Below the pieces are notes generated by a model, which made no database searches, was not told the origin of the DNA, and saw only the letters and a list, made by a program, of their open reading frames with translations. Source: Candidatus Moraniibacteriota bacterium (lineage in GTDB: Bacteria; Patescibacteriota; Minisyncoccia; Moranbacterales; UBA1568). Taken from it: a stretch of 64,000 bases of DNA. Where the stretch lies: positions 520,788 to 584,787 of the forward strand of contig CP064989.1 of NCBI GenBank assembly GCA_016699875.1, in the 5' to 3' direction. Each line of letters begins with the position of its first letter. Position 1 is the first letter of the stretch. Shown here in pieces: positions 1-64,000 of this stretch. Made by a program: the position numbers and the translations under genes.

Positions 1-136
1 TGTCCCACTCAAGCATGTCGAAGTTGTCGAGCATGTCCCCGACTGCGTTGTTCCACTCGAATCCTTTCCGGAGCACGTCGTCATAGCAGAGGTTGACTTG
101 CAGCACTTTCCCTTTGTTATCGTGAGAGATGCACAC
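1..136 (-). CDS. Partial hypothetical protein; 5' end (possible GTG start at 134-136) with the gene running off the left edge of the window
   Basis: Minus-strand frame reads ...VCISHDNKGKVLQVNLCYDDVLRKGFEWNNAVGDMLDNFDMLEWD... with protein-like composition; no ATG, start uncertain; not in supplied ORF track because truncated. Confidence 0.25.
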   Translation of the reverse strand, partial: MCISHDNKGKVLQVNLCYDDVLRKGFEWNNAVGDMLDNFDMLEWD

Positions 137-531
137 TGCGAATCGCTTCCGGATACCGCCGTATCACTGCTTACGCAAGCATCTTTACACGTTCCCTCTC
201 CACTTGTGCCACAATAAAACGTTGTCGTATTCGGAATACAACAATCCCACAATCCAACGCCGCCCGTCGAACAGGCACCCGTCGAATCATCTTTCGAAAG
301 TTCATCAGTATTGCATCCCGCGGTATTCGTCCGGCATTCGCCTGAATACGACTTCCCGGTCGAAGAATCACTGAATGTGCAACTCGCCGCAAATGTAGGC
401 GAGGATATCAAAAAGAAAACGAGAAGCAAAAACCCTCCAAACAATTCAGGAAAAAATGGTACGAATTTTTTCAAGAGAATCATACAGAGAAATCAAACTC
501 ATTCAAGCAACCAATCACATTCAAATCTCAT

Positions 532-1962
532 CTATTTCCTCTCCACCTGCCCGATACGACTTTCAGCGATCGAGAGCGCCTGATTTACAGTCGCCTCGCC
601 CAGATTAACCGACGTGATCATATCTCCCAAGATCTTCTCGATACTTTCGGGATCCGACTGCTTCCAGTTTCGCGCGATAAGATTGCCATCCGCAAAAGGG
701 CCGAGCACCGGATCGGTTTTCTGCTTCTCTACGAGGTCGCGCCGAGCAGCCGGAGCACCGGTCTTCGCAAGATACGCCGCCGCCGGATCAAATGCACTCT
801 GAAAATCCTTAGCATTTCCCGTTATTGCATTCTCCAGATGAACCGTCCCTGTCGGAGGAAATGACGCGTACTTCAAGAACTGCCACGATTCGAATATTCG
901 AATTTTGTCAAAAAGAGCTGTGTCTTGCGTTCCCTCAGGTGCAGTCTTGTTCTTTGCCACCACAAACCCCCAGTAGTTCGGAAAGTTAAAAGGTTGCGCG
1001 CCGGTTGACTGTGGCAGTGGCGAAACCGCGAAATTCAGTTTCGAGTTCTTCCGCTTGATGGTATCGAAATGCCACGAATAATTAATCATCATCCCCGCCG
1101 TCCCCTCATAGAAGGAATCGATGGAGTAGTGCATACGCGGATTCCACGTATAGAGCGACGAAGTCGGATTGGCAAACTGCGTATAGAACGAAAGTGCATT
1201 GGCACCGGCAGCAGCATTCAAGCGGAGATCACGTACATTCCCTCGCGGCACCAAGACACCATTTTGCAAGAAGAGCGCTGAGAGCACATCGGTCGATCGA
1301 TTGATATTTGTCGCCGTTCCAAGCGCCGCGCCAGACTGCGTAATCTCACCGAACGAATTGATACGGGTAAGCAGGCGAACATCATCCTGAAACTGGTCCC
1401 AGGTGACCGGAGGCGCCGTGATACCCGCCGCCGCCAAGAGATCTTTGTTATAGTACAGCGCGAGCGAATCCGCCGAAAGAACGACGCCCGATATTTTCCC
1501 GTCATCCGTCACAAAATCATCGCCCACCGTGTCGACGAAAGCATTCCGATAACTTCGCTCGTCGATCATGGTGTCGGGCGCCGTCACGATCTTGTCGGCA
1601 AACGCCGGCGTCCAAGAGTTTCGAATAAGGAAGATATCGGGGCCATTCCCGGCTGCGAGCGCATCGAGCAAATCCTGCCGATAGGTATCGACCGCAAGCT
1701 TCCGATAGGAAATATTGCCGACATTCGGATTGAGCGTCTTGTACTGACCGATAATCTGCCGAAGCGCTTCCGAATCGTCAAAGATTCCCCATATTTCAAG
1801 GTCTATCTTGTACGTCGTATCAGTCTGGCGCAGTCCGCACCCGGAAAGAGACAGTACTGCCGCCCCCAAAACAAGCCCCGCAACCACCCTTGTCACCACG
1901 CGCCCCATAAACACACTTTTTATTTTTGAAAACCCTTTTTTTCCAGCCTTCTCTCTTTCCAC
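532..1962 (-). CDS. Extracellular solute-binding protein (ABC transporter substrate-binding lipoprotein, family 1-like)
   Basis: 476-aa ORF; N-terminal hydrophobic stretch ending LSLSGC (lipobox-like); overall resemblance to sugar/oligosaccharide SBP fold proteins; start may be internal Met (MGRVV...). Confidence 0.7.
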   Translation of the reverse strand: MEREKAGKKGFSKIKSVFMGRVVTRVVAGLVLGAAVLSLSGCGLRQTDTTYKIDLEIWGIFDDSEALRQIIGQYKTLNPNVGNISYRKLAVDTYRQDLLDALAAGNGPDIFLIRNSWTPAFADKIVTAPDTMIDERSYRNAFVDTVGDDFVTDDGKISGVVLSADSLALYYNKDLLAAAGITAPPVTWDQFQDDVRLLTRINSFGEITQSGAALGTATNINRSTDVLSALFLQNGVLVPRGNVRDLRLNAAAGANALSFYTQFANPTSSLYTWNPRMHYSIDSFYEGTAGMMINYSWHFDTIKRKNSKLNFAVSPLPQSTGAQPFNFPNYWGFVVAKNKTAPEGTQDTALFDKIRIFESWQFLKYASFPPTGTVHLENAITGNAKDFQSAFDPAAAYLAKTGAPAARRDLVEKQKTDPVLGPFADGNLIARNWKQSDPESIEKILGDMITSVNLGEATVNQALSIAESRIGQVERK

Positions 1963-2011
1963 CTTTTCCCACAGTTTCCATTCCCGTTATTCTCGCCCCT
2001 TTTCTCTTCTC

Positions 2012-2038
2012 GTCATTCCCGCGAAGGCGGGAATCCAG
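2012..2038. repeat. REP-like palindromic element copy 1 (gtcattcccgcgaaggcgggaatccag), left terminal inverted repeat of GIY-YIG unit
   Basis: Perfect reverse complement of 2428-2454; internal hairpin ttcccgc-gaag-gcgggaa; translated in spurious ORFs as VIPAKAGIQ / RRRESR. Confidence 0.85.
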
Positions 2039-2100
2039 GTTCCACTCGCTTCCACAGAAACACACACAAGATTTTCCCAACAAGACTCCATTCTCAATTT

Positions 2101-2385
2101 TTACAATTCATCGTATAAATCTCTCCATTTCGGATTCCTTTGTTCAATCAATCGTATTTTCCATGAACGGTTCCATTTCTTCAACTGCCCTTCCCTCTGG
2201 ATAGCTCCAAGAATGCTGTCTCCTTGCTCATAATACACCAGCTTGTTCACGTTATATTTTTCGGTAAATCCGGGAAGGACCTTGTTCTTATGCTCCCACA
2301 TCCTCTTCCTAAGATCGGATGTAACTTCAACATACAATGTTCCATTTCTTTCGCTTGCCAGTATGTACACGCAGGGAGATTTCAT
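2101..2385 (-). CDS. GIY-YIG nuclease family protein (short, URI-domain only)
   Basis: MKSPCVYILASERNGTLYVEVTSDLRKRMWEHKNKV...GFTEKYNVNKLVYYE: canonical GIY...YIG / R / E motifs of the GIY-YIG superfamily; ATG at 2383-2385 chosen because upstream part of the six-frame ORF is the palindromic repeat. Confidence 0.8.
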   Translation of the reverse strand: MKSPCVYILASERNGTLYVEVTSDLRKRMWEHKNKVLPGFTEKYNVNKLVYYEQGDSILGAIQREGQLKKWNRSWKIRLIEQRNPKWRDLYDEL

Positions 2386-2427
2386 GAAACTCAATTCGTC
2401 ATCCGGAAATATCAGCGTCCGCAGAGA

Positions 2428-2454
2428 CTGGATTCCCGCCTTCGCGGGAATGAC
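2428..2454. repeat. REP-like palindromic element copy 2 (inverted relative to copy 1), right terminal inverted repeat of GIY-YIG unit
   Basis: ctggattcccgccttcgcgggaatgac = exact reverse complement of 2012-2038. Confidence 0.85.
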
Positions 2455-2462
2455 AGAAAAGG

Positions 2463-3008
2463 TCACTTCTGGCAGACAAGCGCGTAGTGATAATCCCCCG
2501 CCAATATATCCTTGACCGGAGAAAAACCGCGCTCAGAGAGCATCTCTATCAATTTCTCCCGGGAAATACGGAGCGACGCTTCCGGCCCAAACGACGCCTC
2601 AGAGTCATTCCACTCCATGATAAACAGGAAACCGCCCGACTTCAGCACGCGATAGGCCTCCCAGAGCATCGTTTCCTTGCTTTTGTTCTGAAAGAGCACA
2701 TCTTTCAAAATCACCCAGTCCAGGCTGTTGTCCGGCAAGCCGGACCCGCCTTCGCGTTCCAGATTCACCCGTTTTGTCGTCACATTGGAAAGCCCGAGCG
2801 CCTTGGCACGACTCGCCACCGCCTCAAGCGACGACGGCAAGATATCAAGCGCATACACCGTTCCTGACTTCCCCACCGCCCGCGCAAATGCGAGCGAGAA
2901 AAACCCCGACCCACACCCGAAGTCCGCAACTGACGCGCTCTCCAACGCATCAAGCTGGTCAATCACCTCTTCCGGCTTCACAAAATTATTCGTCAGCGTC
3001 GTTCCCAT
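2463..3008 (-). CDS. Class I SAM-dependent methyltransferase
   Basis: VADFGCGSGFFSLAFA glycine-rich SAM-binding motif I, acidic motif II (VYALDIL), typical ~180 aa small MTase. Confidence 0.8.
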   Translation of the reverse strand: MGTTLTNNFVKPEEVIDQLDALESASVADFGCGSGFFSLAFARAVGKSGTVYALDILPSSLEAVASRAKALGLSNVTTKRVNLEREGGSGLPDNSLDWVILKDVLFQNKSKETMLWEAYRVLKSGGFLFIMEWNDSEASFGPEASLRISREKLIEMLSERGFSPVKDILAGDYHYALVCQK

Positions 3009-3094
3009 AAAGTATTACATGCGTGTTCGAGTTGCAAAAAGAATAGCCTCATTGTACAACAGAAACACCGAGTCAACAAACAAGCCCGGTATTT

Positions 3095-3179
3095 GGAGAG
3101 GTCGCATAGTGGCCGAGTGCACTCGCTTGGAAAGCGGGCATACCGCAAGGTATCGAGGGTTCGAATCCCTCCCTCTCCG
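3095..3179 (+). tRNA. tRNA-Ser (anticodon GGA)
   Basis: Cloverleaf by eye: acceptor GGAGAGG/CCTCTCC, anticodon loop ttGGAaa, long variable arm, T-loop GTTCGAATC, discriminator G. Confidence 0.85.
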
Positions 3180-3260
3180 CATTCATTTCACCAAAGCAAA
3201 CCTGCGACGCGACGAAGTCAGCCAAAGATTGCAAGGCGACATTCGCTATTTCAAAACTCT

Positions 3261-3506
3261 ATGAAAGGCCACACCGTTCCGCTTCCGCCGGATGCGCCGA
3301 AGAAAGGCGAAATATACCGCCACTACAAGGGCGATTCGTACAAAGTGCACGAACTCGCACTACATTCGAATGATGAGGAGTGGATGGTGATATACGAGCC
3401 ACTCTACGAAAACCCCGATGCGCCGCTCTTTACGCGCCCGCTTCGCGAATGGCGCCAAGTCGTCGAATGGAACGGGAATCACGTCGAACGATTCAAAAAA
3501 ATCTGA
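3261..3506 (+). CDS. DUF1653-family small protein
   Basis: MKGHTVPLPPDAPKKGEIYRHYKGDSYKVHELALHSNDEEWMVIYEPLY...: matches the conserved YRHYKG...Y.V...A.HSE core of DUF1653; upstream part of six-frame ORF overlaps tRNA-Ser so start moved to 3261. Confidence 0.7.
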   Translation: MKGHTVPLPPDAPKKGEIYRHYKGDSYKVHELALHSNDEEWMVIYEPLYENPDAPLFTRPLREWRQVVEWNGNHVERFKKI

Positions 3507-3512
3507 ATATTC

Positions 3513-4397
3513 ATGTCCTCTCCCCACAAACACGCCTACGACGCCTTCGGGTCGCATTGGGAAATAACCGTGTGGGACGATATATCATCGTCCCATTTTC
3601 ATGCGATCATAAGGGAAATCCTCGCGCGATCGGAACGATTTGAAGAGAACTTCTCGCGCTTCCGCCCATCATCCTTTGTCTCACGCCTCGCAGAAGAGAA
3701 ACAAACCGGCGATATCGAGGTTCCGGAGCACTTCGTCGCCATGCTCCGGCCATATTTCCAGCTCTACAGCGCAACCGACGGGAAAATCACGCCGCTCATC
3801 GGCCACACCCTCTCCGACCTCGGCTACGACGCAAGCTATTCCCTCACACCGCAAAAGATAGTCCGACTTTCACCCGATCTCTTGGAAACCGTGACCCTAC
3901 TCGACAATACGCATATCGCTGTCAAATACCCTGTTCTCTTCGACTTCGGTGCGATCGGCAAGGGCTATTTTACCGATCGCATCGCCAATTTCTTGCGCGA
4001 AAGTCGCATTCGAAGATTCCTCGTAAACGGAAGTGGCGATATTGTCTATGAAGGGAACAGCGAAACAATACGCGTAGGACTCGAGCATCCGAGCGATCCG
4101 ACACAGGTTGTGGGATCGATCGAAATGATGCAAGGCGCTTTCTGCGCTTCCGGAACCAATCGCCGAAGATGGCGAGATTACCACCATATCGTCGACCCCG
4201 ACACAACCCAATCCCCCGAGCACCTCCTCGCCACCTGGGTCCGCGCCGAAACCGCCGCGACCGCCGATCTCCTCGCCACCGCCCTCTTCCTCACGAATCC
4301 GAACGCGCTTCGAGCAGCCTTCCCTTTCGAATACGCCACTCTCAATCCGGATTTCTCACTCGAACAATCAATCGGTTTTAAAGCAATCACCTATTGA
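3513..4397 (+). CDS. apbE: FAD:protein FMN transferase (ApbE family flavin transferase)
   Basis: 294 aa; conserved ApbE motifs incl. DFGAIGKGY and C-terminal DPDTTQSP region. Confidence 0.85.
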   Translation: MSSPHKHAYDAFGSHWEITVWDDISSSHFHAIIREILARSERFEENFSRFRPSSFVSRLAEEKQTGDIEVPEHFVAMLRPYFQLYSATDGKITPLIGHTLSDLGYDASYSLTPQKIVRLSPDLLETVTLLDNTHIAVKYPVLFDFGAIGKGYFTDRIANFLRESRIRRFLVNGSGDIVYEGNSETIRVGLEHPSDPTQVVGSIEMMQGAFCASGTNRRRWRDYHHIVDPDTTQSPEHLLATWVRAETAATADLLATALFLTNPNALRAAFPFEYATLNPDFSLEQSIGFKAITY

Positions 4398-4454
4398 CAA
4401 AGTATAATATACGCCATACAAATAGAGACAGTTCTTCATATCCGGAGTCATGCC

Positions 4455-4922
4455 ATGCCAAAGAGACTCGAGTATTTTGCTCCACGAGCATTCACGAAAA
4501 GTCCCGTGAGAATCGACTGCCAACTGCCATCCGGGAGGATATTGAGCATTCGCATAAACAAAGTTTACATAGAGAACCAACCCCTGGATGAAAGGCTATC
4601 CCCTTTTGCAAGACGAAACCCCGTCGATAACAATAGCGTATCTCTCAAGCTCTCTCTGTCATTAGCTATAAAAGGAGACTACCACGACAATACGCCAAGA
4701 TATACCTCGATTGAGAAAGCAGTGCGCTTTCCAAAAGACTCAATACAAAACGCATGGAGCGAAGGATTGTACCTGAAAGCCGCATTGCTCAAACATATAA
4801 CATTGGAACCAAACCAACTGAGAATACTCTCTCAAGGAGATACCGTCATTGTCGTGATGCGAGGAACACCTCTGATAAAAATTATGGGTAGCACGTTGGA
4901 AGAAATACCCCAAGCGCGATAA
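4455..4922 (+). CDS. Hypothetical protein
   Basis: 155-aa ORF with GGAG Shine-Dalgarno 8 nt upstream of ATG; AT-richer than flanks; no recognisable domain. Confidence 0.5.
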   Translation: MPKRLEYFAPRAFTKSPVRIDCQLPSGRILSIRINKVYIENQPLDERLSPFARRNPVDNNSVSLKLSLSLAIKGDYHDNTPRYTSIEKAVRFPKDSIQNAWSEGLYLKAALLKHITLEPNQLRILSQGDTVIVVMRGTPLIKIMGSTLEEIPQAR

Positions 4923-4998
4923 ATTTCAGCCACATTACAAAAGACAGACAGGTCAAAACCCTGTCTGTACTTATCTCTACTCAAAATCGTCAGAAATT

Positions 4999-5544
4999 TC
5001 ATCCCTTCGCTTCCTGCTTTATCTTCTCTAGTGCATCCATAAAACCTTTCGGGGTGAGTGAAGAGCCATTCACCACGGCGAGATCAAGGGAATCGATAGA
5101 TTTCCCCACCACCTGCGCGGAAATGCCTTCCCCGAACTTATCCTGCATAAATTTGCTCTTTTCATTTTCGGAGTCCCCCTTGAAGACTACATCGGTCACC
5201 GCGCCGTCCTTCAGAGTGAGCGTCACCTCGACGCTCTCCGGACCGGCAGGCGATGTATAGGCGCCCGACGCCGAATAGGTACCGTCCTTGTATGAAGCAT
5301 CCGTCATCGCTCCCTCCTCCGGCTTCATCAGAGCCTCTCCCGAATTGCTCGACTCCGGCCGGATATCATTCGGAGGCAAGACATCATTCGACCGCCCCAA
5401 GAACCAAGCGATCGCCGCTCCGAAAAGCGCCACAACCGCAATACCGCCAAACAATTTCGATCCGCCCGACGCCATATTCTCGCGCGGTGCCGACGAATTC
5501 CCTTCATCACCCTCGGAGTCTTCTTTTCGCATGTCTTCGCTCAT
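4999..5544 (-). CDS. Membrane-anchored FMN-binding domain protein (likely ApbE substrate)
   Basis: N-terminal TM helix (IAVVALFGAAIAWFLG) then FMN_bind-type domain (DGTYSASGAYTSPAGPESVEVTLTLKDGAVTDVVF...SLTPKGF); start set at MSEDM (5544). Confidence 0.65.
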   Translation of the reverse strand: MSEDMRKEDSEGDEGNSSAPRENMASGGSKLFGGIAVVALFGAAIAWFLGRSNDVLPPNDIRPESSNSGEALMKPEEGAMTDASYKDGTYSASGAYTSPAGPESVEVTLTLKDGAVTDVVFKGDSENEKSKFMQDKFGEGISAQVVGKSIDSLDLAVVNGSSLTPKGFMDALEKIKQEAKG

Positions 5545-5684
5545 AAATATATGTGGTAAGAATAAGGAAACAGACGCGAACGGCAGTATAGCACACAAAA
5601 ACGCCACTCCACAAAAACGCCTTTACAGAGCCACAGGAAAGATGGTACAGTAGTCAAAGACCACTGAAACACAAAGTCTTTTTT

Positions 5685-6239
5685 ATGGGTAGCGTGGCTT
5701 TTCTGTCGACTCCGGGCGCATTGCTCGCTGAAGTTGTCTGCATTGGGTTTCTCTGCCTGATACAGGTATTCCTCATAGTACAGCTCTTTCGCAAGACACG
5801 TCAGCTCGATGAGCGCCAAAAAATGTTCCTTAAAGGAAAGCACGGCGCCGATCTCGAATCGGTTATCGTGCGACATGATCAGGAAATCGGCAATCTCGAC
5901 ACCGAAATACAAGAGCTCTTCGCTCTCGCCGAGCAGATTCGCGAGCTTGCCATGATCGGCATTCACAAAGTCGGCATTGTCCGCTTCAACCCATTCCAGG
6001 ATACGGGAAGCAACCAGAGCTGGAGCATCGCGCTCCTCGACGGAGACACGACCGGTCTCGTTATCTCTTCCCTTCTCTCCCGAGAATCGGCGCGCGTCTA
6101 TGCAAAGCCGGTTGTGCAAGGGCAGGCAAAGGATTTCCCGTTCACCGCCGAAGAAAAGCGCGCCATAGAGCTCGCACAAACCTCCAGAGACCCCAAGAAA
6201 GCACCCGCGACTCCAACGCAGATCCCGACGAAGAAGTAA
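5685..6239 (+). CDS. DUF4446 family protein
   Basis: N-terminal TM segment, conserved RFNPFQDTGSNQSWSIALLD...ISSLLSRESARVYAKP block characteristic of DUF4446; opposite-strand 320-aa ORF judged antisense artefact. Confidence 0.65.
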   Translation: MGSVAFLSTPGALLAEVVCIGFLCLIQVFLIVQLFRKTRQLDERQKMFLKGKHGADLESVIVRHDQEIGNLDTEIQELFALAEQIRELAMIGIHKVGIVRFNPFQDTGSNQSWSIALLDGDTTGLVISSLLSRESARVYAKPVVQGQAKDFPFTAEEKRAIELAQTSRDPKKAPATPTQIPTKK

Positions 6240-6321
6240 AAAACAATCGACAACATTCCAAGCTGTCTCTCCACTTTCGATTTTCGCTTTTTTTGAATCA
6301 ATTTCTAATGTCCCTGTTTTT

Positions 6322-8097
6322 ATGAGCGAGTCCACTCCGACAACCGAGCCAAAGAAAATCGTCAAGATACCGTCTTCCGTCAGCGTCAAACGACTTGCGG
6401 AGATCTTTGGCACACCAGTGTCGACCGTCATTATGGAGCTCATGAAGAACAAAATCCTCGCCACCATCAACGAGGAAATTGACTTTGAAACTGCGAGTAT
6501 CATCGCTCAAGATATGGGTTTTGAAACCGAAGAAGACCTCGAAACAAGCGGCAGCGAGACCTTGACGCTCGAACGACTTATCGAAATTTGCGCTCAAGAA
6601 AAGGCGTCCGGAAAAACGCTCGAGACACGCCCCCCGGTCGTCACCATCTTAGGGCACGTCGACCACGGAAAGACGACACTCCTCGACACCATCCGAAAAA
6701 CCAATGTCGCAAGCAAAGAATCCGGCGGCATCACTCAGGCAATCAGCGCCTACCAAGTCAAGAAGCGAGGCGAGTTTATCACCTTCATCGATACGCCCGG
6801 CCACGAAGCCTTTTCCGCCATGCGCGAACGCGGCGTCGCTCTCGCTGATATTGCTATTCTTGTCATCGCCGCCGACGACGGCGTTCGCCCGCAAACCAAA
6901 GAAGTTATCTCCTATATCCGCGAACACCACATCCCCACCATCGTCGCTATCAACAAAGTCGACAAGCCCGAAGCGAACATACCTCGCGTCAAACAAGAAC
7001 TCGCCGACAACGACATACTCCTCGAAGAGTGGGGTGGCAATTACCCGGCCGTCGAAATCAGCGCCAAGCACGGCAAGAATATCGACAAACTCCTCGAACA
7101 TATCCTCTTGGTTGCCGAAGTCAACGATTTCCAGAGCGACGCGAAGCGCGACGGACTCGCCCTCGTCCTTGAGTCCCACCTCGATCCGCAAAGAGGCCCG
7201 GTTGCAGTCGCCCTCGTCAAAACCGGCACACTCAAAGTAGGGCAAGATGTCACCGTGGGAAGCGCCTATGGCCGCATCCGCCGACTCGAGGATTTTTCCG
7301 GAAAAAGCATCGTCTCCGCACCGCCATCGACACCAGTCCAGCTCTACGGCCTGAGTGCCGCGCCAAACACCAATGATGTCGTACAAGTCGTGAGCAGCAA
7401 GGTTGCCGCCCGCCTCAAGTCTCGCGAACGCATGACTGGCGGCATCACAAAGAAAGACGTGCAGATTATCGCCGATGAAGACGTAAAGAAATTCCCGCTT
7501 CTCATCAAAACCGATGTTCACGGCTCGCTCGAAGCCATCGAACAGATCCTCTCCACAATTCATTCGGATGAGATCGCCCTTGATATTGTCGCCAAAGGCG
7601 TCGGGAGCATCACCGAAAGCGATGTCCGTATCGCCGCAAGCGCCAGCGCGCTCATTGTCGGGTTCAATGTGAACCCAACCCCCGTCGCCGCCCGCATCGC
7701 CGAAACGGCGAATATCGACATCAAAAGCTTCAATATCATCTACAAACTTGTCGAATACGTAAAAGAACAGATCTCTGCTCTCCTCCCGCCCGAAATCATT
7801 CGCACCGACTTGGGCATTCTCTCCGTCCTCGCTATCTTCAAAACCGGCAAACACGATATGATCGTCGGTGGACGCGTAAACGATGGGAAAATCGCGAAGG
7901 GCTCCCAAATCGAAATCAAGCGCGACAGCGAAATCGTCGGCACCGGTCGATTGGCAAACCTCCAGCAGAACAAAAAGAACACCGATGAAGTGGGAAGTGG
8001 CAACGAATGCGGTCTCACCATAGAGACTTCAACCAAAATTCAAGCCGGCGACACCATCCTTTCCTTCCAAGTCGAAGAAAAACGCCGCACACTCTAA
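6322..8097 (+). CDS. infB: Translation initiation factor IF-2 (short form)
   Basis: GTP-binding motifs [24 protein letters not shown]; C-terminal beta-barrel domains; 591 aa. Confidence 0.95.
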
Positions 8098-8115
8098 CCA
8101 ACCCAATCTCCAAAA

Positions 8116-8160
8116 AAACAACCGCCTCCAGATTCTACCCGGGGCGGTTTTGGTTAGCAA
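8116..8160 (+). terminator. Putative intrinsic terminator downstream of infB
   Basis: aaccgcc...ggcggtt stem followed by ttttgg. Confidence 0.35.
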
Positions 8161-8197
8161 CTGCTCGCTTACTCACTATCTCTATGTGACACAGAAT

Positions 8198-8461
8198 TCA
8201 GTGCAATCGCTTTAAGTGATTCTGCATTTTAGAAATGTCACCCAATAAGTCAAGAACGAGCGGCAAAAGAAGCGCTGTTGAAACAAGCAGAATCACCTCT
8301 GACCATGCTGGCGGCGACACAAGCATAGCAAGCCGTAAGGGAATGCTTGAGAACATACAGAGACATGCCAAGCAGACTAACGCGATACCCCGTACACTCC
8401 GCATTTTCAATCTCCTCACTTCCTGCGCTCGCTGTTCTTGGAAAAGAAGTTCTTCTTTCAT
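8198..8461 (-). CDS. Small hydrophobic membrane protein (possibly the separated C-terminal part of the upstream membrane protein gene)
   Basis: 87 aa with two TM-like segments; lies in the same frame as 8501-9028, separated by a TGA stop plus 13 codons. Confidence 0.3.
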   Translation of the reverse strand: MKEELLFQEQRAQEVRRLKMRSVRGIALVCLACLCMFSSIPLRLAMLVSPPAWSEVILLVSTALLLPLVLDLLGDISKMQNHLKRLH

Positions 8462-8500
8462 GATTGCTTCTCCTCAGAGCTTATTGTTTCTGCCGCCGCA

Positions 8501-9028
8501 TCATCTCGAGCCATTGAGTTCGGAAGAAGCATGCACTCCATCCAATCTTCGACAATCATTAAACATCGAGATGATCACACCGAAGAGACATAGCAAGATA
8601 GATACTGACAAAATCAACCAGACCGAAAATGGCAGAGCATACGAATCAATGCAGACCGGGAGAACTTCCAAAAGAACACACGAGAATGCTTTCTCCCTAA
8701 ATCGCAGTGCCAATAAATCACGCGCCGTTCGCATTTCAATCCCTTCGTGCCATTGGGCGAGTTCCCCACATTCACCAAGCTCTTTTCTGAGTTTCCTTGC
8801 CACTTGAAAATTATCCCAAGCAGCAAACCCACAGAGGAGAAAGGTTACCGCGCAGAGAATTCCTACGAATCGGATCTGAGGGAAAACATCTTGGGCATCG
8901 GAATACTTGAGAATGAGCGTACTCAAAATAAGGAAGCCGCCTCCACCCATGAGGAGTCCGACTTTCAGGGCTCTGCGCATCTGAGCTCGATACAGTACGA
9001 TCTTCCGAACAATGGAATCATCAGACAT
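8501..9028 (-). CDS. Hypothetical integral membrane protein
   Basis: Three hydrophobic helices; start set at MSDDS (ATG 9026-9028, GAGGTG-like SD) because the longer ORF would overlap cca. Confidence 0.4.
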   Translation of the reverse strand: MSDDSIVRKIVLYRAQMRRALKVGLLMGGGGFLILSTLILKYSDAQDVFPQIRFVGILCAVTFLLCGFAAWDNFQVARKLRKELGECGELAQWHEGIEMRTARDLLALRFREKAFSCVLLEVLPVCIDSYALPFSVWLILSVSILLCLFGVIISMFNDCRRLDGVHASSELNGSR

Positions 9029-9172
9029 GACACAAACACCTCTCTCAATAAAGTCCAAAACAAGAATGACCACCCCTCGAAATTTCTCTGTTCGAGGCAC
9101 TTTGTGGTATTTTTTAAACAACTCCGTTTGACTTGTCAATATATCTTGGGTAGTCTGTACTGTCAACTCATT

Positions 9173-10714
9173 ATGGTCGAAAAACCACACATATTACCTC
9201 CTCCTGTCCTCGAAATACTCGCCACTCTCGAACAGGCGGGATTCGAGGCCTTTGTCGTGGGCGGAAGCGTTCGCGATATTCTTCTCGGGCGCGAACCAAA
9301 AGACTGGGACATCACTACCAATGCCGTTCCGGAAGAAATCCAGCGCCTTTTTCCTGAGAGCTTCTATGAAAACACTTTCGGCACTGTCGGCGTAAAAGTA
9401 ACGCCCTTCATGCCCGCAGGAAAAGAAAATCGCGAAGAAGATGTGATCGAAGTCACCACCTACCGCGCCGAATCCGGCTATAACGACAAACGCCACCCCT
9501 CGAAAATCTCTTTCGTAAAAACAGTCGAAGAAGACCTTGCCCGCCGCGATTTCACCATAAACGCGATCGCTCTCTCGGCACACGGAAACCTCGTCGATCC
9601 GTTCAATGGACAGGGCGATTTGAAGCAAAAAATCATTCGCGCCGTTGGAAATCCAATCGATCGCTTTGGCGAGGATGCACTTCGTATGCTCCGCGCCGTT
9701 CGGTTCTCTGCCGAACTCCGCACACCCATGCCACTTCCCAAAGGGTCATTCATGGACCAGAGCGACTCCAGCAACGATCTTCATAAACACGCCGACTGGC
9801 ACATAGAACCTGAAACCTTTTCCGCTATTCAAGCGCACGCGGGCGACATCCGCCTCATTTCCGCCGAACGCATCTCGGATGAACTCTCCAAAATCATCCT
9901 TTCTCGGAATCCCGCCGAGGGCATCGATCTCCTTCGCATCGCCGGACTCCTCGAGTATATCGCACCGGAAATCACCAAAGGCATCGGCGTCGGGCAAAAT
10001 CTCCATCATATCTATTCCGTCTACGAGCACAACATTCGCGCCCTCGCCACCTGCCCCTCGCCGCGGCTCGACGTCCGCCTTGCCGCCCTCCTTCACGACG
10101 TGGGCAAACCCCAAACCAAGCGCGGCAATGGCTATCGCTCCACCTTCTACAACCACGATCATGTCGGTGCAAGAATCACGAGAAAACTCCTCGAGCGCCT
10201 CCGCTTCCCCGGCAAGATCATCGAAAAAGCAACGCTCCTCGTTGACAACCACCTGTTTTACTATAATGTAGGGGAAGTGACGGCCGCGTCGGTCCGCCGA
10301 CTGATCAAGCGCGTCGGGCTCGAGAACATGCGCGACCTCATGGATATCCGCATCGCCGACCGCCTCGGCTCCGGCACGCCAAAAGCGAAGCCCTACAAAC
10401 TCCGCCACCTCGAGTACATGATCGAGAAGGTTTCGAAAGACCCTGTCTCCGTCAAGATGCTCGCCATAAACGGTCGCGACCTCATGAAAACGCTCCGCTT
10501 ATCGCCCGGGCCGAAAATCGGCGCCATCCTCGACGTTCTCCTTGCCGAAGTCATCGAGGACCCGACAAGCAATACGGAAACAGCACTCCTTCGGCGAGCT
10601 GCCTCACTCAACAAGGAAGACATAAGCCGTCTCCGCATACTTGCCAAAGACCGCATCAAGGAAAAACGTGCCAAAGATGACCAAAACACCAAGCAAAAGC
10701 ACTGGGTGCAATGA
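9173..10714 (+). CDS. cca: CCA-adding tRNA nucleotidyltransferase with HD domain
   Basis: PolyA-pol head VVGGSVRDILLGREPKDWDITT, RRDFTINA motif, C-terminal HD domain (HD...LLHDVGK); start at MVEKPHIL (9173). Confidence 0.85.
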   Translation: MVEKPHILPPPVLEILATLEQAGFEAFVVGGSVRDILLGREPKDWDITTNAVPEEIQRLFPESFYENTFGTVGVKVTPFMPAGKENREEDVIEVTTYRAESGYNDKRHPSKISFVKTVEEDLARRDFTINAIALSAHGNLVDPFNGQGDLKQKIIRAVGNPIDRFGEDALRMLRAVRFSAELRTPMPLPKGSFMDQSDSSNDLHKHADWHIEPETFSAIQAHAGDIRLISAERISDELSKIILSRNPAEGIDLLRIAGLLEYIAPEITKGIGVGQNLHHIYSVYEHNIRALATCPSPRLDVRLAALLHDVGKPQTKRGNGYRSTFYNHDHVGARITRKLLERLRFPGKIIEKATLLVDNHLFYYNVGEVTAASVRRLIKRVGLENMRDLMDIRIADRLGSGTPKAKPYKLRHLEYMIEKVSKDPVSVKMLAINGRDLMKTLRLSPGPKIGAILDVLLAEVIEDPTSNTETALLRRAASLNKEDISRLRILAKDRIKEKRAKDDQNTKQKHWVQ

Positions 10715-10804
10715 ATAAAGGGAGGAGAAGCAGGGAAATCTCCCGAAAATATAGACAAAAAAAAACAGACTGCTCGACTCTGATCGAGATGACAGAAAAA
10801 GTAT

Positions 10805-10875
10805 CGGGACATAGTATACCGGTAGTACGCGCCCTTCGGGTGGGTGTAGACTGGGTTCGATTCCCAGTGTCCCGA
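10805..10875 (+). tRNA. tRNA-Pro (anticodon CGG)
   Basis: Acceptor CGGGACA/TGTCCCG, anticodon loop ttCGGgt with G37, T-loop TTCGATT, discriminator A. Confidence 0.85.
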
Positions 10876-10877
10876 CT

Positions 10878-11204
10878 ATGAAATTCGCAATCAAAGATAT
10901 CGCCGACAATCCCGTCAACCTCCTCCGGCGTGCCGGATATGCCTTTCAACGCCAAGAAAACGGGGAAATGAGTTTCATTCGTCCGCTCGCTTCCGCCGGA
11001 TACCCGCGTTTTCATATGTACACACGGCTCGAGGGAGAAGATCTTCACATAAGCTTTCACCTCGATCAGAAAAAAGAAACCTACGGCGACGACACACGCC
11101 ATCACGGCGAATACGAAGAATCCGGCGTCTTGAAAGAAGAAGCCGATCGCATCAACTCATTCCTCACCCCCGCATCCGACAGTTCCGATGTAAGCCCGAT
11201 ATAA
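10878..11204 (+). CDS. Hypothetical small protein located between two tRNA genes
   Basis: 108-aa ORF starting 3 nt after tRNA-Pro; protein-like composition; no domain recognised. Confidence 0.45.
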   Translation: MKFAIKDIADNPVNLLRRAGYAFQRQENGEMSFIRPLASAGYPRFHMYTRLEGEDLHISFHLDQKKETYGDDTRHHGEYEESGVLKEEADRINSFLTPASDSSDVSPI

Positions 11205-11227
11205 TACCTCCGGAACGGCATCCCTAC

Positions 11228-11313
11228 GCCGGGGTGGCGAAATGGCAGACGCACCAGCTTTAGGAGCTGGCGGTGGCAACACCATGGAGGTTCAAGTCCT
11301 CTCCCCGGCACCA
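11228..11313 (+). tRNA. tRNA-Leu (anticodon TAG)
   Basis: Acceptor GCCGGGG/CCCCGGC, anticodon loop ttTAGga, long variable arm, encoded CCA. Confidence 0.85.
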
Positions 11314-11336
11314 GTGAGCTCACGCATCAAACACAA

Positions 11337-11375
11337 AAAAACCGCTCCTAGATTCGGAGCGGCTTTTGTTTTTCC
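11337..11375 (+). terminator. Intrinsic terminator after tRNA-Leu
   Basis: ccgctcc-tagattc-ggagcgg hairpin followed by cttttgttttt. Confidence 0.6.
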
Positions 11376-11570
11376 ATCCACAGTTCCGACGCGCGTTAAA
11401 CTTTGTTGGCACAAAGCTCCTCAAAAGAAGAACGCGTAGGTGAGATTCAACCGGACTCGAGGAGAGAATTCGGAATATTCCGAATGCCCCGACAATTGCC
11501 GGGAATATCCAGCTCAATCATCACTACCCGCTACGCGTGGCGGAACCATGAAAAGAAACTTTTGGTCTTA

Positions 11571-11665
11571 CTTCAAAGAACCCTTGCCCCCTCGCGAATC
11601 TCTACCAACCCTCAAACTTTTTCTGGTTTGAGAATTGGATTGAGAAAACAAGGCTTGCGTAAGGC
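11571..11665. repeat. Cassette-boundary repeat R1 (ttcaaagaac... ctctaccaaccctcaaactttttctggtttgagaattggattgag)
   Basis: ~85% identical to 12866-12950 and 14906-15005; imperfect hairpin (caa-cctcaa..ttgag-aattgg). Confidence 0.8.
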
Positions 11666-11725
11666 TTTTTGTACAATCTATTTTAAAGTAGTGTAAACCA
11701 TATATTTGACTTATTTTGTGGTTTT

Positions 11726-12862
11726 GTGTACCATATAATTATGGTTTTTCAACGAAAACAATCTATACCATCATCTCTCACGGCGCATCGAGTACTGGTC
11801 ATATATGGTCCGCGCCGCGTGGGAAAGACAACACTCTTGAACGCGTACTTGGAGAGTATTCGCCCCACACAAACCGTCCTTTCGGTTGTCGGGGACGATA
11901 TCCGCATCCGCGAACTTTTTGCCTCCGAAAATCGAGATGCGCTCCTTGATTTTGCACGACCATACAACACCATTGCCATTGACGAAGCCCAGCAGGTTCC
12001 CAGTATCGGTCTCGGCGCGAAAATGCTCATTGACGCCTTCCCGGAAAAACACATTATTTTGACCGGATCGTCATCATTTGATCTCTCATCGCAGATTGGC
12101 GAACCATTGACCGGTCGCCACTTTACCCTGACGCTTCTCCCATTGGCACAGTCCGAAATACAAGCAACACACTTCGAGCTGTCCGGCACACTCGAGCAAT
12201 TTCTCCGGTACGGTTCCTATCCCGAGGTGTTGATTGCACCCGATTCCGCCTCGCGAGAACGGATCTTGAACGAACTCGTTTCATCGTATCTCTACAAGGA
12301 CGTACTCGCGCTCGACAAAATCAAATCTCCGGACCTCTTGCGCGACATCGCCCGCATGATCGCTTTTCAAATCGGATCAGAAGTCTCGCTCAATGAGATA
12401 GCGATCTCGGTCAAAACCGATATCAAAACCGTCGCCCGATACCTTGATCTTCTCGAAAAAATGTTCGTCATCAGGAAAGTGCGAGGATTCAGCCGAAACC
12501 TTCGAAACGAAATTACCAAAAAGGCGAAATACTACTTTCTCGATCTCGGAGTGCGAAACGCCGTCATTGGTCGATTCGTTCCCCTCTCAAACCGCGACGA
12601 TATCGGCGCGCTCTGGGAGAACTTCGTCTTCATGGAACTCGCCAAGCAAAGCGGCTTCGCCGACATGGCGGACAGCTACTTCTTTTGGCGAACACACACC
12701 GGCGTCGAAATTGATATCATTCGCGAATCTCAAGACGCGATCGAAGCCATAGAGTGCAAGTGGAACAAAGACGCGCGCATCCCAAAGACATGGCGCGACG
12801 CCTATCCGAACAGCACATTCAAGACCATCAATCGAAATAACTACCTCAGTCAATTTGCCTAG
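11726..12862 (+). CDS. AAA-family ATP-binding protein with DUF4143-like C-terminal domain
   Basis: Walker A VIYGPRRVGKTTLL, Walker B IAIDEAQ; architecture of the widespread AAA_14/DUF4143 ATPase family. Confidence 0.8.
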   Translation: MYHIIMVFQRKQSIPSSLTAHRVLVIYGPRRVGKTTLLNAYLESIRPTQTVLSVVGDDIRIRELFASENRDALLDFARPYNTIAIDEAQQVPSIGLGAKMLIDAFPEKHIILTGSSSFDLSSQIGEPLTGRHFTLTLLPLAQSEIQATHFELSGTLEQFLRYGSYPEVLIAPDSASRERILNELVSSYLYKDVLALDKIKSPDLLRDIARMIAFQIGSEVSLNEIAISVKTDIKTVARYLDLLEKMFVIRKVRGFSRNLRNEITKKAKYYFLDLGVRNAVIGRFVPLSNRDDIGALWENFVFMELAKQSGFADMADSYFFWRTHTGVEIDIIRESQDAIEAIECKWNKDARIPKTWRDAYPNSTFKTINRNNYLSQFA

Positions 12863-12865
12863 CAT

Positions 12866-12950
12866 TTCAAAGAACTCTATTCCTCTTTTCGCTGATCTCT
12901 ACCAATCCTCAAGCTTTTTCAAGTTGAGAATTGGATTGAGAGAGGGTTGA
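12866..12950. repeat. Cassette-boundary repeat R2
   Basis: ttcaaagaactc...ctctaccaatcctcaagctttttcaagttgagaattggattgagagaggg; begins 4 nt after stop of the ATPase gene. Confidence 0.8.
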
Positions 12951-13025
12951 CCATATTCGCGATAAGCACCCTCAGAACTTATCGCAAAGCGCGTGAGAAT
13001 CTGGGGCACGCGCACCCGTTTTTCA

Positions 13026-13202
13026 TTAGTCTCGAATCCTTTCGGGACTGACAGTGTACTGCCAATCCATGGCAAGCACCTCGGCTTCCTGCCGAGTGTA
13101 AGCCAGACGATACCCGTCCGGCTCGCAGACAGTGGAGCCCGTCAGAGCTCCACACATCCGCCGCCCGCAATACGGGCACTTCGGAAGATTTTCATTTTGC
13201 AT
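13026..13202 (-). CDS. Putative 58-aa zinc-ribbon protein
   Basis: My own translation (below 60-aa cutoff of ORF track): MQNENLPKCPYCGRRMCGALTGSTVCEPDGYRLAYTRQEAEVLAMDWQYTVSPERIRD; CxxC...C...C pattern. Confidence 0.3.
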   Translation of the reverse strand: MQNENLPKCPYCGRRMCGALTGSTVCEPDGYRLAYTRQEAEVLAMDWQYTVSPERIRD

Positions 13203-13328
13203 TCCCCTCTCCTTTATCTATAATTTTCGAAAAAGTCACTCTACCGACCAGCAAGCGCTCTGCTTGCATTTCGGATAAAGCGGGGGAAGAGTTTTCAACC
13301 ATGAATACCCCTCCCCTTTGTAACCTTA

Positions 13329-14024
13329 CTACCCACCCGTTCCAAAAAGGGCGTCGGTGGTACTGGCACAAAGCGATTGCGCCTTACACCGAATCATATA
13401 CCGCTTGAAGTGGCGGCCGACTTTGGTTTTCGGCGACTCGCCAGCAAGGACGCCGCGCACGTCAGTCACTTCCGCTTCGTTAAGCAGGCACGATCCAGAA
13501 TTTGCGCCTCTACTCCACGATCCCCAGCCCTCAAGAACATTGCCATTCTTGTCGAGCAAGAAGTTATACGAGGACTCGGATCCTCCTATACGGGCAACCG
13601 CCTGAGGGTGAGGTCTGTACGAACACGTACCCTTGGCGAAGCAGACTTGGGGCATTGCCTTCCGTGCCATCCGGGCACGATAGTCAATGATCCCTTGCAC
13701 CACCGGGATGTGGCCGAGTTGGTTTACTATTTCTGCCCAAATCGCCTCATCGGCGATTTGACCGTGGGTATCGTCGCAGATACTCACATACTCCTTCTGG
13801 AGTTTCTCCACCTCAAACGCCCTCCTGTCCACAAAACAACCTCCCAACCTTTCACGGGGGTTCAGCCAATTCCACCGACCGTTCAGGAGAAAGAATACAT
13901 GGTACCTGGTGGTACCAAATCCGTTTTCATCCGTGGCGAAGACGAGATTGTCCACAGGGACGACATCGCCAATAACAAACCTCTCCGACATGGGCTGGAC
14001 TACCGCTATACAAAACCTATTTTG
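13329..14024 (-). CDS. Hypothetical protein
   Basis: MKAQNRFCIAVVQPMSERFVIGDVVPVDNLVFATDENGFGTTRYHVFF...; protein-like composition, chosen over the fully overlapping plus-strand 226-aa ORF; the C-terminal ~60 aa are low-complexity and may be over-extension. Confidence 0.4.
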   Translation of the reverse strand, partial: QNRFCIAVVQPMSERFVIGDVVPVDNLVFATDENGFGTTRYHVFFLLNGRWNWLNPRERLGGCFVDRRAFEVEKLQKEYVSICDDTHGQIADEAIWAEIVNQLGHIPVVQGIIDYRARMARKAMPQVCFAKGTCSYRPHPQAVARIGGSESSYNFLLDKNGNVLEGWGSWSRGANSGSCLLNEAEVTDVRGVLAGESPKTKVGRHFKRYMIRCKAQSLCASTTDALFGTGG

Positions 14025-14393
14025 AGCTTTCATGATAACCCCCTTAAGAGGTGTTGAGCATAGTTCCGTGCTTATCAGGCACGAGCGGTCTGAGCCACTT
14101 TCGTGGCGGTCTGAATTTTCGCACCGATACTGCCAAGCGCGTTTCTGTTCACGTTTTTCACGAATAATCTGAATCAGAAATGCACTCAGCAATTCAATTT
14201 GAAAACCCAGTGCCATACTTCAAAGAACTTTCCTATCCCGCACGCCGTACTCATGGTGCGGGATCACTCTACTGACCAAGAAGCACTTGCTTCCCTGTCA
14301 GATAAAGCGGGAGAGTTTGTACCGAAGTACTCTCCCAAGCTCCAACCTATTTGTTCAGTCCCATCGATCGGTCACACCGACGAGACTTTTGAA

Positions 14394-14768
14394 TCAGCCT
14401 TCCAAGATTGACTGGTACTTCCGACCATCCTTGGCAGTAGGCCACCGACCCGTAAGCCGACGAAACCTAATCCCGTCCGCGTTGGGGATGGTCCCCGCCA
14501 GGTACCCCTTGTACCTAGCGAAAGTCCTAGCACAGCTGAGTGCTGGGGCATTCCATGCCCCCGCAGGGAAGCGAGACAAACCATCTAACTTCCATGCAAC
14601 TTTCTCAAGCTCCCTTGCCATCTTGGCACTCTCGAAATCCCTTTCTTTGAAGAACCGGTTCGCCGCTCTCAACAGAAGCGGATACTCTAGGGCACTCGCG
14701 CCCTGACGGCGGAGCCTGCGTACCATTGTCGAGACTTTCTTATACTTCTCTTTCGCGGTCATAGTCAT
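14394..14768 (-). CDS. Hypothetical protein
   Basis: 124-aa ORF with AGGAGA SD 7 nt upstream of ATG; basic, no domain recognised. Confidence 0.5.
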   Translation of the reverse strand: MTMTAKEKYKKVSTMVRRLRRQGASALEYPLLLRAANRFFKERDFESAKMARELEKVAWKLDGLSRFPAGAWNAPALSCARTFARYKGYLAGTIPNADGIRFRRLTGRWPTAKDGRKYQSILEG

Positions 14769-14905
14769 GGCAATTCTCCTGAATTACCCCATCAGCGACA
14801 TGCTAATGGGGACCGAGATTCGGCACACAACTTTGGAAATACTTTCCAAAACTCCGTGCCGAAACCCGAAATAAGAGAATTCCATGCCAAACTAAGCTGA
14901 AATAT

Positions 14906-15005
14906 TTCAAAGAACTTGTCCTCTACCAATCCTCAAGCTTTTTCAAGTTGAGAATTGGATTGAGAGAGGGATTGCGTAAAACCTTGCAATCCCTCTTGTT
15001 CCCGC
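14906..15005. repeat. Cassette-boundary repeat R3 plus adjacent perfect 10-bp-stem hairpin (gagggattgc..gcaatccctc)
   Basis: ttcaaagaacttgtcctctaccaatcctcaagctttttcaagttgagaattggattgagagaggg, near-identical to R2. Confidence 0.8.
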
Positions 15006-15030
15006 CGAGTGAGCTTGGCGGGTTAAAAAA

Positions 15031-15357
15031 TCAGGCTATGATGGCCAGGTCCGTTTCCTTCCAGAAGAATTCGTGCTGCTCTTCCGTTACCTGGCCGCGA
15101 ACGAGAGCCTTTGCTCCCCTATGCGGAAACGGAAACCCTAGCCAAACCTCCTGCCCTGCCTCGTAGGGTATCACCCTCCCTACGCGGTATTCCCCATGCT
15201 CGCCCTCGTGCACCTGGGATTCCGACACTAGTTTTGCCACCTCCAAGCTTTGCGTTAAGCAGAGCACGTAGAGATAGCCGTCATTTGATCGCGCTTCAAC
15301 TGCGTACACTTCAACTGCGTAATGGATAAATTTTCCAGCTATAGTCAGGTGGTGCAT
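15031..15357 (-). CDS. Hypothetical protein
   Basis: Start placed at MHHLTIAGK (ATG 15355-15357) which has GAGGAG SD; 108 aa. Confidence 0.45.
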   Translation of the reverse strand: MHHLTIAGKFIHYAVEVYAVEARSNDGYLYVLCLTQSLEVAKLVSESQVHEGEHGEYRVGRVIPYEAGQEVWLGFPFPHRGAKALVRGQVTEEQHEFFWKETDLAIIA

Positions 15358-16168
15358 GGTTTTCTCCTCGTCGAAAAATTGGTTAAAAACATTCGGATAC
15401 AACAGAGAAGTTTCTACGAACAGAACTTGCTTTCGTACACCTCTCTCTGCTGCACCGAACATTCTCTTCCCTTTCCTCAAAGAAGAAATTCGCAAACTAT
15501 CTGATTGTCCGCCAACTGGCGGATTTCAAAGAACTCTCCTCACTCACAACGCAAGAGCATTGCGGCGAGAATGATGAGGGGTGAAAATTGATATACCGGT
15601 CTCCTCTAAAAAATGAGACGGTCCCTCCTCATCATTCCGGCAACAAAATACGGGCGGCGCTGTCTACGGCTCGGCACTTCCTCAGAAGAAGATGAGAGTC
15701 ATACACAGCGCCGCCCGTTGGAATACGAAATACCAATACTGCGGACTTGCCTGTTTCTCTCCTCTTCCGTTCCCCGGGTGCCACCCCAGAGAAGACTTGT
15801 TGCAAAACACAATATTTCAATGTACCTCAATCGTTAACACCGGAGTATAGCATGCTGCCAACTGTTTGTCAATATTCTAAGACAAATTATTGGCACACCG
15901 AAGGCTTATCCACGGCATTCTTGGCACATATCCATACTTTTATGGCTTGTCTACGTGCCAACACAGAACTCAATAGTACGGCTTATTTTGACGACATTAT
16001 TGGACACATGGCTTCGGTTTTATAGTTGAACAGTGGAAAGATACTGACGATTCAAAATCCCGTCCCACCGCAGAGAAATTTGACAAATCTATAATTTTCT
16101 GTTTATATATACTGTCCATCACGGACACGCAGTAACTTCCCAACCCAACAAAGCCTCAAGGAGGCACC

Positions 16169-16630
16169 ATGAAAACGACCACTTCGAAGTCTTATCTATT
16201 CGCCTTCCTCGTAGCACTTGCCTTAACCATCAGCGCATGCTCGCGCGCAGAAGAACACATATTCAAAGCGGAAGAGGCTCCGCTTTGGCTCAAAGTCGAA
16301 GGTCCATTGTCAGCGGACGCATTCTTCGCGGGAACAATCGTTCACATAAGCGTGAATGGCGCAGACTTCCACAACATGGAGGTATTACGGGTCGAAGCAA
16401 GTCATCAGGATTTTGAAAAATCTCCCAGTTTCATAGACCGTGTAGTAATTGACCTTGTAAACTGGCATGATGGCGCCCGATACACCCTCTATTTCGCAAC
16501 CCTCCACTTTAATCGCGAGCCAACAATGGCATCGAGGTTCAACAGTGTATCATTCAAAGGGTACCCTGATTGCCCTGATGGCATCTGCTCTCTTAAAGAG
16601 ATCCAGACGCGCCATCGCGTAAGTTTCTGA
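16169..16630 (+). CDS. Hypothetical lipoprotein
   Basis: AAGGAGG SD; signal peptide with lipobox LTISAC; 153 aa. Confidence 0.7.
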   Translation: MKTTTSKSYLFAFLVALALTISACSRAEEHIFKAEEAPLWLKVEGPLSADAFFAGTIVHISVNGADFHNMEVLRVEASHQDFEKSPSFIDRVVIDLVNWHDGARYTLYFATLHFNREPTMASRFNSVSFKGYPDCPDGICSLKEIQTRHRVSF

Positions 16631-16685
16631 TCGCCCCGCGCCGAGCTCACAAGAGACTCGGCGCTTTTATTCCGGAAAAACAAAC

Positions 16686-16725
16686 GGGCGGGATTCCACA
16701 TCCCGCCCTGCTTTTATTTCTGTCC
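16686..16725. terminator. Bidirectional intrinsic terminator between convergent lipoprotein gene and nrdB
   Basis: gggcgggat-tccac-atcccgccc perfect hairpin flanked by T-runs on both strands. Confidence 0.6.
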
Positions 16726-16767
16726 CATTCTCATCCTGAAATCCCCCGAATCAAGGTTCGGACATTC

Positions 16768-17802
16768 CTACCACTCAAGCGCTCCGCCCACTTTATACTC
16801 CGTGACGCGCGTCTCAAAGAAGTTCTTCTCTTTCGAGAGGTCCACCGCTTCGCTCATCCATGGAAACGGATTTTCCGCATGGTACTGTACCGGCAATCCC
16901 ACACGCTCGAGACGTCGATCGGCAACATGCTCGATATATTGTTTGAACCCTTCGGCATTCATGCCGAAAATGCCCCGCGGAAAAACTTCCTGCGCAAAGG
17001 TATACTCCAATACTACCGCCTTTCTGATGAGATCTACGATGTGCCGCTGAAATTCCGGTGTCCAGAGTTCCGGTTGCTCCTCCTTTATCGCGTTAATCAT
17101 GTTGATGCCAAAGTTCAAGTGCTGAGACTCGTCGCGCATAATATACTGAATTTGTTCGGCACTTCCTGGCATTTTGTTCTGCCGCTGAAAGCCAAACATC
17201 ACCGCAAACGAGCTATAGAAGAAAATTCCCTCGAGAATCAGCGAAAACACCGCCATATTTTCGAGGAATTTCTGATCAGCGGCAAGAGTGCCGGTCTTGA
17301 AATTTTGATCGAAAATACCCTCATTAAATGAGAGGATGAATTCGTCTTTGTTGTAGATAGCCTCCACCTCGCGATACATATTGAAGATCTCGCTTTCATC
17401 AAGCCCGAGAGATTCCACAATATACTGATACGAATGCGTATGTATCGCCTCTTCATATCCCTGTCGTAAGAGGTACATGCGACACTCCGGACTCGTGATA
17501 TGCCGATAGAACGCCAAGACAACATTGTTTGCCGCAATGGAGTCGGCTGTCGTGAAAAACCCCAAGACCGTCTTCAGCGCCTTTCGTTCATCGTCCGAGA
17601 GTACATCGCGCGCCTTCCACTGTTCGATATCCTTCTGCATGCTAATTTCTGTCGGCAGCCAGTGATTGGCATTTCCCACATTGTACGCTTCCCATGCGAA
17701 GGTGTGGCGCATCGGGTAGAGCTGCATCACATCGGCGTCTCCCCCATTTATCACCCGGCGCTTATTGATATCCACCGGCTTCGCTCCCTTTTGTATTGGC
17801 AT
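16768..17802 (-). CDS. nrdB: Ribonucleotide reductase class Ia small (beta) subunit
   Basis: Di-iron/tyrosyl radical ferritin-like fold motifs (EAIHTHSYQYI, FYSSFA, EGIFFY); start at MPIQKG (17802) because upstream extension is the REP-like repeat. Confidence 0.9.
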   Translation of the reverse strand: MPIQKGAKPVDINKRRVINGGDADVMQLYPMRHTFAWEAYNVGNANHWLPTEISMQKDIEQWKARDVLSDDERKALKTVLGFFTTADSIAANNVVLAFYRHITSPECRMYLLRQGYEEAIHTHSYQYIVESLGLDESEIFNMYREVEAIYNKDEFILSFNEGIFDQNFKTGTLAADQKFLENMAVFSLILEGIFFYSSFAVMFGFQRQNKMPGSAEQIQYIMRDESQHLNFGINMINAIKEEQPELWTPEFQRHIVDLIRKAVVLEYTFAQEVFPRGIFGMNAEGFKQYIEHVADRRLERVGLPVQYHAENPFPWMSEAVDLSKEKNFFETRVTEYKVGGALEW

Positions 17803-17853
17803 AAAAGTAGAATTCTGAATGTAGTGTCTCTCACTTGCGAACGACTGGTGCTT

Positions 17854-17879
17854 GTCATTCCCGCCTTCGCGAGAATGAC
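17854..17879. repeat. REP-like palindromic element copy 3 (gtcattcccgccttcgcgagaatgac) in nrdA-nrdB spacer
   Basis: Variant of the 2012/2428 element; self-complementary arms gtcattc/gaatgac. Confidence 0.75.
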
Positions 17880-17923
17880 GCAAGAAGGAAAACTTTTTAT
17901 CTCGCACAAGGCAATAAATTTCC

Positions 17924-20812
17924 CTACCCCTGGCATGCTTCGCAATCAGGGTCGGCAATCAAACACAGTTTCGGAGCAGATCCGGACAATGTGCTTCCCT
18001 CCGAAGCAGAGCTGCTCTCTCGAACCGGAAGCGAAGCGGGGGGCACATCCGGAGCCGACGAAAGAGGAGGTGCGGTTGGAACAGCAAAAGAGGCTGCCGT
18101 TGGAGAAACACTGCTCTTGGCTCGATTGTGCGTTGAACCAAATTCCGTAGTTGATACCGTAGACTTCTCCACCTGGGACGCACCGAGCGTCCGAAGATAA
18201 TAGGTTGTTTTGAGTCCAAGTTCCCAAGCACGAAAATAGATATCGGAAAGCTCACGACCGGATGCATTACGGAAGAAAATATTGAGAGATTGCGACTGAT
18301 CAATCCACTTCCCGCGCCGAGCCGCCGCCTCCACGAGCCATGATGAGTGAATTTCGAACACTTCTTTATACTTCGCCTTCAGCGTCGCCGGGATACCCGG
18401 TATCTCTTGTATGCTCCCATCATGATACTTCAGCTGATTGAGCATATCGCGATTCCAGAGTCCGAGTTTCTTAAGGTCATTGACCAGATGCTTGTTGACT
18501 ACCACAAAATCGCCCTCTTTGTTCGACTTCACGTAAATATTCTTGTAAATCGGCTCCATACACGGAATACACCCGACAAGATTCGCCGTACTCGCTGTCG
18601 GTGCGATCGCGAGCACATTCGAATTTCGCATACCAAATTTTCGTATATGCTCCCGCACAGGCGTCCAGTCAAGCTTCCCTGTTCGCACCAGCGGAATTTT
18701 CTCGCCACGTTCCACCTCGAGAATATCGATCGTATCCTGAGGCAGAATGTTCCGACTCCATTTCGAACCCTTGAAACTTGCATACATCCCCCGTTCTCGT
18801 GCCAATTCCGATGACGCCAGAATCGCATAGTACGACACCATCTCCATAGATTCATCCGCAAACTCCACCGCCTCCTTGGAATCAAAGTTGATGTCGAGAA
18901 GATAGAGTGCATCGTGATAGCCTCGGATACCGAGCCCGAGTGGCCGATGCCGCATATTTGAACGGCGTGCCTCAGGAATCGGATAGTAGTTTACATCGAT
19001 AACATTATCGAGCATCCGCACCGCAATACGAGTCACCTTCTCGATACGATCTCTATCGAATACACCGTTTACTACAAACTTTGCGAAATTGAGCGATCCC
19101 AAATTGCATACTGCTGTCTCTTCCGGCGACGTATTGAGTGTAATTTCCGTACAGAGATTCGAAGAATGCACCACTCCCACATGATCCTGCGGCGACCGGA
19201 GATTGGACGGGTCTTTCCAAGTGATCCACGGATGCCCGGTTTCAAAGAGCATTGTCAGCATTTTCTTCCAAAGATCTTTCGCTACTACCCGTCTCCAGAG
19301 TTTCATTCCGCCTTGCTCTGCGCGCCGTTCATATTCATGATAGCGCTTCTCGAACTCAGCGCCGTACAGCTCATGCAAATCCGGCGTTTCATCCGGCGAG
19401 AAGAGCGTCCATTCGCCATTGTCACGCACCCGCTTCATAAAGAGATCCGGAATCCAATTCGCCGTGTCGATATCATGCGTACGCCGGCGCTCATCTCCCG
19501 TATTCTTACGAAGCTCGAGGAAATCTTCGATATCGTAGTGCCAGGTTTCCAGATAGACGCACCCGGCGCCACGGCGCTTCCCGCTCCGGTTTATAGATAC
19601 ATTGACATCATTGGCTATTTTCAAGAACGGCACGACACCCTGGCTCCCAACGCCCGTGCCTTTAATAAACGACCCCGTTGCGCGAACCGGCGTCCACGAC
19701 GATCCGGTGCCGCCACTCCACTTGAGAAGCTGCGCGTTGTCGGAATAGGTCTTAAATATCAAATCGAGCGAGTCCGGCACCACATTCAGAAAGCAGTTCG
19801 AGAGCTGAGCCTTCACCATACCCGCCTGAAACAGCGTTCGCCCGCCCGGCGTATAAAGAAACTCCGAAAGCGCCCAATAGAAATCTTTCGCCACATCATC
19901 CCGCTTTGACTCCGGCTCGGGCAGGCTCGTTCCCAGAGCGATGCGCATCCAGAACATTTGCGGCGTCTCCAGCGGCAACTTCGTCTCCGGATCCTCCAGA
20001 AGATACCGCGAAGACAGAATCTCGAGCCCCATATATTCGAAGAGCTGGTCATTCTCAAGCACAAAGAGGTTGGAAAGCTTCTCCAAGTCGAAACCGAGCA
20101 TCCGAGGATCAAACATCCCTTTCTTCACGCCCCAGAGAATATTCCGTTGAAAAGCCTGTTTGTGACGCTCCAAAAGAGTCTCCCGAGTAACGTCAGCACC
20201 CAGAACTTCTCGATACAGCCGATCCAAGAGCAAATTCGCCGCAAGCTTCGAATACGACGGGTCCTGCTCGATCATTGATCGCACAATCATTGTCAGAACA
20301 CGCGCCACATCTTTCGTGGAGATACCATCGTAAACTTCGAGACGACACTGACGAAGAATGGCCTCGACATCGATATCCTTTTCTATGCCAACCATGTGAT
20401 ACCCGAGTGTCCGGCGGATCTTATCCAGAGAGAAAACCTCCTTTTTCCCAGAGCGTTTTGTGACAGAGAGCTCATGCTGCTCGATTTTTCGCGCAATTTC
20501 CTGTTTACGCTCTTCGCGAATCTTCGCGTGTTCGTATCGGTAAATGATATATGCTTTGGCAACATCGAAAAGCCCTTCCAGCATCAGTTCTTTCTCAGCG
20601 AAATCCTGCACATGTTCAACCGACGGCACTGCTCGAGGAAACGCCTGGAGAAGTTTCGAAGCGACCGTTTCGGAAAGCGTTCGTATAAAGGCATCGTCAC
20701 TTTCGCCCCTTACTTCTGTGAAGGCGCTCTTCAAGGCGCGCTCTATTTTACTCACATCGAAATCAACGATATCTCCGTTCCGTTTCTTTATTTTTTGTGC
20801 CGTTTCGGTCAT
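17924..20812 (-). CDS. nrdA: Ribonucleotide reductase class Ia large (alpha) subunit with N-terminal ATP-cone
   Basis: ATP-cone at N-terminus, catalytic barrel motifs (SNLCTEI, PTASTANL), C-terminal redox Cys pair CLIADPDCEAC; start at MTETAQK. Confidence 0.92.
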   Translation of the reverse strand: MTETAQKIKKRNGDIVDFDVSKIERALKSAFTEVRGESDDAFIRTLSETVASKLLQAFPRAVPSVEHVQDFAEKELMLEGLFDVAKAYIIYRYEHAKIREERKQEIARKIEQHELSVTKRSGKKEVFSLDKIRRTLGYHMVGIEKDIDVEAILRQCRLEVYDGISTKDVARVLTMIVRSMIEQDPSYSKLAANLLLDRLYREVLGADVTRETLLERHKQAFQRNILWGVKKGMFDPRMLGFDLEKLSNLFVLENDQLFEYMGLEILSSRYLLEDPETKLPLETPQMFWMRIALGTSLPEPESKRDDVAKDFYWALSEFLYTPGGRTLFQAGMVKAQLSNCFLNVVPDSLDLIFKTYSDNAQLLKWSGGTGSSWTPVRATGSFIKGTGVGSQGVVPFLKIANDVNVSINRSGKRRGAGCVYLETWHYDIEDFLELRKNTGDERRRTHDIDTANWIPDLFMKRVRDNGEWTLFSPDETPDLHELYGAEFEKRYHEYERRAEQGGMKLWRRVVAKDLWKKMLTMLFETGHPWITWKDPSNLRSPQDHVGVVHSSNLCTEITLNTSPEETAVCNLGSLNFAKFVVNGVFDRDRIEKVTRIAVRMLDNVIDVNYYPIPEARRSNMRHRPLGLGIRGYHDALYLLDINFDSKEAVEFADESMEMVSYYAILASSELARERGMYASFKGSKWSRNILPQDTIDILEVERGEKIPLVRTGKLDWTPVREHIRKFGMRNSNVLAIAPTASTANLVGCIPCMEPIYKNIYVKSNKEGDFVVVNKHLVNDLKKLGLWNRDMLNQLKYHDGSIQEIPGIPATLKAKYKEVFEIHSSWLVEAAARRGKWIDQSQSLNIFFRNASGRELSDIYFRAWELGLKTTYYLRTLGASQVEKSTVSTTEFGSTHNRAKSSVSPTAASFAVPTAPPLSSAPDVPPASLPVRESSSASEGSTLSGSAPKLCLIADPDCEACQG

Positions 20813-20904
20813 ATTGAAGGGCAAGAAAGACACGGGCCGCCCCAATCCGCGCCCTTCTCGCAAGAGAAAATTAGTTTTCTGTTAACCCCCGACAGCTCCT
20901 GCCT

Positions 20905-21477
20905 CTACTGAAAACGACGCTCGACAACGCTCCAGTCAATCGAGCGAAAAAATGTATCAATATAGTCCGCACGTTTCAATCCGTAGTCCAACATGAAAGC
21001 ATGCTCAAACACATCCATCACCAAAATAGGCACTGCCCCCGCAAGATGCCCCGCATCATGTTCATTGATCCATACATTGAAAAGCTTTCCACTCTCCACA
21101 TCCTTTGCCAAAATGACCCAGCCAATCCCCCGCATCGCCCCGACAGCACGGAAATCTTTCTCCCACGCCTCAACACTGCCAAATGACTGCGCCAATGCGC
21201 CGGAAACACCACTCTCATCATGAACGAGTGGTGTACTATTCCTGGTCAAACCGCCAAAATAGAGCTCATGGAGTCGCATGCCATTCCACTCCCAACCAAA
21301 GCGCCGCTTCAACTCCGCATATTCCGGCGTCCCCATTTCCTTCGAAGACAGAAGTTCCGCAACCGCATTCGTATTCTTCACATACCCTTCGTACAACGTG
21401 AAATGATTCGAGAGAAGCGCATCACTCATCCCTTCCATCCCGAGAAGATGCGTGAAATCTTTTGGAGCGTATGGCAT
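20905..21477 (-). CDS. sodA: Fe/Mn superoxide dismutase
   Basis: Metal ligand motifs incl. DVFEHAFMLDY (DVWEHAYY consensus), 190 aa. Confidence 0.9.
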   Translation of the reverse strand: MPYAPKDFTHLLGMEGMSDALLSNHFTLYEGYVKNTNAVAELLSSKEMGTPEYAELKRRFGWEWNGMRLHELYFGGLTRNSTPLVHDESGVSGALAQSFGSVEAWEKDFRAVGAMRGIGWVILAKDVESGKLFNVWINEHDAGHLAGAVPILVMDVFEHAFMLDYGLKRADYIDTFFRSIDWSVVERRFQ

Positions 21478-21561
21478 AGATATTTTTCTTTTTTTGAATT
21501 ATTTGCAAACACGCCTCATCGCGCATGTTGATTTTCGACCACAAAACGCACCATCGCAAGT

Positions 21562-22221
21562 CTATATCTTCCCCACCAAATCAAGTCCTGGCTTCAGCGT
21601 CTTCGCGCCTGGTTTCCAGTTGGCAGGACATACCTCGCCGCCATGCTCGCGAACAAACTGTGCCGCGCGAAGCTTTCGCAGGATTTCCTCAGCAGAGCGT
21701 CCGATATTGTTTGAGTTTACCTCATATGACTGCAAGACACCGTCCGGATCAACGATGAACGTCCCGCGACGAGCATTTCCTTCTTCCTCGATATAAACGC
21801 CGAATTCCATCGTTAATTCCGCCGTTCGGTCGGCAATCATCGGAAATTGCACCTTCTCGATCGCTTTGGAGTGATCATGCCATGCCTTGTGTGTATATAC
21901 GGTGTCCGTACTTACCCCAAACACTTCCGTATCAAGTTTCTGAAATTCTTCATAGTGATCCGCCAAGTCCTCCAGCTCGGTCGGGCAGACAAATGTGAAA
22001 TCTGCCGGATAGAAGAACAAAACCACCCACTTCCCGAGAAAGTCCGAGAGCTTACTTTCCACAATCTTATCTTTGTGGTAGAGTGTTAAGTCGAAATCGG
22101 GAACCTTTTCGCCGATCTCAACGCCACATCCGTACTCATACGCCGAGTCTTCCTCGCAGCCACACAGTCCGCCACCGCAACACCCGTCTTTCTCATCATC
22201 GTATTCTTTGCTCATACACAT
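21562..22221 (-). CDS. 2-Cys peroxiredoxin (AhpC/Prx1 type) with Cys-rich N-terminal extension
   Basis: FFYPADFTFVCPTE peroxidatic Cys motif, resolving Cys in EVCPANW; extra N-terminal 30 aa contains six Cys (GCCGGGLCGC...GCG). Confidence 0.88.
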   Translation of the reverse strand: MCMSKEYDDEKDGCCGGGLCGCEEDSAYEYGCGVEIGEKVPDFDLTLYHKDKIVESKLSDFLGKWVVLFFYPADFTFVCPTELEDLADHYEEFQKLDTEVFGVSTDTVYTHKAWHDHSKAIEKVQFPMIADRTAELTMEFGVYIEEEGNARRGTFIVDPDGVLQSYEVNSNNIGRSAEEILRKLRAAQFVREHGGEVCPANWKPGAKTLKPGLDLVGKI

Positions 22222-22341
22222 TTCGGTTAAGTGAATAAAAAAGAGAAACCTCTCAAAATTTCGAAAAAATCGCCTGTCGTTTATTCATACTACGTGCCCA
22301 TTTTTTCACTGTCAACTCTTCGCTTTTTAGCGCAAATTGTC

Positions 22342-23349
22342 ATGGACGTTTCACACGAAAATCGGTATACCGTAACCCCTTCCATGGCGGATTTCGGGAA
22401 GCGTATCGATGTATTTTTGGCTCAGTCAAAACACTTCGAGGACATTGTCGGAAAAAAACTAAGCCGAGCGCACATATCGCGCGGCATACGAAACGGCGGG
22501 GTTCTCGCAGATGCTTCGCGCGTAAAGCCTCACACGAAACTTCTCGCCACAGAGTGTCTCACCGTATTTTCCGACAAATTCACGTCATTTCCCGATAAAT
22601 TCGAACGTCAGCACAAAACGTTGGTCCCCGAACCAAGCGTTCCCATTGATATTATCCGGGAAACATCGGATTTCGTAATTATAAACAAGCCTGCCGGCAT
22701 ACAAGTACACCCATCAAGCACCTCGGAGTCCGGCACCGTTGCAAATTGGATCCTCGCTCACTATCCGGAAATAGCGACTATCGGAGAACCAATGCGCCCG
22801 GGCATTGTTCATCGGCTCGATCGCAATACGAGCGGCCTCCTCATTATTGCCCGCACACAGAAGTCATTCGCCGCTCTCAAAAAACTCTTCCAAAACCGTT
22901 CGATACACAAAAGCTATCTCGCCATAGTATATGGCGTCCCGCACAAGCAAGCAGGAAGCATAACAACGCCCATTGCTCGCTCAACCCGTGGCGATCGCCA
23001 GAGCGCCGCACTCCCCGGACGCCGTGTCAAAGGTGTCGCTCGCCCCGCAGAAACCAGCTACCGCATCCTCGAGACTTTCGGCAGCGTATCCCTGATCGAA
23101 GCAACGCCAAAAACCGGCCGCACGCACCAAATACGAGTACACCTTTCTTCTATCGGTCATCCCGTAATCGGCGACTGTCTCTACGCTTCGCGTTCATCGC
23201 GCACCATTGCGCCGCTTCCCGAACGCCACCTCCTCCACGCAGCACAGCTTTCTTTTCGGCTATTTGAACAAGACTACTCTTTCTCAGCGCCCATACCAGA
23301 CGATTTCTCCAACTGGCAGGAGCTTTACAAATCAGAGAAAGTGCGGTAA
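22342..23349 (+). CDS. RluA-family pseudouridine synthase (RluD/RluC-like, with S4 domain)
   Basis: Catalytic motif HRLDRNTSGLLIIAR, S4-like N-terminus; start at MDVSHE. Confidence 0.85.
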   Translation: MDVSHENRYTVTPSMADFGKRIDVFLAQSKHFEDIVGKKLSRAHISRGIRNGGVLADASRVKPHTKLLATECLTVFSDKFTSFPDKFERQHKTLVPEPSVPIDIIRETSDFVIINKPAGIQVHPSSTSESGTVANWILAHYPEIATIGEPMRPGIVHRLDRNTSGLLIIARTQKSFAALKKLFQNRSIHKSYLAIVYGVPHKQAGSITTPIARSTRGDRQSAALPGRRVKGVARPAETSYRILETFGSVSLIEATPKTGRTHQIRVHLSSIGHPVIGDCLYASRSSRTIAPLPERHLLHAAQLSFRLFEQDYSFSAPIPDDFSNWQELYKSEKVR

Positions 23350-23450
23350 CATTTGGAGACAGAAGAGGACAGATGTCCTTTTTTTCATGTACTCGCGCAT
23401 CTTAATCATTATTGCGGACGATTTGCGCACGCCGCACACCAGAAAAGTCT

Positions 23451-24812
23451 ATGGCTACAAAGAAAACACTCAGCTCTCTCCTCGATGAAACACTCGCTCT
23501 TCACAAGAAGGCGGGGAGCCCTGAAACAGCAGACAACATAAAGCAAGAGCCTGAAGAGTCCGCCCCGAAAAAGAAAGCTCCGGCAAAGAAACCGGCTACT
23601 GCCGAAAAAACCACGAAGAAATCGACAAAAACAAGCGAGAAGTCACCGGAAGAAACAGTGGCAACTCGCAAGAGTGCCAAGAAATCAAGCGAAAAGACCG
23701 CAAAGACTGAGCCTGAAGAAATAATCGATGACTCCGAAATGGGCCGATTGATTGCGGAACACCCCTTTGAAGTACCAAAAGTAGGCGATATTCTCCAAGG
23801 AACCATTATTGAAGTGGGCTCCAATTTCGCCTTGGTTGACCTCGGGCCACTAGGAACCGGCACCGTGCTCGGCAAAGAAATGCGAGACGGACTCGCCGGC
23901 GGCGTCAAAGTGAAGAAAGGTGACACGGTAAGCGCCACGCTTATCGATCTCGAAAATGACGAGGGCTCCATCGAACTCTCTATCCGTGAAGCTTCCTACG
24001 ACAAATCTTGGGAAGATATCCAGATGAAGCTCGAAAATAAAGAGGTTGTCCCCACCAAGATACTCGAAGCAAACAAGGGCGGTCTCATGATCGAAGTAAA
24101 TGGCGTACCCGGATTCCTTCCGGTTTCCCAGCTGGGAAGCGAGCACTACCCGCGCGTCGAAGACGGAGACAAAAACAAGATTCTCGAACTCCTCAAGAGA
24201 CTCATCGGACAAGAGCTCAATGTCCGTATCCTTGACGCCGATCGCATCAATGAGAAACTCATCGTAAGTGAAAAGGCCGCCCGAAGCGAGAAAGAGCGCG
24301 CTGCCATTTCTTCTCTCAAAGTCGGCGATACGGTGTCCGGCGAAGTAAGCGGCGTTGTTGATTTCGGCGCATTCGTCAAATTTCCTATTCCGGACAATGA
24401 AAAAGAGCGTGTCGAGGGTTTGGTACATATTTCCGAGCTCGCCTGGCAACTCATCGACGATCCGCGAACCGTAGTTCGAACCGGCGATCAGGTCAGTGTC
24501 AAGGTGATCGGCATCGAAGACACGCGCATTTCCCTCTCTATGAAGGCGCTCAAAGACGACCCCTGGGCAAATGTCACTGAGAAATATTCTGTCGGAGACA
24601 CCGTGGAAGGGAAAGTCGACAAAATTAACCATTTCGGCGCATTCGTCTACCTCGACAAGGATATTCATGGACTCGCCTACGTGAGCGAATTCCAGAATCT
24701 CTACCCGGGCCGAAAAATGGAAGAGGTCTTTCAAGTCGGAGGGAACTACAAATGGAAAATCCTCTCCATGGAACCGAAGAGTCACCGCATGGGACTCCTC
24801 CCCGTGAAATAG
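23451..24812 (+). CDS. rpsA: 30S ribosomal protein S1-like (Lys/Ala-rich N-terminal tail plus four S1 domains)
   Basis: Repeated S1 OB-fold signatures (GxV.G.V...FGAFV); N-terminal KKxPAKK low-complexity region. Confidence 0.8.
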   Translation: MATKKTLSSLLDETLALHKKAGSPETADNIKQEPEESAPKKKAPAKKPATAEKTTKKSTKTSEKSPEETVATRKSAKKSSEKTAKTEPEEIIDDSEMGRLIAEHPFEVPKVGDILQGTIIEVGSNFALVDLGPLGTGTVLGKEMRDGLAGGVKVKKGDTVSATLIDLENDEGSIELSIREASYDKSWEDIQMKLENKEVVPTKILEANKGGLMIEVNGVPGFLPVSQLGSEHYPRVEDGDKNKILELLKRLIGQELNVRILDADRINEKLIVSEKAARSEKERAAISSLKVGDTVSGEVSGVVDFGAFVKFPIPDNEKERVEGLVHISELAWQLIDDPRTVVRTGDQVSVKVIGIEDTRISLSMKALKDDPWANVTEKYSVGDTVEGKVDKINHFGAFVYLDKDIHGLAYVSEFQNLYPGRKMEEVFQVGGNYKWKILSMEPKSHRMGLLPVK

Positions 24813-24847
24813 CCCTTTCAGCTTCTCAGAGAGAAAGACTTTGCAGA

Positions 24848-24878
24848 AAAACTCCGCCTCAAAGCGGAGTTTTTCTCT
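24848..24878 (+). terminator. Intrinsic terminator after rpsA
   Basis: ctccgc-ctcaaa-gcggag hairpin followed by tttttctctt. Confidence 0.6.
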
Positions 24879-24981
24879 TATTCGAAAATGTTCGAAAATC
24901 CTTGGTTTTTTACTTCTAAAAATCAGGAAAACAAACATCTCTCAGTAGGAGTTTTTCATTTCCATCCTCGTTAACTCCACT

Positions 24982-25479
24982 CTAAATCAAAAACAGCTTC
25001 TTATTCTCGGAGAGATTGATAAAATCATCAAGCTGCTCGATAAGCTTAGCACTCGCCGATTCTTTAAACGCCATACCCTCAACGCGACATCCGGTCGTTG
25101 ACTGAATATACTCCACAAGCGGGATATAATCACCATCGCCCGAAACCAGAATAATCACATCGAGGTTTCGTGCCATTTTTACTGCATCCATCGCAATACC
25201 TACATCCCAATCACCTTTCTTCGAGCCATCGGGAAAGATTTGCAAATCCTTCGTTTTTACCTCAAAACCGGACTTTTCCAGCGCTTCGAAGAACTTGTCC
25301 TCCATTCCTTCGACCGTCTTAATCCCATACGCAATCGCCCGAATAAGCTTCCGATCCGCTGTCCCCGCAAGCAGCACATTCCTAAAACTCACCTTCTTAC
25401 TGAAAAGAATGCGCGCGCTGTAATACATATTTTGCACGTCAACTAGCATGCCGACGCGCTGTTCTTTAAATTTCGCCAT
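24982..25479 (-). CDS. NYN-domain (LabA-like) protein
   Basis: GMLVDVQNMYYSAR...DVIILVSGDGDY: NYN/PIN-like ribonuclease fold signature. Confidence 0.75.
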   Translation of the reverse strand: MAKFKEQRVGMLVDVQNMYYSARILFSKKVSFRNVLLAGTADRKLIRAIAYGIKTVEGMEDKFFEALEKSGFEVKTKDLQIFPDGSKKGDWDVGIAMDAVKMARNLDVIILVSGDGDYIPLVEYIQSTTGCRVEGMAFKESASAKLIEQLDDFINLSENKKLFLI

Positions 25480-25499
25480 AATAAACACCACTAAAGAAA

Positions 25500-25530
25500 A
25501 ACCAAACCCGCACCCGTTCTCAGGGTGCGG
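25500..25530 (-). terminator. Intrinsic terminator after rpsO
   Basis: ccgcaccc-tgagaac-gggtgcgg hairpin followed by gtttggtttttcttt on minus strand. Confidence 0.6.
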
Positions 25531-25539
25531 AAGAAAAAC

Positions 25540-25803
25540 CTAGGCGAGTTTGAGCTTCTTGGCAATCGACTTCGCAGATTTCTCATCGGTTTTCTGGAGA
25601 TATCCCATCAATCGCTTCCGCTTCGACACCATTTTGAGCAGTCCGCGACGAGAATGAAAGTCTTTCTTATTCTTCTTGAGGTGATCGGTCAACTTCTTGA
25701 TCCGCTCGGTAAACATCGCGATCTGATACTCCGGCGACCCTGTGTCCTTCTCATGCCGCTTCACATCCTTCGTCGCCTTTACCTTCTGCTTCGTCGTCAA
25801 CAT
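25540..25803 (-). CDS. rpsO: 30S ribosomal protein S15
   Basis: MLTTKQKVKATKDVKRHEKDTGSPEYQIAMFTERIKKLTDHLKKNKKDFHSRRGLL: near-canonical S15. Confidence 0.92.
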   Translation of the reverse strand: MLTTKQKVKATKDVKRHEKDTGSPEYQIAMFTERIKKLTDHLKKNKKDFHSRRGLLKMVSKRKRLMGYLQKTDEKSAKSIAKKLKLA

Positions 25804-26062
25804 AGCTCTTTCGTACGGCATCGGACTCGTTCTTTTACAAGAAACAAACCAATCCGAGCTCGTCCCCTAATAAATTATGATGAAAGCTTATCACAGAAGC
25901 ATTTTTTACGCAAATTAAAAACCAAGCATCCATGCCTGGCTTTCTTTATTGAATATGAAGAAGTCTATTGCGCGCGTCACACCAGAAGATCGACCCCCCA
26001 TCAAACTTACAAGCGCCTCTGGTTTACCTTCACAGAGCATGACTCTGTAATATCAACAACGC

Positions 26063-26248
26063 TCAAATAAACTCAAAATTCCTTGCTACAGCTAGCGCCA
26101 TCTTCTTCATGTTATCAATCTCCGCTTTCGTTGCTCCTCTTTGAATGTTTTGTAACTTCGTTGCTCCCAAAAACTTTCCATTCTCATCCATCGCCACCGC
26201 ATTGATTTGACCAAGGCATTCGGCTTCCGGATTGATGTAGAAATTCAT
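26063..26248 (-). CDS. Hypothetical 61-aa protein
   Basis: Short ORF with protein-like composition; no motif recognised. Confidence 0.3.
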   Translation of the reverse strand: MNFYINPEAECLGQINAVAMDENGKFLGATKLQNIQRGATKAEIDNMKKMALAVARNFEFI

Positions 26249-26390
26249 GACACCATACCCTCACTAGGTTGAAAATTCGGACAACATTTCATCTTTGCCT
26301 CTTCACTCCTCAAGCACAAAACACATAAAAACAACATCGCCCAAGGTTCTGGACACGTAAAGTATAAAATGTTCAATTATTTATGTCAAC

Positions 26391-28856
26391 CTACAACACC
26401 GTGAACGATGCTACTCCATCGCCGGATTGCGGACGCATAACGCGGACACCTTGGGTGACGCGGGAGAGAAGCGGGACACTTTTCAAAGGAATGCGGATGA
26501 TTGTGCCCTTTCTCGAGGTCGCCATGAGGTCGCATTCGGAAATATCATCCTTATGTACCACCTCCGCACCGACAAGCTTGCCAATTTTCGGCGTCACTTT
26601 AGCGGTTTTCATACCGCTTCCGCCGCGATGCTGGAGCTTGTAGTGCTTGAGATCCGTGCGCTTCCCAAAGCCACTCCCCGAAAGAATGATGAGTTCGAGA
26701 TCCTTTCCCTCCGCACGCACCACATTCATGCCGACCACCTTGTCGGACGCGGCGAGTTTGATACCGCGCACGCCGCCGGCATTTCGCCCCATCGGGCGCA
26801 CATCGCTTTCTTTAAAGCGAATCGCCTGCCCTTCGCTCGTCGTAAAGATGATATGGTCAGAACCGGTCGTTGGCGCCACCCACCCGAGCATATCTCCCTT
26901 TTCAAGGTTGATAGTAATAAGCCCGCTTCGACGCACCGTCTCATAGTCTTCAAGCTTCGTTTTCTTGATCGTGCCCTGTTCGGTTGCCATGAAGAGATAC
27001 TTGTAGTTGTCATCTTTGTTGAAGGCAATAAGCGCGGTAATGCGCTCTTCCGGCGACATTTGAAGGAAATTCACGATCGCCTGCCCCTTCGCTGTGCGCG
27101 ACGATTCGGGTATTTCATACGCTTTGGTCTGGAACACCTTGCCGGTATCGGTAAAAAACATGAGGTTGTCATGTGTCATAATGCCGAGCACCTTGGCAAT
27201 CGCATCGCCCTCATTTGTCGTTGCACCGATTACCCCCTTGCCGCCGCGCTTTTGCACGCGATACACATCCGGATTCATGCGCTTCACATAGCCATCTTGG
27301 GAAAGAGTGATGATTGCCTCCTCATTCGGAATGAGATCTTCCTGCTTAAACTCGCCGATACCCGAACGAACCACCTTCGTCTTGCGTCCATCACCATACT
27401 TCGCCTTAAGGTCAAGCAGCTCACCCTTAACCAGCTTCATCAGCTTCGTCCGACTCCCCAAGAGATCCTCAAGTTCGGCAATAAGCTTTCGCTTCTCGGC
27501 AAGCTCGTCTTCGATTTTCTTGCGTTCGAGTCCGGCAAGCGTCTGGAGCCGCATTTCGAGGATTGCATCCGTTTGCCGATCCGAAAGGCGAAAATTCTTC
27601 ATGAGGCGCGTCTTTGCTGTTTCCTTGTCCGGAGACTTCTTGATAATGGCGATCACCTCGTCTATATGATCCAGCGCCGTTTTAAGCCCCTCGAGGATAT
27701 GCGCGCGATCTTTCGCTTTCTCAAGCTCAAACCGAGTCCGCCGCGTCACCACGATCTCACGATGCGCAACGAACTGCTCGAGAATCGACTTCAGATTCAG
27801 CACCTGCGGCTCGATACCGTTTACCAGTGCCAACATGTTCATGTTGAAATTCTTCTGGAAATCCGTGAGCGAGTAGAGCTTGTTGAGCACCTTCTGCGGA
27901 AAGGCCTCTTTTTTCAGTTCAACCACGATGCGCACACCGTCTTTGTCGGATTCGTCGCGAAGATCCTTGATGCCCTGCAACTTTCCATCCTTCACCAATT
28001 CGGCGATTTTCTGTATCAGGGTCGATTTGTTGGTCAGATACGTGATTTCGGTCGCCACGATCTGGAACATACCCGCCTTCGTTTCGATAATTTCCGCCTT
28101 GGCACGCGTCGTAATTTTCCCGCGACCCGTCGCATAGGCCTCGCGTATATCTTTCGCATTGTAAATAATACCTCCCGTCGGAAAGTCCGGCCCCTTGATA
28201 AACTTCAAGAGATCTTCCGTGCTCGCTTCAGGAGTATCAATGAGGTGCGCAATACCGTCGACCAGCTCGGAAAGATTGTGCGGCGGAATATTAGTCGCCA
28301 TGCCGACGGCAATACCAACCGTGCCATTTGCAAGCAGCTGCGGCAATTTCGCCGGCAACACCACCGGCTCCTTGTGCATACCGTCAAAATTCGGGATGAA
28401 GTCCACCGTGTCTTTTTCGATATCAAAGAGCATTTCTTCGGCTATCGGGGAAAGTTTCGCCTCCGTATAACGATACGCCGCCGGAGAGTCTCCGTCCATA
28501 GAACCGAAGTTCCCCTGTCCCCACACGAGCGGATAGCGAAGAGAGAAGTCCTGCGCCATACGCACCATGGTGTCGTAAACCGCCGTATCGCCATGCGGAT
28601 GGTATTTCCCCAGCACTTCTCCGACAACCGTCGCCGATTTGCGAAATTTCGCGCTCGACTTAAGCCCCGTAGACCACATGGAGTAGAGAATGCGGCGATG
28701 CACCGGCTTCATTCCATCGCGCACATCGGGGAGTGCGCGCGACACAATCACGCTCATCGCATAATCAAGGTATGATTTCCGCACTTCGTCCGTAATCGGC
28801 TGCAGGTGAATATGATCTTCCGGCGTCATCACGCTTTCAACAGCATTTTTCTTCAT
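26391..28856 (-). CDS. gyrA: DNA gyrase subunit A
   Basis: AAMRYTE active-site Tyr motif, QRRGGKG C-terminal beta-pinwheel repeats; 821 aa. Confidence 0.95.
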
Positions 28857-28923
28857 AAAAAGAAATCAGAATGTATAGCACGCGCGCTCTTTACCCGTAC
28901 GGATACACCTGTTATTCAATCCA

Positions 28924-29382
28924 TTATTCTTTTCCCGAACCAGCGCCGTCTGCCACAGAAGCAGGCGCTTCCGGCACTGCCGCTGCATTACTGCCACCGG
29001 AAAAATCGCCACCGACATCACTCGCATCGCCCTCCGATGAAATCCCGTTTGCCGGCAAAAAATCCGTCGTTTCGGGAGTTGATGGCTTCAGAGATTCACT
29101 CGGGAGCTGTTCCGCAGTCTCCTGAAGCGATTTTCCGGTCTTAAGGAGGTCTTCCAGAGAAACCGGCGCTGATTCCTGAATATTTTGAGCACTTTCCCGG
29201 AGAGTACCGACAGCATCGCCAACATCATTGTTGAGCAGCGTACCGAAAGATGCTTTCAAGGAAAACGCCCAGAGAGCCGCCACAAACACAAAAGAGATGC
29301 CAACCGAAAAAAACAAATACCGCACACGAACCGCTTCCGGTTTCTGCCGCATACGTTCAAATGCCGAAGCGAGAGATCCCAT
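28924..29382 (-). CDS. Hypothetical membrane-anchored protein
   Basis: Start at MGSLAS (ATG 29380-29382); one TM helix (FFSVGISFVFVAALWAF) then acidic Ser/Glu-rich ectodomain. Confidence 0.5.
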   Translation of the reverse strand: MGSLASAFERMRQKPEAVRVRYLFFSVGISFVFVAALWAFSLKASFGTLLNNDVGDAVGTLRESAQNIQESAPVSLEDLLKTGKSLQETAEQLPSESLKPSTPETTDFLPANGISSEGDASDVGGDFSGGSNAAAVPEAPASVADGAGSGKE

Positions 29383-29465
29383 ACAATTTGTATATTTGCG
29401 AAAATACGACCCCTTCCCAACAAACACCGAAGAAAAGCTCTCAAAACTATCTCCTCAAACACCAG

Positions 29466-30116
29466 CTACGCCCGCTCAAAGAGCACTACTTCCATATTCT
29501 TCCCATCGAGATCTTTTTTCTTGAATGTCAGTTTGGAAACCGTCGACTCCGGACAATTTCCAATCTCCTTGCAAAACACCTGTTCATCTTCACTCTCTGT
29601 CTCAAACCCCGGGAAACGGTAGTGCATCGGCACCACGATCGCCGGCTCGATTTTTCGCACCAATTCATCGACATGCTTCACGATCAGCGTATCCTTATTC
29701 CCCACCGGGACAAACAAGACGTCGACATGCCCTATCTTTTCCACAATGCCAAGCGGCAGCTCATGCCCCAAGGCGCCCATATGGCAGAGAGTGACATCCT
29801 CGCTCTGCAAGACAAATATCGTATTCTTCCCGCGCAGCGCACCGGAGTCCTCATCGCGAAACGAAGGAAATCCAAGTACGGATATTCCTCGAACATCGTA
29901 CTCGCCCGGACAGTCAAGAAGCAGTGCTTCATCCGATATATCGCGATCTTTTTCACTCACGTGCGTCTTGATCGTCACATCCGCTTGACCCTGCGGCGCA
30001 CGAAGACCCGAGTCTTTTTCACACGGATCGATCACCACTACCACATCGTCCGTTGCGCGACCACCGGGCTTTGTTGTTATTTTAAAGCAAAAATCTCCGT
30101 AGTACTGAATATTCAT
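29466..30116 (-). CDS. MBL-fold metallo-hydrolase
   Basis: MNIQYYGDFCFKI start typical of UlaG/YtkL-like beta-lactamase-fold hydrolases; His/Asp metal motifs (HMGALGH..., DVLFVPVG). Confidence 0.75.
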   Translation of the reverse strand: MNIQYYGDFCFKITTKPGGRATDDVVVVIDPCEKDSGLRAPQGQADVTIKTHVSEKDRDISDEALLLDCPGEYDVRGISVLGFPSFRDEDSGALRGKNTIFVLQSEDVTLCHMGALGHELPLGIVEKIGHVDVLFVPVGNKDTLIVKHVDELVRKIEPAIVVPMHYRFPGFETESEDEQVFCKEIGNCPESTVSKLTFKKKDLDGKNMEVVLFERA

Positions 30117-30319
30117 AGAAAGTTGCCACAAGAAACCTCTGAGAGAAAAATTTCTCAGCGCTCTCCCAGAGTATCACGAGATTTTCTCCTTGTCGAGACG
30201 GATTTTTCCATATCTCCTCGACACTGTTGACGAAATGGGAAATATCTTTTAGAGTGGCTAGTACGGATACGAAGCCCCTTACTCGGGTGGTTTTTCTTTC
30301 TTGGCATAACGCTACCGAT

Positions 30320-30784
30320 ATGGACCAGAAACTCATCGCATTCAATCTCTCCCAGCGACGAACCGACCTCCCTCCCGTTCGAACCGGCGATGTCGTCCGC
30401 ATCACCCGCAAAATCAAAGAAGGCGGCAAGGAGCGTCTCCAGGTCTTCGAAGGCATGATTATTGCCAAAAAAGGCGGCCAGAGCGCCTCGCCGACCATCA
30501 CGGTCCGCAAAATCTCTTTTGGTGTCGGCGTGGAAATCATTTTCCCGCTCAATTCCCCGCAAGTGCAAAAAATCGACTTCGTAAAGCGCACCAAAGCCGG
30601 CCGTTCAAAGATCTATTACGTCCGCGACAAATCCGCAAAGGTCTTGAGCCGAAAGCTCAAAGAAATTCCCGCGAAAGATATGCTTCCTGAGCAATCCTCA
30701 AAGAAAACTCCTGCCAAACCGGAGCCCGCCCAAGAGGAATCCGCGGCAACTGCCAGAGAATCGGCTCCCGCAGCGAAAGAATAG
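30320..30784 (+). CDS. rplS: 50S ribosomal protein L19 with acidic C-terminal extension
   Basis: MDQKLIAFNLSQRRTDLPPVRTGDVVRI...GGKERLQVFEGMIIAKKGG: canonical L19. Confidence 0.9.
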   Translation: MDQKLIAFNLSQRRTDLPPVRTGDVVRITRKIKEGGKERLQVFEGMIIAKKGGQSASPTITVRKISFGVGVEIIFPLNSPQVQKIDFVKRTKAGRSKIYYVRDKSAKVLSRKLKEIPAKDMLPEQSSKKTPAKPEPAQEESAATARESAPAAKE

Positions 30785-30851
30785 AAAATCAATGACCGGC
30801 AAGAATCTCTCCCTCAACAACAAGAAACGTTCGAGATAATCAAAAGAAAAC

Positions 30852-30936
30852 GGGGATATGGTGGAATTGGTATACACACACGTTTGAGGGGCGTGGCCCT
30901 TGTGGCATGAGGGTTCGAGTCCCTCTATCCCCACCA
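30852..30936 (+). tRNA. tRNA-Leu (anticodon GAG)
   Basis: Acceptor GGGGATA/TATCCCC, anticodon loop ttGAGgg, long variable arm, encoded CCA. Confidence 0.8.
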
Positions 30937-31001
30937 GAAGAGAAAAAGCCTGGGAGAAACCCTTGGCTTTTTCTTTATTTCTGCTATTCTTTGTTGCAGA
31001 A

Positions 31002-31078
31002 CGGACGATTAGCTCAGTTGGTTAGAGCGCCTCGTTTACACCGAGGAGGCCGCTGGTTCGAGTCCAGCATCGTCCACC
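31002..31078 (+). tRNA. tRNA-Val (anticodon TAC)
   Basis: Acceptor GGACGAT/ATCGTCC, anticodon loop ttTACac, T-loop TTCGAGT, encoded CCA. Confidence 0.88.
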
Positions 31079-31239
31079 AAGCTATTTGATTGATAGGCAC
31101 TTCTCTGATACAGTGTGAGAGCCAATGAACGCAATAGCGTGCGTTTTTGAGTTTTATATGCCGAGGTAGCTCTCCGCCAGCTGGCGAAGGGAGAGCAAGA
31201 GAATTTTGCAGATCATTGATCCAAGATTAAATCAAACAT

Positions 31240-31314
31240 GCCGAGGTAGCTCAGTGGTAGAGCAGAAGACTGAAAATCTTCGTGTCGGGAGTTCGATTCT
31301 CCCCCTCGGCACCA
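31240..31314 (+). tRNA. tRNA-Phe (anticodon GAA)
   Basis: Acceptor GCCGAGG/CCTCGGC, anticodon loop ctGAAaa, T-loop TTCGATT, encoded CCA. Confidence 0.88.
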
Positions 31315-31351
31315 TTTTTCTCAAGTATACGGAACACTTCCCTGAAAAACT

Positions 31352-32074
31352 ATGAGAGGAAACTTCGATATATCAAGTGTCCCAAAAGACGGATATCTCA
31401 TATTCCCCCTTTCCATGAGCCGTCTTGCAAACGCCCAATCAGGACAAGGGCTGTATGATTTTTTGGTCTACTTCGAAAGCAAAATTAAATACATCTCTAT
31501 AGATTGCATCCTTCTTTATACAAACGACCTATACCTCAACAGCAACGAGCAGGCAGTCGCTGTTCGTAGACGTTCTTTACATCAGATGCTCGGACATAAA
31601 GGTGAGTTCAAAAACATCCTTCTCAAAGAACGACGATATGTACCACAAGCATTTCACTTTCTACCATGGGATTATGGAACCCTCAACGCCGAAGGCTTTA
31701 CCGAAGCAAAAAATTTACTTCTTCATATTGCCAAAAACAATGACGATTTCCAAAAATGCCTCCTGAATGACCTTCGAAATCAAGGGCGAGAGGAGTCCGA
31801 TATAAACATTGGTTTTCTAATAGAAGAAATCGCTGTCACTTGTATGCTCACTAGAGGTGACATACCCCTCCCACATATTCTCGCCACCGAAAACGGCTGG
31901 CGACTCATTTGCTACCCTGGCAATCCAATAAGTTCCCTAGTTTACACGTACAAGAACAATTTGTTGCAAGATAAAACCAAACCATCAAAAGATAGCCACT
32001 TATTTTCTCGATCGTTTTACAATATGGAGAAGAAGATTTTGATCGACTTTGATACCGCTGAAATTTCACAGTAA
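31352..32074 (+). CDS. Hypothetical protein (AT-rich, tRNA-flanked accessory gene)
   Basis: 240-aa ORF between tRNA-Phe and tRNA-Met; low GC, no SD recognised, no known domain. Confidence 0.45.
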   Translation: MRGNFDISSVPKDGYLIFPLSMSRLANAQSGQGLYDFLVYFESKIKYISIDCILLYTNDLYLNSNEQAVAVRRRSLHQMLGHKGEFKNILLKERRYVPQAFHFLPWDYGTLNAEGFTEAKNLLLHIAKNNDDFQKCLLNDLRNQGREESDINIGFLIEEIAVTCMLTRGDIPLPHILATENGWRLICYPGNPISSLVYTYKNNLLQDKTKPSKDSHLFSRSFYNMEKKILIDFDTAEISQ

Positions 32075-32130
32075 GCTAATTCACTAAGCAAATCTCATCA
32101 GGGTAGACTTAATAAGTCCACACCACCCAA

Positions 32131-32202
32131 GGGACCGTAGCTCAGCGGTAGAGCAGGGGACTCATAATCTCTTGGTCGCTGGTTCGAATCCAGCCGGTCC
32201 CA
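32131..32202 (+). tRNA. tRNA-Met/Ile2 (anticodon CAT), elongator type
   Basis: Fully paired 1:72 G-C acceptor (not initiator), anticodon loop ctCATaa, T-loop TTCGAAT. Confidence 0.75.
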
Positions 32203-32313
32203 CAGAGGATTGCAAAGAGGCACTTTTTTCGCTAGTATTCCTCCTAGAACATCATGCTGCGCCGGGAAGTTAGCGCATGAGACGGGTTTGCCCGCCGGAG
32301 CAGCAGAACACAA

Positions 32314-32385
32314 GCGGGTATCGTATAGCGGCTATTATGTAACCTTGCCAAGGTTAAGATACGGGTTCGACTCCCGTTACCCGCT
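32314..32385 (+). tRNA. tRNA-Gly (anticodon GCC)
   Basis: Acceptor GCGGGTA/TACCCGC, anticodon stem taacc/ggtta with loop ttGCCaa, T-loop TTCGACT. Confidence 0.78.
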
Positions 32386-32390
32386 CAGGT

Positions 32391-32433
32391 AATTAAAATC
32401 ACCTCAATTGAGGTGATTTTAAGTTTTTCGATT
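32391..32433 (+). terminator. Intrinsic terminator after tRNA-Gly (also the first copy of the att-like duplicated sequence)
   Basis: aatcacctc-aatt-gaggtgatt perfect hairpin followed by ttaagttttt. Confidence 0.65.
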
Positions 32434-32445
32434 ATACTTGTTCTT

Positions 32446-32970
32446 ATGGGTACACCTCAAAAGCCAGGTAAGCAAACTTGGATATCTGAGAAAATCGAAA
32501 TTCAAAACTCTCCTATTGGCGGCAGAGGTATGTTTGCAGTCGAGAAAATCAACAAAAATGAATCGGTACTGGTATGGGGTGGGGAGTATGTGAAGAGTGA
32601 ACAAGCACAAAAAGCAAAAAATAAAGAGAAGCTCGTCATGCAGTGGGATGACGAGCTCTACAGTATCGAAGACCGAGGTGATGACCAGGGATATTTCCTT
32701 AATCATTCTTGTGATCCGAATGTCTGGATGAGTGATGCTTATACGCTTATTGCCAGACGTGACATCAGAGTTGGAGAAGAGGTAACGGCCGACTATGTCC
32801 TGTGGGAAGCTGATGAAAATAAAGTATCAAAATGGGAGTGTTACTGTGGCGCTACAGGGTGCCGTAAGCGGGTAACAGGAAAAGATTGGCAGATACCAGA
32901 ACTTCAGGCAAAATATCGTGGACATTTTTCACCACTGCTTAATAAGCGGATTTCTGCAATGCATTTCTAA
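32446..32970 (+). CDS. SET-domain protein (putative protein-lysine methyltransferase)
   Basis: GRGMFA N-SET start, NHSCDPN pseudoknot motif, DY catalytic Tyr region, post-SET Cys cluster CYCGATGCRKR. Confidence 0.8.
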   Translation: MGTPQKPGKQTWISEKIEIQNSPIGGRGMFAVEKINKNESVLVWGGEYVKSEQAQKAKNKEKLVMQWDDELYSIEDRGDDQGYFLNHSCDPNVWMSDAYTLIARRDIRVGEEVTADYVLWEADENKVSKWECYCGATGCRKRVTGKDWQIPELQAKYRGHFSPLLNKRISAMHF

Positions 32971-32986
32971 CCGCGTGTGCCAGCCA

Positions 32987-33033
32987 GCTCAGGTTAATTA
33001 ATTTAAAATAAGCCTCAAAGGGCTGATTTTAAA
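32987..33033. repeat. Diverged duplicate of the tRNA-Gly 3' flank/terminator (gctcaggttaattaa...gcctcaaagggctgatttta), att-like
   Basis: ~70% identical over 45 nt to 32383-32423; brackets the SET gene as a direct repeat. Confidence 0.6.
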
Positions 33034-33081
33034 TTACAGTGAAATGGGTTTATTACTAACAAACACATTAAACGTACTATA

Positions 33082-33504
33082 ATGGCTTTTTACAATAAGA
33101 TAGGACTGCTCGTCCTCAATAAAGAAAGAACTAAATTTCTGGTTTGCGAAAAAGACAAGAATAACGTAACAAACGACTATATAATGCCCGGTGGACAGTT
33201 TTTTGAAGATTCCATCGAGGAGTGCTTAAAAAATGAAATCAAAGAGGAGTTAGACTGCGAAATTAACTTCAATACCTTGCAGTTTATTGGTGAGTACATC
33301 GATATTGCGGCAGGAGTTCCTACCAAAGAGGTCTCCATACAACTCTACCAGGGTGACTTAATAGGCGATCCAACCCCCTCTTCCGAAATTAAATTTGTAC
33401 ATTGGGTTGGAAAAAATGACGCAAGCAACACACGACTATCTCCAATTGTTAAGAACAAGATAATCCCAGATCTACTGAAAAGATCAATATTAAAGCCAGA
33501 GTAA
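33082..33504 (+). CDS. NUDIX hydrolase
   Basis: Nudix box GGQFFEDSIEECLKNEIKEELD (GX5EX7REUXEEXGU pattern). Confidence 0.8.
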   Translation: MAFYNKIGLLVLNKERTKFLVCEKDKNNVTNDYIMPGGQFFEDSIEECLKNEIKEELDCEINFNTLQFIGEYIDIAAGVPTKEVSIQLYQGDLIGDPTPSSEIKFVHWVGKNDASNTRLSPIVKNKIIPDLLKRSILKPE

Positions 33505-33542
33505 ACCCCTTCTCTGCTAGGGGCTTCATTTTTTCTTACACG

Positions 33543-33797
33543 CAAATCAATGCAAGGATTTGTACATATACACTGTCTGCACAACGACCAATAGCGAAAG
33601 GTGAAGAAATAACTGCCGATTATTCCCTTTGGGAGGCAAATGAAGACAAAATATCCGCATGGGAGTGCCACTGTCAATCAAAAAACTGTCGCAAGAGAAT
33701 AACCGGAAAGGACTGGTATATTCCCAAGCTGCAAACAGAATACCGGAACCATTTCTCTCCGCTTCTCAACAGCAGAATTGCGCATCAAAGCATATGA
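33543..33797 (+). pseudogene. 3'-terminal remnant of a second SET-domain gene (no start codon, degraded NHSC motif)
   Basis: Frame reads ...INARICTYTLSAQRPIAKGEEITADYSLWEANEDKISAWECHCQSKNCRKRITGKDWYIPKLQTEYRNHFSPLLNSRIAHQSI*, colinear with C-terminus of the 32446-32970 protein. Confidence 0.6.
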
Positions 33798-34825
33798 ACA
33801 ACAAAAATATATTCTTAGCGCCCGGAGCCGGTCAATACGTAAAGAATTATGAGATCGGCGATGGCGCTGATATTTGGCTTGGACAAGAAACCATTCCAAT
33901 AGACAATCCGCATTGCTTTATTGGACACAGCTTGGGAGTAAATTTCCTCTTGAGCAAGAAAATCAATACCGCTTGCACGCTCATCTGCGTCAATCCTCTT
34001 GTAAAGAAGCGCGCGCTTTTCTCGCTCTTCATTCGTTGGATAAAATTCCTTCTCTTTGAAGGTATACCCAAAGAAAAACTCGTGCCTCTCGCCTATTGGC
34101 CAAGCAATATCAAGAAGGCTTTGCAATTACTCAAAATAGACACGCTCCACGAACTCCAGAGGTTTCCGAAAGAAAATATCAGCATTATCAGAGGAACGGA
34201 AGACAAATACTTTTGCACCACAGATGACGTAGCTGTATTGAAGAATCACGGATTTACCGTATTCGAGGTGCCCGCCGGGCATGATTGGAATGAAAACATC
34301 AAGAACACTGTTGCCAGCATTCTCCAAGAACGTGCAATTCACAACGAAAGCACCCCTTCTTCATCCATCCCTTCATCCCAAAGAAGCTGTGATACAATAA
34401 AAGAAAGTAAACGTCTCATGCTTATGAACGACCCGGCACCTGAACTCTCCGCAGAACAGCGAAAAGTCTGCCTGATAGACGATGAGGCGGATGTTCGCGA
34501 AATGTATACCATTGCCCTCACTGCAGAGGGTTTTGATGTGATTTCCGCAGACAATGGCGATACCGGACTCGCACTTATCCGAGCCGAGCACCCCGATATC
34601 ATCCTCCTTGATCTGCAAATGCCCGTCTCCGACGGATTCGATGTACTCACATCACTGTCCACTAACAAAGATATTGCCAAAATTCCCGTTATTATCCTCA
34701 GCAACACCGACAACGAAGAAGCCTTCAAAAAGGTCGGGACATTCAATACACGGTTTTTTCTCGTAAAAGCCCTCACAACCCCAAAGAAAGTCGCCGGCAT
34801 CGTACGAGAAGTCTTCATGGAATAG
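33794..34825 (+). CDS. Alpha/beta-hydrolase-like (GHSLG) domain fused to a C-terminal response-regulator receiver (REC) domain
   Basis: N-terminal ~200 aa with nucleophile-elbow GHSLG; C-terminal KVCLIDDEADVREMYT...DIILLDLQMPVSDGFDVL...IPVIILSN = CheY-like receiver with phospho-acceptor Asp; start at MNNKNIF because upstream part of six-frame ORF is the SET remnant in another frame. Confidence 0.7.
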   Translation: MNNKNIFLAPGAGQYVKNYEIGDGADIWLGQETIPIDNPHCFIGHSLGVNFLLSKKINTACTLICVNPLVKKRALFSLFIRWIKFLLFEGIPKEKLVPLAYWPSNIKKALQLLKIDTLHELQRFPKENISIIRGTEDKYFCTTDDVAVLKNHGFTVFEVPAGHDWNENIKNTVASILQERAIHNESTPSSSIPSSQRSCDTIKESKRLMLMNDPAPELSAEQRKVCLIDDEADVREMYTIALTAEGFDVISADNGDTGLALIRAEHPDIILLDLQMPVSDGFDVLTSLSTNKDIAKIPVIILSNTDNEEAFKKVGTFNTRFFLVKALTTPKKVAGIVREVFME

Positions 34826-35105
34826 CATTCAGGCACTCCCGTCGAGATATTCCTTCCTCAATCCCCACGATAGTGGGGATTTTCCGTTGAAAGAAACCGG
34901 CAAATACAGTATGAAGATACAAGAAATTGCTCAAAATAGAGAAAAATATCAAGCGTCAAACATGCCAACGACTATTGACTATATTCTATAAATATGCTAG
35001 TATAGGCAGTCGGGTCCGTTACGGACAAGACACCGGATACAGGGCTAAATTAAGGGAAAAGTTCTTCGAAAACACGGTATCCGGACTAACCAGTAAAGGA
35101 ACTCT

Positions 35106-35630
35106 ATGCGGTATTTTGGTACCCTTGTCTTCCTTGCGATTCTCTCATTCGGCATAACGAATGGGGCGCAAGCGGCAATCGATACCGATACCAATACGAA
35201 AACAACTCCTGAAACCGAAACCATTACCTGGAGCACCATTCTCGAGCAGTCGATTGAAGAGGATATCGAATCAGTCGACCCCCGAGATCATTCGCTCACT
35301 TCCTGGAAAACCAAACAGGCACACCTGTGGGACGCCTTGCCGGACGGAAAATTCATCATCAATGCCTCTGCCTATACGGCTGCGGCCGATGAATGCGGAA
35401 AGTCCGACGGCATCACCGCATCCGGCGTGAAAGTGCAGGAACACCGCACGCTCGCCTGTCCGCCCGCCTACCCCTTTGGTGCCAAAATCGCTATCGAAGG
35501 CTACGGCGTGTACACCTGCGAAGACCGTGGCGGCGCTATCAAAAACAATCACTTCGACATTTACATGGAAACCAAAACACAGGCATTCGCCTTCGGCCGG
35601 AAGAATCTGACCGCCGAAGTGGTCCGATAA
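35106..35630 (+). CDS. Secreted 3D-domain protein (YuiC/MltA-like cell-wall binding)
   Basis: Signal peptide; C-terminal ASAYTAAADECGKSDGITASG...ACPPAYPFGAKI...DRGGAI..HFDIYM = 3D domain. Confidence 0.75.
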   Translation: MRYFGTLVFLAILSFGITNGAQAAIDTDTNTKTTPETETITWSTILEQSIEEDIESVDPRDHSLTSWKTKQAHLWDALPDGKFIINASAYTAAADECGKSDGITASGVKVQEHRTLACPPAYPFGAKIAIEGYGVYTCEDRGGAIKNNHFDIYMETKTQAFAFGRKNLTAEVVR

Positions 35631-35722
35631 ATATCTCGGACGCAAAAACACTCCTTTTCGGGGGTGTTTTTGTTATTTTCTCGTTGACGCTTCACCGCGT
35701 ATTTGATAGGCTTTGGACACAT

Positions 35723-35796
35723 GGTCGGATGCCCGAGTGGTTAGGGAGAGGTCTGCAAAACCTTGTACAGGAGTTCGATTCTCCTTCCGACCTCCA
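35723..35796 (+). tRNA. tRNA-Cys (anticodon GCA)
   Basis: Acceptor GGTCGGA/TCCGACC, anticodon loop ctGCAaa, discriminator U73, encoded CCA. Confidence 0.85.
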
Positions 35797-35806
35797 AAAG
35801 GATACC

Positions 35807-35890
35807 GGGCGAGTGGCGGAATCGGTAGACGCAGTGGACTTAAAATCCGCGATCCGAAAGGATGTGAGGGTTCGAGTCCCTCCTTGCCCA
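35807..35890 (+). tRNA. tRNA-Leu (anticodon TAA)
   Basis: Acceptor GGGCGAG/CTTGCCC, anticodon loop ctTAAaa, long variable arm, T-loop TTCGAGT. Confidence 0.82.
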
Positions 35891-35999
35891 CAGAAATTTA
35901 AAGGGCTGAATAGTACCAAGCATTGACAGGACTTGTAGTCAATGCTTGAATTCACCTCGGAATGATGCACCTTGACAATTTGTTTTGGAGGACTAACAA

Positions 36000-36479
36000 A
36001 TGTCTACTTTAAACCTGAAGAAAAATGTTCAAATCGTCCACTGGTCGAAAGATCTTTTGTGTGCGAAAATTCCCAATTTGGCATTGGAGACACCAGTACA
36101 TAGGCAGACTCAAATAGCAATTGAAACAACCTATAGCTATCAAGCTTGTCTATATATCTCTAGTCAACTTACTGAAGCGTTGCTGTGTTTTGTGTTGCAT
36201 TTTGGTAAACACTGGGATGAGTTGGAACGACACGGAACAAATCTTCGCGAACACTTTCGACGTCAAGGTTTCTCTTGTATAGAGGGAGAGCCTCATCGAG
36301 GTCAGATGTCGATCAAAAATTACAACATAACACTCACTAACTGCTATCCGGATTGCATACATGATGCATATTGCATCCGGGAAATGAATCAGCTTAAGCT
36401 GTTCAAGTCGGAGATTTGTCAATCCCTTGGTGGCACTCATATCTCTTTCCGTGATATTAAACGTATAAGAGGGTACTAG
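36000..36479 (+). CDS. Hypothetical protein (AT-rich, downstream of tRNA pair)
   Basis: GGAGGA SD 9 nt upstream; 159 aa; Cys/His-rich, no recognised domain. Confidence 0.5.
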   Translation: MSTLNLKKNVQIVHWSKDLLCAKIPNLALETPVHRQTQIAIETTYSYQACLYISSQLTEALLCFVLHFGKHWDELERHGTNLREHFRRQGFSCIEGEPHRGQMSIKNYNITLTNCYPDCIHDAYCIREMNQLKLFKSEICQSLGGTHISFRDIKRIRGY

Positions 36480-36690
36480 TGTAGCAGCAAGAGAAAAAAT
36501 GCTCTGAGACAGGTCCTGGGAAAATCAATCCTACATAGCTTCATTGTACGTTACAAGCCTTGCGAATTGCGAGGCTTTTTAAGTTATCCATCTACTCTTT
36601 AAGGTAAGGCAAACCTCACCAGCAAAACTATTTCCCTTCTGTATCATTTTACCTAGTAGTATAATGTTGAGCATGGTCTTGGAGGCTATT

Positions 36691-37206
36691 TCAAAGGGGT
36701 GCTGTGAAAGTTCGAATATATTCCACCGTTTCCTCCAACTCACTTCTCTCAGATATAGCCTCTTCTCGGATACAATCAAGGAAATTCTTTTCTTTGTACC
36801 AAGATTTCATTTCCTCCTCGCCAAATTCATGGCAGTTTGGTTTTGTTTTATGGCGTTTCAATGTTTCTTCAAACGAAATATCAAAATAAAAGAAGAAATT
36901 TTGCACAGGGTGTTCGGCAAGAATTGATTGAAACATTTCCTGATAACGGTCCCGATTAAATATCCCTTCCATGATAACGTTATATCCTTCTTGCAAAAGG
37001 AGAATCGTTACTATTTTGATGAGTTCCGCATTATATCCGCCCTGTAGATCTCTTTCTTTAAGGATAGTGCGTCGAAAATAGTCTTGCTCTACATACGCCA
37101 TCTTTCTTCCTTGTGCTAACTCGCGATCCTGTATTGTCTTGGCAATCGTACTTTTCCCTGCGCCGGATGGTCCGCGAAGAACGATAAGTGTTGTAGCATT
37201 TTTCAT
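36691..37206 (-). CDS. P-loop NTPase/kinase (AAA_33 / zeta-toxin-like fold)
   Basis: Walker A LRGPSGAGKSTIAK; ~170 aa small kinase architecture. Confidence 0.7.
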   Translation of the reverse strand: MKNATTLIVLRGPSGAGKSTIAKTIQDRELAQGRKMAYVEQDYFRRTILKERDLQGGYNAELIKIVTILLLQEGYNVIMEGIFNRDRYQEMFQSILAEHPVQNFFFYFDISFEETLKRHKTKPNCHEFGEEEMKSWYKEKNFLDCIREEAISERSELEETVEYIRTFTAPL

Positions 37207-37210
37207 ACCA

Positions 37211-37849
37211 TCAACTTTCTTTCCCGAGCATTTCCAAAATTTTTGGTATCTTTGCGAAATCTTTCATGAGTGTCTCGCGCATGGAGCCATTGTAGAGCGC
37301 GGCGGCAGGGTGATAGAGCGCATAGAAGACATACGTGCCGAGATTGGGCACGTTTCGGCGAAACGCTTTGCCATGCTCAACTGATATGCGCTTCCCCGGC
37401 ACAAACCGTTCGAGCGCATGCCGCCCGAGAAGAATGATGATTTTCGGATCAATAAGCTCCACCTGCGCGCGAAGCCATGGCCAGCACGCGGTAACTTCTT
37501 CGGGAAGTGGATCGCGATTATTCGGCGGGCGATACTTCACGACATTGGTGATATAGATATCGTCGCGCGAAAGCCCGACAGACCCCAACATTTCATTGAG
37601 GAATTTCCCGGCAGCGCCCACAAACGGCTCACCGGTTTCATCTTCCTTTTTCCCGGGTGCCTCCCCAATAAAGAGGATATCAGCGTCGGCACTCCCGATA
37701 CCCGGAACAACGTTCTTCGCCGAGTGTCGCAGCTCGCATAAACACGCTGCCGCCATATCACTATTCAGCTTTGCGAGCGCCGCTTCTTTCTCCTCACGTT
37801 TCATGACAATTGTGGATAACTTGTGAAGAAGTGCCAATTCCCATTCCAT
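37211..37849 (-). CDS. Uracil-DNA glycosylase, family 4
   Basis: GEAPGKKEDETGEPFVGAAG motif and C-terminal HPAAAL region typical of family-4 UDG. Confidence 0.85.
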   Translation of the reverse strand: MEWELALLHKLSTIVMKREEKEAALAKLNSDMAAACLCELRHSAKNVVPGIGSADADILFIGEAPGKKEDETGEPFVGAAGKFLNEMLGSVGLSRDDIYITNVVKYRPPNNRDPLPEEVTACWPWLRAQVELIDPKIIILLGRHALERFVPGKRISVEHGKAFRRNVPNLGTYVFYALYHPAAALYNGSMRETLMKDFAKIPKILEMLGKES

Positions 37850-37925
37850 AACACCTTTTCCCTTCGCTTTTCCGGTTCTCCAAATTCAATCCTCCGTCTT
37901 CCTGTTTCTATTTTTTTCATCATGA

Positions 37926-38894
37926 TTATACCACCGCCCAGCCATCCTCCAGACGCGTAATCTTCCCGGGAACCTCAAAACCGCTCGCCAAGCGATGTCC
38001 GCCGCCGCCAAATCGGTGCGCGATTTCCGAAACGTCCACGTTATGCTTCTCCAAAGAACGCAGGCTTGCGCGAACCGTCTCATCATCTCGTTCTGAAAGC
38101 ACCATAGCAAATTTTGCTTCCGGAACCGTACTCAATATAGATGTCACATGGTAAATATCTTCGATAGAGGCTTCACATTCTTCGACATCGCGTTTTGTCA
38201 CTGCTGTCACCAACATGCCATTCTTCTCATTGAGAATAGAGCGCTCAAATGCCTTCCCCCACAATCGAAGCGCCGGAATACTTTTATTGGTAAAGAGCGC
38301 ATCCACAATTCGATCAAGCGACGCTCCCTTCTTCATCAGAATTCCCGCTATATCCATAACGCGCGGCGTTGTGCAAATATGCTGAAAATTTCCCGTATCG
38401 AATATGATGCCCGTCAAAAGTGCGGTCGCTATTTTCTTATTGAATTCCGCACCGATTTTCTCAAAGTACGTGTACATCAACTCACAGGTAGATGAGTAGC
38501 TGGCATCAACCAGCTCCAAATCACTTGAAACCGCGACATCCGGATGGTGATCCAGAGTCACCGTAACTTGTCGACGTGCCACCCGAGGAAGCACGCGGTC
38601 AAACCCACGGTCAACAGAGTCACACGCAATAATAGCTCCGTAGCGCGATAAATCCAGCTGATCCGGATGAAGAAATGTCTCCGACGTCTCCGAAAGCAAT
38701 TCGGCAAGTTGCAGCGGAAAAGGATCGAAACAGGCAATAGAGACTTCCTTCCCCTGACACCGGAGAAATTCTGCAAGTGCTACGGTTGCCCCAACTGTAT
38801 CCGCATCCGGACGAGTATGCGCAAACAGCAGAAACGAGGGCGATTTCTTTATGACGTAGGAAAGCGTCCGGAATTCCGAAGAAAAGGCGTTCAT
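37926..38894 (-). CDS. nrnA: DHH-family phosphoesterase (NrnA-like oligoribonuclease/pAp phosphatase)
   Basis: DHH motif region (HTRPDADTVG), DHHA1 GGGGH motif; overlaps rbfA stop by 4 nt (ATGA). Confidence 0.85.
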   Translation of the reverse strand: MNAFSSEFRTLSYVIKKSPSFLLFAHTRPDADTVGATVALAEFLRCQGKEVSIACFDPFPLQLAELLSETSETFLHPDQLDLSRYGAIIACDSVDRGFDRVLPRVARRQVTVTLDHHPDVAVSSDLELVDASYSSTCELMYTYFEKIGAEFNKKIATALLTGIIFDTGNFQHICTTPRVMDIAGILMKKGASLDRIVDALFTNKSIPALRLWGKAFERSILNEKNGMLVTAVTKRDVEECEASIEDIYHVTSILSTVPEAKFAMVLSERDDETVRASLRSLEKHNVDVSEIAHRFGGGGHRLASGFEVPGKITRLEDGWAVV

Positions 38895-39253
38895 AGCGAA
38901 TCAGGCTCACCCTGTTCTTTCTTGAGAGCGAATAGCACCTCCTCAACCGCTTGCGCGTTCCGTTCAGTTACGTCCAATTCAAAGGAAATCCGAGGTAACG
39001 GATGCATATGCAAACGCTGATTGAGCATTCCCTGAATTTTATACAGTCCCCGTTCAAGCGATTTCAACGCGTATTCCGCTTCGTTCTCCGGAAATACACT
39101 CACAGAAATCCTTGCCTCTTTCAAATTTGGCACGACGCTGACTTTGGCAATTGTCACAAAAACGCCGGATTTTAGAGAAATTTCCGTAGGAAGAATATTC
39201 CCCAATTCCTCGCGAAGAAGCTCATTAACTTTCTCTATTCTGAGAGATGACAT
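38891..39253 (-). CDS. rbfA: Ribosome-binding factor A
   Basis: RIEKVNELLREELGNIL...VTIAKVSVVPNLKEARISVSVF: canonical RbfA KH-like fold sequence. Confidence 0.85.
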   Translation of the reverse strand: MSSLRIEKVNELLREELGNILPTEISLKSGVFVTIAKVSVVPNLKEARISVSVFPENEAEYALKSLERGLYKIQGMLNQRLHMHPLPRISFELDVTERNAQAVEEVLFALKKEQGEPDSL

Positions 39254-39503
39254 AGACCGAGCCAAAAACCAAAGAATTGCAGTATATCAATCCATCAAAA
39301 ATATATCAAGCAGGTGAAACCGATTCGTTGCAGAGCCAGTATGCAATCGCATGTCGGCAGATAAGAATGCCTTGTGAGTGCCCCCAGTATGAATCGAACA
39401 TACATCGCTCCCTTAGGACGGGACCGTTCTATCCGTTGAACTATAGGGGCCGAAGATTCAATACAAAAAGAGCCTGTGAAACATTGTTTCACGCCATGCA
39501 CAG

Positions 39504-39576
39504 TGGACCGTAGGAGACTCGAACTCCTCACCTCCTCCATGCCATGGAGGCGCTCTACCAGATGAGCTAACGGCCC
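39504..39576 (-). tRNA. tRNA-Ala (anticodon GGC)
   Basis: G3:U70 identity pair present, anticodon loop atGGCat, T-loop TTCGAGT. Confidence 0.85.
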
Positions 39577-39833
39577 AACAAGCAAACACTTTTGTGGAGA
39601 TACCCACATCTTTTCCACAAAGAGCGTTCTACACAATAAGATGAGAGTATCGTACCATGTTTTAGCCCTCAGTCAAACAAATCAAACACTCTCTTTCGCA
39701 ACATTTCGAAAGCACCCCATTCATTACAGAAAAGAACAAGCGAATTAAGCGCCATCCCTCTGAAAAAAACAGCTACTTAGGATGGTAGAAATCCGTCTTA
39801 ATACACTCCTCCGCGCAAACATCTGTTTCAATA

Positions 39834-41544
39834 GTTCCACATGGAACATATTAGAGCTCTTCGACATTCAGAATCTCCACACAAAGAAGTTTCATGTGCA
39901 ACAAAGCTTTATCAAAAGAATAATATCCATTCCAAAAAATTCCTTGTTTTCCACGCCATGTACCGGTGTGCCCTCAGCAATGCTACATTAATTACCAGCA
40001 AGATCTACTCGTACTTTTTATAAACACACCCAACAGAATATACAAAACGTTCCACAAGGAACATGAGCCACCTCGTACAGACATAGGTAGACTGATTCAC
40101 GTGAAACATTTTGGCAAGCATACATTACATACTGTCATTGTTCCACAAGGAATAAGTAAATACCCCCTATTACACCTAGTGAAGAAATATATCTCAGAGA
40201 ATCCAACAAAAAATACAAAGTTTTTATTATAGACATCTTTAAAGTTCCGATTCATCTTTCCGTCCAAGAATTCCATAATACCACCACAAAATTGTTCCAC
40301 GTGAAAAATAATATGCCATGAGAAACATCGAGAAAATAAAACTACTCAATAAGTTCCACATGGAATACTGTCCGCAGTCGACATGCTTACCAACATTACT
40401 TATACAGATACATTTGGACTGGTTCGTTATGCAAGAACAATTATTGTTCCACGTGGAAATCAAAAATCGGGATACCACTAAGAGACATGAAAAAGCATGT
40501 TCCATGTGAATCAGACAAGCGAGATAAGAAAACAAATACCAACTGAGACAAGCCGCGACTCGAATGCAATGCCGCTTAATAACTAAAAATTTCGCTGACA
40601 AGAGTTCTGCTAATTATCAATATGATTCAGTGACAATAAAAACGTTGCACGTGAAACGCTGTGTATAGTTAAACAACAGGTCTGACAAAATGCTTGTTCC
40701 ACATGGAGCAATCCGGTTGCTCGAAAACGGAAATTAGACAAAAATACCTACACTTGTATGCATACAAAAACAGCCTACCGGACAACAGTATCTATACAAA
40801 AAAACACCCCCCGGGAGAATAATCCAAAAAAAAAAAAAAAAAACCAAAGGATATATACTAATAATCGTGGTCAGATATGTTCCACAAGGAACTTGTAATT
40901 CAGATACCTGAATATACTGCTCCACATGAAACAATAACGAAGATCATCACGAAACAGACAGCAAACAAAATATCGAAAAATTCCTACAAAAAATTCACCT
41001 AAAGGGAGTTACAATAGCAACAAGCAGCTCAATATAATGACTTCACCAAAATCAATACAAAAGAAATAGTTGTTCCACATGAAACAACGGGGAATATAAC
41101 CAATACAGCCACTTAAAACCCAGAGATATACAGGGCGTGGAATTGCTTTCATAACACAGCGAAAGAACAGAAGAATACAGTCAATGATCTACATACTTTC
41201 TGCATTGCTCAAGAAAGATAATTTCAGCGCACTGTATATACAATATACATACGCAGTGGAACTTACAAAAAGCAATTATTAAGGCGATCTTAACGTGAGG
41301 AGCGTTAATCTCAGATAATTCCATGTGAAACAAAATGAAAAATGTTCCACGCGCAACAATAACACCCGCTCAAAAAGCTTTATTTCAAGATCTATCGAGC
41401 AATCTCGTGGCAACAAAGCAGAGCAATAGAGTGCCCATGTATGGCGATTCAGAGACTACGCCACATGAATACACCAATAAAGAAATCTTTGATTTTAATA
41501 CTCCCGCTATACTCGCAAGTATATAAAATGTTCCACGTGAAACT
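39834..41544. repeat. Array of ~16 parS-like 16-bp palindromes (TGTTCCACGTGAAACA family) in a gene-free AT-rich region
   Basis: Sites (core coordinates): 39834, 39889, 40049, 40096, 40140, 40293, 40352, 40445, 40498, 40643, 40696, 40879, 40918, 41071, 41317, 41343, 41529; several within 1 mismatch of consensus. Confidence 0.8.
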
Positions 41545-42000
41545 ATTCGCGTGATTCTCAGAGAAATACGTGAAACATGCGAACAGAAAAACCGCGAGAT
41601 CATTGTCATCACCGGTCCAATTTAAATCCAACAATATCAACTCTTTGAAGAGAGATGGTTTGCCTTCAAAGGCTTGTAGCTGCTTTATCAATGCGGAAGA
41701 AGTCCTTTATCCAGACATTACACTGAGAGAATGCGATAGGAACAATATTTTCACTCACTACCATAGCAGTCACCAAAAAAACACATCGGCAGTGAAAATT
41801 ACACATAGTAAACTAAGAAAAGACACAAAAAAATCCTTCAGACAAACGCCCGCCACAAATTACAGCGAATCTCTGCAATCCGCGACACTCACCATTAAAT
41901 CATTCCAAAAATTTCTTCATCTATATTTGACACGTCAGGGAAAAGTTTTTTTTGAATAAAGTGTGGTATACTGCACAGTGATATTCTACTTCGATATCAT

Positions 42001-43056
42001 ATGTCGAGATTTCTTTCCTTTTTGATACCAGCGGAAAGGCTTCGCCTGCCTGTTTTTGTGTTTTTCATACTTGTTTTTTCCAGTTTCAGTTTCTTCTCTT
42101 TCGCTTCCGATAATTTTTCCGGAAACAGTATCTTTCAAGATAGCGACCAAGACGGGCTCACAAATGACGAGGAACAACTCTATGAAACAGACCCACAAAA
42201 AGCGGATACTGATGGAGACGGCTACAGTGATGGAGCGGAAGTGCGCAGCGGATACGATCCGCTCAAGCCATCACCGGGCGACAAGATATTTACCGTGAAG
42301 GATGCGGCGACAATTGGAAATGCACCCTCAATAAAAGAAACTCTCGCTGCTTCAACAACAAAAACAGAAGCCGGTGTCGGAGGTTCCGATGAAGATAACC
42401 TCACCACGCAAGTCTCGCAGCAGATCGCCAACATCCTCAAAAGTTCCTCCGATGATACCTCGGATACATCTATTTCTGTCCAAGATATGCAGGCAAGCCT
42501 GCAAGAACTCCTCGATAAAAACGGGGCAGACACAGTACAGCTTCCGGAAATCGACGAGTCGACCATCAAAGTACTAAAACAAAATTACGACGATCTTTCC
42601 GATGAGGAGCAAAAAGCAAAAATAAAACAAGATACACTCGAATATATCACCAAAATATCATACATACTCGCAAGCAACTCTCCGGAAATCATTACAACGC
42701 CGGAAGACATAGAAAGTATCGCGACCACAATAATGACCAGCACCATGACATCGATAGAGAGCGGCGATGCAACATATTTGAAAGACCTGAGCACAAAAGG
42801 AGAGAAAGCTCTCGAAGAACTTCAGGAGGTGAAAGTTCCGGAGAATATGCTTGAATCACACAAGAAAGCGCTGCAGCTCTTCCAGTACGCTTCATCACTT
42901 CCAGATGAACTCACTTCGTTCGAGACAGATCCGCTAGCAAATGTTGTCGTACTTTCAAAGATACAGGGGTTGCTTGGCTCTCTTTCAAGTTTTGTCAGCG
43001 ATGTAGATACCACATTGAAAGACCTCGGCATCGAGGAAATTCCTGTAAATCTCTAG
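42001..43056 (+). CDS. Secreted acidic protein with DxDGDG calcium-binding-type repeats
   Basis: Hydrophobic signal/anchor then DSDQDGLTNDEEQ...DTDGDGYSDGAE (thrombospondin-type-3/dockerin-like Asp-rich repeats); very acidic. Confidence 0.6.
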   Translation: MSRFLSFLIPAERLRLPVFVFFILVFSSFSFFSFASDNFSGNSIFQDSDQDGLTNDEEQLYETDPQKADTDGDGYSDGAEVRSGYDPLKPSPGDKIFTVKDAATIGNAPSIKETLAASTTKTEAGVGGSDEDNLTTQVSQQIANILKSSSDDTSDTSISVQDMQASLQELLDKNGADTVQLPEIDESTIKVLKQNYDDLSDEEQKAKIKQDTLEYITKISYILASNSPEIITTPEDIESIATTIMTSTMTSIESGDATYLKDLSTKGEKALEELQEVKVPENMLESHKKALQLFQYASSLPDELTSFETDPLANVVVLSKIQGLLGSLSSFVSDVDTTLKDLGIEEIPVNL

Positions 43057-43182
43057 AGTTCATCTCAAAAATAATTTTGGAGCCGAAAAAATCGACATTC
43101 GAGTCATGAATGATTTTTGAGATGAACTCCAGATATCTTTCGAGAATAGAAGTGGGTTTAGTGTGACCGTGATTCGTTTCGT

Positions 43183-44301
43183 GTGAACAAAATAAAAAAC
43201 AACTTCTCTTTCCCCCATTACCTCAAACGAGGAGGCTTTGTTGTGGCCACACTCTCTCTAAGCGTGTTCTTTGCTGTGCCAGCCCGTGCCGGATACTGGG
43301 GAGAGCCGACAGCAGCAAATATGATGCTCTTCAATCTCGATCAAATTGCCGAAAAAATAAAAGGCGTCACCTTAAGCGTTGTGAAAAATGCCGCCATACG
43401 AACCGTCAATCAACAGGTATTGCGACTCGTCAACGGAACCGGGGGACAGGGATCTCTCATTATCTCCGACTGGAAACAATTCATCTACACTGAGTCATCA
43501 AAGAAAGCCAGTGACGTAGTGCTCAACGATTTCTTTCCGAAGATGTTTAGCGGGAAAGGATCGGGAGGAAATTACGTCGCCTCTTCCGAGGGAGTAAATA
43601 CGTTGAAAAGTGTTTCATCCCAAATAAACACTATAAAGAACTATCCCGAGTATCTTTCAACTATCGGGAAGAATACCCTGAAAAGCCTCGAGACCGATGT
43701 GACGAAGTACACTCTAGACCAAGTCTGTCCGGATCCATCGGGCTCACTTGCCAAAGGGGACTACCGTTGTTTTTCGGAAATCATGAAGCCGCAGAACAAT
43801 CCTCGAGGCATACCGCTTATTACCGAACAAAAATACGCTCAAGAAAACGAAAAAAATCAAGCCATTGCAAAGACGCAAGCCGGAATAACCGGCTACAAGC
43901 CGCAAACAAATGCCAAGGGACTCGTTGTTACACCGCCGCAAACTATTTCGGACATTGTTTCCGCAGTTCAAACGCTCCCGGCAAAAGCGCTCGCCATCGC
44001 TCAAAATCCCTCTGAACTCGTAACGGGCGTCATTCAAGCCTATGTAAACTCGCTCATTCAGCAAACGCTCAGCAAGGTAGGGCTCGGACCAGTCGGCGCA
44101 AGCTTCGCGCAAAACCTTGGAAGCGAACTCTCTCAAGAGTCAAACGCGCTAATTTCTGAAAACGTCGGAGCACTCTTCAATACCGACGGGTCCGGCACCG
44201 ACATCGTGGGGCCAAATGATGCCGGTCAACAAACAATGAGCTCGCCAACAACGGCATCGGCCGATGATTACTGCGGGACAAACTGCCGCGTAATTAACTA
44301 G
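43183..44301 (+). CDS. Secreted hypothetical protein
   Basis: Signal peptide ending AVPARA; 372 aa, Ser/Thr/Gly-rich, two Cys pairs; no domain recognised. Confidence 0.6.
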   Translation: MNKIKNNFSFPHYLKRGGFVVATLSLSVFFAVPARAGYWGEPTAANMMLFNLDQIAEKIKGVTLSVVKNAAIRTVNQQVLRLVNGTGGQGSLIISDWKQFIYTESSKKASDVVLNDFFPKMFSGKGSGGNYVASSEGVNTLKSVSSQINTIKNYPEYLSTIGKNTLKSLETDVTKYTLDQVCPDPSGSLAKGDYRCFSEIMKPQNNPRGIPLITEQKYAQENEKNQAIAKTQAGITGYKPQTNAKGLVVTPPQTISDIVSAVQTLPAKALAIAQNPSELVTGVIQAYVNSLIQQTLSKVGLGPVGASFAQNLGSELSQESNALISENVGALFNTDGSGTDIVGPNDAGQQTMSSPTTASADDYCGTNCRVIN

Positions 44302-44324
44302 AGAGACGATTTTTATTCAAAAGG

Positions 44325-44365
44325 AAAAATAAACACTTCTCACATTCGGGAAGTGTTTATTTCTT
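44325..44365. terminator. Bidirectional intrinsic terminator
   Basis: aaacacttc-tcacattcggg-gaagtgttt hairpin with T-runs on both strands; between secreted-protein gene (+) and tRNA-Val (-). Confidence 0.55.
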
Positions 44366-44370
44366 GTGGG

Positions 44371-44444
44371 TGGGTCTGTCCAGACTCGAACTGGAGACCT
44401 CTACAATGTCAATGTAGCGCTCTAACCAACTGAGCTACAGACCC
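44371..44444 (-). tRNA. tRNA-Val (anticodon GAC)
   Basis: Acceptor GGGTCTG/CAGACCC, anticodon loop ttGACat, T-loop TTCGAGT. Confidence 0.85.
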
Positions 44445-44457
44445 GTATCAACTCCCG

Positions 44458-45372
44458 CTATGCCTCATCAAGACTCACGGCACTTTCCTGTTGTAGCACG
44501 GTTTCTGTTTTTTGCAAAACACTACGCTCAGGATCTCTTGGCAGCGCAATCATACGGAAAAAGGATGTCCATGAAGCCCACTTCCATGCTTCGATCATTG
44601 AGAGAACTCCGAGTACGCATACCCATTCGAAAAGCGTTCCGGAGACGCCACTTAAAAAGGAGAGTGTCTTTCCAAAAATACTCTGCGTAAACAGAAATAT
44701 ATCAGAGACTACAAAGAGCGCCGCTAATTCCAAAAGGAGCAGGACAATACTCAAGAGAATCGTCTCCTTGATGTGCAAACGAAACAATCTTGTTGCATTC
44801 TCCAAAGCTGATCGGAGAGAAATCTTCGAAAGGGAAAGGTAGAGCGCGGCATATTGACGGAGAAAGAAGAGTACCAGCGAAATGGACAGCAGAAGTCCGA
44901 GTGCTGAGTAGGACAATCCACGAGAAAGACTTTCAAGCCCGCGAACAGCAGCCAAATCCGACGGAATAGAGAGGATACTCCCCACAGCAATCACAAGAGC
45001 CATGAGGAGCATTTCCAGAGCGACAACATATCTCATTCTCTGCTTCACAGATATCCAAGCACTGGAAAAAGAAAGCCCATCGCCGTTTTCATGTCGACTC
45101 ATAAGAGATACGAGCGCGACAATACCTGACGAACCCGCCAGAAAAATACCCGAGATAATAACAAGGAGAATAAGTGCCTCCTGAAAAGATACGGATTCAG
45201 AGTTTCGAGAAAAAGTGTCGAAAGCACTAAACCCCGTACCATCAAACAGGGAGAGCTGCAAAATCCCTTTCGGCACAGCAATCGCCGCTCCCCAAAGCAA
45301 AAAGAGCGGATCTGAGAATACGGCCCGAAAGCCACTTTTCAGTGGAATACGAATATCGATGCGAGTATTCAT
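44458..45372 (-). CDS. Hypothetical polytopic membrane protein
   Basis: 304 aa with ~6 hydrophobic helices; no motif recognised. Confidence 0.55.
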   Translation of the reverse strand: MNTRIDIRIPLKSGFRAVFSDPLFLLWGAAIAVPKGILQLSLFDGTGFSAFDTFSRNSESVSFQEALILLVIISGIFLAGSSGIVALVSLMSRHENGDGLSFSSAWISVKQRMRYVVALEMLLMALVIAVGSILSIPSDLAAVRGLESLSRGLSYSALGLLLSISLVLFFLRQYAALYLSLSKISLRSALENATRLFRLHIKETILLSIVLLLLELAALFVVSDIFLFTQSIFGKTLSFLSGVSGTLFEWVCVLGVLSMIEAWKWASWTSFFRMIALPRDPERSVLQKTETVLQQESAVSLDEA

Positions 45373-45484
45373 AGCACCTTGTCAGCAAAAACCAAGGGAA
45401 AATAGGTAAACAGAGATATCGCAGAAACCTCTCTTTCAAACGAAAAAGCGATGCATTGCACGCACGAAAGATAAAAGCACTCGA

Positions 45485-47356
45485 TCATTCTTCCTTCCGG
45501 ATTTTTTCATTTGACGCATCTTTCTCAGAAGTCGGTATTTCTTTCCCTTGAACAATAGCGGCAAATTCATCCCTCTCAAGCGTTTCTTTCTCAAGCAATG
45601 TCTTTGCAATACGATTCAAAGTATCGCGTTTTTCATTCAAGATAGCTGTTGCCTGCGAAAACGCATCATTGACCAGCCGAGAAACTTCAGCATCGATCGC
45701 TTCAGCGGTCTTTTCGGAATAATTCCGCTCTTCATGCATCTCACGACCCAAAAAGACAAGCTCGTCCTTTTTGCCAAACGTGCGAGGTCCGAGCGTACTC
45801 ATGCCAAATCGCGTCACAATATTTCGAGCCATCTGCGTCGCGCGCTCAAGATCATTCGACGGACCCGTTGTCACATCGCCAAAGACCAGCTTCTCACTGG
45901 CATAGCCGCCAAGAAATGTGGCGAGCTCGTCTCGGAAATGGTGGAATGACTGCAGGGTCTTATCTTCGACCGGAACCGCAAGCGTGTATCCGCCAGCATG
46001 TCCGCGCGAAATAATGGACACTTTCTGCACGGGATCAGCATGAGGAAGACTCGCCGCCACCAGAGCATGACCGCCTTCATGGTAGGCAACGATTTCCTTT
46101 TCTTTGGGATTGATCGCTCGACTTCGGCGCTCAGGCCCCAAAATCACCTTCTCGATCGACTCGGCAAGTTCCGTAGCACCGATTTCCTTTTTATCACGGC
46201 GCGCCGAGAGTATAGCCGCCTCATTCACCAGATTCGAAAGATCAGCACCGGAAAAGCCCGGAGTGCGCTCCGCAATGGTACGCAGACGAACTTTTTCTTC
46301 AAGCGGTTTGTTCTTCACATGGATTTTCAATATCGCTTCGCGCTCATTGATATCCGGAAGGTCCATCATGACCCGTCGATCGAATCGTCCCGGACGAAGA
46401 AGCGCCGGATCGAGCACATCCGGACGATTGGTAGAAGCAATCACGATAACATTCGTCTCCGTCTCAAAGCCGTCCATCTCAACGAGAATTTGATTGAGCG
46501 TTTGTTCGCGTTCGTCGTGTCCGCCGCCCAAACCGGCGCCCCGGTGACGCCCAACCGCGTCTATTTCATCGATAAAGACGATAGCTGGCGCATTCTTCTT
46601 GGCTTGCTTAAAGAGATCGCGCACACGGCTCGCACCCACACCGACAAACATTTCCACAAATTCCGAACCGCTAATATTGAAGAAAGGTACCTGCGCCTCA
46701 CCGGCAACCGCTTTTGCCATAAGCGTCTTCCCGGTTCCGGGAGAACCAAGCAGAAGCACTCCCTTGGGAATACGCGCACCAATCGTGAGGAATTTCTTGG
46801 GATGTTTGAGAAATTCAACGACCTCCTGAAGCTCATTTTTCGCTTCAAGAGCGCCGGCAACATCGGCAAAAGTAATGCGTTTTTTCTTATTCTTTGGATC
46901 GAGCATGCGCGCCCGACTCATGCCGAACGAAAGTGCCTGAGCATTTCCCCGCTGCGCCTGCTTCATCATAAACCAGATAAAGCCGGCTATGAGAATGAAC
47001 GGCAAAAGAAAAGGAAGAATAGCACCAAGCCAAAGCGCGGCGCCCGAGTCCTCCTTGACGGTTATTTTTACGTCTTTCAGCTTATTGGTATCAACGCCAT
47101 AATTGCGAAGCGTTTCCGTAAGCGCTCCCTCGGTTTCTTTGGTCGCCTTCTGTTTATTGCCGTCTTTGAGCTCTATAGCCAGGGAATTGCCACTCACCTC
47201 GACTGAAGACACTTTGGCATCGTTTATCTCGGACACCAATTCATTGAGCGATACATCTGTGGGGCGCCCTTTCGGAGACTGGTAGAGAATAATAATGCCG
47301 GAAACCAACAAGAAAATGATAACGACGGCACCAATGTTTTTGAAAAGCTTGTTCAT
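45485..47356 (-). CDS. ftsH: ATP-dependent zinc metalloprotease FtsH
   Basis: Walker [18 protein letters not shown] zinc motif; two N-terminal TM helices. Confidence 0.95.
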
Positions 47357-47476
47357 GAAAGTACGTTGCGCGAATTATATACTCAATAAGTACCTCGCTC
47401 AGGAGAAAACGTTTCGAAAAAGACTCGCGAAAACGAGATATTCAACAGGGAAGTGCGACGAGTTCGAAACCAATAA

Positions 47477-64000: not shown

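What the first reader, a model, noticed from the sequence alone, without database searches (positions are those of the whole stretch)
2012..2454. GIY-YIG nuclease gene exactly bracketed by 27-bp perfect inverted repeats of a REP-like palindromic element
gtcattcccgcgaaggcgggaatccag (2012-2038) and its exact reverse complement (2428-2454) flank the 94-aa GIY-YIG (URI-domain-only) gene, giving a 443-bp unit with terminal inverted repeats. Each repeat is itself a hairpin (ttcccgc-gaag-gcgggaa). Two further solo variants occur at 17854-17879 (nrdA-nrdB spacer) and 61276-61302 (upstream of the G5/RlpA gene). In six-frame translation the element yields the recurrent pseudo-peptides VIPAKAGIQ / SRHSREGGNDK. 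The architecture, a small nuclease plus TIRs with dispersed solo copies of the TIR, parallels REP elements and their associated RAYT transposases, but with a GIY-YIG nuclease in place of a HUH enzyme. It could be a minimal mobile or selfish unit, or the nuclease may process the palindromic repeats.
Basis: seen in the sequence. Interest (0 to 1): 0.62.

Follow-up and report, generated by a model that had tools for sequence, protein, structure and literature searches.

The report
SsnA nuclease gene with NTS hairpins
This is a Candidatus Moraniibacteriota copy of the Ssn/NTS system published in 2025: a 94-aa GIY-YIG nuclease gene flanked by the hairpin repeat that characterised family members bind and cut next to in single-stranded DNA. 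It is real, but not new as a kind.

Summary
A perfect 27-bp inverted repeat (2012-2038 / 2428-2454), each arm a hairpin, brackets a 94-aa GIY-YIG gene (2101-2385, minus strand). Related solo copies lie at 17854-17879 and 61276-61303.

It is not a new kind of element. It matches the Ssn/NTS system of Chenal et al., Nat Commun 2025 (PMC11893778). The left repeat matches their 28-nt NTS consensus at 28/28 positions and the right at 27/28. SsnA is a single-domain, 94-aa GIY-YIG enzyme. It binds the NTS hairpin only in single-stranded DNA and cuts a few nucleotides 5' of it. That paper already describes the NTS-ssnA-NTS layout and draws the IS and REP comparison.

New here:
- The member is in Candidatus Moraniibacteriota.
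- The orthologous methyltransferase-SBP (solute-binding protein gene) spacer occurs in three states in relatives: empty, a solo symmetric palindrome, or the full cassette.
- The solo allele looks like a deletion scar between the two palindromic cores.
- The window's protein carries G20E and K66G at positions near-invariant in homologues, so this copy may be impaired. A canonical paralogue appears to lie about five genes away.

Whether the nuclease itself moves the cassette remains untested.

The parts
2428..2455 (-). Gene-proximal (5') NTS repeat. It reads TGTCATTCCCGCGAAGGCGGGAATCCAG on the minus strand, the same sense as ssnA, and ends 42 nt before the ATG.
   Evidence: 27/28 to the published NTS consensus. 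Matches the paper's SRM (Ssn-related motif) search expression. Forms a hairpin of -10.6 kcal/mol.
2101..2385 (-). ssnA homologue: a 94-aa single-domain GIY-YIG nuclease (stop codon included). Y7, Y18 and E65 correspond to the Y6, Y17 and E64 mutated in N. meningitidis SsnA. It carries the unusual substitutions G20E and K66G.
   Evidence: Pfam PF01541, E = 1.1e-11. More than 6000 homologues at 60-83% identity. Conservation.
2011..2038 (+). Gene-distal (3') NTS repeat. It reads CGTCATTCCCGCGAAGGCGGGAATCCAG on the plus strand, inverted relative to the gene, and lies 62 nt past the stop. Its interior flank GGTTCCAC (2039-2045) is shared with relatives and with the 61276 solo copy.
   Evidence: 28/28 to the NTS consensus. 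SRM expression match. Hairpin of -8.9 kcal/mol. Interior-flank homology.
1980..1997 (+). Relic of an NTS left half (ATTCCCGTTATTCTCGC), just outside the cassette.
   Evidence: Read from the sequence. The same string, GTTATTCTCGC, begins a full NTS variant in relative L288:7078-7097. It is present in the occupied alleles of relatives.
61276..61303 (-). Solo oriented NTS with a compensatory stem change. It lies upstream of a G5/DPBB gene.
   Evidence: for the repeat. for the gene context.
17854..17879 (.). Solo symmetric palindrome GTCATTCCCGCCTTCGCGAGAATGAC in the ribonucleotide reductase large/small subunit spacer. It has the form expected of a deletion scar of a cassette. It does not match the SRM expression.
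   Evidence: for the palindrome. for the context. One search shows no SRM hit. One search shows the analogous scar in relatives.

Best explanation
The locus is a member of the Ssn/NTS system. The 94-aa protein is an SsnA-family, single-domain GIY-YIG endonuclease. The flanking 28-nt repeats are its cognate NTS (SRM) hairpins.

By homology with the characterised enzymes, the protein would recognise the NTS only in single-stranded DNA and only in the forward orientation (CGTCATTCCC...). It reads both the stem sequence and the asymmetric flanks, and cuts a few nucleotides 5' of the motif. In the window that predicts one cut on the plus strand just left of 2011 and one on the minus strand just right of 2455. 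It also predicts a cut next to the solo NTS at 61303. These sites are inferred.

The likely biological effect is cutting of single-stranded DNA that carries NTS, such as DNA entering by uptake or conjugation, or replication and repair intermediates. That would modulate recombination around NTS-marked loci. This is also inferred, by analogy with N. meningitidis.

The cassette behaves as a discrete block that is gained and lost. Because the NTS core is a palindrome, its two arms provide short direct repeats. A deletion between them leaves a symmetric solo palindrome; this is shown by comparison of alleles. The window's copy may be weakened (G20E, K66G) and backed up by a canonical paralogue nearby.
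For: 1. Repeat identity. The repeats match the published consensus CGTCATTCCCGCGMAVGCGGGAATCYRG at 28/28 and 27/28 (consensus). The paper's SRM expression hits 3 sites in the window against 0.3 in shuffles.

2. Protein. It is a single GIY-YIG domain of 94 aa, the same length as Nm SsnA. Tyr, Tyr and Glu sit at the positions mutated in the paper.

3. Association. All loci of four homologues carry the motif beside the gene. Among 80 homologues from more than ten phyla, 42 have it on both sides and 22 on one side. Density is 3.45 per kb within 250 bp of the gene against 0.118 per kb elsewhere. The commonest layout, forward upstream and inverted downstream, is the window's.

4. Consensus. Pooling 191 distinct instances regenerates the published consensus, including loop and flank positions that my search left free.

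5. Biochemistry and biology of homologues are taken from PMC11893778.

6. Cassette as a block. Homology with relatives' cassettes starts and stops at the outer NTS ends. The same methyltransferase-SBP spacer is empty in L288, L289 and L290. It holds a solo palindrome in L282-L285. It holds the cassette in the window and in L292-L295. L292 and L282 flanks are 97-99% identical, with a 507-bp versus 17-bp difference.

7. Selection. dN/dS is 0.03 between two close cassette copies.
Against: - No direct comparison with the N. meningitidis protein (CAX49033.1) or with CDD cd10448 was possible with these tools. Family assignment therefore rests on the DNA motif, size, domain and architecture.
- The window's protein has Glu where 114 of 114 homologues have the Gly of the YIG motif. 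It has Gly where 82 of 84 have Lys, next to the catalytic Glu. This particular copy may be inactive.
- NTS copy number is low (3 SRM matches in 64 kb), so a genome-wide role like that in pathogenic Neisseria is not implied.
- No experiment exists for any Patescibacteria member.
- The relatives' alleles come mostly from metagenome assemblies, which can break or join wrongly at repeats. However, L288 is from a 1.11-Mb record, and each allele was seen in several independent assemblies.
Confidence: 0.88

Rival explanations
1. The NTS-ssnA-NTS unit is an autonomous transposon. SsnA acts as the transposase on single-stranded DNA, in the manner of IS200/IS605 or REP/RAYT, and solo NTS copies are its non-autonomous derivatives.
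For: - The unit has an IS-like architecture.
- Homology with relatives' cassettes is bounded by the NTS outer ends.
- Closely related cassettes (82-83% protein identity) lie in other gene contexts, namely T4SS-pilin arrays.
- There is presence/absence polymorphism at an orthologous site.
- A 28-nt DNA motif and a 60-68% identical protein are shared across more than ten phyla.
- The authors of PMC11893778 raise the same hypothesis.
Against: - No target-site duplication is visible at the window's ends.
- The two copies inferred in this genome are only 79% identical, so there is no recent burst.
- In the dominant inverted layout each strand has only one NTS in the cleavable orientation, so SsnA alone cannot excise a strand (orientation rule).
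- To my knowledge, GIY-YIG enzymes hydrolyse DNA without a covalent intermediate and have no known joining activity.
- The one polymorphism resolved here is best read as a deletion through microhomology of the palindrome arms, which needs no transposase. Its distal breakpoint lies about 52 nt beyond the NTS.
Confidence: 0.2
2. The window's copy is a decaying, redundant paralogue. The functional gene of this genome is the second copy (P0010) five protein accessions away, and the window's cassette is on its way to becoming a solo scar.
For: - G20E and K66G fall at positions that are G in 114/114 and K in 82/84 homologues, and canonical in 41 listed relatives.
- P0010 (QQS16211.1) is canonical and, by its accession, lies close to P0001 (QQS16216.1) in the same 1.09-Mb record.
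- P0010 is 97% identical to the gene that occupies this very site in relatives. The window's gene is only 79-83% identical to all of them.
Against: - The reading frame is intact at full length.
- All three residues mutated in the paper are present.
- dN against relatives is about 0.10-0.12 with saturated or high dS, which still indicates purifying selection over most of its history.
- Both NTS arms are perfect, and a decaying locus would be expected to lose them too.
Confidence: 0.3
3. The repeats are ordinary transcription terminators or regulatory hairpins that happen to lie next to a small nuclease gene.
For: They are G+C-rich stem-loops in intergenic DNA. One lies after the gene and after the upstream methyltransferase gene.
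Against: - No T-run follows either hairpin, and the terminator scan does not report them.
- The sequence, not just the structure, is conserved across phyla, including asymmetric flanks and loop bases.
- The motif is about 29-fold enriched next to ssnA homologues.
- No Rfam family matches there.
Confidence: 0.02
4. It is a free-standing GIY-YIG homing endonuclease that cuts an empty allele and copies itself in by repair.
For: It is a GIY-YIG nuclease, shows presence/absence polymorphism, and has a patchy cross-phylum distribution.
Against: - There is no DNA-binding domain beyond the 94-aa catalytic core.
- Characterised family members do not cut double-stranded DNA at all.
- The empty alleles (L288, L289, L290) contain no NTS that could serve as a target.
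- There are no PHROGs or PADLOC matches.
Confidence: 0.04

Closest known systems
SsnA / NTS (Ssn-related motif) system, first characterised in Neisseria meningitidis (Chenal et al., Nat Commun 2025, PMC11893778)
   Same: - A 94-aa single-domain GIY-YIG protein.
- A flanking 28-nt repeat that fits the NTS consensus at 28/28 and 27/28.
- The NTS-gene-NTS architecture.
- Intergenic solo copies.
- Tyr/Tyr/Glu catalytic positions.
   Different: - The host is a Candidatus Moraniibacteriota (Patescibacteria) genome of about 1.1 Mb.
- Copy number is low (3 SRM matches in 64 kb), against hundreds in pathogenic Neisseria.
- The window's protein carries G20E and K66G.
- No biochemical or genetic data exist for this member.
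dRS3 repeats of Neisseria (ATTCCC-N8-GGGAAT)
   Same: The core of every copy here fits ATTCCC-N8-GGGAAT, with 0-1 mismatch.
   Different: dRS3 is defined only by the symmetric core. Three of the four copies here also carry the oriented flanks (C/T)GTC...CCAG that define the NTS. Use of dRS3 as a phage integration site was not examined here.
REP/BIME elements with RAYT (IS200/IS605-like Y1 HUH) transposases
   Same: A small nuclease gene is flanked by inverted copies of a short hairpin repeat that also occurs dispersed in intergenic DNA. The enzyme acts on the hairpin in single-stranded form.
   Different: The enzyme fold and chemistry differ (GIY-YIG hydrolase, not an HUH tyrosine enzyme; only PF01541 is found). 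No strand-transfer activity is known. Only one strand orientation of the motif is cut.
Free-standing GIY-YIG homing endonucleases (I-TevI, Seg proteins)
   Same: They share the GIY-YIG catalytic domain and a selfish-looking, patchy distribution.
   Different: Those enzymes have separate DNA-binding domains and cut double-stranded DNA. This family is the catalytic domain alone and, where tested, cuts only single-stranded DNA.

Membership tests
Ssn nuclease family (SsnA, cd10448) | Single-domain GIY-YIG protein of about 94 aa (under 150 aa) with no extra domain | tested here: met
   94 aa from the ATG at 2385. PF01541 covers residues 4-77 (31-104 of the 121-aa ORF scanned), and no other Pfam family is found.
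Ssn nuclease family (SsnA, cd10448) | blastp hit to N. meningitidis SsnA (CAX49033.1) at E < 1e-10 with at least 75% coverage, or top CDD hit cd10448 | not testable with these tools
   Neither the Nm sequence nor CDD is reachable. The paper's supplements are not held. NCBIfam has no model, and there is no solved relative by sequence.
Ssn nuclease family (SsnA, cd10448) | Conserved catalytic Tyr (GIY), Tyr (YIG) and metal-binding Glu (Y6, Y17, E64 in Nm) | tested here: met
   Y7, Y18 and E65 are present and invariant in alignment A1. Caveat: the neighbouring G20 and K66 are replaced by E and G, unlike 114/114 and 82/84 homologues.
Ssn nuclease family (SsnA, cd10448) | At least one SRM within 500 bp on both the 5' and 3' sides of the gene | tested here: met
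   The paper's expression HGTCWYN(0-2)YYVSBRHN(0-5)WNVSBRGN(0-2)RNCYNB matches 2011-2038 (+) and 2428-2455 (-). Shuffles give 0.3 per window.
NTS repeat | Fits CGTCATTCCCGCGMAVGCGGGAATCYRG, with oriented non-palindromic flanks around a hairpin core | tested here: met
   28/28, 27/28 and 25/28 for the three oriented copies. Hairpins confirmed. The 17854-17879 copy is symmetric and does not qualify.
Ssn nuclease family (SsnA, cd10448) | Binds and cuts NTS only as single-stranded DNA, strand-specifically, a few nt 5' of the motif | not testable with these tools
   This needs purified protein. It has been shown only for four homologues in PMC11893778.
REP/RAYT | HUH/Y1 transposase of the IS200/IS605 type | tested here: not met
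   Only PF01541 (GIY-YIG) is found.
Insertion sequence / transposon | Target-site duplication at the element ends | tested here: not met
   The flanks are ...CTTCTC|GTCATT and AATGAC|AGAAAA, with no direct repeat.
Insertion sequence / transposon | Occupied and empty alleles of one site in related genomes | tested here: met
   Empty in L288, L289 and L290. Solo palindrome in L282-L285. Cassette in the window and L292-L295.
Insertion sequence / transposon | Several near-identical copies within one genome | tested here: inconclusive
   There is one copy in the window. A second copy in the same record is only 79% identical. The rest of the genome could not be read.
Intrinsic terminator | G+C-rich hairpin followed by a T-run | tested here: not met
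   The scan of 1800-2700 reports neither repeat. The tails are CAGGTTCC and GACGAGAAG.
Known anti-phage defence systems (PADLOC) | Match to a PADLOC model | tested here: not met
   No hit at E <= 0.01.

The most novel reading that the evidence does not exclude
The NTS-ssnA-NTS cassette is an active mobile element of a new mechanistic class. A GIY-YIG single-strand-specific nuclease would start movement of its own gene through single-stranded DNA intermediates, with host repair completing the step. The dispersed oriented and symmetric palindromes would be its footprints.

The three-state polymorphism and the scar structure found here would then be snapshots of its life cycle in Patescibacteria.
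Probability: 0.2. Interest if true: 0.75.

Novelty: new member of a known kind. Interest (0 to 1): 0.3.

Why it matters
As a kind of system it is already published, so the main value is correct filing: small 'GIY-YIG nuclease family protein' genes flanked by GTCATTCCCGCG..GCGGGAATCC hairpins are Ssn/NTS modules.

Three points go slightly beyond the paper as read here:
- The module is present, with an unchanged DNA motif, in ultra-small Patescibacteria. The authors noted an enrichment of the repeats among host-associated symbionts.
- One orthologous site shows empty, scar and occupied states among relatives. This gives a concrete substrate for testing whether and how the cassette moves, which the authors left as a hypothesis.
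- The palindromic core provides built-in direct microhomology. That explains how symmetric dRS3-like solo palindromes can arise from oriented NTS pairs.

A practical point follows for annotation. ORF callers can extend genes through the repeat and create recurrent pseudo-peptides such as VIPAKAGIQ.

Tried and rejected
- PDB by sequence: only spurious hits to WD40 repeat proteins, so no solved relative.
- NCBIfam, PADLOC and PHROGs: no family.
- Rfam over the whole window: only tRNAs, nothing at the repeats.
- Literal searches of the paper library for the repeat and its pseudo-peptides: no hits. The relevant paper came from a keyword search. Two further searches found no follow-up work.
- The paper's supplements are not held. 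So the N. meningitidis protein and the oligonucleotide sequences could not be used, and the exact cut distance could not be transferred.
- Look-up of the paralogue P0010 by exact sequence failed. Its position was inferred from accession numbers and from a 97% identical cluster member.
- Terminator reading rejected.
- A target-site duplication was looked for by eye and not found.
The 52% flanked on both sides therefore comes from a biased sample, and Neisseria was not among the loci.
- NTS and ssnA relatives in IMG/VR contigs were not pursued, because many such contigs are proviruses with host flanks.
- Not run: structure prediction, the large representative-protein search and the metagenome scan. 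None would have changed the verdict.

Full report
**1. What is in the sequence**

The 27-mer GTCATTCCCGCGAAGGCGGGAATCCAG lies at 2012-2038, and its exact reverse complement lies at 2428-2454. A third copy with two mismatches is at 61276-61302. None is expected in 100 dinucleotide-preserving shuffles.

A search for the core ATTCCC-N8-GGGAAT finds these three plus 17857-17876, against 0.19 expected. Each copy folds into an 8-bp stem with a 4-nt loop. The two differences of the 61276 copy are a compensatory pair that preserves the stem.

Between the arms, on the minus strand, is an ORF whose product matches Pfam GIY-YIG (PF01541, E = 1.1e-11). All homologues start at the position of the ATG at 2385, so the protein is 94 aa. 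The 121-aa ORF from the GTG at 2466 simply reads through the repeat.

Neighbouring genes, all on the minus strand:
- a class I methyltransferase (2463-3008)
- an extracellular solute-binding protein, SBP (532-1962)

The solo copies lie between the ribonucleotide reductase large and small subunit genes, and upstream of a G5/DPBB gene.

**2. Organism and family size**

The protein is identical to a 'GIY-YIG nuclease family protein' of a Candidatus Moraniibacteriota MAG, on a 1,088,644-bp record (accession QQS16216.1). The protein search returned more than 6000 relatives. Many are 60-70% identical and named from Rhodocyclaceae, Deltaproteobacteria, Colwellia, Syntrophales and Patescibacteria.

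**3. The repeat travels with the gene**

Loci carrying four different homologues were fetched: Rhodocyclaceae (L001-L010), an unnamed lineage (L011-L019), and the two closest relatives at 82-83% identity (L020-L033). In all of them the same motif flanks the gene wherever the contig extends far enough.

In L001 the gene sits inside an atuA-type operon. Both repeats there are in direct orientation, and the upstream one lies inside the 3' end of the preceding ORF.

A scan of one genome per species found at least 587 relatives, and the best 80 were kept. They come from Pseudomonadota, Planctomycetota, Chloroflexota, Cyanobacteria, Ignavibacteria, Verrucomicrobiota, Acidobacteria, Latescibacterota, Bdellovibrionales and Patescibacteria (Moraniibacteriota, Saccharibacteria).

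I scored GTCATTCCC-N8-GGGAATCC, allowing up to 3 mismatches in the 17 fixed positions:

| Flanking pattern | Loci (of 80) |
|---|---|
| Motif on both sides | 42 |
| Motif on one side | 22 |
| No motif | 16 |

At up to 2 mismatches:
- Density is 3.45 per kb within 250 bp of the gene, against 0.118 per kb in the rest of the loci.
- The nearest upstream copy is forward in 42 of 47 loci.
- The nearest downstream copy is inverted in 42 of 54 loci.
- So the window has the commonest layout.

Pooling 191 distinct instances gives the consensus (C)GTCATTCCCGCG(A/C)A(G/A)GCGGGAATCCAG. This includes positions my search pattern left free.

**4. It is a published system**

[quoted passage not shown] From that paper:

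- The NTS is defined as CGTCATTCCCGCGMAVGCGGGAATCYRG. It is an oriented extension of the Neisseria dRS3 repeat ATTCCC-N8-GGGAAT.
- It is spatially associated, across phyla, with homologues of NMV_0044, renamed ssnA. This is a 94-aa single-domain GIY-YIG protein of CDD family cd10448.
- With a degenerate motif (SRM), 71% of homologues have at least one repeat nearby and 42% have one on both sides.
- The purified enzyme binds and cuts the NTS only as single-stranded DNA, only in the forward orientation, a few nucleotides upstream. It does not act on double-stranded DNA or RNA. Y6A, Y17A and E64A abolish cutting.
- Loss of ssnA raises transformation about five-fold with NTS-bearing DNA.
- The Discussion states that NTS-ssnA-NTS looks like an insertion sequence. 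It compares it with IS200/IS605 transposases and REP/BIME elements, and proposes domestication.

Two further searches found no follow-up work in the library.

**5. Membership tests**

- The left repeat (2011-2038) fits the NTS consensus at 28/28. The right (2428-2455, minus strand) fits at 27/28, and the 61276 copy at 25/28.
- The paper's SRM expression matches exactly these three sites, against 0.3 per shuffled window. The symmetric copy at 17854-17879 does not match.
- The protein has Tyr7, Tyr18 and Glu65, invariant in an alignment of 20 relatives.
- I could not compare it with the N. meningitidis sequence or with CDD. The supplements are not held, NCBIfam has no model, and there is no solved relative by sequence.
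- The repeats are not terminator-like and match no Rfam family.
- The protein matches no PADLOC or PHROGs family.

**6. Gain and loss at the orthologous site**

The SBP neighbour has close orthologues, and their contigs show the same methyltransferase-SBP junction in three states.

*Empty.* In these relatives the two genes are adjacent, with a 52-98-bp spacer, no NTS and no ssnA:

| Locus | SBP identity to window |
|---|---|
| L288 (record CP064974.1, 1.11 Mb) | 89% |
| L289 | 86% |
| L290, L291 | 80% |

*Solo.* L282-L285 (SBP 92%) carry a 46-nt symmetric palindrome at the junction: GTCGTTCCTGCGCCTGCCTGCCGGTAGGTAGGAAGGCGGGAATGAC. It folds at -14.6 kcal/mol.

*Occupied.*
- The window carries the cassette.
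- L292-L295 (SBP protein identical to that of L282) carry the full cassette.
- L286 and L287 (SBP 92%) start inside the distal NTS, with the window's outer flank.
- L281 (SBP 96%) also starts inside an NTS.

L292 (occupied) and L282 (solo) are 97.3% and 98.8% identical in their flanks. They differ by 507 bp versus 17 bp.

In the alignment, the solo allele is the first 43 nt of the upstream NTS, up to ...GGCGGGAAT. Here that NTS is a long-loop variant. It is joined to GAC and the flank beyond the downstream NTS. Because the core is a palindrome, both NTSs present the 8-nt GCGGGAAT on the same strand. A deletion between these short direct repeats removes the gene and leaves a symmetric palindrome.

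The distal side also lacks about 52 nt of purine-rich flank. So the change is not a clean single event, or it was followed by a second deletion.

The occupied state is shared by lineages as far apart as the window and L292 (SBP gene 83% identical in DNA), while the more distant relatives are empty. The most parsimonious history is one gain in the ancestor of this clade, followed by a recent loss in some strains. This is an inference.

The window's own symmetric copy at 17854-17879 has the form of such a scar. A half-NTS relic at 1980-1997 shows earlier activity at this spot.

**7. State of the window's copy**

The window's protein has Glu at position 20, where 114 of 114 homologues in fetched loci have the Gly of the YIG motif. 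It has Gly at position 66, where 82 of 84 have Lys, next to the catalytic Glu. All 41 listed relatives are canonical at both positions.

A second protein of the same record, P0010 (QQS16211.1, five accessions away), is canonical. No second copy is present in the window, so that gene lies just beyond the window's start. It is probably in the T4SS-pilin array seen downstream of SBP in relatives. This is inferred.

P0010 is 97% identical to the gene that occupies the methyltransferase-SBP site in L292. The window's gene is only 79-83% identical to all of these. Selection on the family is strongly purifying: dN/dS is 0.03 between L020 and L028. The window's copy may therefore be weakened or diverging, but its frame and both NTSs are intact.

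**8. How it most likely works**

*Established for homologues.* SsnA recognises the forward NTS hairpin in single-stranded DNA and nicks a few nucleotides 5' of it.

*Inferred for this locus.*
- Cut sites lie just left of 2011 on the plus strand, just right of 2455 on the minus strand, and beside 61303 on the minus strand.
- In the inverted layout each strand carries only one cleavable NTS, at the 5' edge of the cassette on that strand. The enzyme alone cannot excise the cassette from a single strand.
- Direct layouts such as L001 could allow that.

*Inferred biological role.* The enzyme trims NTS-bearing single-stranded DNA during uptake, conjugation or repair, and so shapes recombination near NTS-marked loci. 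The recurrent placement of cassettes and NTS variants in T4SS-pilin gene arrays of Moraniibacteriota recalls the clustering of NTS around surface-protein genes in Neisseria. I did not test this.

**9. Verdict**

It rediscovers a system published in 2025, including the REP/IS analogy. It is a new member of a known kind. The modest additions are the Patescibacteria host, the three-state polymorphism with a scar mechanism, and the atypical substitutions in this copy.

Noticed in passing
window 39830-41545: An AT-rich stretch of about 1.7 kb (GC 0.37) without long ORFs. It holds 17 matches, about 14 distinct sites, to the near-palindrome GTTCCAC(A/G)TG(G/A)AA, against 0.46 expected, and lies next to tRNA genes at 39379-39576. 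It could be an origin-like or iteron-like binding-site array. GC skew does not change sign there.
   Followed up: partly
window 2101-2385 (residues 20 and 66): The window's SsnA has G20E (the Gly of YIG) and K66G (next to the catalytic Glu). Homologues have G in 114/114 and K in 82/84 at these positions.
   Followed up: yes
L289:1-1400: In a relative (SBP 86% identical), a large serine recombinase and a different small GIY-YIG protein (89 aa, MHYVYFLRL..., not Ssn-like) lie between two copies of the same tRNA segment, next to the methyltransferase gene. This looks like a tRNA-targeting integrative element.
   Followed up: no
L020, L028-L033, L288:6796-7377, L292:14892-18903: In Moraniibacteriota relatives, ssnA cassettes and NTS variants lie within arrays of T4SS_pilin (PF18895) genes a few kb from the SBP gene.
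   Followed up: partly
L001:3298-3372: In Rhodocyclaceae the cassette sits inside an atuA-type operon with both NTSs in direct orientation. It is followed by a second, different palindrome, CTGGATTCCGGGTTCCGCTTCGCGGCCCCGGAATGAC.
   Followed up: no
window 2386-2466; protein P0005: ORF callers can extend ssnA upstream through the NTS. This produces N-terminal pseudo-peptides such as VIPAKAGIQ (the window's 121-aa GTG ORF) or VFPAKAGIP (P0005, 128 aa).
   Followed up: yes
window 12897-12946 and 14921-14970 (weaker copy at 11600-11649): A perfect 50-nt direct repeat occurs 2 kb apart: CTCTACCAATCCTCAAGCTTTTTCAAGTTGAGAATTGGATTGAGAGAGGG. It contains an internal inverted repeat.
   Followed up: no
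L114-L241 (IMG/VR contigs): 48 ssnA relatives were found in predicted viral contigs, and at least 120 stretches of such contigs carry the NTS core, some with 5 copies in a few kb. Many may be proviruses with host flanks.
   Followed up: no
L292:9910-9956, L294, L282: The upstream NTS of relatives has a 20-nt insertion in its loop (GCCTGCCTGCYGGTAGKTAG) that lengthens the hairpin. This is consistent with the published tolerance of SsnA to loop extensions.
   Followed up: partly

What the first reader, a model, noticed from the sequence alone, without database searches (positions are those of the whole stretch)
11571..15600. Repeat-punctuated cassette-like accessory array immediately downstream of tRNA-Pro/tRNA-Leu
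Three copies of an ~85-bp imperfect-hairpin repeat (11571-11665, 12866-12950, 14906-15005) each begin with the 11-mer TTCAAAGAACT/C. The same 11-mer plus a different imperfect hairpin recurs at 14219 and 15524, giving five sites. The repeats delimit units containing unrelated small genes: an AAA/DUF4143 ATPase (+), a 58-aa zinc-ribbon ORF and a 231-aa unknown protein (-), a 124-aa protein (-), and a 108-aa protein (-), several with good SD sequences. Conserved core, imperfect inverted repeat and unrelated promoter-poor ORFs between sites is formally similar to integron attC-cassette arrays or to other site-specific-recombinase cassette systems. However, gene orientations are mixed and no integrase is in the window. 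The location right after two tRNA genes, an integration hot spot, fits an acquired island.
Basis: seen in the sequence. Interest (0 to 1): 0.6.

Follow-up and report, generated by a model that had tools for sequence, protein, structure and literature searches.

The report
Strain-variable gene-cassette array with structured repeats
Downstream of a tRNA-Leu gene, this small-genome Moraniibacteriota bacterium has a row of single-gene cassettes separated by folded repeats ending in one fixed 11-base word; close relatives carry different genes there, so it behaves like an integron but has no integrase nearby and its sites are not integron attC sites.

Summary
TTCAAAGAACY occurs five times, all on the + strand and only at 11572-15535 of the 64-kb window (0.14 expected). 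Hairpin repeats of two related types lie next to it.

Related assemblies from sewage and wastewater metagenomes settle the key question. The same locus (tRNA-Pro, tRNA-Leu, DUF4143 ATPase ... nrd genes) holds a different set of small ORFs in each assembly. Homology breaks fall within about 2 nt of the 11-mer, or exactly at start or stop codons. The array is therefore a genuine hypervariable cassette array.

- It lies downstream of a conserved strong promoter and a conserved ~290-nt structured non-coding leader on the minus strand.
- The hairpins show covariation and G-U pairs only on the minus strand.
- Reverse-oriented cassettes carry defence-type genes (DUF4143/PDC-S01 here, AbiE in relatives). 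DUF4143 has its own promoter-like site.

It is not a canonical integron. There is no R''/R' pairing, no GTTRRRY core and no integrase among 55 ORFs tested. It is also not a set of terminators, REP elements or MITEs.

Best reading: an integron-like capture and shuffling platform that uses a new type of site. Whether a dedicated recombinase or short-homology (PeSL-like) recombination does the work is unresolved.

The parts
10805..11313 (+). tRNA-Pro(CGG) at 10805-10876 and tRNA-Leu(UAG) at 11228-11313. This is the conserved left flank of the locus.
   Evidence: ARAGORN and Rfam. The same order is seen in relative L141.
11314..11571 (.). Conserved non-coding block between tRNA-Leu and site 1. It contains a tRNA terminator-like hairpin and an 18-bp perfect palindrome, ATTCGGAATATTCCGAAT.
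   Evidence: Lies in the blastn block win 11244-12877 = L141 9519-11137 (83.7% identity). The palindrome is kept in L141 through a compensatory change. Terminator-like hairpin 11342-11362.
11572..11649 (-). Site 1: 11-mer at 11572-11582 plus type-A hairpin at 11600-11649.
   Evidence: Relatives have lost the 11-mer here but keep the hairpin with compensatory changes.
11706..12862 (+). Reverse-oriented cassette. It has its own promoter-like site (TTGACT-17-TACCAT, 11706-11734) and the AAA_14/DUF4143 ATPase gene at 11741-12862. The stop codon lies 3 nt before site 2.
   Evidence: Pfam 1.3e-38 and 1.1e-26. PADLOC PDC-S01 2.5e-130. Promoter scan. The protein is 373 aa, equal to QQS16227.1.
12866..13025 (-). 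Site 2 unit: 11-mer at 12866-12876, type-A hairpin at 12897-12946 and further 3'UTR hairpins up to the stop codon of the 58-aa ORF.
   Evidence: The unit is homologous (75%) to L141 12676-12834, which follows a different ORF.
13026..13202 (-). 58-aa CxxC...C zinc-ribbon-like ORF (cassette).
   Evidence: ORF with ribosome-binding site. Its start and the adjacent type-B unit are shared with L158 5-145 (83%).
13226..13294 (-). Decayed site (TTCGAAAAAGT, 13226-13236) plus type-B hairpin at 13236-13294.
   Evidence: The model built from type A hits 13239-13281 at E=0.01.
13329..14033 (-). 234-aa ORF (cassette). It has two distant homologues in gene-dense short metagenome contigs.
   Evidence: P0001 at 100%, P0002 and P0003 at 32-40%. 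Contexts. The structure model is of low confidence.
14219..14318 (-). Site 3 unit: 11-mer at 14219-14229, small hairpin CCCGCAC...GTGCGGG at 14237-14262 and type-B hairpin at 14264-14318.
   Evidence: The same small hairpin follows the 11-mer in relatives.
14394..14768 (-). 124-aa ORF (cassette). It is almost an orphan.
   Evidence: Apart from itself, only one relative (52% identity) among 1.84 billion representative proteins.
14906..15030 (-). Site 4 unit: 11-mer at 14906-14916, type-A hairpin at 14921-14970 (identical to that of site 2) and two further hairpins up to the stop codon of the 108-aa ORF.
   Evidence: (z = -6.4).
15031..15357 (-). 108-aa ORF (cassette).
   Evidence: No homologue found.
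15358..15524 (-). Structured 5'UTR of the 108-aa ORF. The same 5'UTR family precedes three unrelated ORFs in relatives.
   Evidence: Alignment and fold A5. blastn blocks. The ORFs are unrelated.
15525..15535 (-). Site 5: 11-mer between the leader and the first cassette, preceded on the + strand by the palindromic hairpin CCGCCAACTGGCGG.
15558..15842 (-). Conserved ~290-nt structured non-coding leader RNA. It has no Rfam match.
   Evidence: 84% by blastn and 88% by alignment to L141, with a 20-nt hairpin insertion there. L158 has a different hairpin filling. Consensus fold with a compensatory pair. No Rfam hit. The overlapping ORF shows more amino-acid than nucleotide change (my reading).
15844..15872 (-). 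Strong sigma-70-type promoter (TTGACA-17-TGcTATACT) pointing into the array.
   Evidence: 11 of 12 consensus matches with an extended -10. Both hexamers are invariant in L141.

Best explanation
The region is a chromosomal, strain-variable gene-cassette array in a Candidatus Moraniibacteriota (CPR) genome. It sits at a fixed locus between tRNA-Leu(UAG) and the nrd genes.

Layout:
- One conserved promoter and a ~290-nt structured leader on the minus strand head the array, and most cassette ORFs point the same way.
- Each cassette is one ORF (sometimes two) with a 5'UTR and a 3' unit of hairpins. Read on the minus strand, the unit ends in the fixed word GTTCTTTGAAA.
- Cassettes in the opposite orientation carry defence or toxin-type genes. 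The DUF4143 cassette has its own promoter-like site.

Proposed mechanism: cassettes are gained, lost and recombined by crossovers inside the 11-15-nt word. I think these crossovers are most likely made by a site-specific recombinase encoded elsewhere in the genome. That enzyme would recognise the word together with the adjacent hairpins folded from the minus strand, which is the same logic as integron attC recombination but with a different site.

Shown: the array, its polarity, the structural conservation of the hairpins, cassette turnover between relatives, and junctions at the 11-mer.

Inferred: the site-specific mechanism, the single-transcript expression, and the role of the leader.
For: Clustering and polarity:
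- Five exact copies of the word, all on one strand, only in this 4 kb.
- The same word in the same orientation appears in every related array.

Cassette turnover:
- Six kinds of related assembly share a DUF4143 gene whose product falls in the same 90%-identity cluster.
- Right after it they carry five different neighbours: 58 aa; 71 aa; 85+100 aa; DUF6922+AbiEii; >=238 aa.
- About 18 cassette ORFs show no pairwise similarity.

Junction position:
- win 11244-12877 = L141 9519-11137 ends 1 nt after the 11-mer.
- win 12864-13023 = L141 12676-12834 starts 2 nt before it.
- L141 therefore has 1552 bp (two cassettes) exactly between two 11-mers.
- The DUF4143 3' end is joined to five different right-hand sequences, which diverge 2 nt after the word.
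- Left and right halves of sites assort freely.

Hairpin structure is under selection on the minus strand:
- 11 variants are 98% paired, with 5 pairs changed on both sides. Slid controls give 22-52%.
- All 11 variants fold better on the minus strand than on the plus strand.

Other points:
- Conserved promoter and leader.
- The units keep one orientation whatever the ORF orientation.
- They are not terminators.
- They are absent from the rest of the window, from more distant relatives' loci, and from phage and plasmid collections.
Against: - No recombinase gene was found among 55 window ORFs or within 10 kb of the array in L141.
- The 11-mer has no dyad symmetry and no conserved pairing partner, unlike known tyrosine-recombinase cores or attC sites.
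- Many homology breakpoints are not at the 11-mer. They fall at the ATG, at the stop codon, or at the outer foot of the hairpin. This fits general recombination between conserved flanks just as well.
- G-U pairs point to RNA at least as much as to single-stranded DNA.
- The only 'circle' seen (L149, 30-nt end overlap) can be an assembly artefact of a 44-nt exact repeat.
Confidence: 0.45

Rival explanations
1. PeSL-like punctuation. The hairpin units and the 11-mer are RNA-level signals of one long operon transcript: stabilising 3' stem-loops followed by an A/U-rich processing or binding site. Because they are repeated, general or short-homology recombination between them (and between the shared 5'UTRs) shuffles the ORFs. 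No dedicated recombinase is involved, as proposed for promoter-stem-loop cassettes in T4-type phages.
For: - G-U pairs occur only on the transcribed minus strand.
- A single strong promoter precedes the array, and the scan lists no promoter-like site between the minus-strand ORFs.
- Breakpoints also fall at ATG and stop codons and at hairpin feet, so whole conserved intergenic frameworks (about 310 nt between L141 and L158) behave as homology anchors.
- No recombinase is nearby.
- Precedent: PeSL-mediated shuffling and mini-circles (PMC2839356).
Against: - The sharpest and most frequent junction offers only 11-15 nt of identity, while flanks differ completely. That is short for RecA-type recombination.
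- The units lack promoters and terminators, the two functional parts of a PeSL.
- The type-A hairpin at site 1 is kept by compensatory changes although it lies beyond the last co-oriented gene.
- This model does not explain how unrelated ORFs acquired the same flanks.
Confidence: 0.3
2. A divergent true integron fragment (CALIN). The units would be atypical attC sites mobilised by an IntI-type integrase encoded elsewhere in the genome.
For: - Cassette layout, a Pc-like promoter, a mostly co-oriented array, and reverse-oriented defence/toxin cassettes resemble sedentary chromosomal integrons (10.1101/2024.07.02.601686, listed).
- A GTT triplet lies inside the word.
- The sites are homogeneous within the array.
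- CALINs without a nearby intI are common (PMC4889954).
Against: - No R''/R' pairing; the 11-mer pairs with different or no partners in 12 units.
- The core is GTTCTTT, not GTTRRRY.
- The conserved word is 11-15 nt, far more conserved than attC boxes.
- No integrase in 64 kb.
Confidence: 0.07
3. The units are a new self-cleaving ribozyme or another catalytic or ligand-binding RNA that cuts the polycistronic transcript into monocistronic mRNAs. Their recurrence between ORFs would reflect that function.
For: - A conserved internal-loop hairpin (CUCUCAAU...GUAGAG invariant in 11 variants), with a fixed single-stranded word downstream in those copies that keep the 11-mer.
- Minus-strand (RNA) specific pairing.
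- Occurrence in consecutive intergenic regions, a pattern noted for other orphan RNA motifs (PMC5737381).
Against: - The distance between hairpin and word varies from 5 to 38 nt, and other hairpin types replace type A. This is unlike a compact catalytic fold.
- No match to any Rfam ribozyme.
- No conserved tertiary pairing was found.
Confidence: 0.08
4. Selfish short repeats (MITE, REP or BIME-like) or ordinary terminators that happen to have accumulated in a variable region.
For: Short imperfect hairpins in intergenic DNA. Many short metagenome contigs break inside them, as happens at repeats.
Against: - No copy elsewhere in the 64 kb, in the 21 kb of L141, or in more distant relatives' loci.
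- No T-run terminators at the units.
- Between genomes the units are kept and the ORFs change, the opposite of MITE presence/absence.
- One strict orientation.
Confidence: 0.05

Closest known systems
Integrons, especially sedentary chromosomal integrons and CALIN arrays
   Same: - A one-directional array of mostly single-ORF, promoter-less cassettes, each followed by a folded recombination-site-like repeat.
- One promoter at the head of the array.
- Repeats that are homogeneous within the array.
- Orphan ORFs.
- Reverse-oriented cassettes that carry toxin or defence modules.
- Content that differs between close strains, with junctions at a short conserved core.
   Different: - No IntI nearby.
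- The site is not an attC: no R''/R' stem, and the core is GTTCTTTGAAA rather than GTTRRRY.
- The hairpin has its own invariant internal loop.
- Some cassettes have long structured 5'UTRs that are shared between unrelated ORFs.
- A 290-nt conserved RNA-like leader stands where attI would be.
- The host is a ~1-Mb CPR genome, a size class reported to lack integrons.
PeSL (promoter-early stem-loop) cassettes of T4-type phage hyperplastic regions (PMC2839356, PMC4122927)
   Same: Conserved ~100-nt composite motifs flank small ORFans. Insertions, deletions and replacements between close relatives are bounded by the motifs. Recombination between neighbouring motifs is the proposed mechanism.
   Different: PeSLs are a promoter plus a terminator; these units contain neither. 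This array is in a bacterial chromosome, not in a phage. The crossover word is only 11-15 nt long.
DUF1874-type RNA/ssDNA motifs found in consecutive intergenic regions (PMC5737381)
   Same: A structured motif recurs motif-ORF-motif-ORF with no integrase at the end. It was discussed by its authors as a possible unusual attC.
   Different: No sequence or structure match (Rfam search negative). That motif usually lies in 5'UTRs. Here the conserved hairpin is 3' of the ORF.
pdif (XerC/D) modules of Acinetobacter plasmids (from my own knowledge, not checked in the literature tools)
   Same: Discrete accessory-gene modules are bounded by short conserved recombination sites, and the recombinase is encoded elsewhere.
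   Different: pdif sites are 28-bp dyad sites that flank modules in inverted orientation. Here the sites are direct repeats without dyad symmetry.

Membership tests
Integron (complete) | Integron-type tyrosine integrase gene (intI) next to the array | tested here: not met
   55 window ORFs scanned against Pfam, with no integrase, resolvase or transposase hit. None in the gene table of L141 +-10 kb. The rest of the 1.09-Mb genome could not be read.
Integron / CALIN | attC sites: R''(RYYYAAC)-L''...L'-R'(GTTRRRY) forming one imperfect hairpin with extrahelical bases | tested here: not met
   The word is GTTCTTTGAAA. Its pairing partner differs or is absent in 12 units folded. The conserved hairpin lies beside the word, not around it. 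IntegronFinder's own attC model was not available.
Integron / CALIN | Array of cassettes whose content differs between strains, with junctions in the core site | tested here: met
Integron | Common promoter (Pc) at the head of a co-oriented array | tested here: met
   TTGACA-17-TATACT at 15872-15844, conserved in L141. Four of five window ORFs are co-oriented with it. Transcription itself was not tested.
PeSL regulatory cassettes | Each unit holds a sigma-70 promoter and a stem-loop terminator | tested here: not met
   The consensus scan finds no promoter or terminator at any of the units. The sequences after TTGAAA lack a -10 element (read).
PeSL regulatory cassettes | Indels and replacements of ORFans between close relatives are bounded by the motif | tested here: met
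REP/BIME or MITE | Many copies dispersed over the genome, after unrelated core genes, in both orientations | tested here: not met
   All copies are in one 4-kb stretch and in one orientation. This holds only for the 64 kb plus related loci; the whole genome was not testable.
Intrinsic terminators | G+C-rich stem-loop followed by a T-run | tested here: not met
   None of the units is listed by the terminator scan.
Known structured RNA families (Rfam 15, including ribozymes and DUF1874) | Covariance-model match | tested here: not met
   Only tRNAs pass the thresholds. The best hits on the units and the leader have E > 0.5.
tRNA-integrated genomic island | Direct repeat of the tRNA 3' part at the far end, plus an integrase | tested here: not met
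   No second copy of the tRNA-Leu or tRNA-Pro 3' part in the window, and no integrase. However, the tRNA-Leu gene itself is disrupted in some relatives.
Xer/dif-type modules | 28-31-bp site with two inverted ~11-bp arms around a 6-8-bp spacer | tested here: not met
   Alignment of all sites shows conservation of A[CT]TTCAAAGAAC[CT][CT]T only, with no inverted arm.

The most novel reading that the evidence does not exclude
This would be a previously undescribed gene-capture system of CPR bacteria. Its recombination site is a two-part structure: a hairpin with an invariant CUCUCAAU/GUAGAG internal loop, plus the 11-nt core GTTCTTTGAAA. A non-IntI enzyme would act on it. The conserved ~290-nt structured RNA at the head of the array would be a working part, either as the entry site or leader or as an RNA cofactor. 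Because ORFs are exchanged exactly from ATG to stop inside shared UTR frames, the array might also show how cassettes are made.
Probability: 0.27. Interest if true: 0.85.

Novelty: new variant of a known kind. Interest (0 to 1): 0.68.

Why it matters
- Integron-type cassette platforms are the classic engines of rapid gene gain. They are tied to one integrase family and one site type, and are reported to be absent from very small genomes.
- Here, a ~1-Mb episymbiont-type genome keeps a fast-turning library of orphan and defence genes at one fixed locus, using a different site. This suggests that such platforms evolved more than once.
- The locus is a concrete place to look for a new recombinase or RNA-based mechanism.
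- The precise ORF swaps inside shared UTR frames bear on the open question of how cassettes originate.
- The conserved leader is also an unclassified structured RNA candidate.

Tried and rejected
- **tRNA-derived att repeats:** none found.
- **Sigma-70 promoter reading of TTGAAA inside the word:** no conserved -10 element.
- **Terminators:** none at the units.
- **GTDB genome scan with the type-A pattern:** 9 hits, none in a Moraniibacteriota or Patescibacteria record; about 10 chance matches were expected by my estimate.
- **Loose pattern TTCAAAGAAC...CTCTAC on viral contigs:** 120+ hits, each locus with a single match, consistent with chance.
- **Specific patterns and leader words on viral contigs:** nothing real.
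- **Metagenome scan:** only 2 contigs, both from the same lineage.
- **Phage and plasmid collections:** no DNA or protein match.
- **Homologues of the 108, 124 and 58-aa ORFs:** none by word-indexed search. One relative of the 124-aa ORF by full HMMER.
- **AlphaFold model of the 234-aa protein:** pLDDT 50, too poor for fold search.
- **Circular contig L149 as evidence of an excised cassette:** rejected as ambiguous. A 44-nt exact hairpin repeat exceeds k=31 and can create the cycle.
- **Leader as a protein gene:** rejected. Its ORF changes more at the amino-acid level (81% identity) than at the nucleotide level (88%), by my reading.
- **IS200/IS605, IS91 and REP/RAYT-like readings:** considered and set aside. 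Spacing between hairpin and word is variable, no HUH gene is nearby, and the CTAC/hairpin order is opposite to REP.
- **Exact look-ups of the window's own 124-aa ORF, of P0001 and of P0138:** none found on record.

Full report
**1.

TTCAAAGAACY occurs five times in the 64-kb window. All copies are on the + strand, at 11572, 12866, 14219, 14906 and 15525, against 0.14 expected by chance.

A 50-nt hairpin core follows three of these copies, at 11600, 12897 and 14921. The last two cores are identical. A second hairpin family (type B) lies at 13236-13294 and 14264-14318. A covariance model built from type A picks up one window copy weakly, at 13239-13281, so types A and B are relatives.

A decayed site, TTCGAAAAAGT at 13226-13236, splits the unit that held two ORFs. 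The pattern is therefore one ORF per unit.

The ORFs are:
- a DUF4143/AAA_14 ATPase on the + strand. It matches the PADLOC defence candidate PDC-S01 at 2.5e-130;
- ORFs of 58, 234, 124 and 108 aa on the - strand, each with a GGAG-type ribosome-binding site.

**2. What the repeats are not**

- The terminator scan lists none of them.
- No further copy of the word, the 18-mer core or the hairpin model occurs in the other 60 kb.
- Rfam gives only tRNAs.
- No tRNA-derived direct repeat bounds the region.
- 55 window ORFs scanned against Pfam include no integrase, resolvase or transposase.

**3. Which strand folds**

Eleven distinct variants of the type-A hairpin were collected from the window and from relatives. 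All fold more stably as the minus strand, for example -16.7 versus -7.3 kcal/mol. The reason is that several positions are G-U pairs on the minus strand and would be C-A mismatches on the plus strand.

On the alignment, 98% of cells pair and five pairs show changes on both sides. Slid controls give 22-52% paired. The loop-flanking words CUCUCAAU and GUAGAG never vary.

So the minus strand is under structural selection, either as RNA or as single-stranded DNA. The small ORFs lie on the same strand.

**4. Source and relatives**

The 234-aa protein is 100% identical, over the 94% of it that aligns, to a protein of a Candidatus Moraniibacteriota MAG with a 1.09-Mb contig.

The DUF4143 protein belongs to a 90%-identity cluster of 34 sequences from sewage and wastewater assemblies. 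Fetching their contigs gave the syntenic locus in a related species, L141, which is 77-85% identical in core genes. Shorter pieces came from five further assembly types.

The order is always the same: tRNA-Pro, tRNA-Leu, a conserved non-coding block, DUF4143, array, conserved leader, a second variable stretch, then nrdB and nrdA.

**5. Cassette turnover**

Directly after DUF4143 the assemblies carry different genes:

| Assembly | Neighbour of DUF4143 |
|---|---|
| window | 58 aa |
| L141 | 71 aa |
| L144/L145 | 85 + 100 aa |
| L146/L147 and L154/L155 | DUF6922 + AbiEii, on the + strand |
| L161 | at least 238 aa |

About 18 cassette ORFs show no pairwise similarity. Only DUF4143 and the 58-aa zinc-ribbon ORF are shared.

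The cassette ORFs are nearly orphans:
- no homologue was found for the 108, 124 and 58-aa ORFs in 5.8 billion proteins;
- the 124-aa ORF has one relative among 1.84 billion representatives;
- the 234-aa ORF has two distant homologues, in gene-dense short contigs.

**6. Where the junctions fall**

The block window 11244-12877 = L141 9519-11137 ends 1 nt after the 11-mer. The block window 12864-13023 = L141 12676-12834 starts 2 nt before it. L141 therefore carries 1552 bp, two cassettes, exactly between two copies of the word.

The DUF4143 3' end is joined to five different right-hand sequences, which diverge 2 nt after the word. The left and right halves of sites assort freely. For example, the junction at L154 4242 combines the left side of window site 5 with the right side of window site 4.

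Other breakpoints are exact at ORF ends.
- A ~165-250-nt structured 5'UTR is shared up to the ATG by four unrelated ORFs: 108, 166, 303 and 93 aa.
- The 160-nt 3' unit of window site 2 is shared up to the stop codon with a unit that follows a different ORF in L141.

**7. Polarity and expression**

The units keep one orientation whatever the ORF orientation. In + coordinates the order is word, small GC-rich hairpin, then large hairpin.

ORFs on the + strand (DUF4143 and the AbiE pair) end 1-3 nt before the word. DUF4143 has its own promoter-like site.

Upstream of the array, on the minus strand, lies a near-consensus promoter, TTGACA-17-TGcTATACT at 15872-15844. A ~290-nt leader follows it. The leader is 84-88% identical to L141, which is at or above the range for the protein genes (77-85%). 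In L141 it has a 20-nt hairpin insertion, and in L158 a different hairpin filling. Its overlapping ORF changes more at the amino-acid level than at the nucleotide level, so I read it as non-coding.

**8. Interpretation**

The layout is that of a sedentary integron: a head promoter, co-oriented promoter-less orphan cassettes, homogeneous folded sites, reverse-oriented defence or toxin cassettes, and strain-to-strain turnover.

The site, however, fails the attC definition. The word has no conserved partner in 12 folded units, and the core is GTTCTTT rather than GTTRRRY. No integrase is near. Very small genomes are reported to lack complete integrons, with CALIN arrays following the same genome-size trend (PMC4889954).

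The closest functional analogue without a dedicated recombinase is the PeSL system of T4-type phages (PMC2839356). These units, though, contain neither a promoter nor a terminator.

- I favour site-specific recombination in the 11-15-nt word, at about 0.45. Junctions with only that much identity recur, and the word is invariant while its flanks are free.
- I hold homology-driven shuffling of RNA punctuation elements at about 0.3. Many breakpoints lie elsewhere in the conserved frames, and the G-U evidence fits RNA.
- The rest is shared among a new ribozyme or processing motif, a very divergent CALIN, and selfish repeats.

**9. Limits**

The complete genome could not be read. The absence of a recombinase and of further arrays therefore holds only for 64 kb plus about 21 kb in L141.

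The circular Logan contig L149 cannot be used as evidence of excision.

The family looks narrow. It gave two hits in the metagenome contig collection and none among GTDB species representatives, viral contigs, phages or plasmids.

Noticed in passing
window 39600-42000: A low-GC stretch (0.37-0.45) of about 2.4 kb lies next to tRNA-Arg and tRNA-Ala. It has no credible ORF. It holds about a dozen or more copies, on both strands, of a palindromic motif of the type TGTTCCAC(A/G)TG(G/A)AAC, which resembles a DnaA box (TTWTNCACA). GC skew does not change sign there, so an origin of replication is not evident. It may be some other protein-binding array.
   Followed up: partly
L141 9352-9590 (also L144 1-120, L161 1-95): In some relatives the ancestral tRNA-Leu(UAG) gene is broken. 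Its 5' fragment, then a complete but different tRNA-Leu(UAG), then its 3' part (anticodon arm to the end) lie in a row. In L144 and L161 the 3' part is instead preceded by a piece of a long inverted-repeat element that is also seen near nrdB in L141 (15657-15847). The window, L154 and L156 keep the intact gene.
   Followed up: partly
window 15558-15842 (minus strand): A ~290-nt conserved, highly structured non-coding RNA candidate with its own near-consensus promoter and no Rfam match. Near its 5' end it contains GTACATTGAAAT, which differs by 2 of 12 bases from the cassette word GTTCTTTGAAAT and is conserved in L141.
   Followed up: partly
window 11463-11480: An 18-bp perfect palindrome, ATTCGGAATATTCCGAAT, lies in the conserved non-coding block after tRNA-Leu. 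L141 has ATTCGGGATATCCCGAAT, so a double change keeps the palindrome. It is probably an operator or a hairpin.
   Followed up: no
window 15889-16766 versus L141 14051-15894: A second variable stretch lies between the leader promoter and nrdB. The window has a 153-aa putative lipoprotein gene. At the same place L141 has an AbiEii gene preceded by a + strand reading frame that reads like an AbiEi antitoxin (the collection's gene table calls a 157-aa ORF on the - strand there), and a 190-bp inverted-repeat element. No 11-mer sites are involved.
   Followed up: no
window 15890-15961: Three copies of TTGGCAC(A/G), two direct and one inverted, lie just upstream of the leader promoter. Another copy is at 11406 in the block after tRNA-Leu. 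The word is mildly over-represented in the window as a whole (64 matches versus 41 expected with one mismatch allowed).
   Followed up: partly
window 11729-11743: The -10-like hexamer of the DUF4143 promoter ends 6 nt before the ATG, so this mRNA may be leaderless. The arrangement is the same in all relatives.
   Followed up: no
L002 1007-3195 and L141 11900-12446: A homologue of the window's 234-aa cassette protein and an MJ1673-family (PF27247) gene lie three genes apart in a tightly packed short contig (L002). An MJ1673-family gene is also a cassette in L141. The cassette genes may therefore come from a common pool, possibly viral.
   Followed up: no

Follow-up and report, generated by a model that had tools for sequence, protein, structure and literature searches.

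A SET-domain gene cassette and a truncated resident SET gene at the tRNA-Gly terminus of a Candidatus Moranbacteria genome

Integrative elements that target tRNA genes have integrase-less derivatives, the cis-mobilisable elements (CIMEs). Integrons carry the integrase IntI and attC sites with R''/L''/L'/R' architecture and a GTTRRRY core, and their cassette-only arrays are known as CALIN. The locus described here lies in a window of 64,000 nucleotides, by which we mean the whole stretch of DNA that was analysed. It shares with tRNA-targeting elements and CIMEs the insertion at a tRNA 3' end, repeats that include the tRNA terminus, an AT-rich segment and cargo that differs between strains at one site. 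Unlike these elements, the cassette in the window measures only 0.6 kb and holds a single gene, with no integrase found; its core is short and imperfect, and the similarity runs on into a downstream hairpin.

The gene carried by this cassette, SET1, encodes a SET-domain protein. Characterised prokaryotic SET proteins include Go1-SET, the chlamydial NUE, RomA/LegAS4 of Legionella and BaSET of Bacillus anthracis (reviewed in PMC3980110). Go1-SET of Methanosarcina mazei methylates MC1-alpha, an example of such an enzyme acting on a DNA-binding protein of its own cell (PMC3980110). These small bacterial and archaeal enzymes, which we compare by description only, resemble SET1 in kind, whereas SET1 has no secretion context.

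Locus organisation and the resident SET gene

The stretch from tRNA-Gly to the 3D-domain gene (Table 1) is a cassette-insertion hot spot in this Candidatus Moranbacteria (CPR/Patescibacteria) genome. As a genomic islet the locus is of an ordinary kind; its junction is unusually clean. A previous sequence-only reading of the same DNA had described a tRNA-linked, AT-rich islet with a repeat, an intact SET gene and a decayed SET remnant. Its AT-richness is borne out, as the GC content of positions 32387-33797 is 0.405 compared to a window mean of 0.488 (3rd percentile) and the GC3 of the segment (0.39-0.42) is likewise lower than that of core genes (0.58-0.62). The tRNA, the repeat, SET1 and the remnant also stand, while the start and the supposed decay of the remnant do not, and the NUDIX gene located between both SET sequences had been overlooked.

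Table 1 Features of the tRNA-Gly locus, with positions in the window.
Feature	Position	Strand	Evidence or note
tRNA-Gly(GCC), last of the tRNA-Leu/Val/Phe/Met/Gly cluster; putative attachment point	32314..32386	+	ARAGORN
Core CCCGCTCA, terminal nucleotides of tRNA-Gly; putative attL-side core	32380..32387	+	junction table
Copy 1: ggtaatta + perfect hairpin (32393-32422) + T-run; left end of the SET1 cassette	32388..32428	+	
SET1, intact SET + post-SET protein, 174 aa	32446..32970	+	GenBank QQS15278.1
attR-like arm AATGCATTTCTAACCGCGTGTG (overlaps the SET1 stop codon) + 12-nt core CCAGCCAGCTCA	32958..32991	+	
Copy 2: ggttaatta + hairpin (32999-33036); putative former flank of tRNA-Gly, now displaced, and left border of the NUDIX cassette	32992..33040	+	
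NUDIX hydrolase gene, separate cassette	33082..33504	+	QQS15279.1; Pfam NUDIX E=7.4e-6
Terminator-like hairpin + T-run, 3' of NUDIX	33506..33535	+	
Resident SET2 remnant, 5'-truncated, 78 codons + stop	33564..33797	+	82% aa identity to P0006
Native downstream gene, a fusion of a hydrolase-like region and a response-regulator receiver	33794..34825	+	Pfam Response_reg E=1.7e-19
3D-domain protein, conserved right edge of the variable region	35106..35630	+	Pfam 3D

We compared the locus with related contigs. The common haplotype (L007, L012, L215-219; 11 contigs) carries tRNA-Gly, SET2, the hydrolase-like region, the response regulator and the 3D-domain gene, an arrangement that appears ancestral-like. 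The search for SET next to tRNA-Gly in relatives proposed in the earlier reading is thereby answered: a SET gene is present at this position, as SET2 in the common haplotype. Relatives without SET1 carry SET2 at the tRNA-Gly site, and neither an empty site nor a circular junction occurs among the contigs compared. The tRNA cluster of the window is also found 5' of SET in L012, L215 and L216, and the tRNA genes are 90-100% conserved across haplotypes. On the other side, the native downstream gene is syntenic in L003, L007, L012 and L215-219, and the 3D-domain protein shows 92-97% amino acid identity in L003, L007 and L012.

The SET2 of the window lacks roughly the first 95-100 codons, which are cut off at the junction with the NUDIX cassette; there the breakpoint is abrupt and contains neither arm nor core (both described below). 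Aligned over 73 aa with SET1, the remnant shows 66% identity (E=7e-38); it is 82% identical to P0006, the SET protein of L007, as opposed to 64-66% for SET1-type proteins. Its nucleotide identity to L007 is 80% from 33567 on, equal to that of the flanks, and homology begins abruptly at ~33564-33567, where colinear identity to the intact relative rises from random to about 88%. A start-less 3' fragment of a second SET gene had been proposed; the fragment is SET-homologous and ends at 33797 as claimed, but it begins at this breakpoint and not at 33543. The upstream motif NARIC, previously interpreted as a degraded NHSC, is therefore not a decayed form of it, and the codons that were kept are not decayed: all 78 are free of stops and frameshifts, with a dN/dS of 0.18. 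The remnant also keeps the native ATGA overlap with the start of the downstream gene. These comparisons identify it as the orthologue of the resident SET2, cleanly truncated at its 5' end, and not as a duplicate of SET1.

A conserved SET-NUDIX module was considered and rejected, as a strict Nudix-box scan of 53 loci returned no match within 2.5 kb of SET. Among related loci the window-type NUDIX adjoins SET only in L093, and the NUDIX-SET fusion P0021 belongs to a different NUDIX subfamily. We treat the adjacency of SET and NUDIX at this locus as incidental.

Repeats and junctions at the tRNA-Gly terminus

A repeat located 3' of tRNA-Gly and recurring after the SET stop codon had been reported, with one gene bracketed by its two copies. 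We recover both elements of this description: the repeat consists of the last 8 nt of the tRNA plus a hairpin, and only SET1 lies between the copies. Positions 32380-32428 and 32984-33036 agree in 39/45 aligned bases with 8 gap columns (Smith-Waterman score 32), and the pair is the top match of that query in the whole 64-kb window on both strands. None of 30 random Markov sequences of 64 kb yields so high a score (maximum 31), nor does any of 5000 position-specific nulls. The exact 23-mer of the repeat has no second occurrence in the window, even at <=3 mismatches, and the motif CC[ACG]GCTC[AC] occurs 14 times in the window against 10.7 expected, which is no enrichment; a hairpin 3' of this motif is present only at the two repeat sites of the window. 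The direct repeats, which include the tRNA terminus, are imperfect, with CCCGCTCA plus hairpin at the first site and CCAGCTCA plus hairpin at the second. The hairpin of copy 1 is perfect over 13-15 bp (-16.7 kcal/mol), and that of copy 2 reaches -14.0 kcal/mol. The cassette abuts the 3' end of tRNA-Gly, beginning at 32388, one base past the core that ends the tRNA.

The right border of SET1 is formed by an arm of ~22 nt followed by CCAGCCAGCTCA, a core that resembles the tRNA terminus through a short match (CC-GCTCA, 7/8). Arm and core together occur in four contexts, namely the window, L004, L093 and L214. The window and L214 arms are identical at 22/30 positions (p<3e-4), as are those of L214 and L093 (22/30). 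Copy 1 has the same sequence in L004, and its 3' part GGTGATTTTAAGTTTT is common to the HD-SET spacer of L011 (p=3e-4). We also examined the sequence upstream of copy 2, and of the repeats of L032 and L011, as a decayed tRNA 3' half and rejected this origin as unsupported, since T-arm/acceptor global alignments were no better than shuffles.

The junctions of the relatives place these elements in different surroundings. The closest strain (L003/L004) is 93% identical to the window up to ...CCAGCCAGCTC and then unrelated until 33811, so that the boundary of the sequence shared with L004 falls inside copy 2, right after CCAGCCAGCTC. The L004 flank behind SET1 was tried as a displaced L007-type tRNA-Gly flank and discarded, the similarity being not significant. 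In L214, arm and core form the right end of an unrelated mobile-element segment that is joined exactly at the boundary between tRNA-Gly and its flank, and the 56 nt after the core are identical to the native tRNA-Gly flank. The ORFs of L214 are Xre/ImmA-like, a DNA methylase and phage-like, and a homologue search with its 233-aa hydrolase returned short contigs only. In L093, arm and core lie between a non-SET gene and the NUDIX cassette; this NUDIX is 98% identical to that of the window although located behind a different gene, and copy 2 travels with it. The same att-like sequence is thus found with independent elements or cargo at the site in the L214, L093 and L004 junctions. An independent replicate lies at another tRNA, where the SET homologue of L032 is bracketed by a perfect 42-nt copy (42/42) of the tRNA-His end and its flank, and L025 presents a diverged form of this bracket.

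The arm and core shared by L004, L214 and L093 support integration at the tRNA end, with copy 2 as an attR-like sequence. Site-specific integration had been proposed from the flanking repeats, and the L004 break and the L214 and L093 junctions speak for it; its mechanism is one that we infer, as no integrase or recombinase was found in the 26 window ORFs, in the L214 fragment or within 6 kb on either side of L032. Two scans of viral contigs for arm plus core found nothing, and a scan of JGI metagenomes with GCTCAGGTN{0,1}AATTAAN{0,6}AAAAT gave random matches, with no relevant locus among the matches listed.

We consider it probable that elements with arm and core integrate at the 3' end of tRNA-Gly, that copy 2 is an attR-like scar, that SET1 is integrase-less and that SET2 was truncated separately. 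Such elements would integrate by site-specific recombination, each event leaving arm and core (attR) followed by the former 3' neighbour of the tRNA, which would account for copy 2 of the repeat. SET1 would represent an integrase-less single-gene element of 0.6 kb, either a remnant or one mobilised in trans, and the NUDIX/SET2 junction a separate illegitimate deletion. An excised circle would show an attP-like junction in which ...TTCTAACCGCGTGTGCCAGCCAGCTCA is joined to GGTAATTAAAATCACC, and an empty site would read ...GTTACCCGCTCA followed by GGTTAATTAATTTAAAAT. The likeness between copy 1 and copy 2 goes beyond what a simple att model with a short core predicts and needs either a long region of att identity or an earlier capture of a tRNA flank.

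By this account, the insertion of SET1 appears to have displaced an older SET gene that is now truncated. The locus offers a well-resolved natural case, from a CPR genome, of genes turning over at a hot spot linked to a tRNA. One SET allele has been cut short and the tRNA terminus has received a divergent allele of this enzyme, which suggests selection to keep the activity. SET1 would then take over the function of the truncated SET2. If arm-core cassettes are actively mobilised in trans, this would be a novel way for ultra-small bacteria to exchange genes.

Alternative origins of the junctions

Duplication within the locus, allelic replacement and an integron-like system were weighed against site-specific integration. 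The earlier proposal of a tandem duplication of SET, with subsequent decay of the second copy, draws on two colinear SET sequences lying 0.6 kb apart on the same strand, but we regard it as highly improbable: the remnant is closer to P0006 than to SET1 (82% vs 66%), it runs on directly into the native downstream gene, with the ATGA overlap kept, just as the SET gene of L007 does, it is cleanly truncated and not decayed, and the NUDIX gene separates both copies. An allelic replacement by natural transformation would bring in the tRNA cluster, SET1 and NUDIX of a related strain through homologous recombination at the tRNA genes, with the far end joined illegitimately inside SET2; the copies would be similar AT-rich terminators and no site-specific system would be required. 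The conservation of the tRNA genes between haplotypes, the abrupt, illegitimate NUDIX/SET2 breakpoint, the dS of SET1, which indicates stable inheritance since the window and L004 separated, and the lack of an integrase in the sequences searched all agree with such a replacement. We nevertheless consider it unlikely, because the 12-nt core and ~22-nt arm occur at junctions with three left and three right partners, unlike random joins, the L214 junction coincides exactly with the end of the tRNA, no other site in the window matches the repeat as well and the L032 bracket is fully identical at a different tRNA.

In an integron-like system, a recombinase encoded elsewhere would place single-ORF cassettes, which start with a hairpin and end with arm and core, at the 3' end of the tRNA in successive insertions, building up arrays in which SET recurs as a cassette. 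L011 has at least five consecutive small cassettes bounded by CCRGCTC plus hairpin and a 28-nt near-identical repeat present three times; as in integron cassettes and CALIN, there are single-ORF units, a 3' conserved site, arrays and one fixed primary site. The SET1-type cassette keeps its 5' hairpin and 3' arm both at position 1 (window) and at position 3 (L011), in L032 and L025 the bracket at tRNA-His encloses only SET, and the SET family is enriched directly after tRNAs. In contrast to integrons and CALIN, the primary site here is a tRNA terminus, with no IntI next to it (upstream are tRNA genes, ribosomal protein L19 and a metallo-beta-lactamase-fold gene), and in place of attC (RYYYAAC...GTTRRRY with a bulged hairpin, including the R'/R'' cores) the junctions present, by eye, CCRGCTC cores and plain terminator-like hairpins. 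Furthermore, the recombinase is not known, only a handful of junctions is to hand, HD and SET adjoin without a site in L001 and L059, the motif is absent from the viral contigs scanned, and eroded larger islands can give the same picture, which makes this explanation rather improbable. Its specific form for CPR bacteria, a system without adjacent integrase based on a ~30-nt arm and a core mimicking the last 7-8 nt of the tRNA, we consider equally doubtful; a trans-acting recombinase would add one single-gene cassette after another to the 3' ends of tRNAs (tRNA-Gly in Moranbacteria, tRNA-His in another lineage), and among these cassettes the widespread small SET methyltransferase would rank with the most successful.

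The SET1 protein and its family

The 174-aa protein had been identified as a SET protein with GRG, NHSC and post-SET Cys motifs, and the suggested profile search and structure prediction both return SET. SET1 matches Pfam SET (PF00856; E=2.3e-14) with 54.1 bits, above the curated threshold of 22.4, and its AlphaFold2 model has a pLDDT of 92.8 and a pTM of 0.86. Across 51 homologues, G26-R-G28, N86-H87-S88-C89 and Y117 (TADY) are invariant or nearly invariant, and C132, C134 and C139 of the post-SET CxCx4C as well as C89 are invariant. A sequence search of the PDB finds the MLL1 SET domain (E=1e-11), and Foldseek with the model also ranks MLL1 best, the top matches being the SET domains of MLL1, MLL4, NSD and ASH1L (probability 1.0). 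SET1 thus has the Pfam match, GxG, NHSC, catalytic Tyr, post-SET CxCx4C and predicted fold of eukaryote-type SET lysine methyltransferases; as opposed to MLL1/KMT2A, it is a stand-alone prokaryotic protein without partner domains, and its family has its own conserved C-terminal tail (TGKDW...Q..Y..HFSPL.N.RI).

Fold and motifs point to SET1 being an AdoMet-dependent methyltransferase, which would most likely modify a lysine in one of the cell's own cytoplasmic proteins, for example a nucleoid protein or some other basic protein of high abundance. To our knowledge, histones are absent from these organisms. SET1 also matches BurB (PDB 9l4t/9l4v; sequence E=2e-8, Foldseek E=3.6e-7), a SET-fold enzyme with a structure containing S-methylmethionine and SAM, an indication that small molecules, too, can serve as substrates of small SET-fold proteins, and by analogy SET1 may have a non-protein substrate. 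The BurB match ranks below the MLL-type matches, only the C-terminal half is alignable by sequence, and no biosynthetic cluster surrounds SET1. A role of SET1 and NUDIX in a defence system was also considered and set aside, as SET1 has zero matches in PADLOC and PHROG and NUDIX a weak generic match only.

Compared to L004, SET1 shows a dN/dS of 0.18, indicating purifying selection, and its dS is close to that of the flanks, consistent with stable inheritance since the window/L004 split. On the other hand, the SET1 copy of L003/L004 carries a 7-bp deletion, suggesting that SET activity may be dispensable.

SET1 is already annotated in GenBank, and its family is widespread in CPR, DPANN and Chloroflexi, often directly 3' of tRNAs: a same-strand tRNA lies within 200 bp upstream of SET in 5/51 species-level loci (p about 8e-7). 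Close relatives of SET1 amount to at least 378 clusters at 90% identity, and 104 clusters at 50% identity have E<=1e-30, at odds with the earlier view that bacterial SET proteins are rare. This distribution also argues against a role as an effector in eukaryotic hosts; together with the cytoplasmic-looking SET1 protein, it makes the host-chromatin function previously suggested unlikely. The locus draws attention to a family of stand-alone SET enzymes, large, strongly conserved and as yet uncharacterised, that spans CPR, DPANN and Chloroflexi. A SET homologue with 54% identity is also encoded in L042, a Methanosarcinales MAG.

The SET gene behind tRNA-Gly

The intact SET gene behind tRNA-Gly, here SET1, is QQS15278.1 in GenBank, where its annotation already reads "SET domain-containing protein-lysine N-methyltransferase". 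Profile search (table) and structure prediction both confirm the identity proposed in the sequence-only reading: the AlphaFold2 model has a pLDDT of 92.8 and Foldseek matches it with probability 1.0 to the SET domains of MLL, NSD and ASH1L; in sequence, the SET domain of MLL1 is the nearest solved structure (E=1e-11). The GxG, NHSC, catalytic Tyr and post-SET CxCx4C elements all lie in invariant or nearly invariant columns across 51 homologues. BurB, a SET-fold enzyme whose structure was determined in complex with a small-molecule substrate, also matches, and by analogy the substrate of SET1 may be non-protein.

Bacterial SET proteins had been described as rare and best known as host-chromatin-targeting effectors or methylators of nucleoid proteins; the size and spread of the family do not support the rare-effector reading. 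A word-indexed homologue search was saturated: at least 378 of 390 candidates were accepted, most of them at 55–75% identity among the matches listed. An exhaustive search returned 104 clusters (50% identity) when the cut-off was E<=1e-30 and 1522 when it was E<=1e-10, with species-level carriers in many CPR lineages, DPANN archaea, Chloroflexi and others. SET1 belongs to a large and uncharacterised family; our literature search found no paper on SET proteins in CPR, and those characterised from bacteria and archaea are reviewed in PMC3980110. Fused forms occur among P0010, P0025, P0036, P0046, P0061, P0081 and P0021 and in the exhaustive-search list: some carry, on either side of SET, a ~125-aa domain of unassigned family with a DGLHR motif, P0021 is a SET-NUDIX fusion, and proteins of ~350–380 aa contain two SET stretches.

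The segment has a GC of 0.405 compared to 0.488 for the window (3rd percentile) and a GC3 of ~0.4 compared to ~0.6 in core genes, in agreement with the AT-richness noted earlier. Its NUDIX gene (QQS15279.1) had been left out of the earlier gene list.

Features of the tRNA-Gly locus (window coordinates)
Feature	Position	Evidence or remark
tRNA-Met	32131-32203	ARAGORN
tRNA-Gly(GCC)	32314-32386	ARAGORN; closes Leu-Val-Phe-Met-Gly cluster
SET1, 174-aa ORF, ATG start	32446-32970	Pfam SET, E=2.3e-14
NUDIX, 140-aa ORF	33082-33504	Pfam NUDIX, E=7e-6
Start-less open frame (SET2 fragment)	ends 33797	Pfam SET, C-terminal end only, E=0.003
343-aa ORF	starts 33794	Pfam response-regulator receiver domain, E=1.7e-19

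The second SET sequence

The start-less second SET sequence is real, ending in a C-terminal SET portion whose stop codon overlaps the ATG of the 343-aa ORF (ATGA). It is 66% identical to SET1 and 82% to P0006, the intact SET protein of the related contig L007, in which the order is tRNA-Gly, SET, a 199-aa hydrolase-like gene, response regulator, 3D and tRNA-Cys. This order recurs in L012 and L215-L219 (11 contigs in all), and from 33567 to the end of the 3D gene the window aligns to L007 with ~80% of nucleotides identical. Colinear identity leaps from random to ~88% at 33564-33567. Together, this relatedness, synteny and identity jump indicate that the fragment represents the resident orthologue, SET2, with a clean 5' truncation. 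A tandem duplication of SET1 was rejected because the fragment is of this cleanly truncated L007 type. The decay proposed earlier does not hold, since the 78 retained codons are undisrupted (dN/dS 0.18), and the NARIC motif, taken for a degraded NHSC, is unrelated sequence, as homology begins only at 33564-33567. The hydrolase-like protein and response regulator form a single ORF (33794-34825) in the window and L003; in L007 and L215-219 they are two genes, of 199 and 133 aa.

The flanking repeat and its junctions

The tRNA-Gly terminus and flank (32380-32428, copy 1) recur after SET1 at 32984-33036 (copy 2) with 39 of 45 aligned bases identical and three gaps, and both contain a strong hairpin. 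Copy 2 is the top match to the tRNA-terminus query on both strands of the window; its score exceeds the best in 30 of 30 random 64-kb sequences and was reached by 0 of 5000 position-specific nulls. Within the 64-kb window the repeat was not found as a common terminator, so that explanation does not apply as far as the window reaches.

The closest strain (L003-L006, 93% identical) has tRNA-Gly, copy 1 and SET1. Its identity to the window ends directly after ...CCAGCCAGCTC and resumes at 33811, with a different 1.9-kb segment between the breaks. A 7-bp deletion removes the N-terminus of its SET1. This deletion (L003 98-130, L004 133-165; window 32495-32510) is present on 7 contigs, and only a 146-aa product from an internal MFAV is called; the SET genes of L059 and L066 likewise appear split into two frames. 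L093 has the same NUDIX cassette (98% aa), which starts with the same ggttaatta-hairpin and continues through the same junction into SET2; in front of it stand an unrelated 174-aa gene and again ...CACCAGCCAGCTCA. L214 carries at least 5.7 kb of genes of mobile-element type, among them an Xre/ImmA-like pair, a C5 DNA methylase and phage-like small ORFs. This stretch ends in ...CCAGTTCTAACCGTCTGTACCAGCCAGCTCA and is joined, exactly where the CCCGCTCA of tRNA-Gly would be, to 56 nt that match the native tRNA-Gly flank of SET2-type genomes at every position. The arm, the ~30 nt directly before the core resembling the tRNA-Gly end, agrees at 22/30 positions in two comparisons, of L214 with the window and of L214 with L093 (p<3e-4); in the window it overlaps the SET1 stop codon. 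L011 carries CCRGCTC plus hairpin at five consecutive cassette boundaries downstream of tRNA-Gly. Among them are three copies of a 28-nt repeat, AGTTCGAACATCATTGACRCACCRGCTCY (2115-2143, 2694-2722, 3218-3246), each of which precedes a terminator hairpin; they delimit small unknown ORFs, and the first takes in the final codons of SET. In L001, the cassettes that follow one another in the variable region are preceded by a repeated promoter-like motif (TGGACA, 17 nt, TGCTATAAT; 3279-3315, 3945-3981, 5736-5772, 9151-9187).

Given these shared arm and core junctions, copy 2 is best read as an attR-like junction of element arm and core, followed by the sequence that had stood behind tRNA-Gly prior to the arrival of SET1; the comparison supports the att-like interpretation of the flanking copies. 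The NUDIX/SET2 junction has neither arm nor core and for this reason appears to be an illegitimate deletion. Allelic replacement driven by transformation keeps some weight, because this junction lacks both elements, because no recombinase was detected in 26 window ORFs, the L214 portion examined or 6 kb either side of the SET gene of L032, and because a simple short-core att model alone does not account for the likeness of copies 1 and 2 beyond the core. An integron-like reading is speculative.

In the likely history of the locus, the order tRNA-Gly, SET2 and onward would be ancestral. An insertion bearing NUDIX, with a deletion, would have truncated SET2 at the junction common to the window and L093, and insertion of the SET1 cassette at the end of the tRNA would predate the split of the window from L004 (dS of SET1 is 0.26, similar to the flanks at 0.13–0.20). 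The L004 lineage would later have swapped the NUDIX segment and damaged SET1. The original observation was real and careful, with two errors of detail; its duplication-and-decay reading is not supported. The locus is a tRNA-linked islet of known kind, and it offers a modest hint that CPR bacteria may have a cassette-style integration system.

SET genes and candidate islets at other tRNAs

A same-strand tRNA ends <=200 bp upstream of SET in 5 of 51 species-level loci (expected 0.3% per locus, p~8e-7). L032 comes from a different Patescibacteria lineage. There a SET homologue follows tRNA-His at a distance of 104 nt, and the last 8 nt of this tRNA plus 34 nt of flank recur (42/42) ~90 nt past the SET stop; similarity reaches ~115 nt (5867-5990 and 6585-6700). 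L025 has a diverged version of this bracket in the same region. The L032 bracket is an independent replicate of the arrangement.

Between tRNA-Phe and tRNA-Met of the window, a gap of only ~110–270 nt in relatives (L215, L001), lies a 240-aa ORF (31352-32074, GC 0.408) without Pfam or NCBIfam match. It looks like another insertion within the tRNA cluster, although repeats on its flanks were not detected. In the same spacer of L215 (1760-1895), the tRNA-Phe 3' end (gattctccccctcagcac) occurs again ~90 nt past the gene and may be an att scar at a further member of the cluster. ORF 36000-36479 has no Pfam match. AT-rich stretches (GC 0.36–0.40) at 40001-42000 and 36001-37000, adjoining tRNA-Arg/Ala and tRNA-Cys/Leu, may be further islets.

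What the first reader, a model, noticed from the sequence alone, without database searches (positions are those of the whole stretch)
39834..41544. Dense array of ~16 parS-like ParB-binding palindromes in a 1.7-kb gene desert
Between tRNA-Ala and the next credible gene (42001) is ~2.4 kb of AT-rich DNA with no protein-like ORF. It contains at least 16 copies of a 14-16-bp palindrome of the form TGTTCCAC(G/A)TGGAACA. Examples: 40293 TGTTCCACGTGAAAAA, 41529 TGTTCCACGTGAAACT, 41071 TGTTCCACATGAAACA, 40445 TGTTCCACGTGGAAAT, 40643 CGTTGCACGTGAAACG, 40096 TTCACGTGAAACA, plus GTTCCACAAGGAAC variants at 40049, 40140 and 40879. This matches the broadly conserved chromosomal centromere site parS (consensus 5'-TGTTNCACGTGAAACA-3') bound by ParB/Spo0J. 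Chromosomes normally carry one to about ten dispersed parS sites, frequently inside genes. Sixteen sites tiled every 40-150 bp in non-coding DNA is the architecture of plasmid or phage centromeres or of a ParB nucleation/spreading platform, and I am not aware of it being a standard chromosomal arrangement. An 18-nt poly(A) run (40826-40843) sits in the middle. No parA/parB is in the window. Alternative reading: TGTTCCACA also resembles a degenerate DnaA box (TTATCCACA), so this could be, or be adjacent to, oriC.
Basis: partly seen in the sequence, partly recalled or inferred. Interest (0 to 1): 0.88.

Follow-up and report, generated by a model that had tools for sequence, protein, structure and literature searches.

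The report
Chromosomal parS centromere array in Moranbacteria
A 1.7-kb non-coding stretch of a tiny uncultured bacterium's chromosome holds 17 degenerate copies of the canonical centromere site parS, and in related species the same array sits in frame inside a membrane-protein gene that has decayed here.

Summary
Seventeen 16-mers within 3 mismatches of TGTTNCACGTGNAACA lie at 39833-41544, and only one weak match lies elsewhere in the 64 kb. The window is a Candidatus Moraniibacteriota (CPR/Patescibacteria) chromosome. The array sits between tRNA-Ala(ggc) and a TSP3-repeat gene.

It is not oriC: there is no GC-skew switch, no DnaA-box enrichment and no dnaA. It is not phage or plasmid DNA, and it is not a regular tandem repeat.

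The array is syntenic in relatives. Against CP064974.1, 15 of 17 sites are orthologous. Identity is 80% within sites and 45% in spacers, so the sites are under selection.

In more distant relatives the same locus holds a Wzy_C/O-antigen-ligase gene with 9-17 perfect TGTTCCACGTGGAACA copies. These are read in all three frames and lie in disordered loops. In the window's clade that gene is gone and only the sites remain. One contig (L214) has 16 perfect sites in 800 non-coding bp with the same synteny.

In three related CPR contigs the cluster lies 0.3-2 kb from dnaA, and in one genome 55 kb from it.

Best reading: a ParB-loading centromere array. No ParB gene could be located, so binding is inferred. 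Dense chromosomal arrays are already known (Myxococcus: 22 sites in 3 kb).

The parts
39833..41544 (.). Array of 17 degenerate parS palindromes. Consensus TGTTCCAC(G/A)TG(A/G)AACA, spacing 26-246 bp, non-coding, GC 0.37.
   Evidence: Fifteen of 17 sites are orthologous to sites in CP064974.1.
39833..39848 (.). site AGTTCCACATGGAACA (2 mismatches)
39888..39903 (.). site AGTTTCATGTGCAACA (2 mismatches)
40048..40063 (.). site CGTTCCACAAGGAACA (3 mismatches, CACAAG centre)
40093..40108 (.). site TGATTCACGTGAAACA (1 mismatch)
40139..40154 (.). site TGTTCCACAAGGAATA (3 mismatches)
40293..40308 (.). site TGTTCCACGTGAAAAA (1 mismatch)
40352..40367 (.). site AGTTCCACATGGAATA (3 mismatches)
40445..40460 (.). 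site TGTTCCACGTGGAAAT (2 mismatches)
40498..40513 (.). site TGTTCCATGTGAATCA (2 mismatches)
40643..40658 (.). site CGTTGCACGTGAAACG (2 mismatches)
40695..40710 (.). site TGTTCCACATGGAGCA (2 mismatches)
40878..40893 (.). site TGTTCCACAAGGAACT (3 mismatches)
40918..40933 (.). site TGCTCCACATGAAACA (2 mismatches)
41071..41086 (.). site TGTTCCACATGAAACA (1 mismatch)
41317..41332 (.). site AATTCCATGTGAAACA (3 mismatches)
41343..41358 (.). site TGTTCCACGCGCAACA (1 mismatch)
41529..41544 (.). site TGTTCCACGTGAAACT (1 mismatch)
39577..42000 (+). Non-coding 'desert' in the syntenic position and orientation of the Wzy_C/O-antigen-ligase gene that hosts the array in relatives. Inferred to be a fully eroded pseudogene.
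   Evidence: Synteny UDG-nrnA-rbfA-[Wzy_C]-TSP3-unk-unk-ftsH-tilS in L133, L008, L148 and L210. No residual similarity with a Wzy profile HMM. 28-43 stops per frame.
39503..39576 (-). tRNA-Ala(ggc), the left boundary. The same tRNA flanks the array or gene in L173 and L214.
39378..39450 (-). tRNA-Arg(cct), a conserved neighbour
39649..39676 (-). Sigma-70-like promoter (TTGACT-16-TACGAT with TG) upstream of tRNA-Ala, inside a sequence block conserved with L002.
42001..43056 (+). TSP3-repeat secreted protein gene, the right boundary. It is the conserved downstream neighbour of the array or Wzy_C gene in all relatives.
40826..40843 (+). Poly(A)18 run inside the array. It is the only tandem repeat detected, and no function is assigned to it.

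Best explanation
The region is the chromosomal centromere of this Moraniibacteriota genome. It is a cluster of about 17 parS sites at which dimers of a canonical ParB/Spo0J CTPase would load, close into clamps and slide onto flanking DNA. Many sites packed into 1.7 kb raise the local loading rate, so a dense ParB partition complex can form for ParA-driven segregation and/or SMC loading.

Historically the array lived inside the loops of a Wzy_C/O-antigen-ligase gene at this same locus, and it still does in many related CPR lineages. In the window's clade the host gene decayed completely and the DNA sites were kept, in relaxed and imperfect form.

Shown here:
- motif identity with parS;
- confinement to one locus within the sequences examined;
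- synteny with relatives;
- selection on the sites but not on the spacers;
- a DNA-level constraint, because the same 16-mer is read in three frames;
- origin-proximal position in relatives.

Inferred:
- ParB binding, clamp loading and a segregation role;
- the direction of evolution from gene-embedded to non-coding.
For: Motif:
- Enrichment is 14 matches against 0.09 expected, and 17 of the 18 window sites are in the array.
- The consensus equals the optimal B. subtilis parS.

Conservation:
- Syntenic arrays occur in CP064974.1 (20 sites), L006 (17), L008 (17 perfect) and L214 (16 perfect in 800 non-coding bp).
- Window against L002: 15 of 17 sites are orthologous, with 80% identity in sites and 45% in spacers.

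Gene-embedded relatives:
- All 9-17 sites are exact TGTTCCACGTGGAACA (one locus also has N-position variants, and one site has 1 mismatch).
- All three reading frames are used, and none lies outside the gene in about 20 kb.
- All 120 listed homologues carry 1-18 translated palindromes.
- These peptides lie in hydrophilic loops with low pLDDT (about 50, against 82 elsewhere) of a WaaL-like fold.

General link of such clusters to partition genes:
- 62 of 120 metagenome loci with a triple perfect parS cluster encode ParA and/or ParB within a few kb.

Origin proximity in CPR relatives:
- The cluster is 1.7 kb (L173), about 0.3 kb (L137) and about 1.4 kb (L227) from dnaA.
- It is 55 kb from dnaA in GCA_030645735.1.

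Literature: more parS sites give a higher ParB clamp loading rate and more stable condensation (PMC8299390).
Against: - No ParB or ParA gene was found in the window. None was found in 357 kb of related CPR loci either, including four dnaA neighbourhoods. So whether this genome has a cognate ParB is untested.
- None of the 17 window sites is perfect, and 5 have 3 mismatches, some with CACAAG or CACATG centres. Relatives have perfect sites, so affinity here may be low.
- The distance to oriC in this genome is unknown. There is no dnaA and no skew switch within 40 kb to the left or 22 kb to the right.
- The alignment used for the site-versus-spacer contrast is anchored by the motifs themselves.
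Confidence: 0.75

Rival explanations
1. Decaying relic. The array was a working centromere in the ancestor, but in this clade it is no longer used, because ParB was lost or the centromere moved. On this reading it is drifting to extinction together with its host gene.
For: There are no perfect sites here, while essentially all sites are perfect in L008, L130-L133 and L214. The host gene is completely eroded. No ParB was found.
Against: Spacers between the window and CP064974.1 are saturated at 45% identity. Yet 15 of 17 sites are still aligned and 80% identical, and each of three diverged genomes keeps 17-20 recognisable sites. Neutral decay should have erased them at the same rate as the spacers.
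Confidence: 0.12
2. The palindromes are bound by a protein other than ParB, such as a Noc-like ParB paralogue or an unrelated dimeric regulator, or they act as a DNA structural element.
For: ParB was not located. In the CPR-type loci no parAB lies beside the array, unlike about half of the other metagenome loci.
Against: The 16-mer is identical to canonical parS across all specified positions. A different protein converging on that exact site is unlikely. The cluster sits next to dnaA in three CPR contigs, as expected for parS.
Confidence: 0.07
3. Replication origin: the half-site TGTTCCACA acts as a degenerate DnaA box cluster.
For: The DNA is AT-rich and non-coding, and the half-site resembles TTATCCACA at 7 of 9 positions.
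Against: GC skew stays negative across the whole window with no switch. DnaA boxes at up to 1 mismatch number 14 against 11.2 expected, with none inside the array. No dnaA or dnaN is in the window. Both palindrome halves are conserved, and in relatives the sites are inside an ORF. A separate classical rpmH-rnpA-yidC-jag | dnaA-dnaN origin region exists in a relative.
Confidence: 0.02
4. A dispersed or mobile palindromic repeat (REP/MITE-like), an RNA-level element (terminator hairpins), or a guide-RNA array (CRISPR/TIGR-like).
For: Some palindromes followed by T-runs score as terminator-like on the - strand, 9 found against 1.9 expected. TIGR arrays occur in CPR (PMC12045711).
Against: The repeat is confined to one locus in 64 kb and in every 20-kb relative locus. 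There is no regular period, no Rfam hit and no Tas or Cas gene nearby. Sites are orthologous between species rather than variable spacers. The T-runs follow from the T-rich - strand.
Confidence: 0.03

Closest known systems
Myxococcus xanthus chromosomal parS cluster (Iniesta 2014, PMC3899335; Harms 2013)
   Same: A dense chromosomal array of 22 (24) near-consensus parS in about 3 kb, with consensus TGTTCCACGTGGAACG. It is origin-proximal and is shown to bind ParB in vitro.
   Different: The Myxococcus array lies 4 kb upstream of parAB in a 9-Mb genome. Here no parAB lies within 22-40 kb, the genome is about 1.1 Mb (CPR), the density is slightly higher (17 in 1.7 kb), the sites are degenerate, and the array descends from, or is shared with, a gene-embedded form.
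Canonical dispersed chromosomal parS (Bacillus subtilis, Streptomyces coelicolor, Corynebacterium glutamicum, Pseudomonas aeruginosa; Livny 2007 as summarised in PMC7333895)
   Same: The same 16-bp palindrome. Sites are often inside genes. One to about 23 sites occur per genome near oriC.
   Different: Those sites are spread over tens to hundreds of kb, usually one per gene. Here 17 sites lie in 1.7 kb, and relatives have up to 17-18 in one ORF.
Plasmid tandem centromeres (F sopC with 12 x 43-bp repeats, P1 parS) - own knowledge
   Same: Many ParB-type binding sites are packed into under 2 kb of non-coding DNA.
   Different: Those are regular tandem units with a different sequence, on plasmids or phages. 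Here spacing is irregular (26-246 bp), TRF finds no period, the site is the chromosomal parS, and the context is chromosomal with no plasmid or phage match.
Uncultured-bacteria parS arrays found here (L181, L241, L201, L166, L155)
   Same: 13-23 perfect or near-perfect parS within 2 kb.
   Different: They directly flank soj, spo0J or dnaA. The CPR arrays do not.
Rickettsia palindromic elements inserted in frame into ORFs - own knowledge, analogy only
   Same: A palindromic DNA element is tolerated in frame within protein-coding genes, and is therefore translated.
   Different: RPEs are about 100-150 bp and dispersed over many genes. Here a 16-bp protein-binding site is multiplied within one gene.

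Membership tests
Chromosomal parS centromere (ParABS system) | 16-bp palindrome matching TGTTNCACGTGNAACA | tested here: met
   17 sites at up to 3 mismatches, 12 at up to 2, 6 at 1. Relatives at the same locus have perfect TGTTCCACGTGGAACA.
Chromosomal parS centromere (ParABS system) | Sites concentrated at one locus rather than spread through the genome | tested here: inconclusive
   Met within the 64-kb window (17 of 18 sites) and in all 20-kb relative loci (0 outside). A whole-genome count was not possible.
Chromosomal parS centromere (ParABS system) | Origin-proximal position | tested here: inconclusive
   Neither dnaA nor a skew switch is in the window. In CPR relatives the cluster is 0.3-2 kb (L137, L227, L173) or 55 kb (GCA_030645735.1) from dnaA.
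Chromosomal parS centromere (ParABS system) | Cognate ParB (ParBc N-domain plus HTH) encoded in the genome | not testable with these tools
   It is not in the window, nor in 357 kb of related loci.
Chromosomal parS centromere (ParABS system) | ParB binding, CTP-dependent loading and spreading at the sites | not testable with these tools
   Needs an experiment (EMSA, ChIP-seq).
Chromosomal parS centromere (ParABS system) | Purifying selection on the DNA sites | tested here: met
   80% identity in sites against 45% in spacers, with 15 of 17 sites orthologous. The exact 16-mer is kept in three reading frames. It is retained after loss of the host ORF.
oriC / DnaA-box cluster | Enrichment of DnaA boxes, a GC-skew switch, and adjacency to dnaA/dnaN | tested here: not met
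   Boxes number 14 against 11.2 expected, with none inside the array. Skew is negative throughout. There is no dnaA.
Plasmid/phage tandem centromere (sopC-like) | Regular tandem repeat units on a mobile replicon | tested here: not met
   TRF finds only poly(A). The context is housekeeping genes. There is no plasmid or phage match, and 1 hit among 2.9 million viral contigs.
CRISPR / TIGR guide-RNA array | Regularly spaced repeats with variable spacers, plus an adjacent cas or tas gene | tested here: not met
   Spacing is irregular at 26-246 bp. There are no such genes and no Rfam hit. The TIGR description is in PMC12045711.
Wzy_C / O-antigen ligase gene (as pseudogene in the window) | Residual protein-level similarity to the family | tested here: not met
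   The profile HMM of 109 homologues scores 7 bits or less on the six-frame translation, and only through the palindrome peptides. tblastn is negative.
Wzy_C / O-antigen ligase gene (as pseudogene in the window) | Same genomic position and orientation as the intact gene in relatives | tested here: met
   L133, L008, L148 and L210 show UDG-nrnA-rbfA-[Wzy_C]-TSP3-unk-unk-ftsH-tilS. The window has the desert in that slot, upstream of and co-oriented with TSP3.

The most novel reading that the evidence does not exclude
In Moranbacteria and related Parcubacteria, embedding the centromere in a membrane-protein ORF may itself be functional.

Neighbouring parS copies almost always shift the reading frame by +1 (459 of 545 neighbouring pairs, with the same frame in only 7 of 545). 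Any recombination that deletes or adds one or two repeat units would therefore frameshift the Wzy_C gene. On this reading, selection on the protein 'frame-locks' the array against repeat collapse. Co-translational membrane insertion of the Wzy_C product might also tether the centromere to the membrane.

The window's clade would then show what happens when the lock is lost. The ORF dies, the spacing loses the mod-3 rule, and the sites diverge from one another yet are still kept. The non-coding arrays in the window and in L214 do show random spacing mod 3 (arithmetic on the positions).
Probability: 0.15. Interest if true: 0.85.

Novelty: new variant of a known kind. Interest (0 to 1): 0.65.

Why it matters
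parS copy number and clustering vary widely among bacteria. The field's own review asks why, given that a single site often suffices (PMC7333895).

This CPR clade offers a natural series at one orthologous locus:
- 9-17 perfect sites inside one ORF;
- 16 perfect sites in 800 non-coding bp;
- 17-20 degenerate sites in a dead gene.

That series lets one test what selection acts on: site number, site quality or spacing. It would also be, as far as the searched literature shows, the first description of a centromere in Patescibacteria. These are ultra-small, mostly uncultured cells whose chromosome segregation is uncharacterised. It also shows a protein-binding DNA array being translated in three frames as part of a conserved protein.

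Tried and rejected
- Source genome. Looking up the window's own genome failed. Only a 2.7-kb Logan contig carries its rbfA, and P0001 is not indexed. No genome-wide motif count and no ParB or dnaA search was therefore possible.
- ParB. Several routes to a Moranbacteria ParB all failed: tblastn with remembered B. subtilis Spo0J, Soj and DnaA; profile HMMs from 37 ParB and 47 ParA metagenome sequences against 357 kb of CPR loci; contig look-ups around Wzy_C homologues and dnaA; and literature searches.
- dnaA in the close relative. The DnaA homologue search did not return the CP064974.1 protein, so the array-to-dnaA distance in that genome is unknown.
- Genome-collection scan. It only showed that such pairs are common and that more than 8 sites per 2 kb is rare there.
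- Rejected explanations: oriC; RNA family; tandem repeat; plasmid or phage origin; TIGR or CRISPR array (plus gene content); a DNA-binding role for the adjacent conserved proteins of 372 and 304 aa, which look secreted or membrane-bound; and residual Wzy coding in the window.
- The 'Wzy hit' in L214 was spurious, because it overlaps tRNA-Ala.
Full report
**Observation**

The sequence between 39833 and 41544 holds 17 sixteen-mers within three mismatches of the symmetric parS consensus TGTTNCACGTGNAACA. Six have one mismatch, twelve have two or fewer, and none is perfect. The remaining 62 kb of the window holds one weak match, at 27250.

The 2424-bp interval from tRNA-Ala(ggc) to the next gene at 42001 has GC 0.37, against 0.46-0.50 in the flanks. 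Each frame of it has 28-43 stop codons, and it has no Pfam or Rfam match.

On the + strand the left half is mostly GTTCCAC and the right half GTGAAAC. This is what the strand composition (GC skew -0.15, AT skew +0.25) would do to the two unconstrained positions. I do not read it as directionality.

**Organism and context**

The NrnA-like protein next to rbfA is 100% identical to a protein from a Candidatus Moraniibacteriota MAG on a 1,088,644-bp contig. The window carries housekeeping genes: infB, cca, class I RNR, gyrA, rpsA-like S1, ftsH, tilS, glmS, pnp and ksgA, plus 13 tRNAs.

Around the array the gene order is UDG, nrnA, rbfA, tRNA-Arg(cct), tRNA-Ala(ggc), then the array, then a TSP3-repeat secreted protein, two unknown secreted or membrane proteins, tRNA-Val(gac), ftsH and tilS.

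**What it is not**

- Not oriC. GC skew is negative across all 64 kb. DnaA boxes are at chance level, 14 against 11.2, with none inside the array. No dnaA, parA or parB is encoded in the window.
- Not a regular tandem repeat.
- Not similar to any plasmid or phage record. A triple perfect-parS cluster occurs in only 1 of 2.9 million viral contigs.
- Not a CRISPR or TIGR array. The spacing is irregular and the associated genes are absent.

**Conservation**

The complete genome CP064974.1 (NrnA 89% identical) has 20 sites in the syntenic gap. A JGI contig (L006, 72% identical) has 17.

In a global alignment of the window and CP064974.1 gaps, 15 of 17 window sites fall on a site in the relative. 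Identity is 80% inside sites and 45% outside, which is saturation, and the spacing pattern is largely preserved. The aligner is helped by the motifs. Even so, 17-20 recognisable sites persist in each lineage while the spacers have randomised, and that argues for selection on the sites.

**The host gene**

In L008 (NrnA 59% identical) the same slot holds 17 perfect copies of TGTTCCACGTGGAACA. All of them lie inside one open 628-codon frame.

- That ORF belongs to the Wzy_C/O-antigen-ligase family. Its own Pfam match is weak.
- Its homologues carry PF04932.
- An AlphaFold model of homologue P0123 (pTM 0.78) has WaaL as its top PDB match.

All 120 listed homologues, from Moranbacteria and Parcubacteria, contain 1-18 translated palindromes, read as FHVE(H/Q), VPRGT or CSTWN depending on the frame. 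Retrieval is word-based and so is biased toward such proteins.

In the five DNA loci with an intact gene, the 9-17 sites are essentially all exact at the nucleotide level. They use all three frames, and none lies outside the gene in about 20 kb. The peptides fall in five hydrophilic loops of variable length between transmembrane blocks. A crude hydropathy prediction for the L008 protein puts most of them in K/R-rich loops. These loops have mean pLDDT about 50, against 82 elsewhere.

One exact 16-mer kept in three frames points to a constraint on the DNA, not on the protein.

**The window as a relic**

L133, L148 and L210 show UDG-nrnA-rbfA-[Wzy_C]-TSP3-unk-unk-ftsH-tilS. That is the window's order with the desert in place of the gene, and in the same orientation. 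A profile HMM of 109 family members finds nothing in the window, L002 or L006 gaps beyond the palindrome peptides.

The most parsimonious reading is in-situ decay of the gene with retention of the sites. My estimate for this is about 0.7, because no protein-level trace remains to prove it.

A more distant contig, L214 (NrnA 47% identical), has identical synteny including the three tRNAs. It has 16 perfect sites in 800 non-coding bp. So the array can exist without the ORF, even in a lineage that keeps perfect sites.

**Position relative to the origin**

- In L173 the order is dnaN-dnaA-tRNA-Arg(cct)-...-tRNA-Ala(ggc)-Wzy_C/parS, with 1.7 kb between dnaA and the gene.
- In two further Parcubacteria-like contigs the cluster is about 0.3 kb and about 1.4 kb from dnaA.
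- In GCA_030645735.1, dnaA and the parS-bearing gene are 55 kb apart on one contig.
- For the window's own genome the distance is unknown. It exceeds 22 kb on one side and 40 kb on the other.

**ParB**

I could not locate a ParB gene for this lineage (and the look-ups). The remembered B. subtilis queries do work. They find ParA and/or ParB in 62 of 120 metagenome loci that carry a triple perfect parS cluster, and they find DnaA in 12 of those loci. This also shows that such clusters are normally centromeres next to parAB. None of the CPR-type loci has parAB nearby, so the cognate protein must be encoded elsewhere, or be absent. This is the main gap in the argument.

**Mechanism**

This part is inferred from established ParB biology (PMC7333895, PMC8299390). 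ParB dimers recognise parS, bind CTP, close into clamps and slide away, which frees the site for the next dimer. More sites give a higher loading rate and a more stable condensed complex. In vitro, the condensation force rose from 7 to 13 to 26 sites. The complex is the cargo for ParA and the loading point for SMC. Seventeen sites in 1.7 kb would give a compact, high-flux loading platform.

The imperfect sites here probably bind more weakly than the perfect ones in relatives. The excess of CACATG over CATGTG centres (6 against 3) fits strand-biased C-to-T change at the central CpG.

**Comparison and novelty**

Dense chromosomal arrays are known. Myxococcus xanthus has 22 sites in 3 kb that bind ParB, and metagenome contigs show 13-23 sites per 2 kb flanking soj, spo0J or dnaA.

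Several things appear to be undescribed in the searched literature:
- the CPR setting;
- the separation from parAB;
- the lineage-wide embedding of the array in frame in one membrane-protein gene;
- its survival here after that gene died.

A further oddity is that neighbouring sites in the coding arrays almost always shift frame by +1, in 459 of 545 pairs, with the same frame in only 7 of 545. The non-coding arrays of the window and L214 show no such rule, by arithmetic on the positions. This suggests, but does not show, that the reading frame protects the array from repeat-mediated loss.

**Verdict**

This is a real feature and most likely a ParB-loading centromere array. It is a new variant of a known kind. 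Confidence is 0.75 and interest 0.65.

Noticed in passing
L008:7137-9023(-); proteins P0121-P0240; loci L130-L133, L148, L210: A Wzy_C/O-antigen-ligase family gene of Moranbacteria and Parcubacteria carries 1-18 exact parS palindromes in frame. They are translated as FHVE(H/Q), VPRGT or CSTWN, and they sit in disordered loops.
   Followed up: yes
proteins P0122-P0240; L008 spacings: Neighbouring palindromes inside the ORF shift the reading frame by +1 in 459 of 545 cases and share a frame in only 7 of 545. In L008 all 12 short spacings are congruent to 1 mod 3. The non-coding arrays (window, L214) show no such rule.
   Followed up: partly
L214:8113-8924: A metagenome contig with the same synteny as the window (tRNA-Val-gac, TSP3, tRNA-Ala-ggc, tRNA-Arg-cct, rbfA, nrnA, UDG) has 16 perfect parS in 800 bp of non-coding DNA.
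   Followed up: yes
L181:12230-13979: A non-CPR metagenome contig has yidC, 5 parS, soj and then an 18-unit parS array of about 44 bp per unit. That is 23 sites in under 2 kb, 2.4 kb from dnaA. L241 and L201 (GC 0.64) have 16 sites in 1.6 kb directly upstream of soj-spo0J.
   Followed up: partly
window 39476-39492: GTGAAACAATGTTTCAC is the two parS half-sites in swapped order. It forms a hairpin followed by a T-run on the - strand, between tRNA-Ala and tRNA-Arg, and looks like a terminator or processing hairpin.
   Followed up: no
window 31000-35000 and 57000-59000: These are the only stretches where the otherwise uniform negative GC skew (-0.1 to -0.2) rises to about 0 or becomes positive. 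GC drops to 0.42-0.45 there. The first stretch holds ORFs without Pfam hits and a response-regulator protein. They may be acquired islands.
   Followed up: no
window 1-64000: GC skew is strongly negative and AT skew positive on the + strand whatever the gene orientation. This implies that the whole window lies on one replichore, with the origin to the right. The dead Wzy_C gene and the intact one in GCA_030645735.1 would both be transcribed toward the origin, head-on to replication.
   Followed up: partly
window 13329-14216(-), 29250-30230(+), 31352-32074(+), 54702-56210(+): Four sizeable ORFs (240-502 aa) have no Pfam match.
   Followed up: no
window 39577-39680 and L002:8560-8660: A block upstream of tRNA-Ala is conserved between the window and CP064974.1. 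It includes a TTGACT-16-TACGAT promoter-like site and is the only conserved non-parS sequence in the gap.
   Followed up: partly
L002:8726-9304: CP064974.1 has a Ser_hydrolase gene inserted between tRNA-Ala and tRNA-Arg, on the rbfA side of the array. The window lacks it, so there is local rearrangement beside a conserved array.
   Followed up: no
L254:1-21377 (GCA_030645735.1): A Moranbacterium has a classical origin region, rpmH-rnpA-yidC-jag | dnaA-dnaN. No parAB lies within 10 kb, and two parS-free Wzy_C paralogues sit in a polysaccharide cluster 5-8 kb away.
   Followed up: partly
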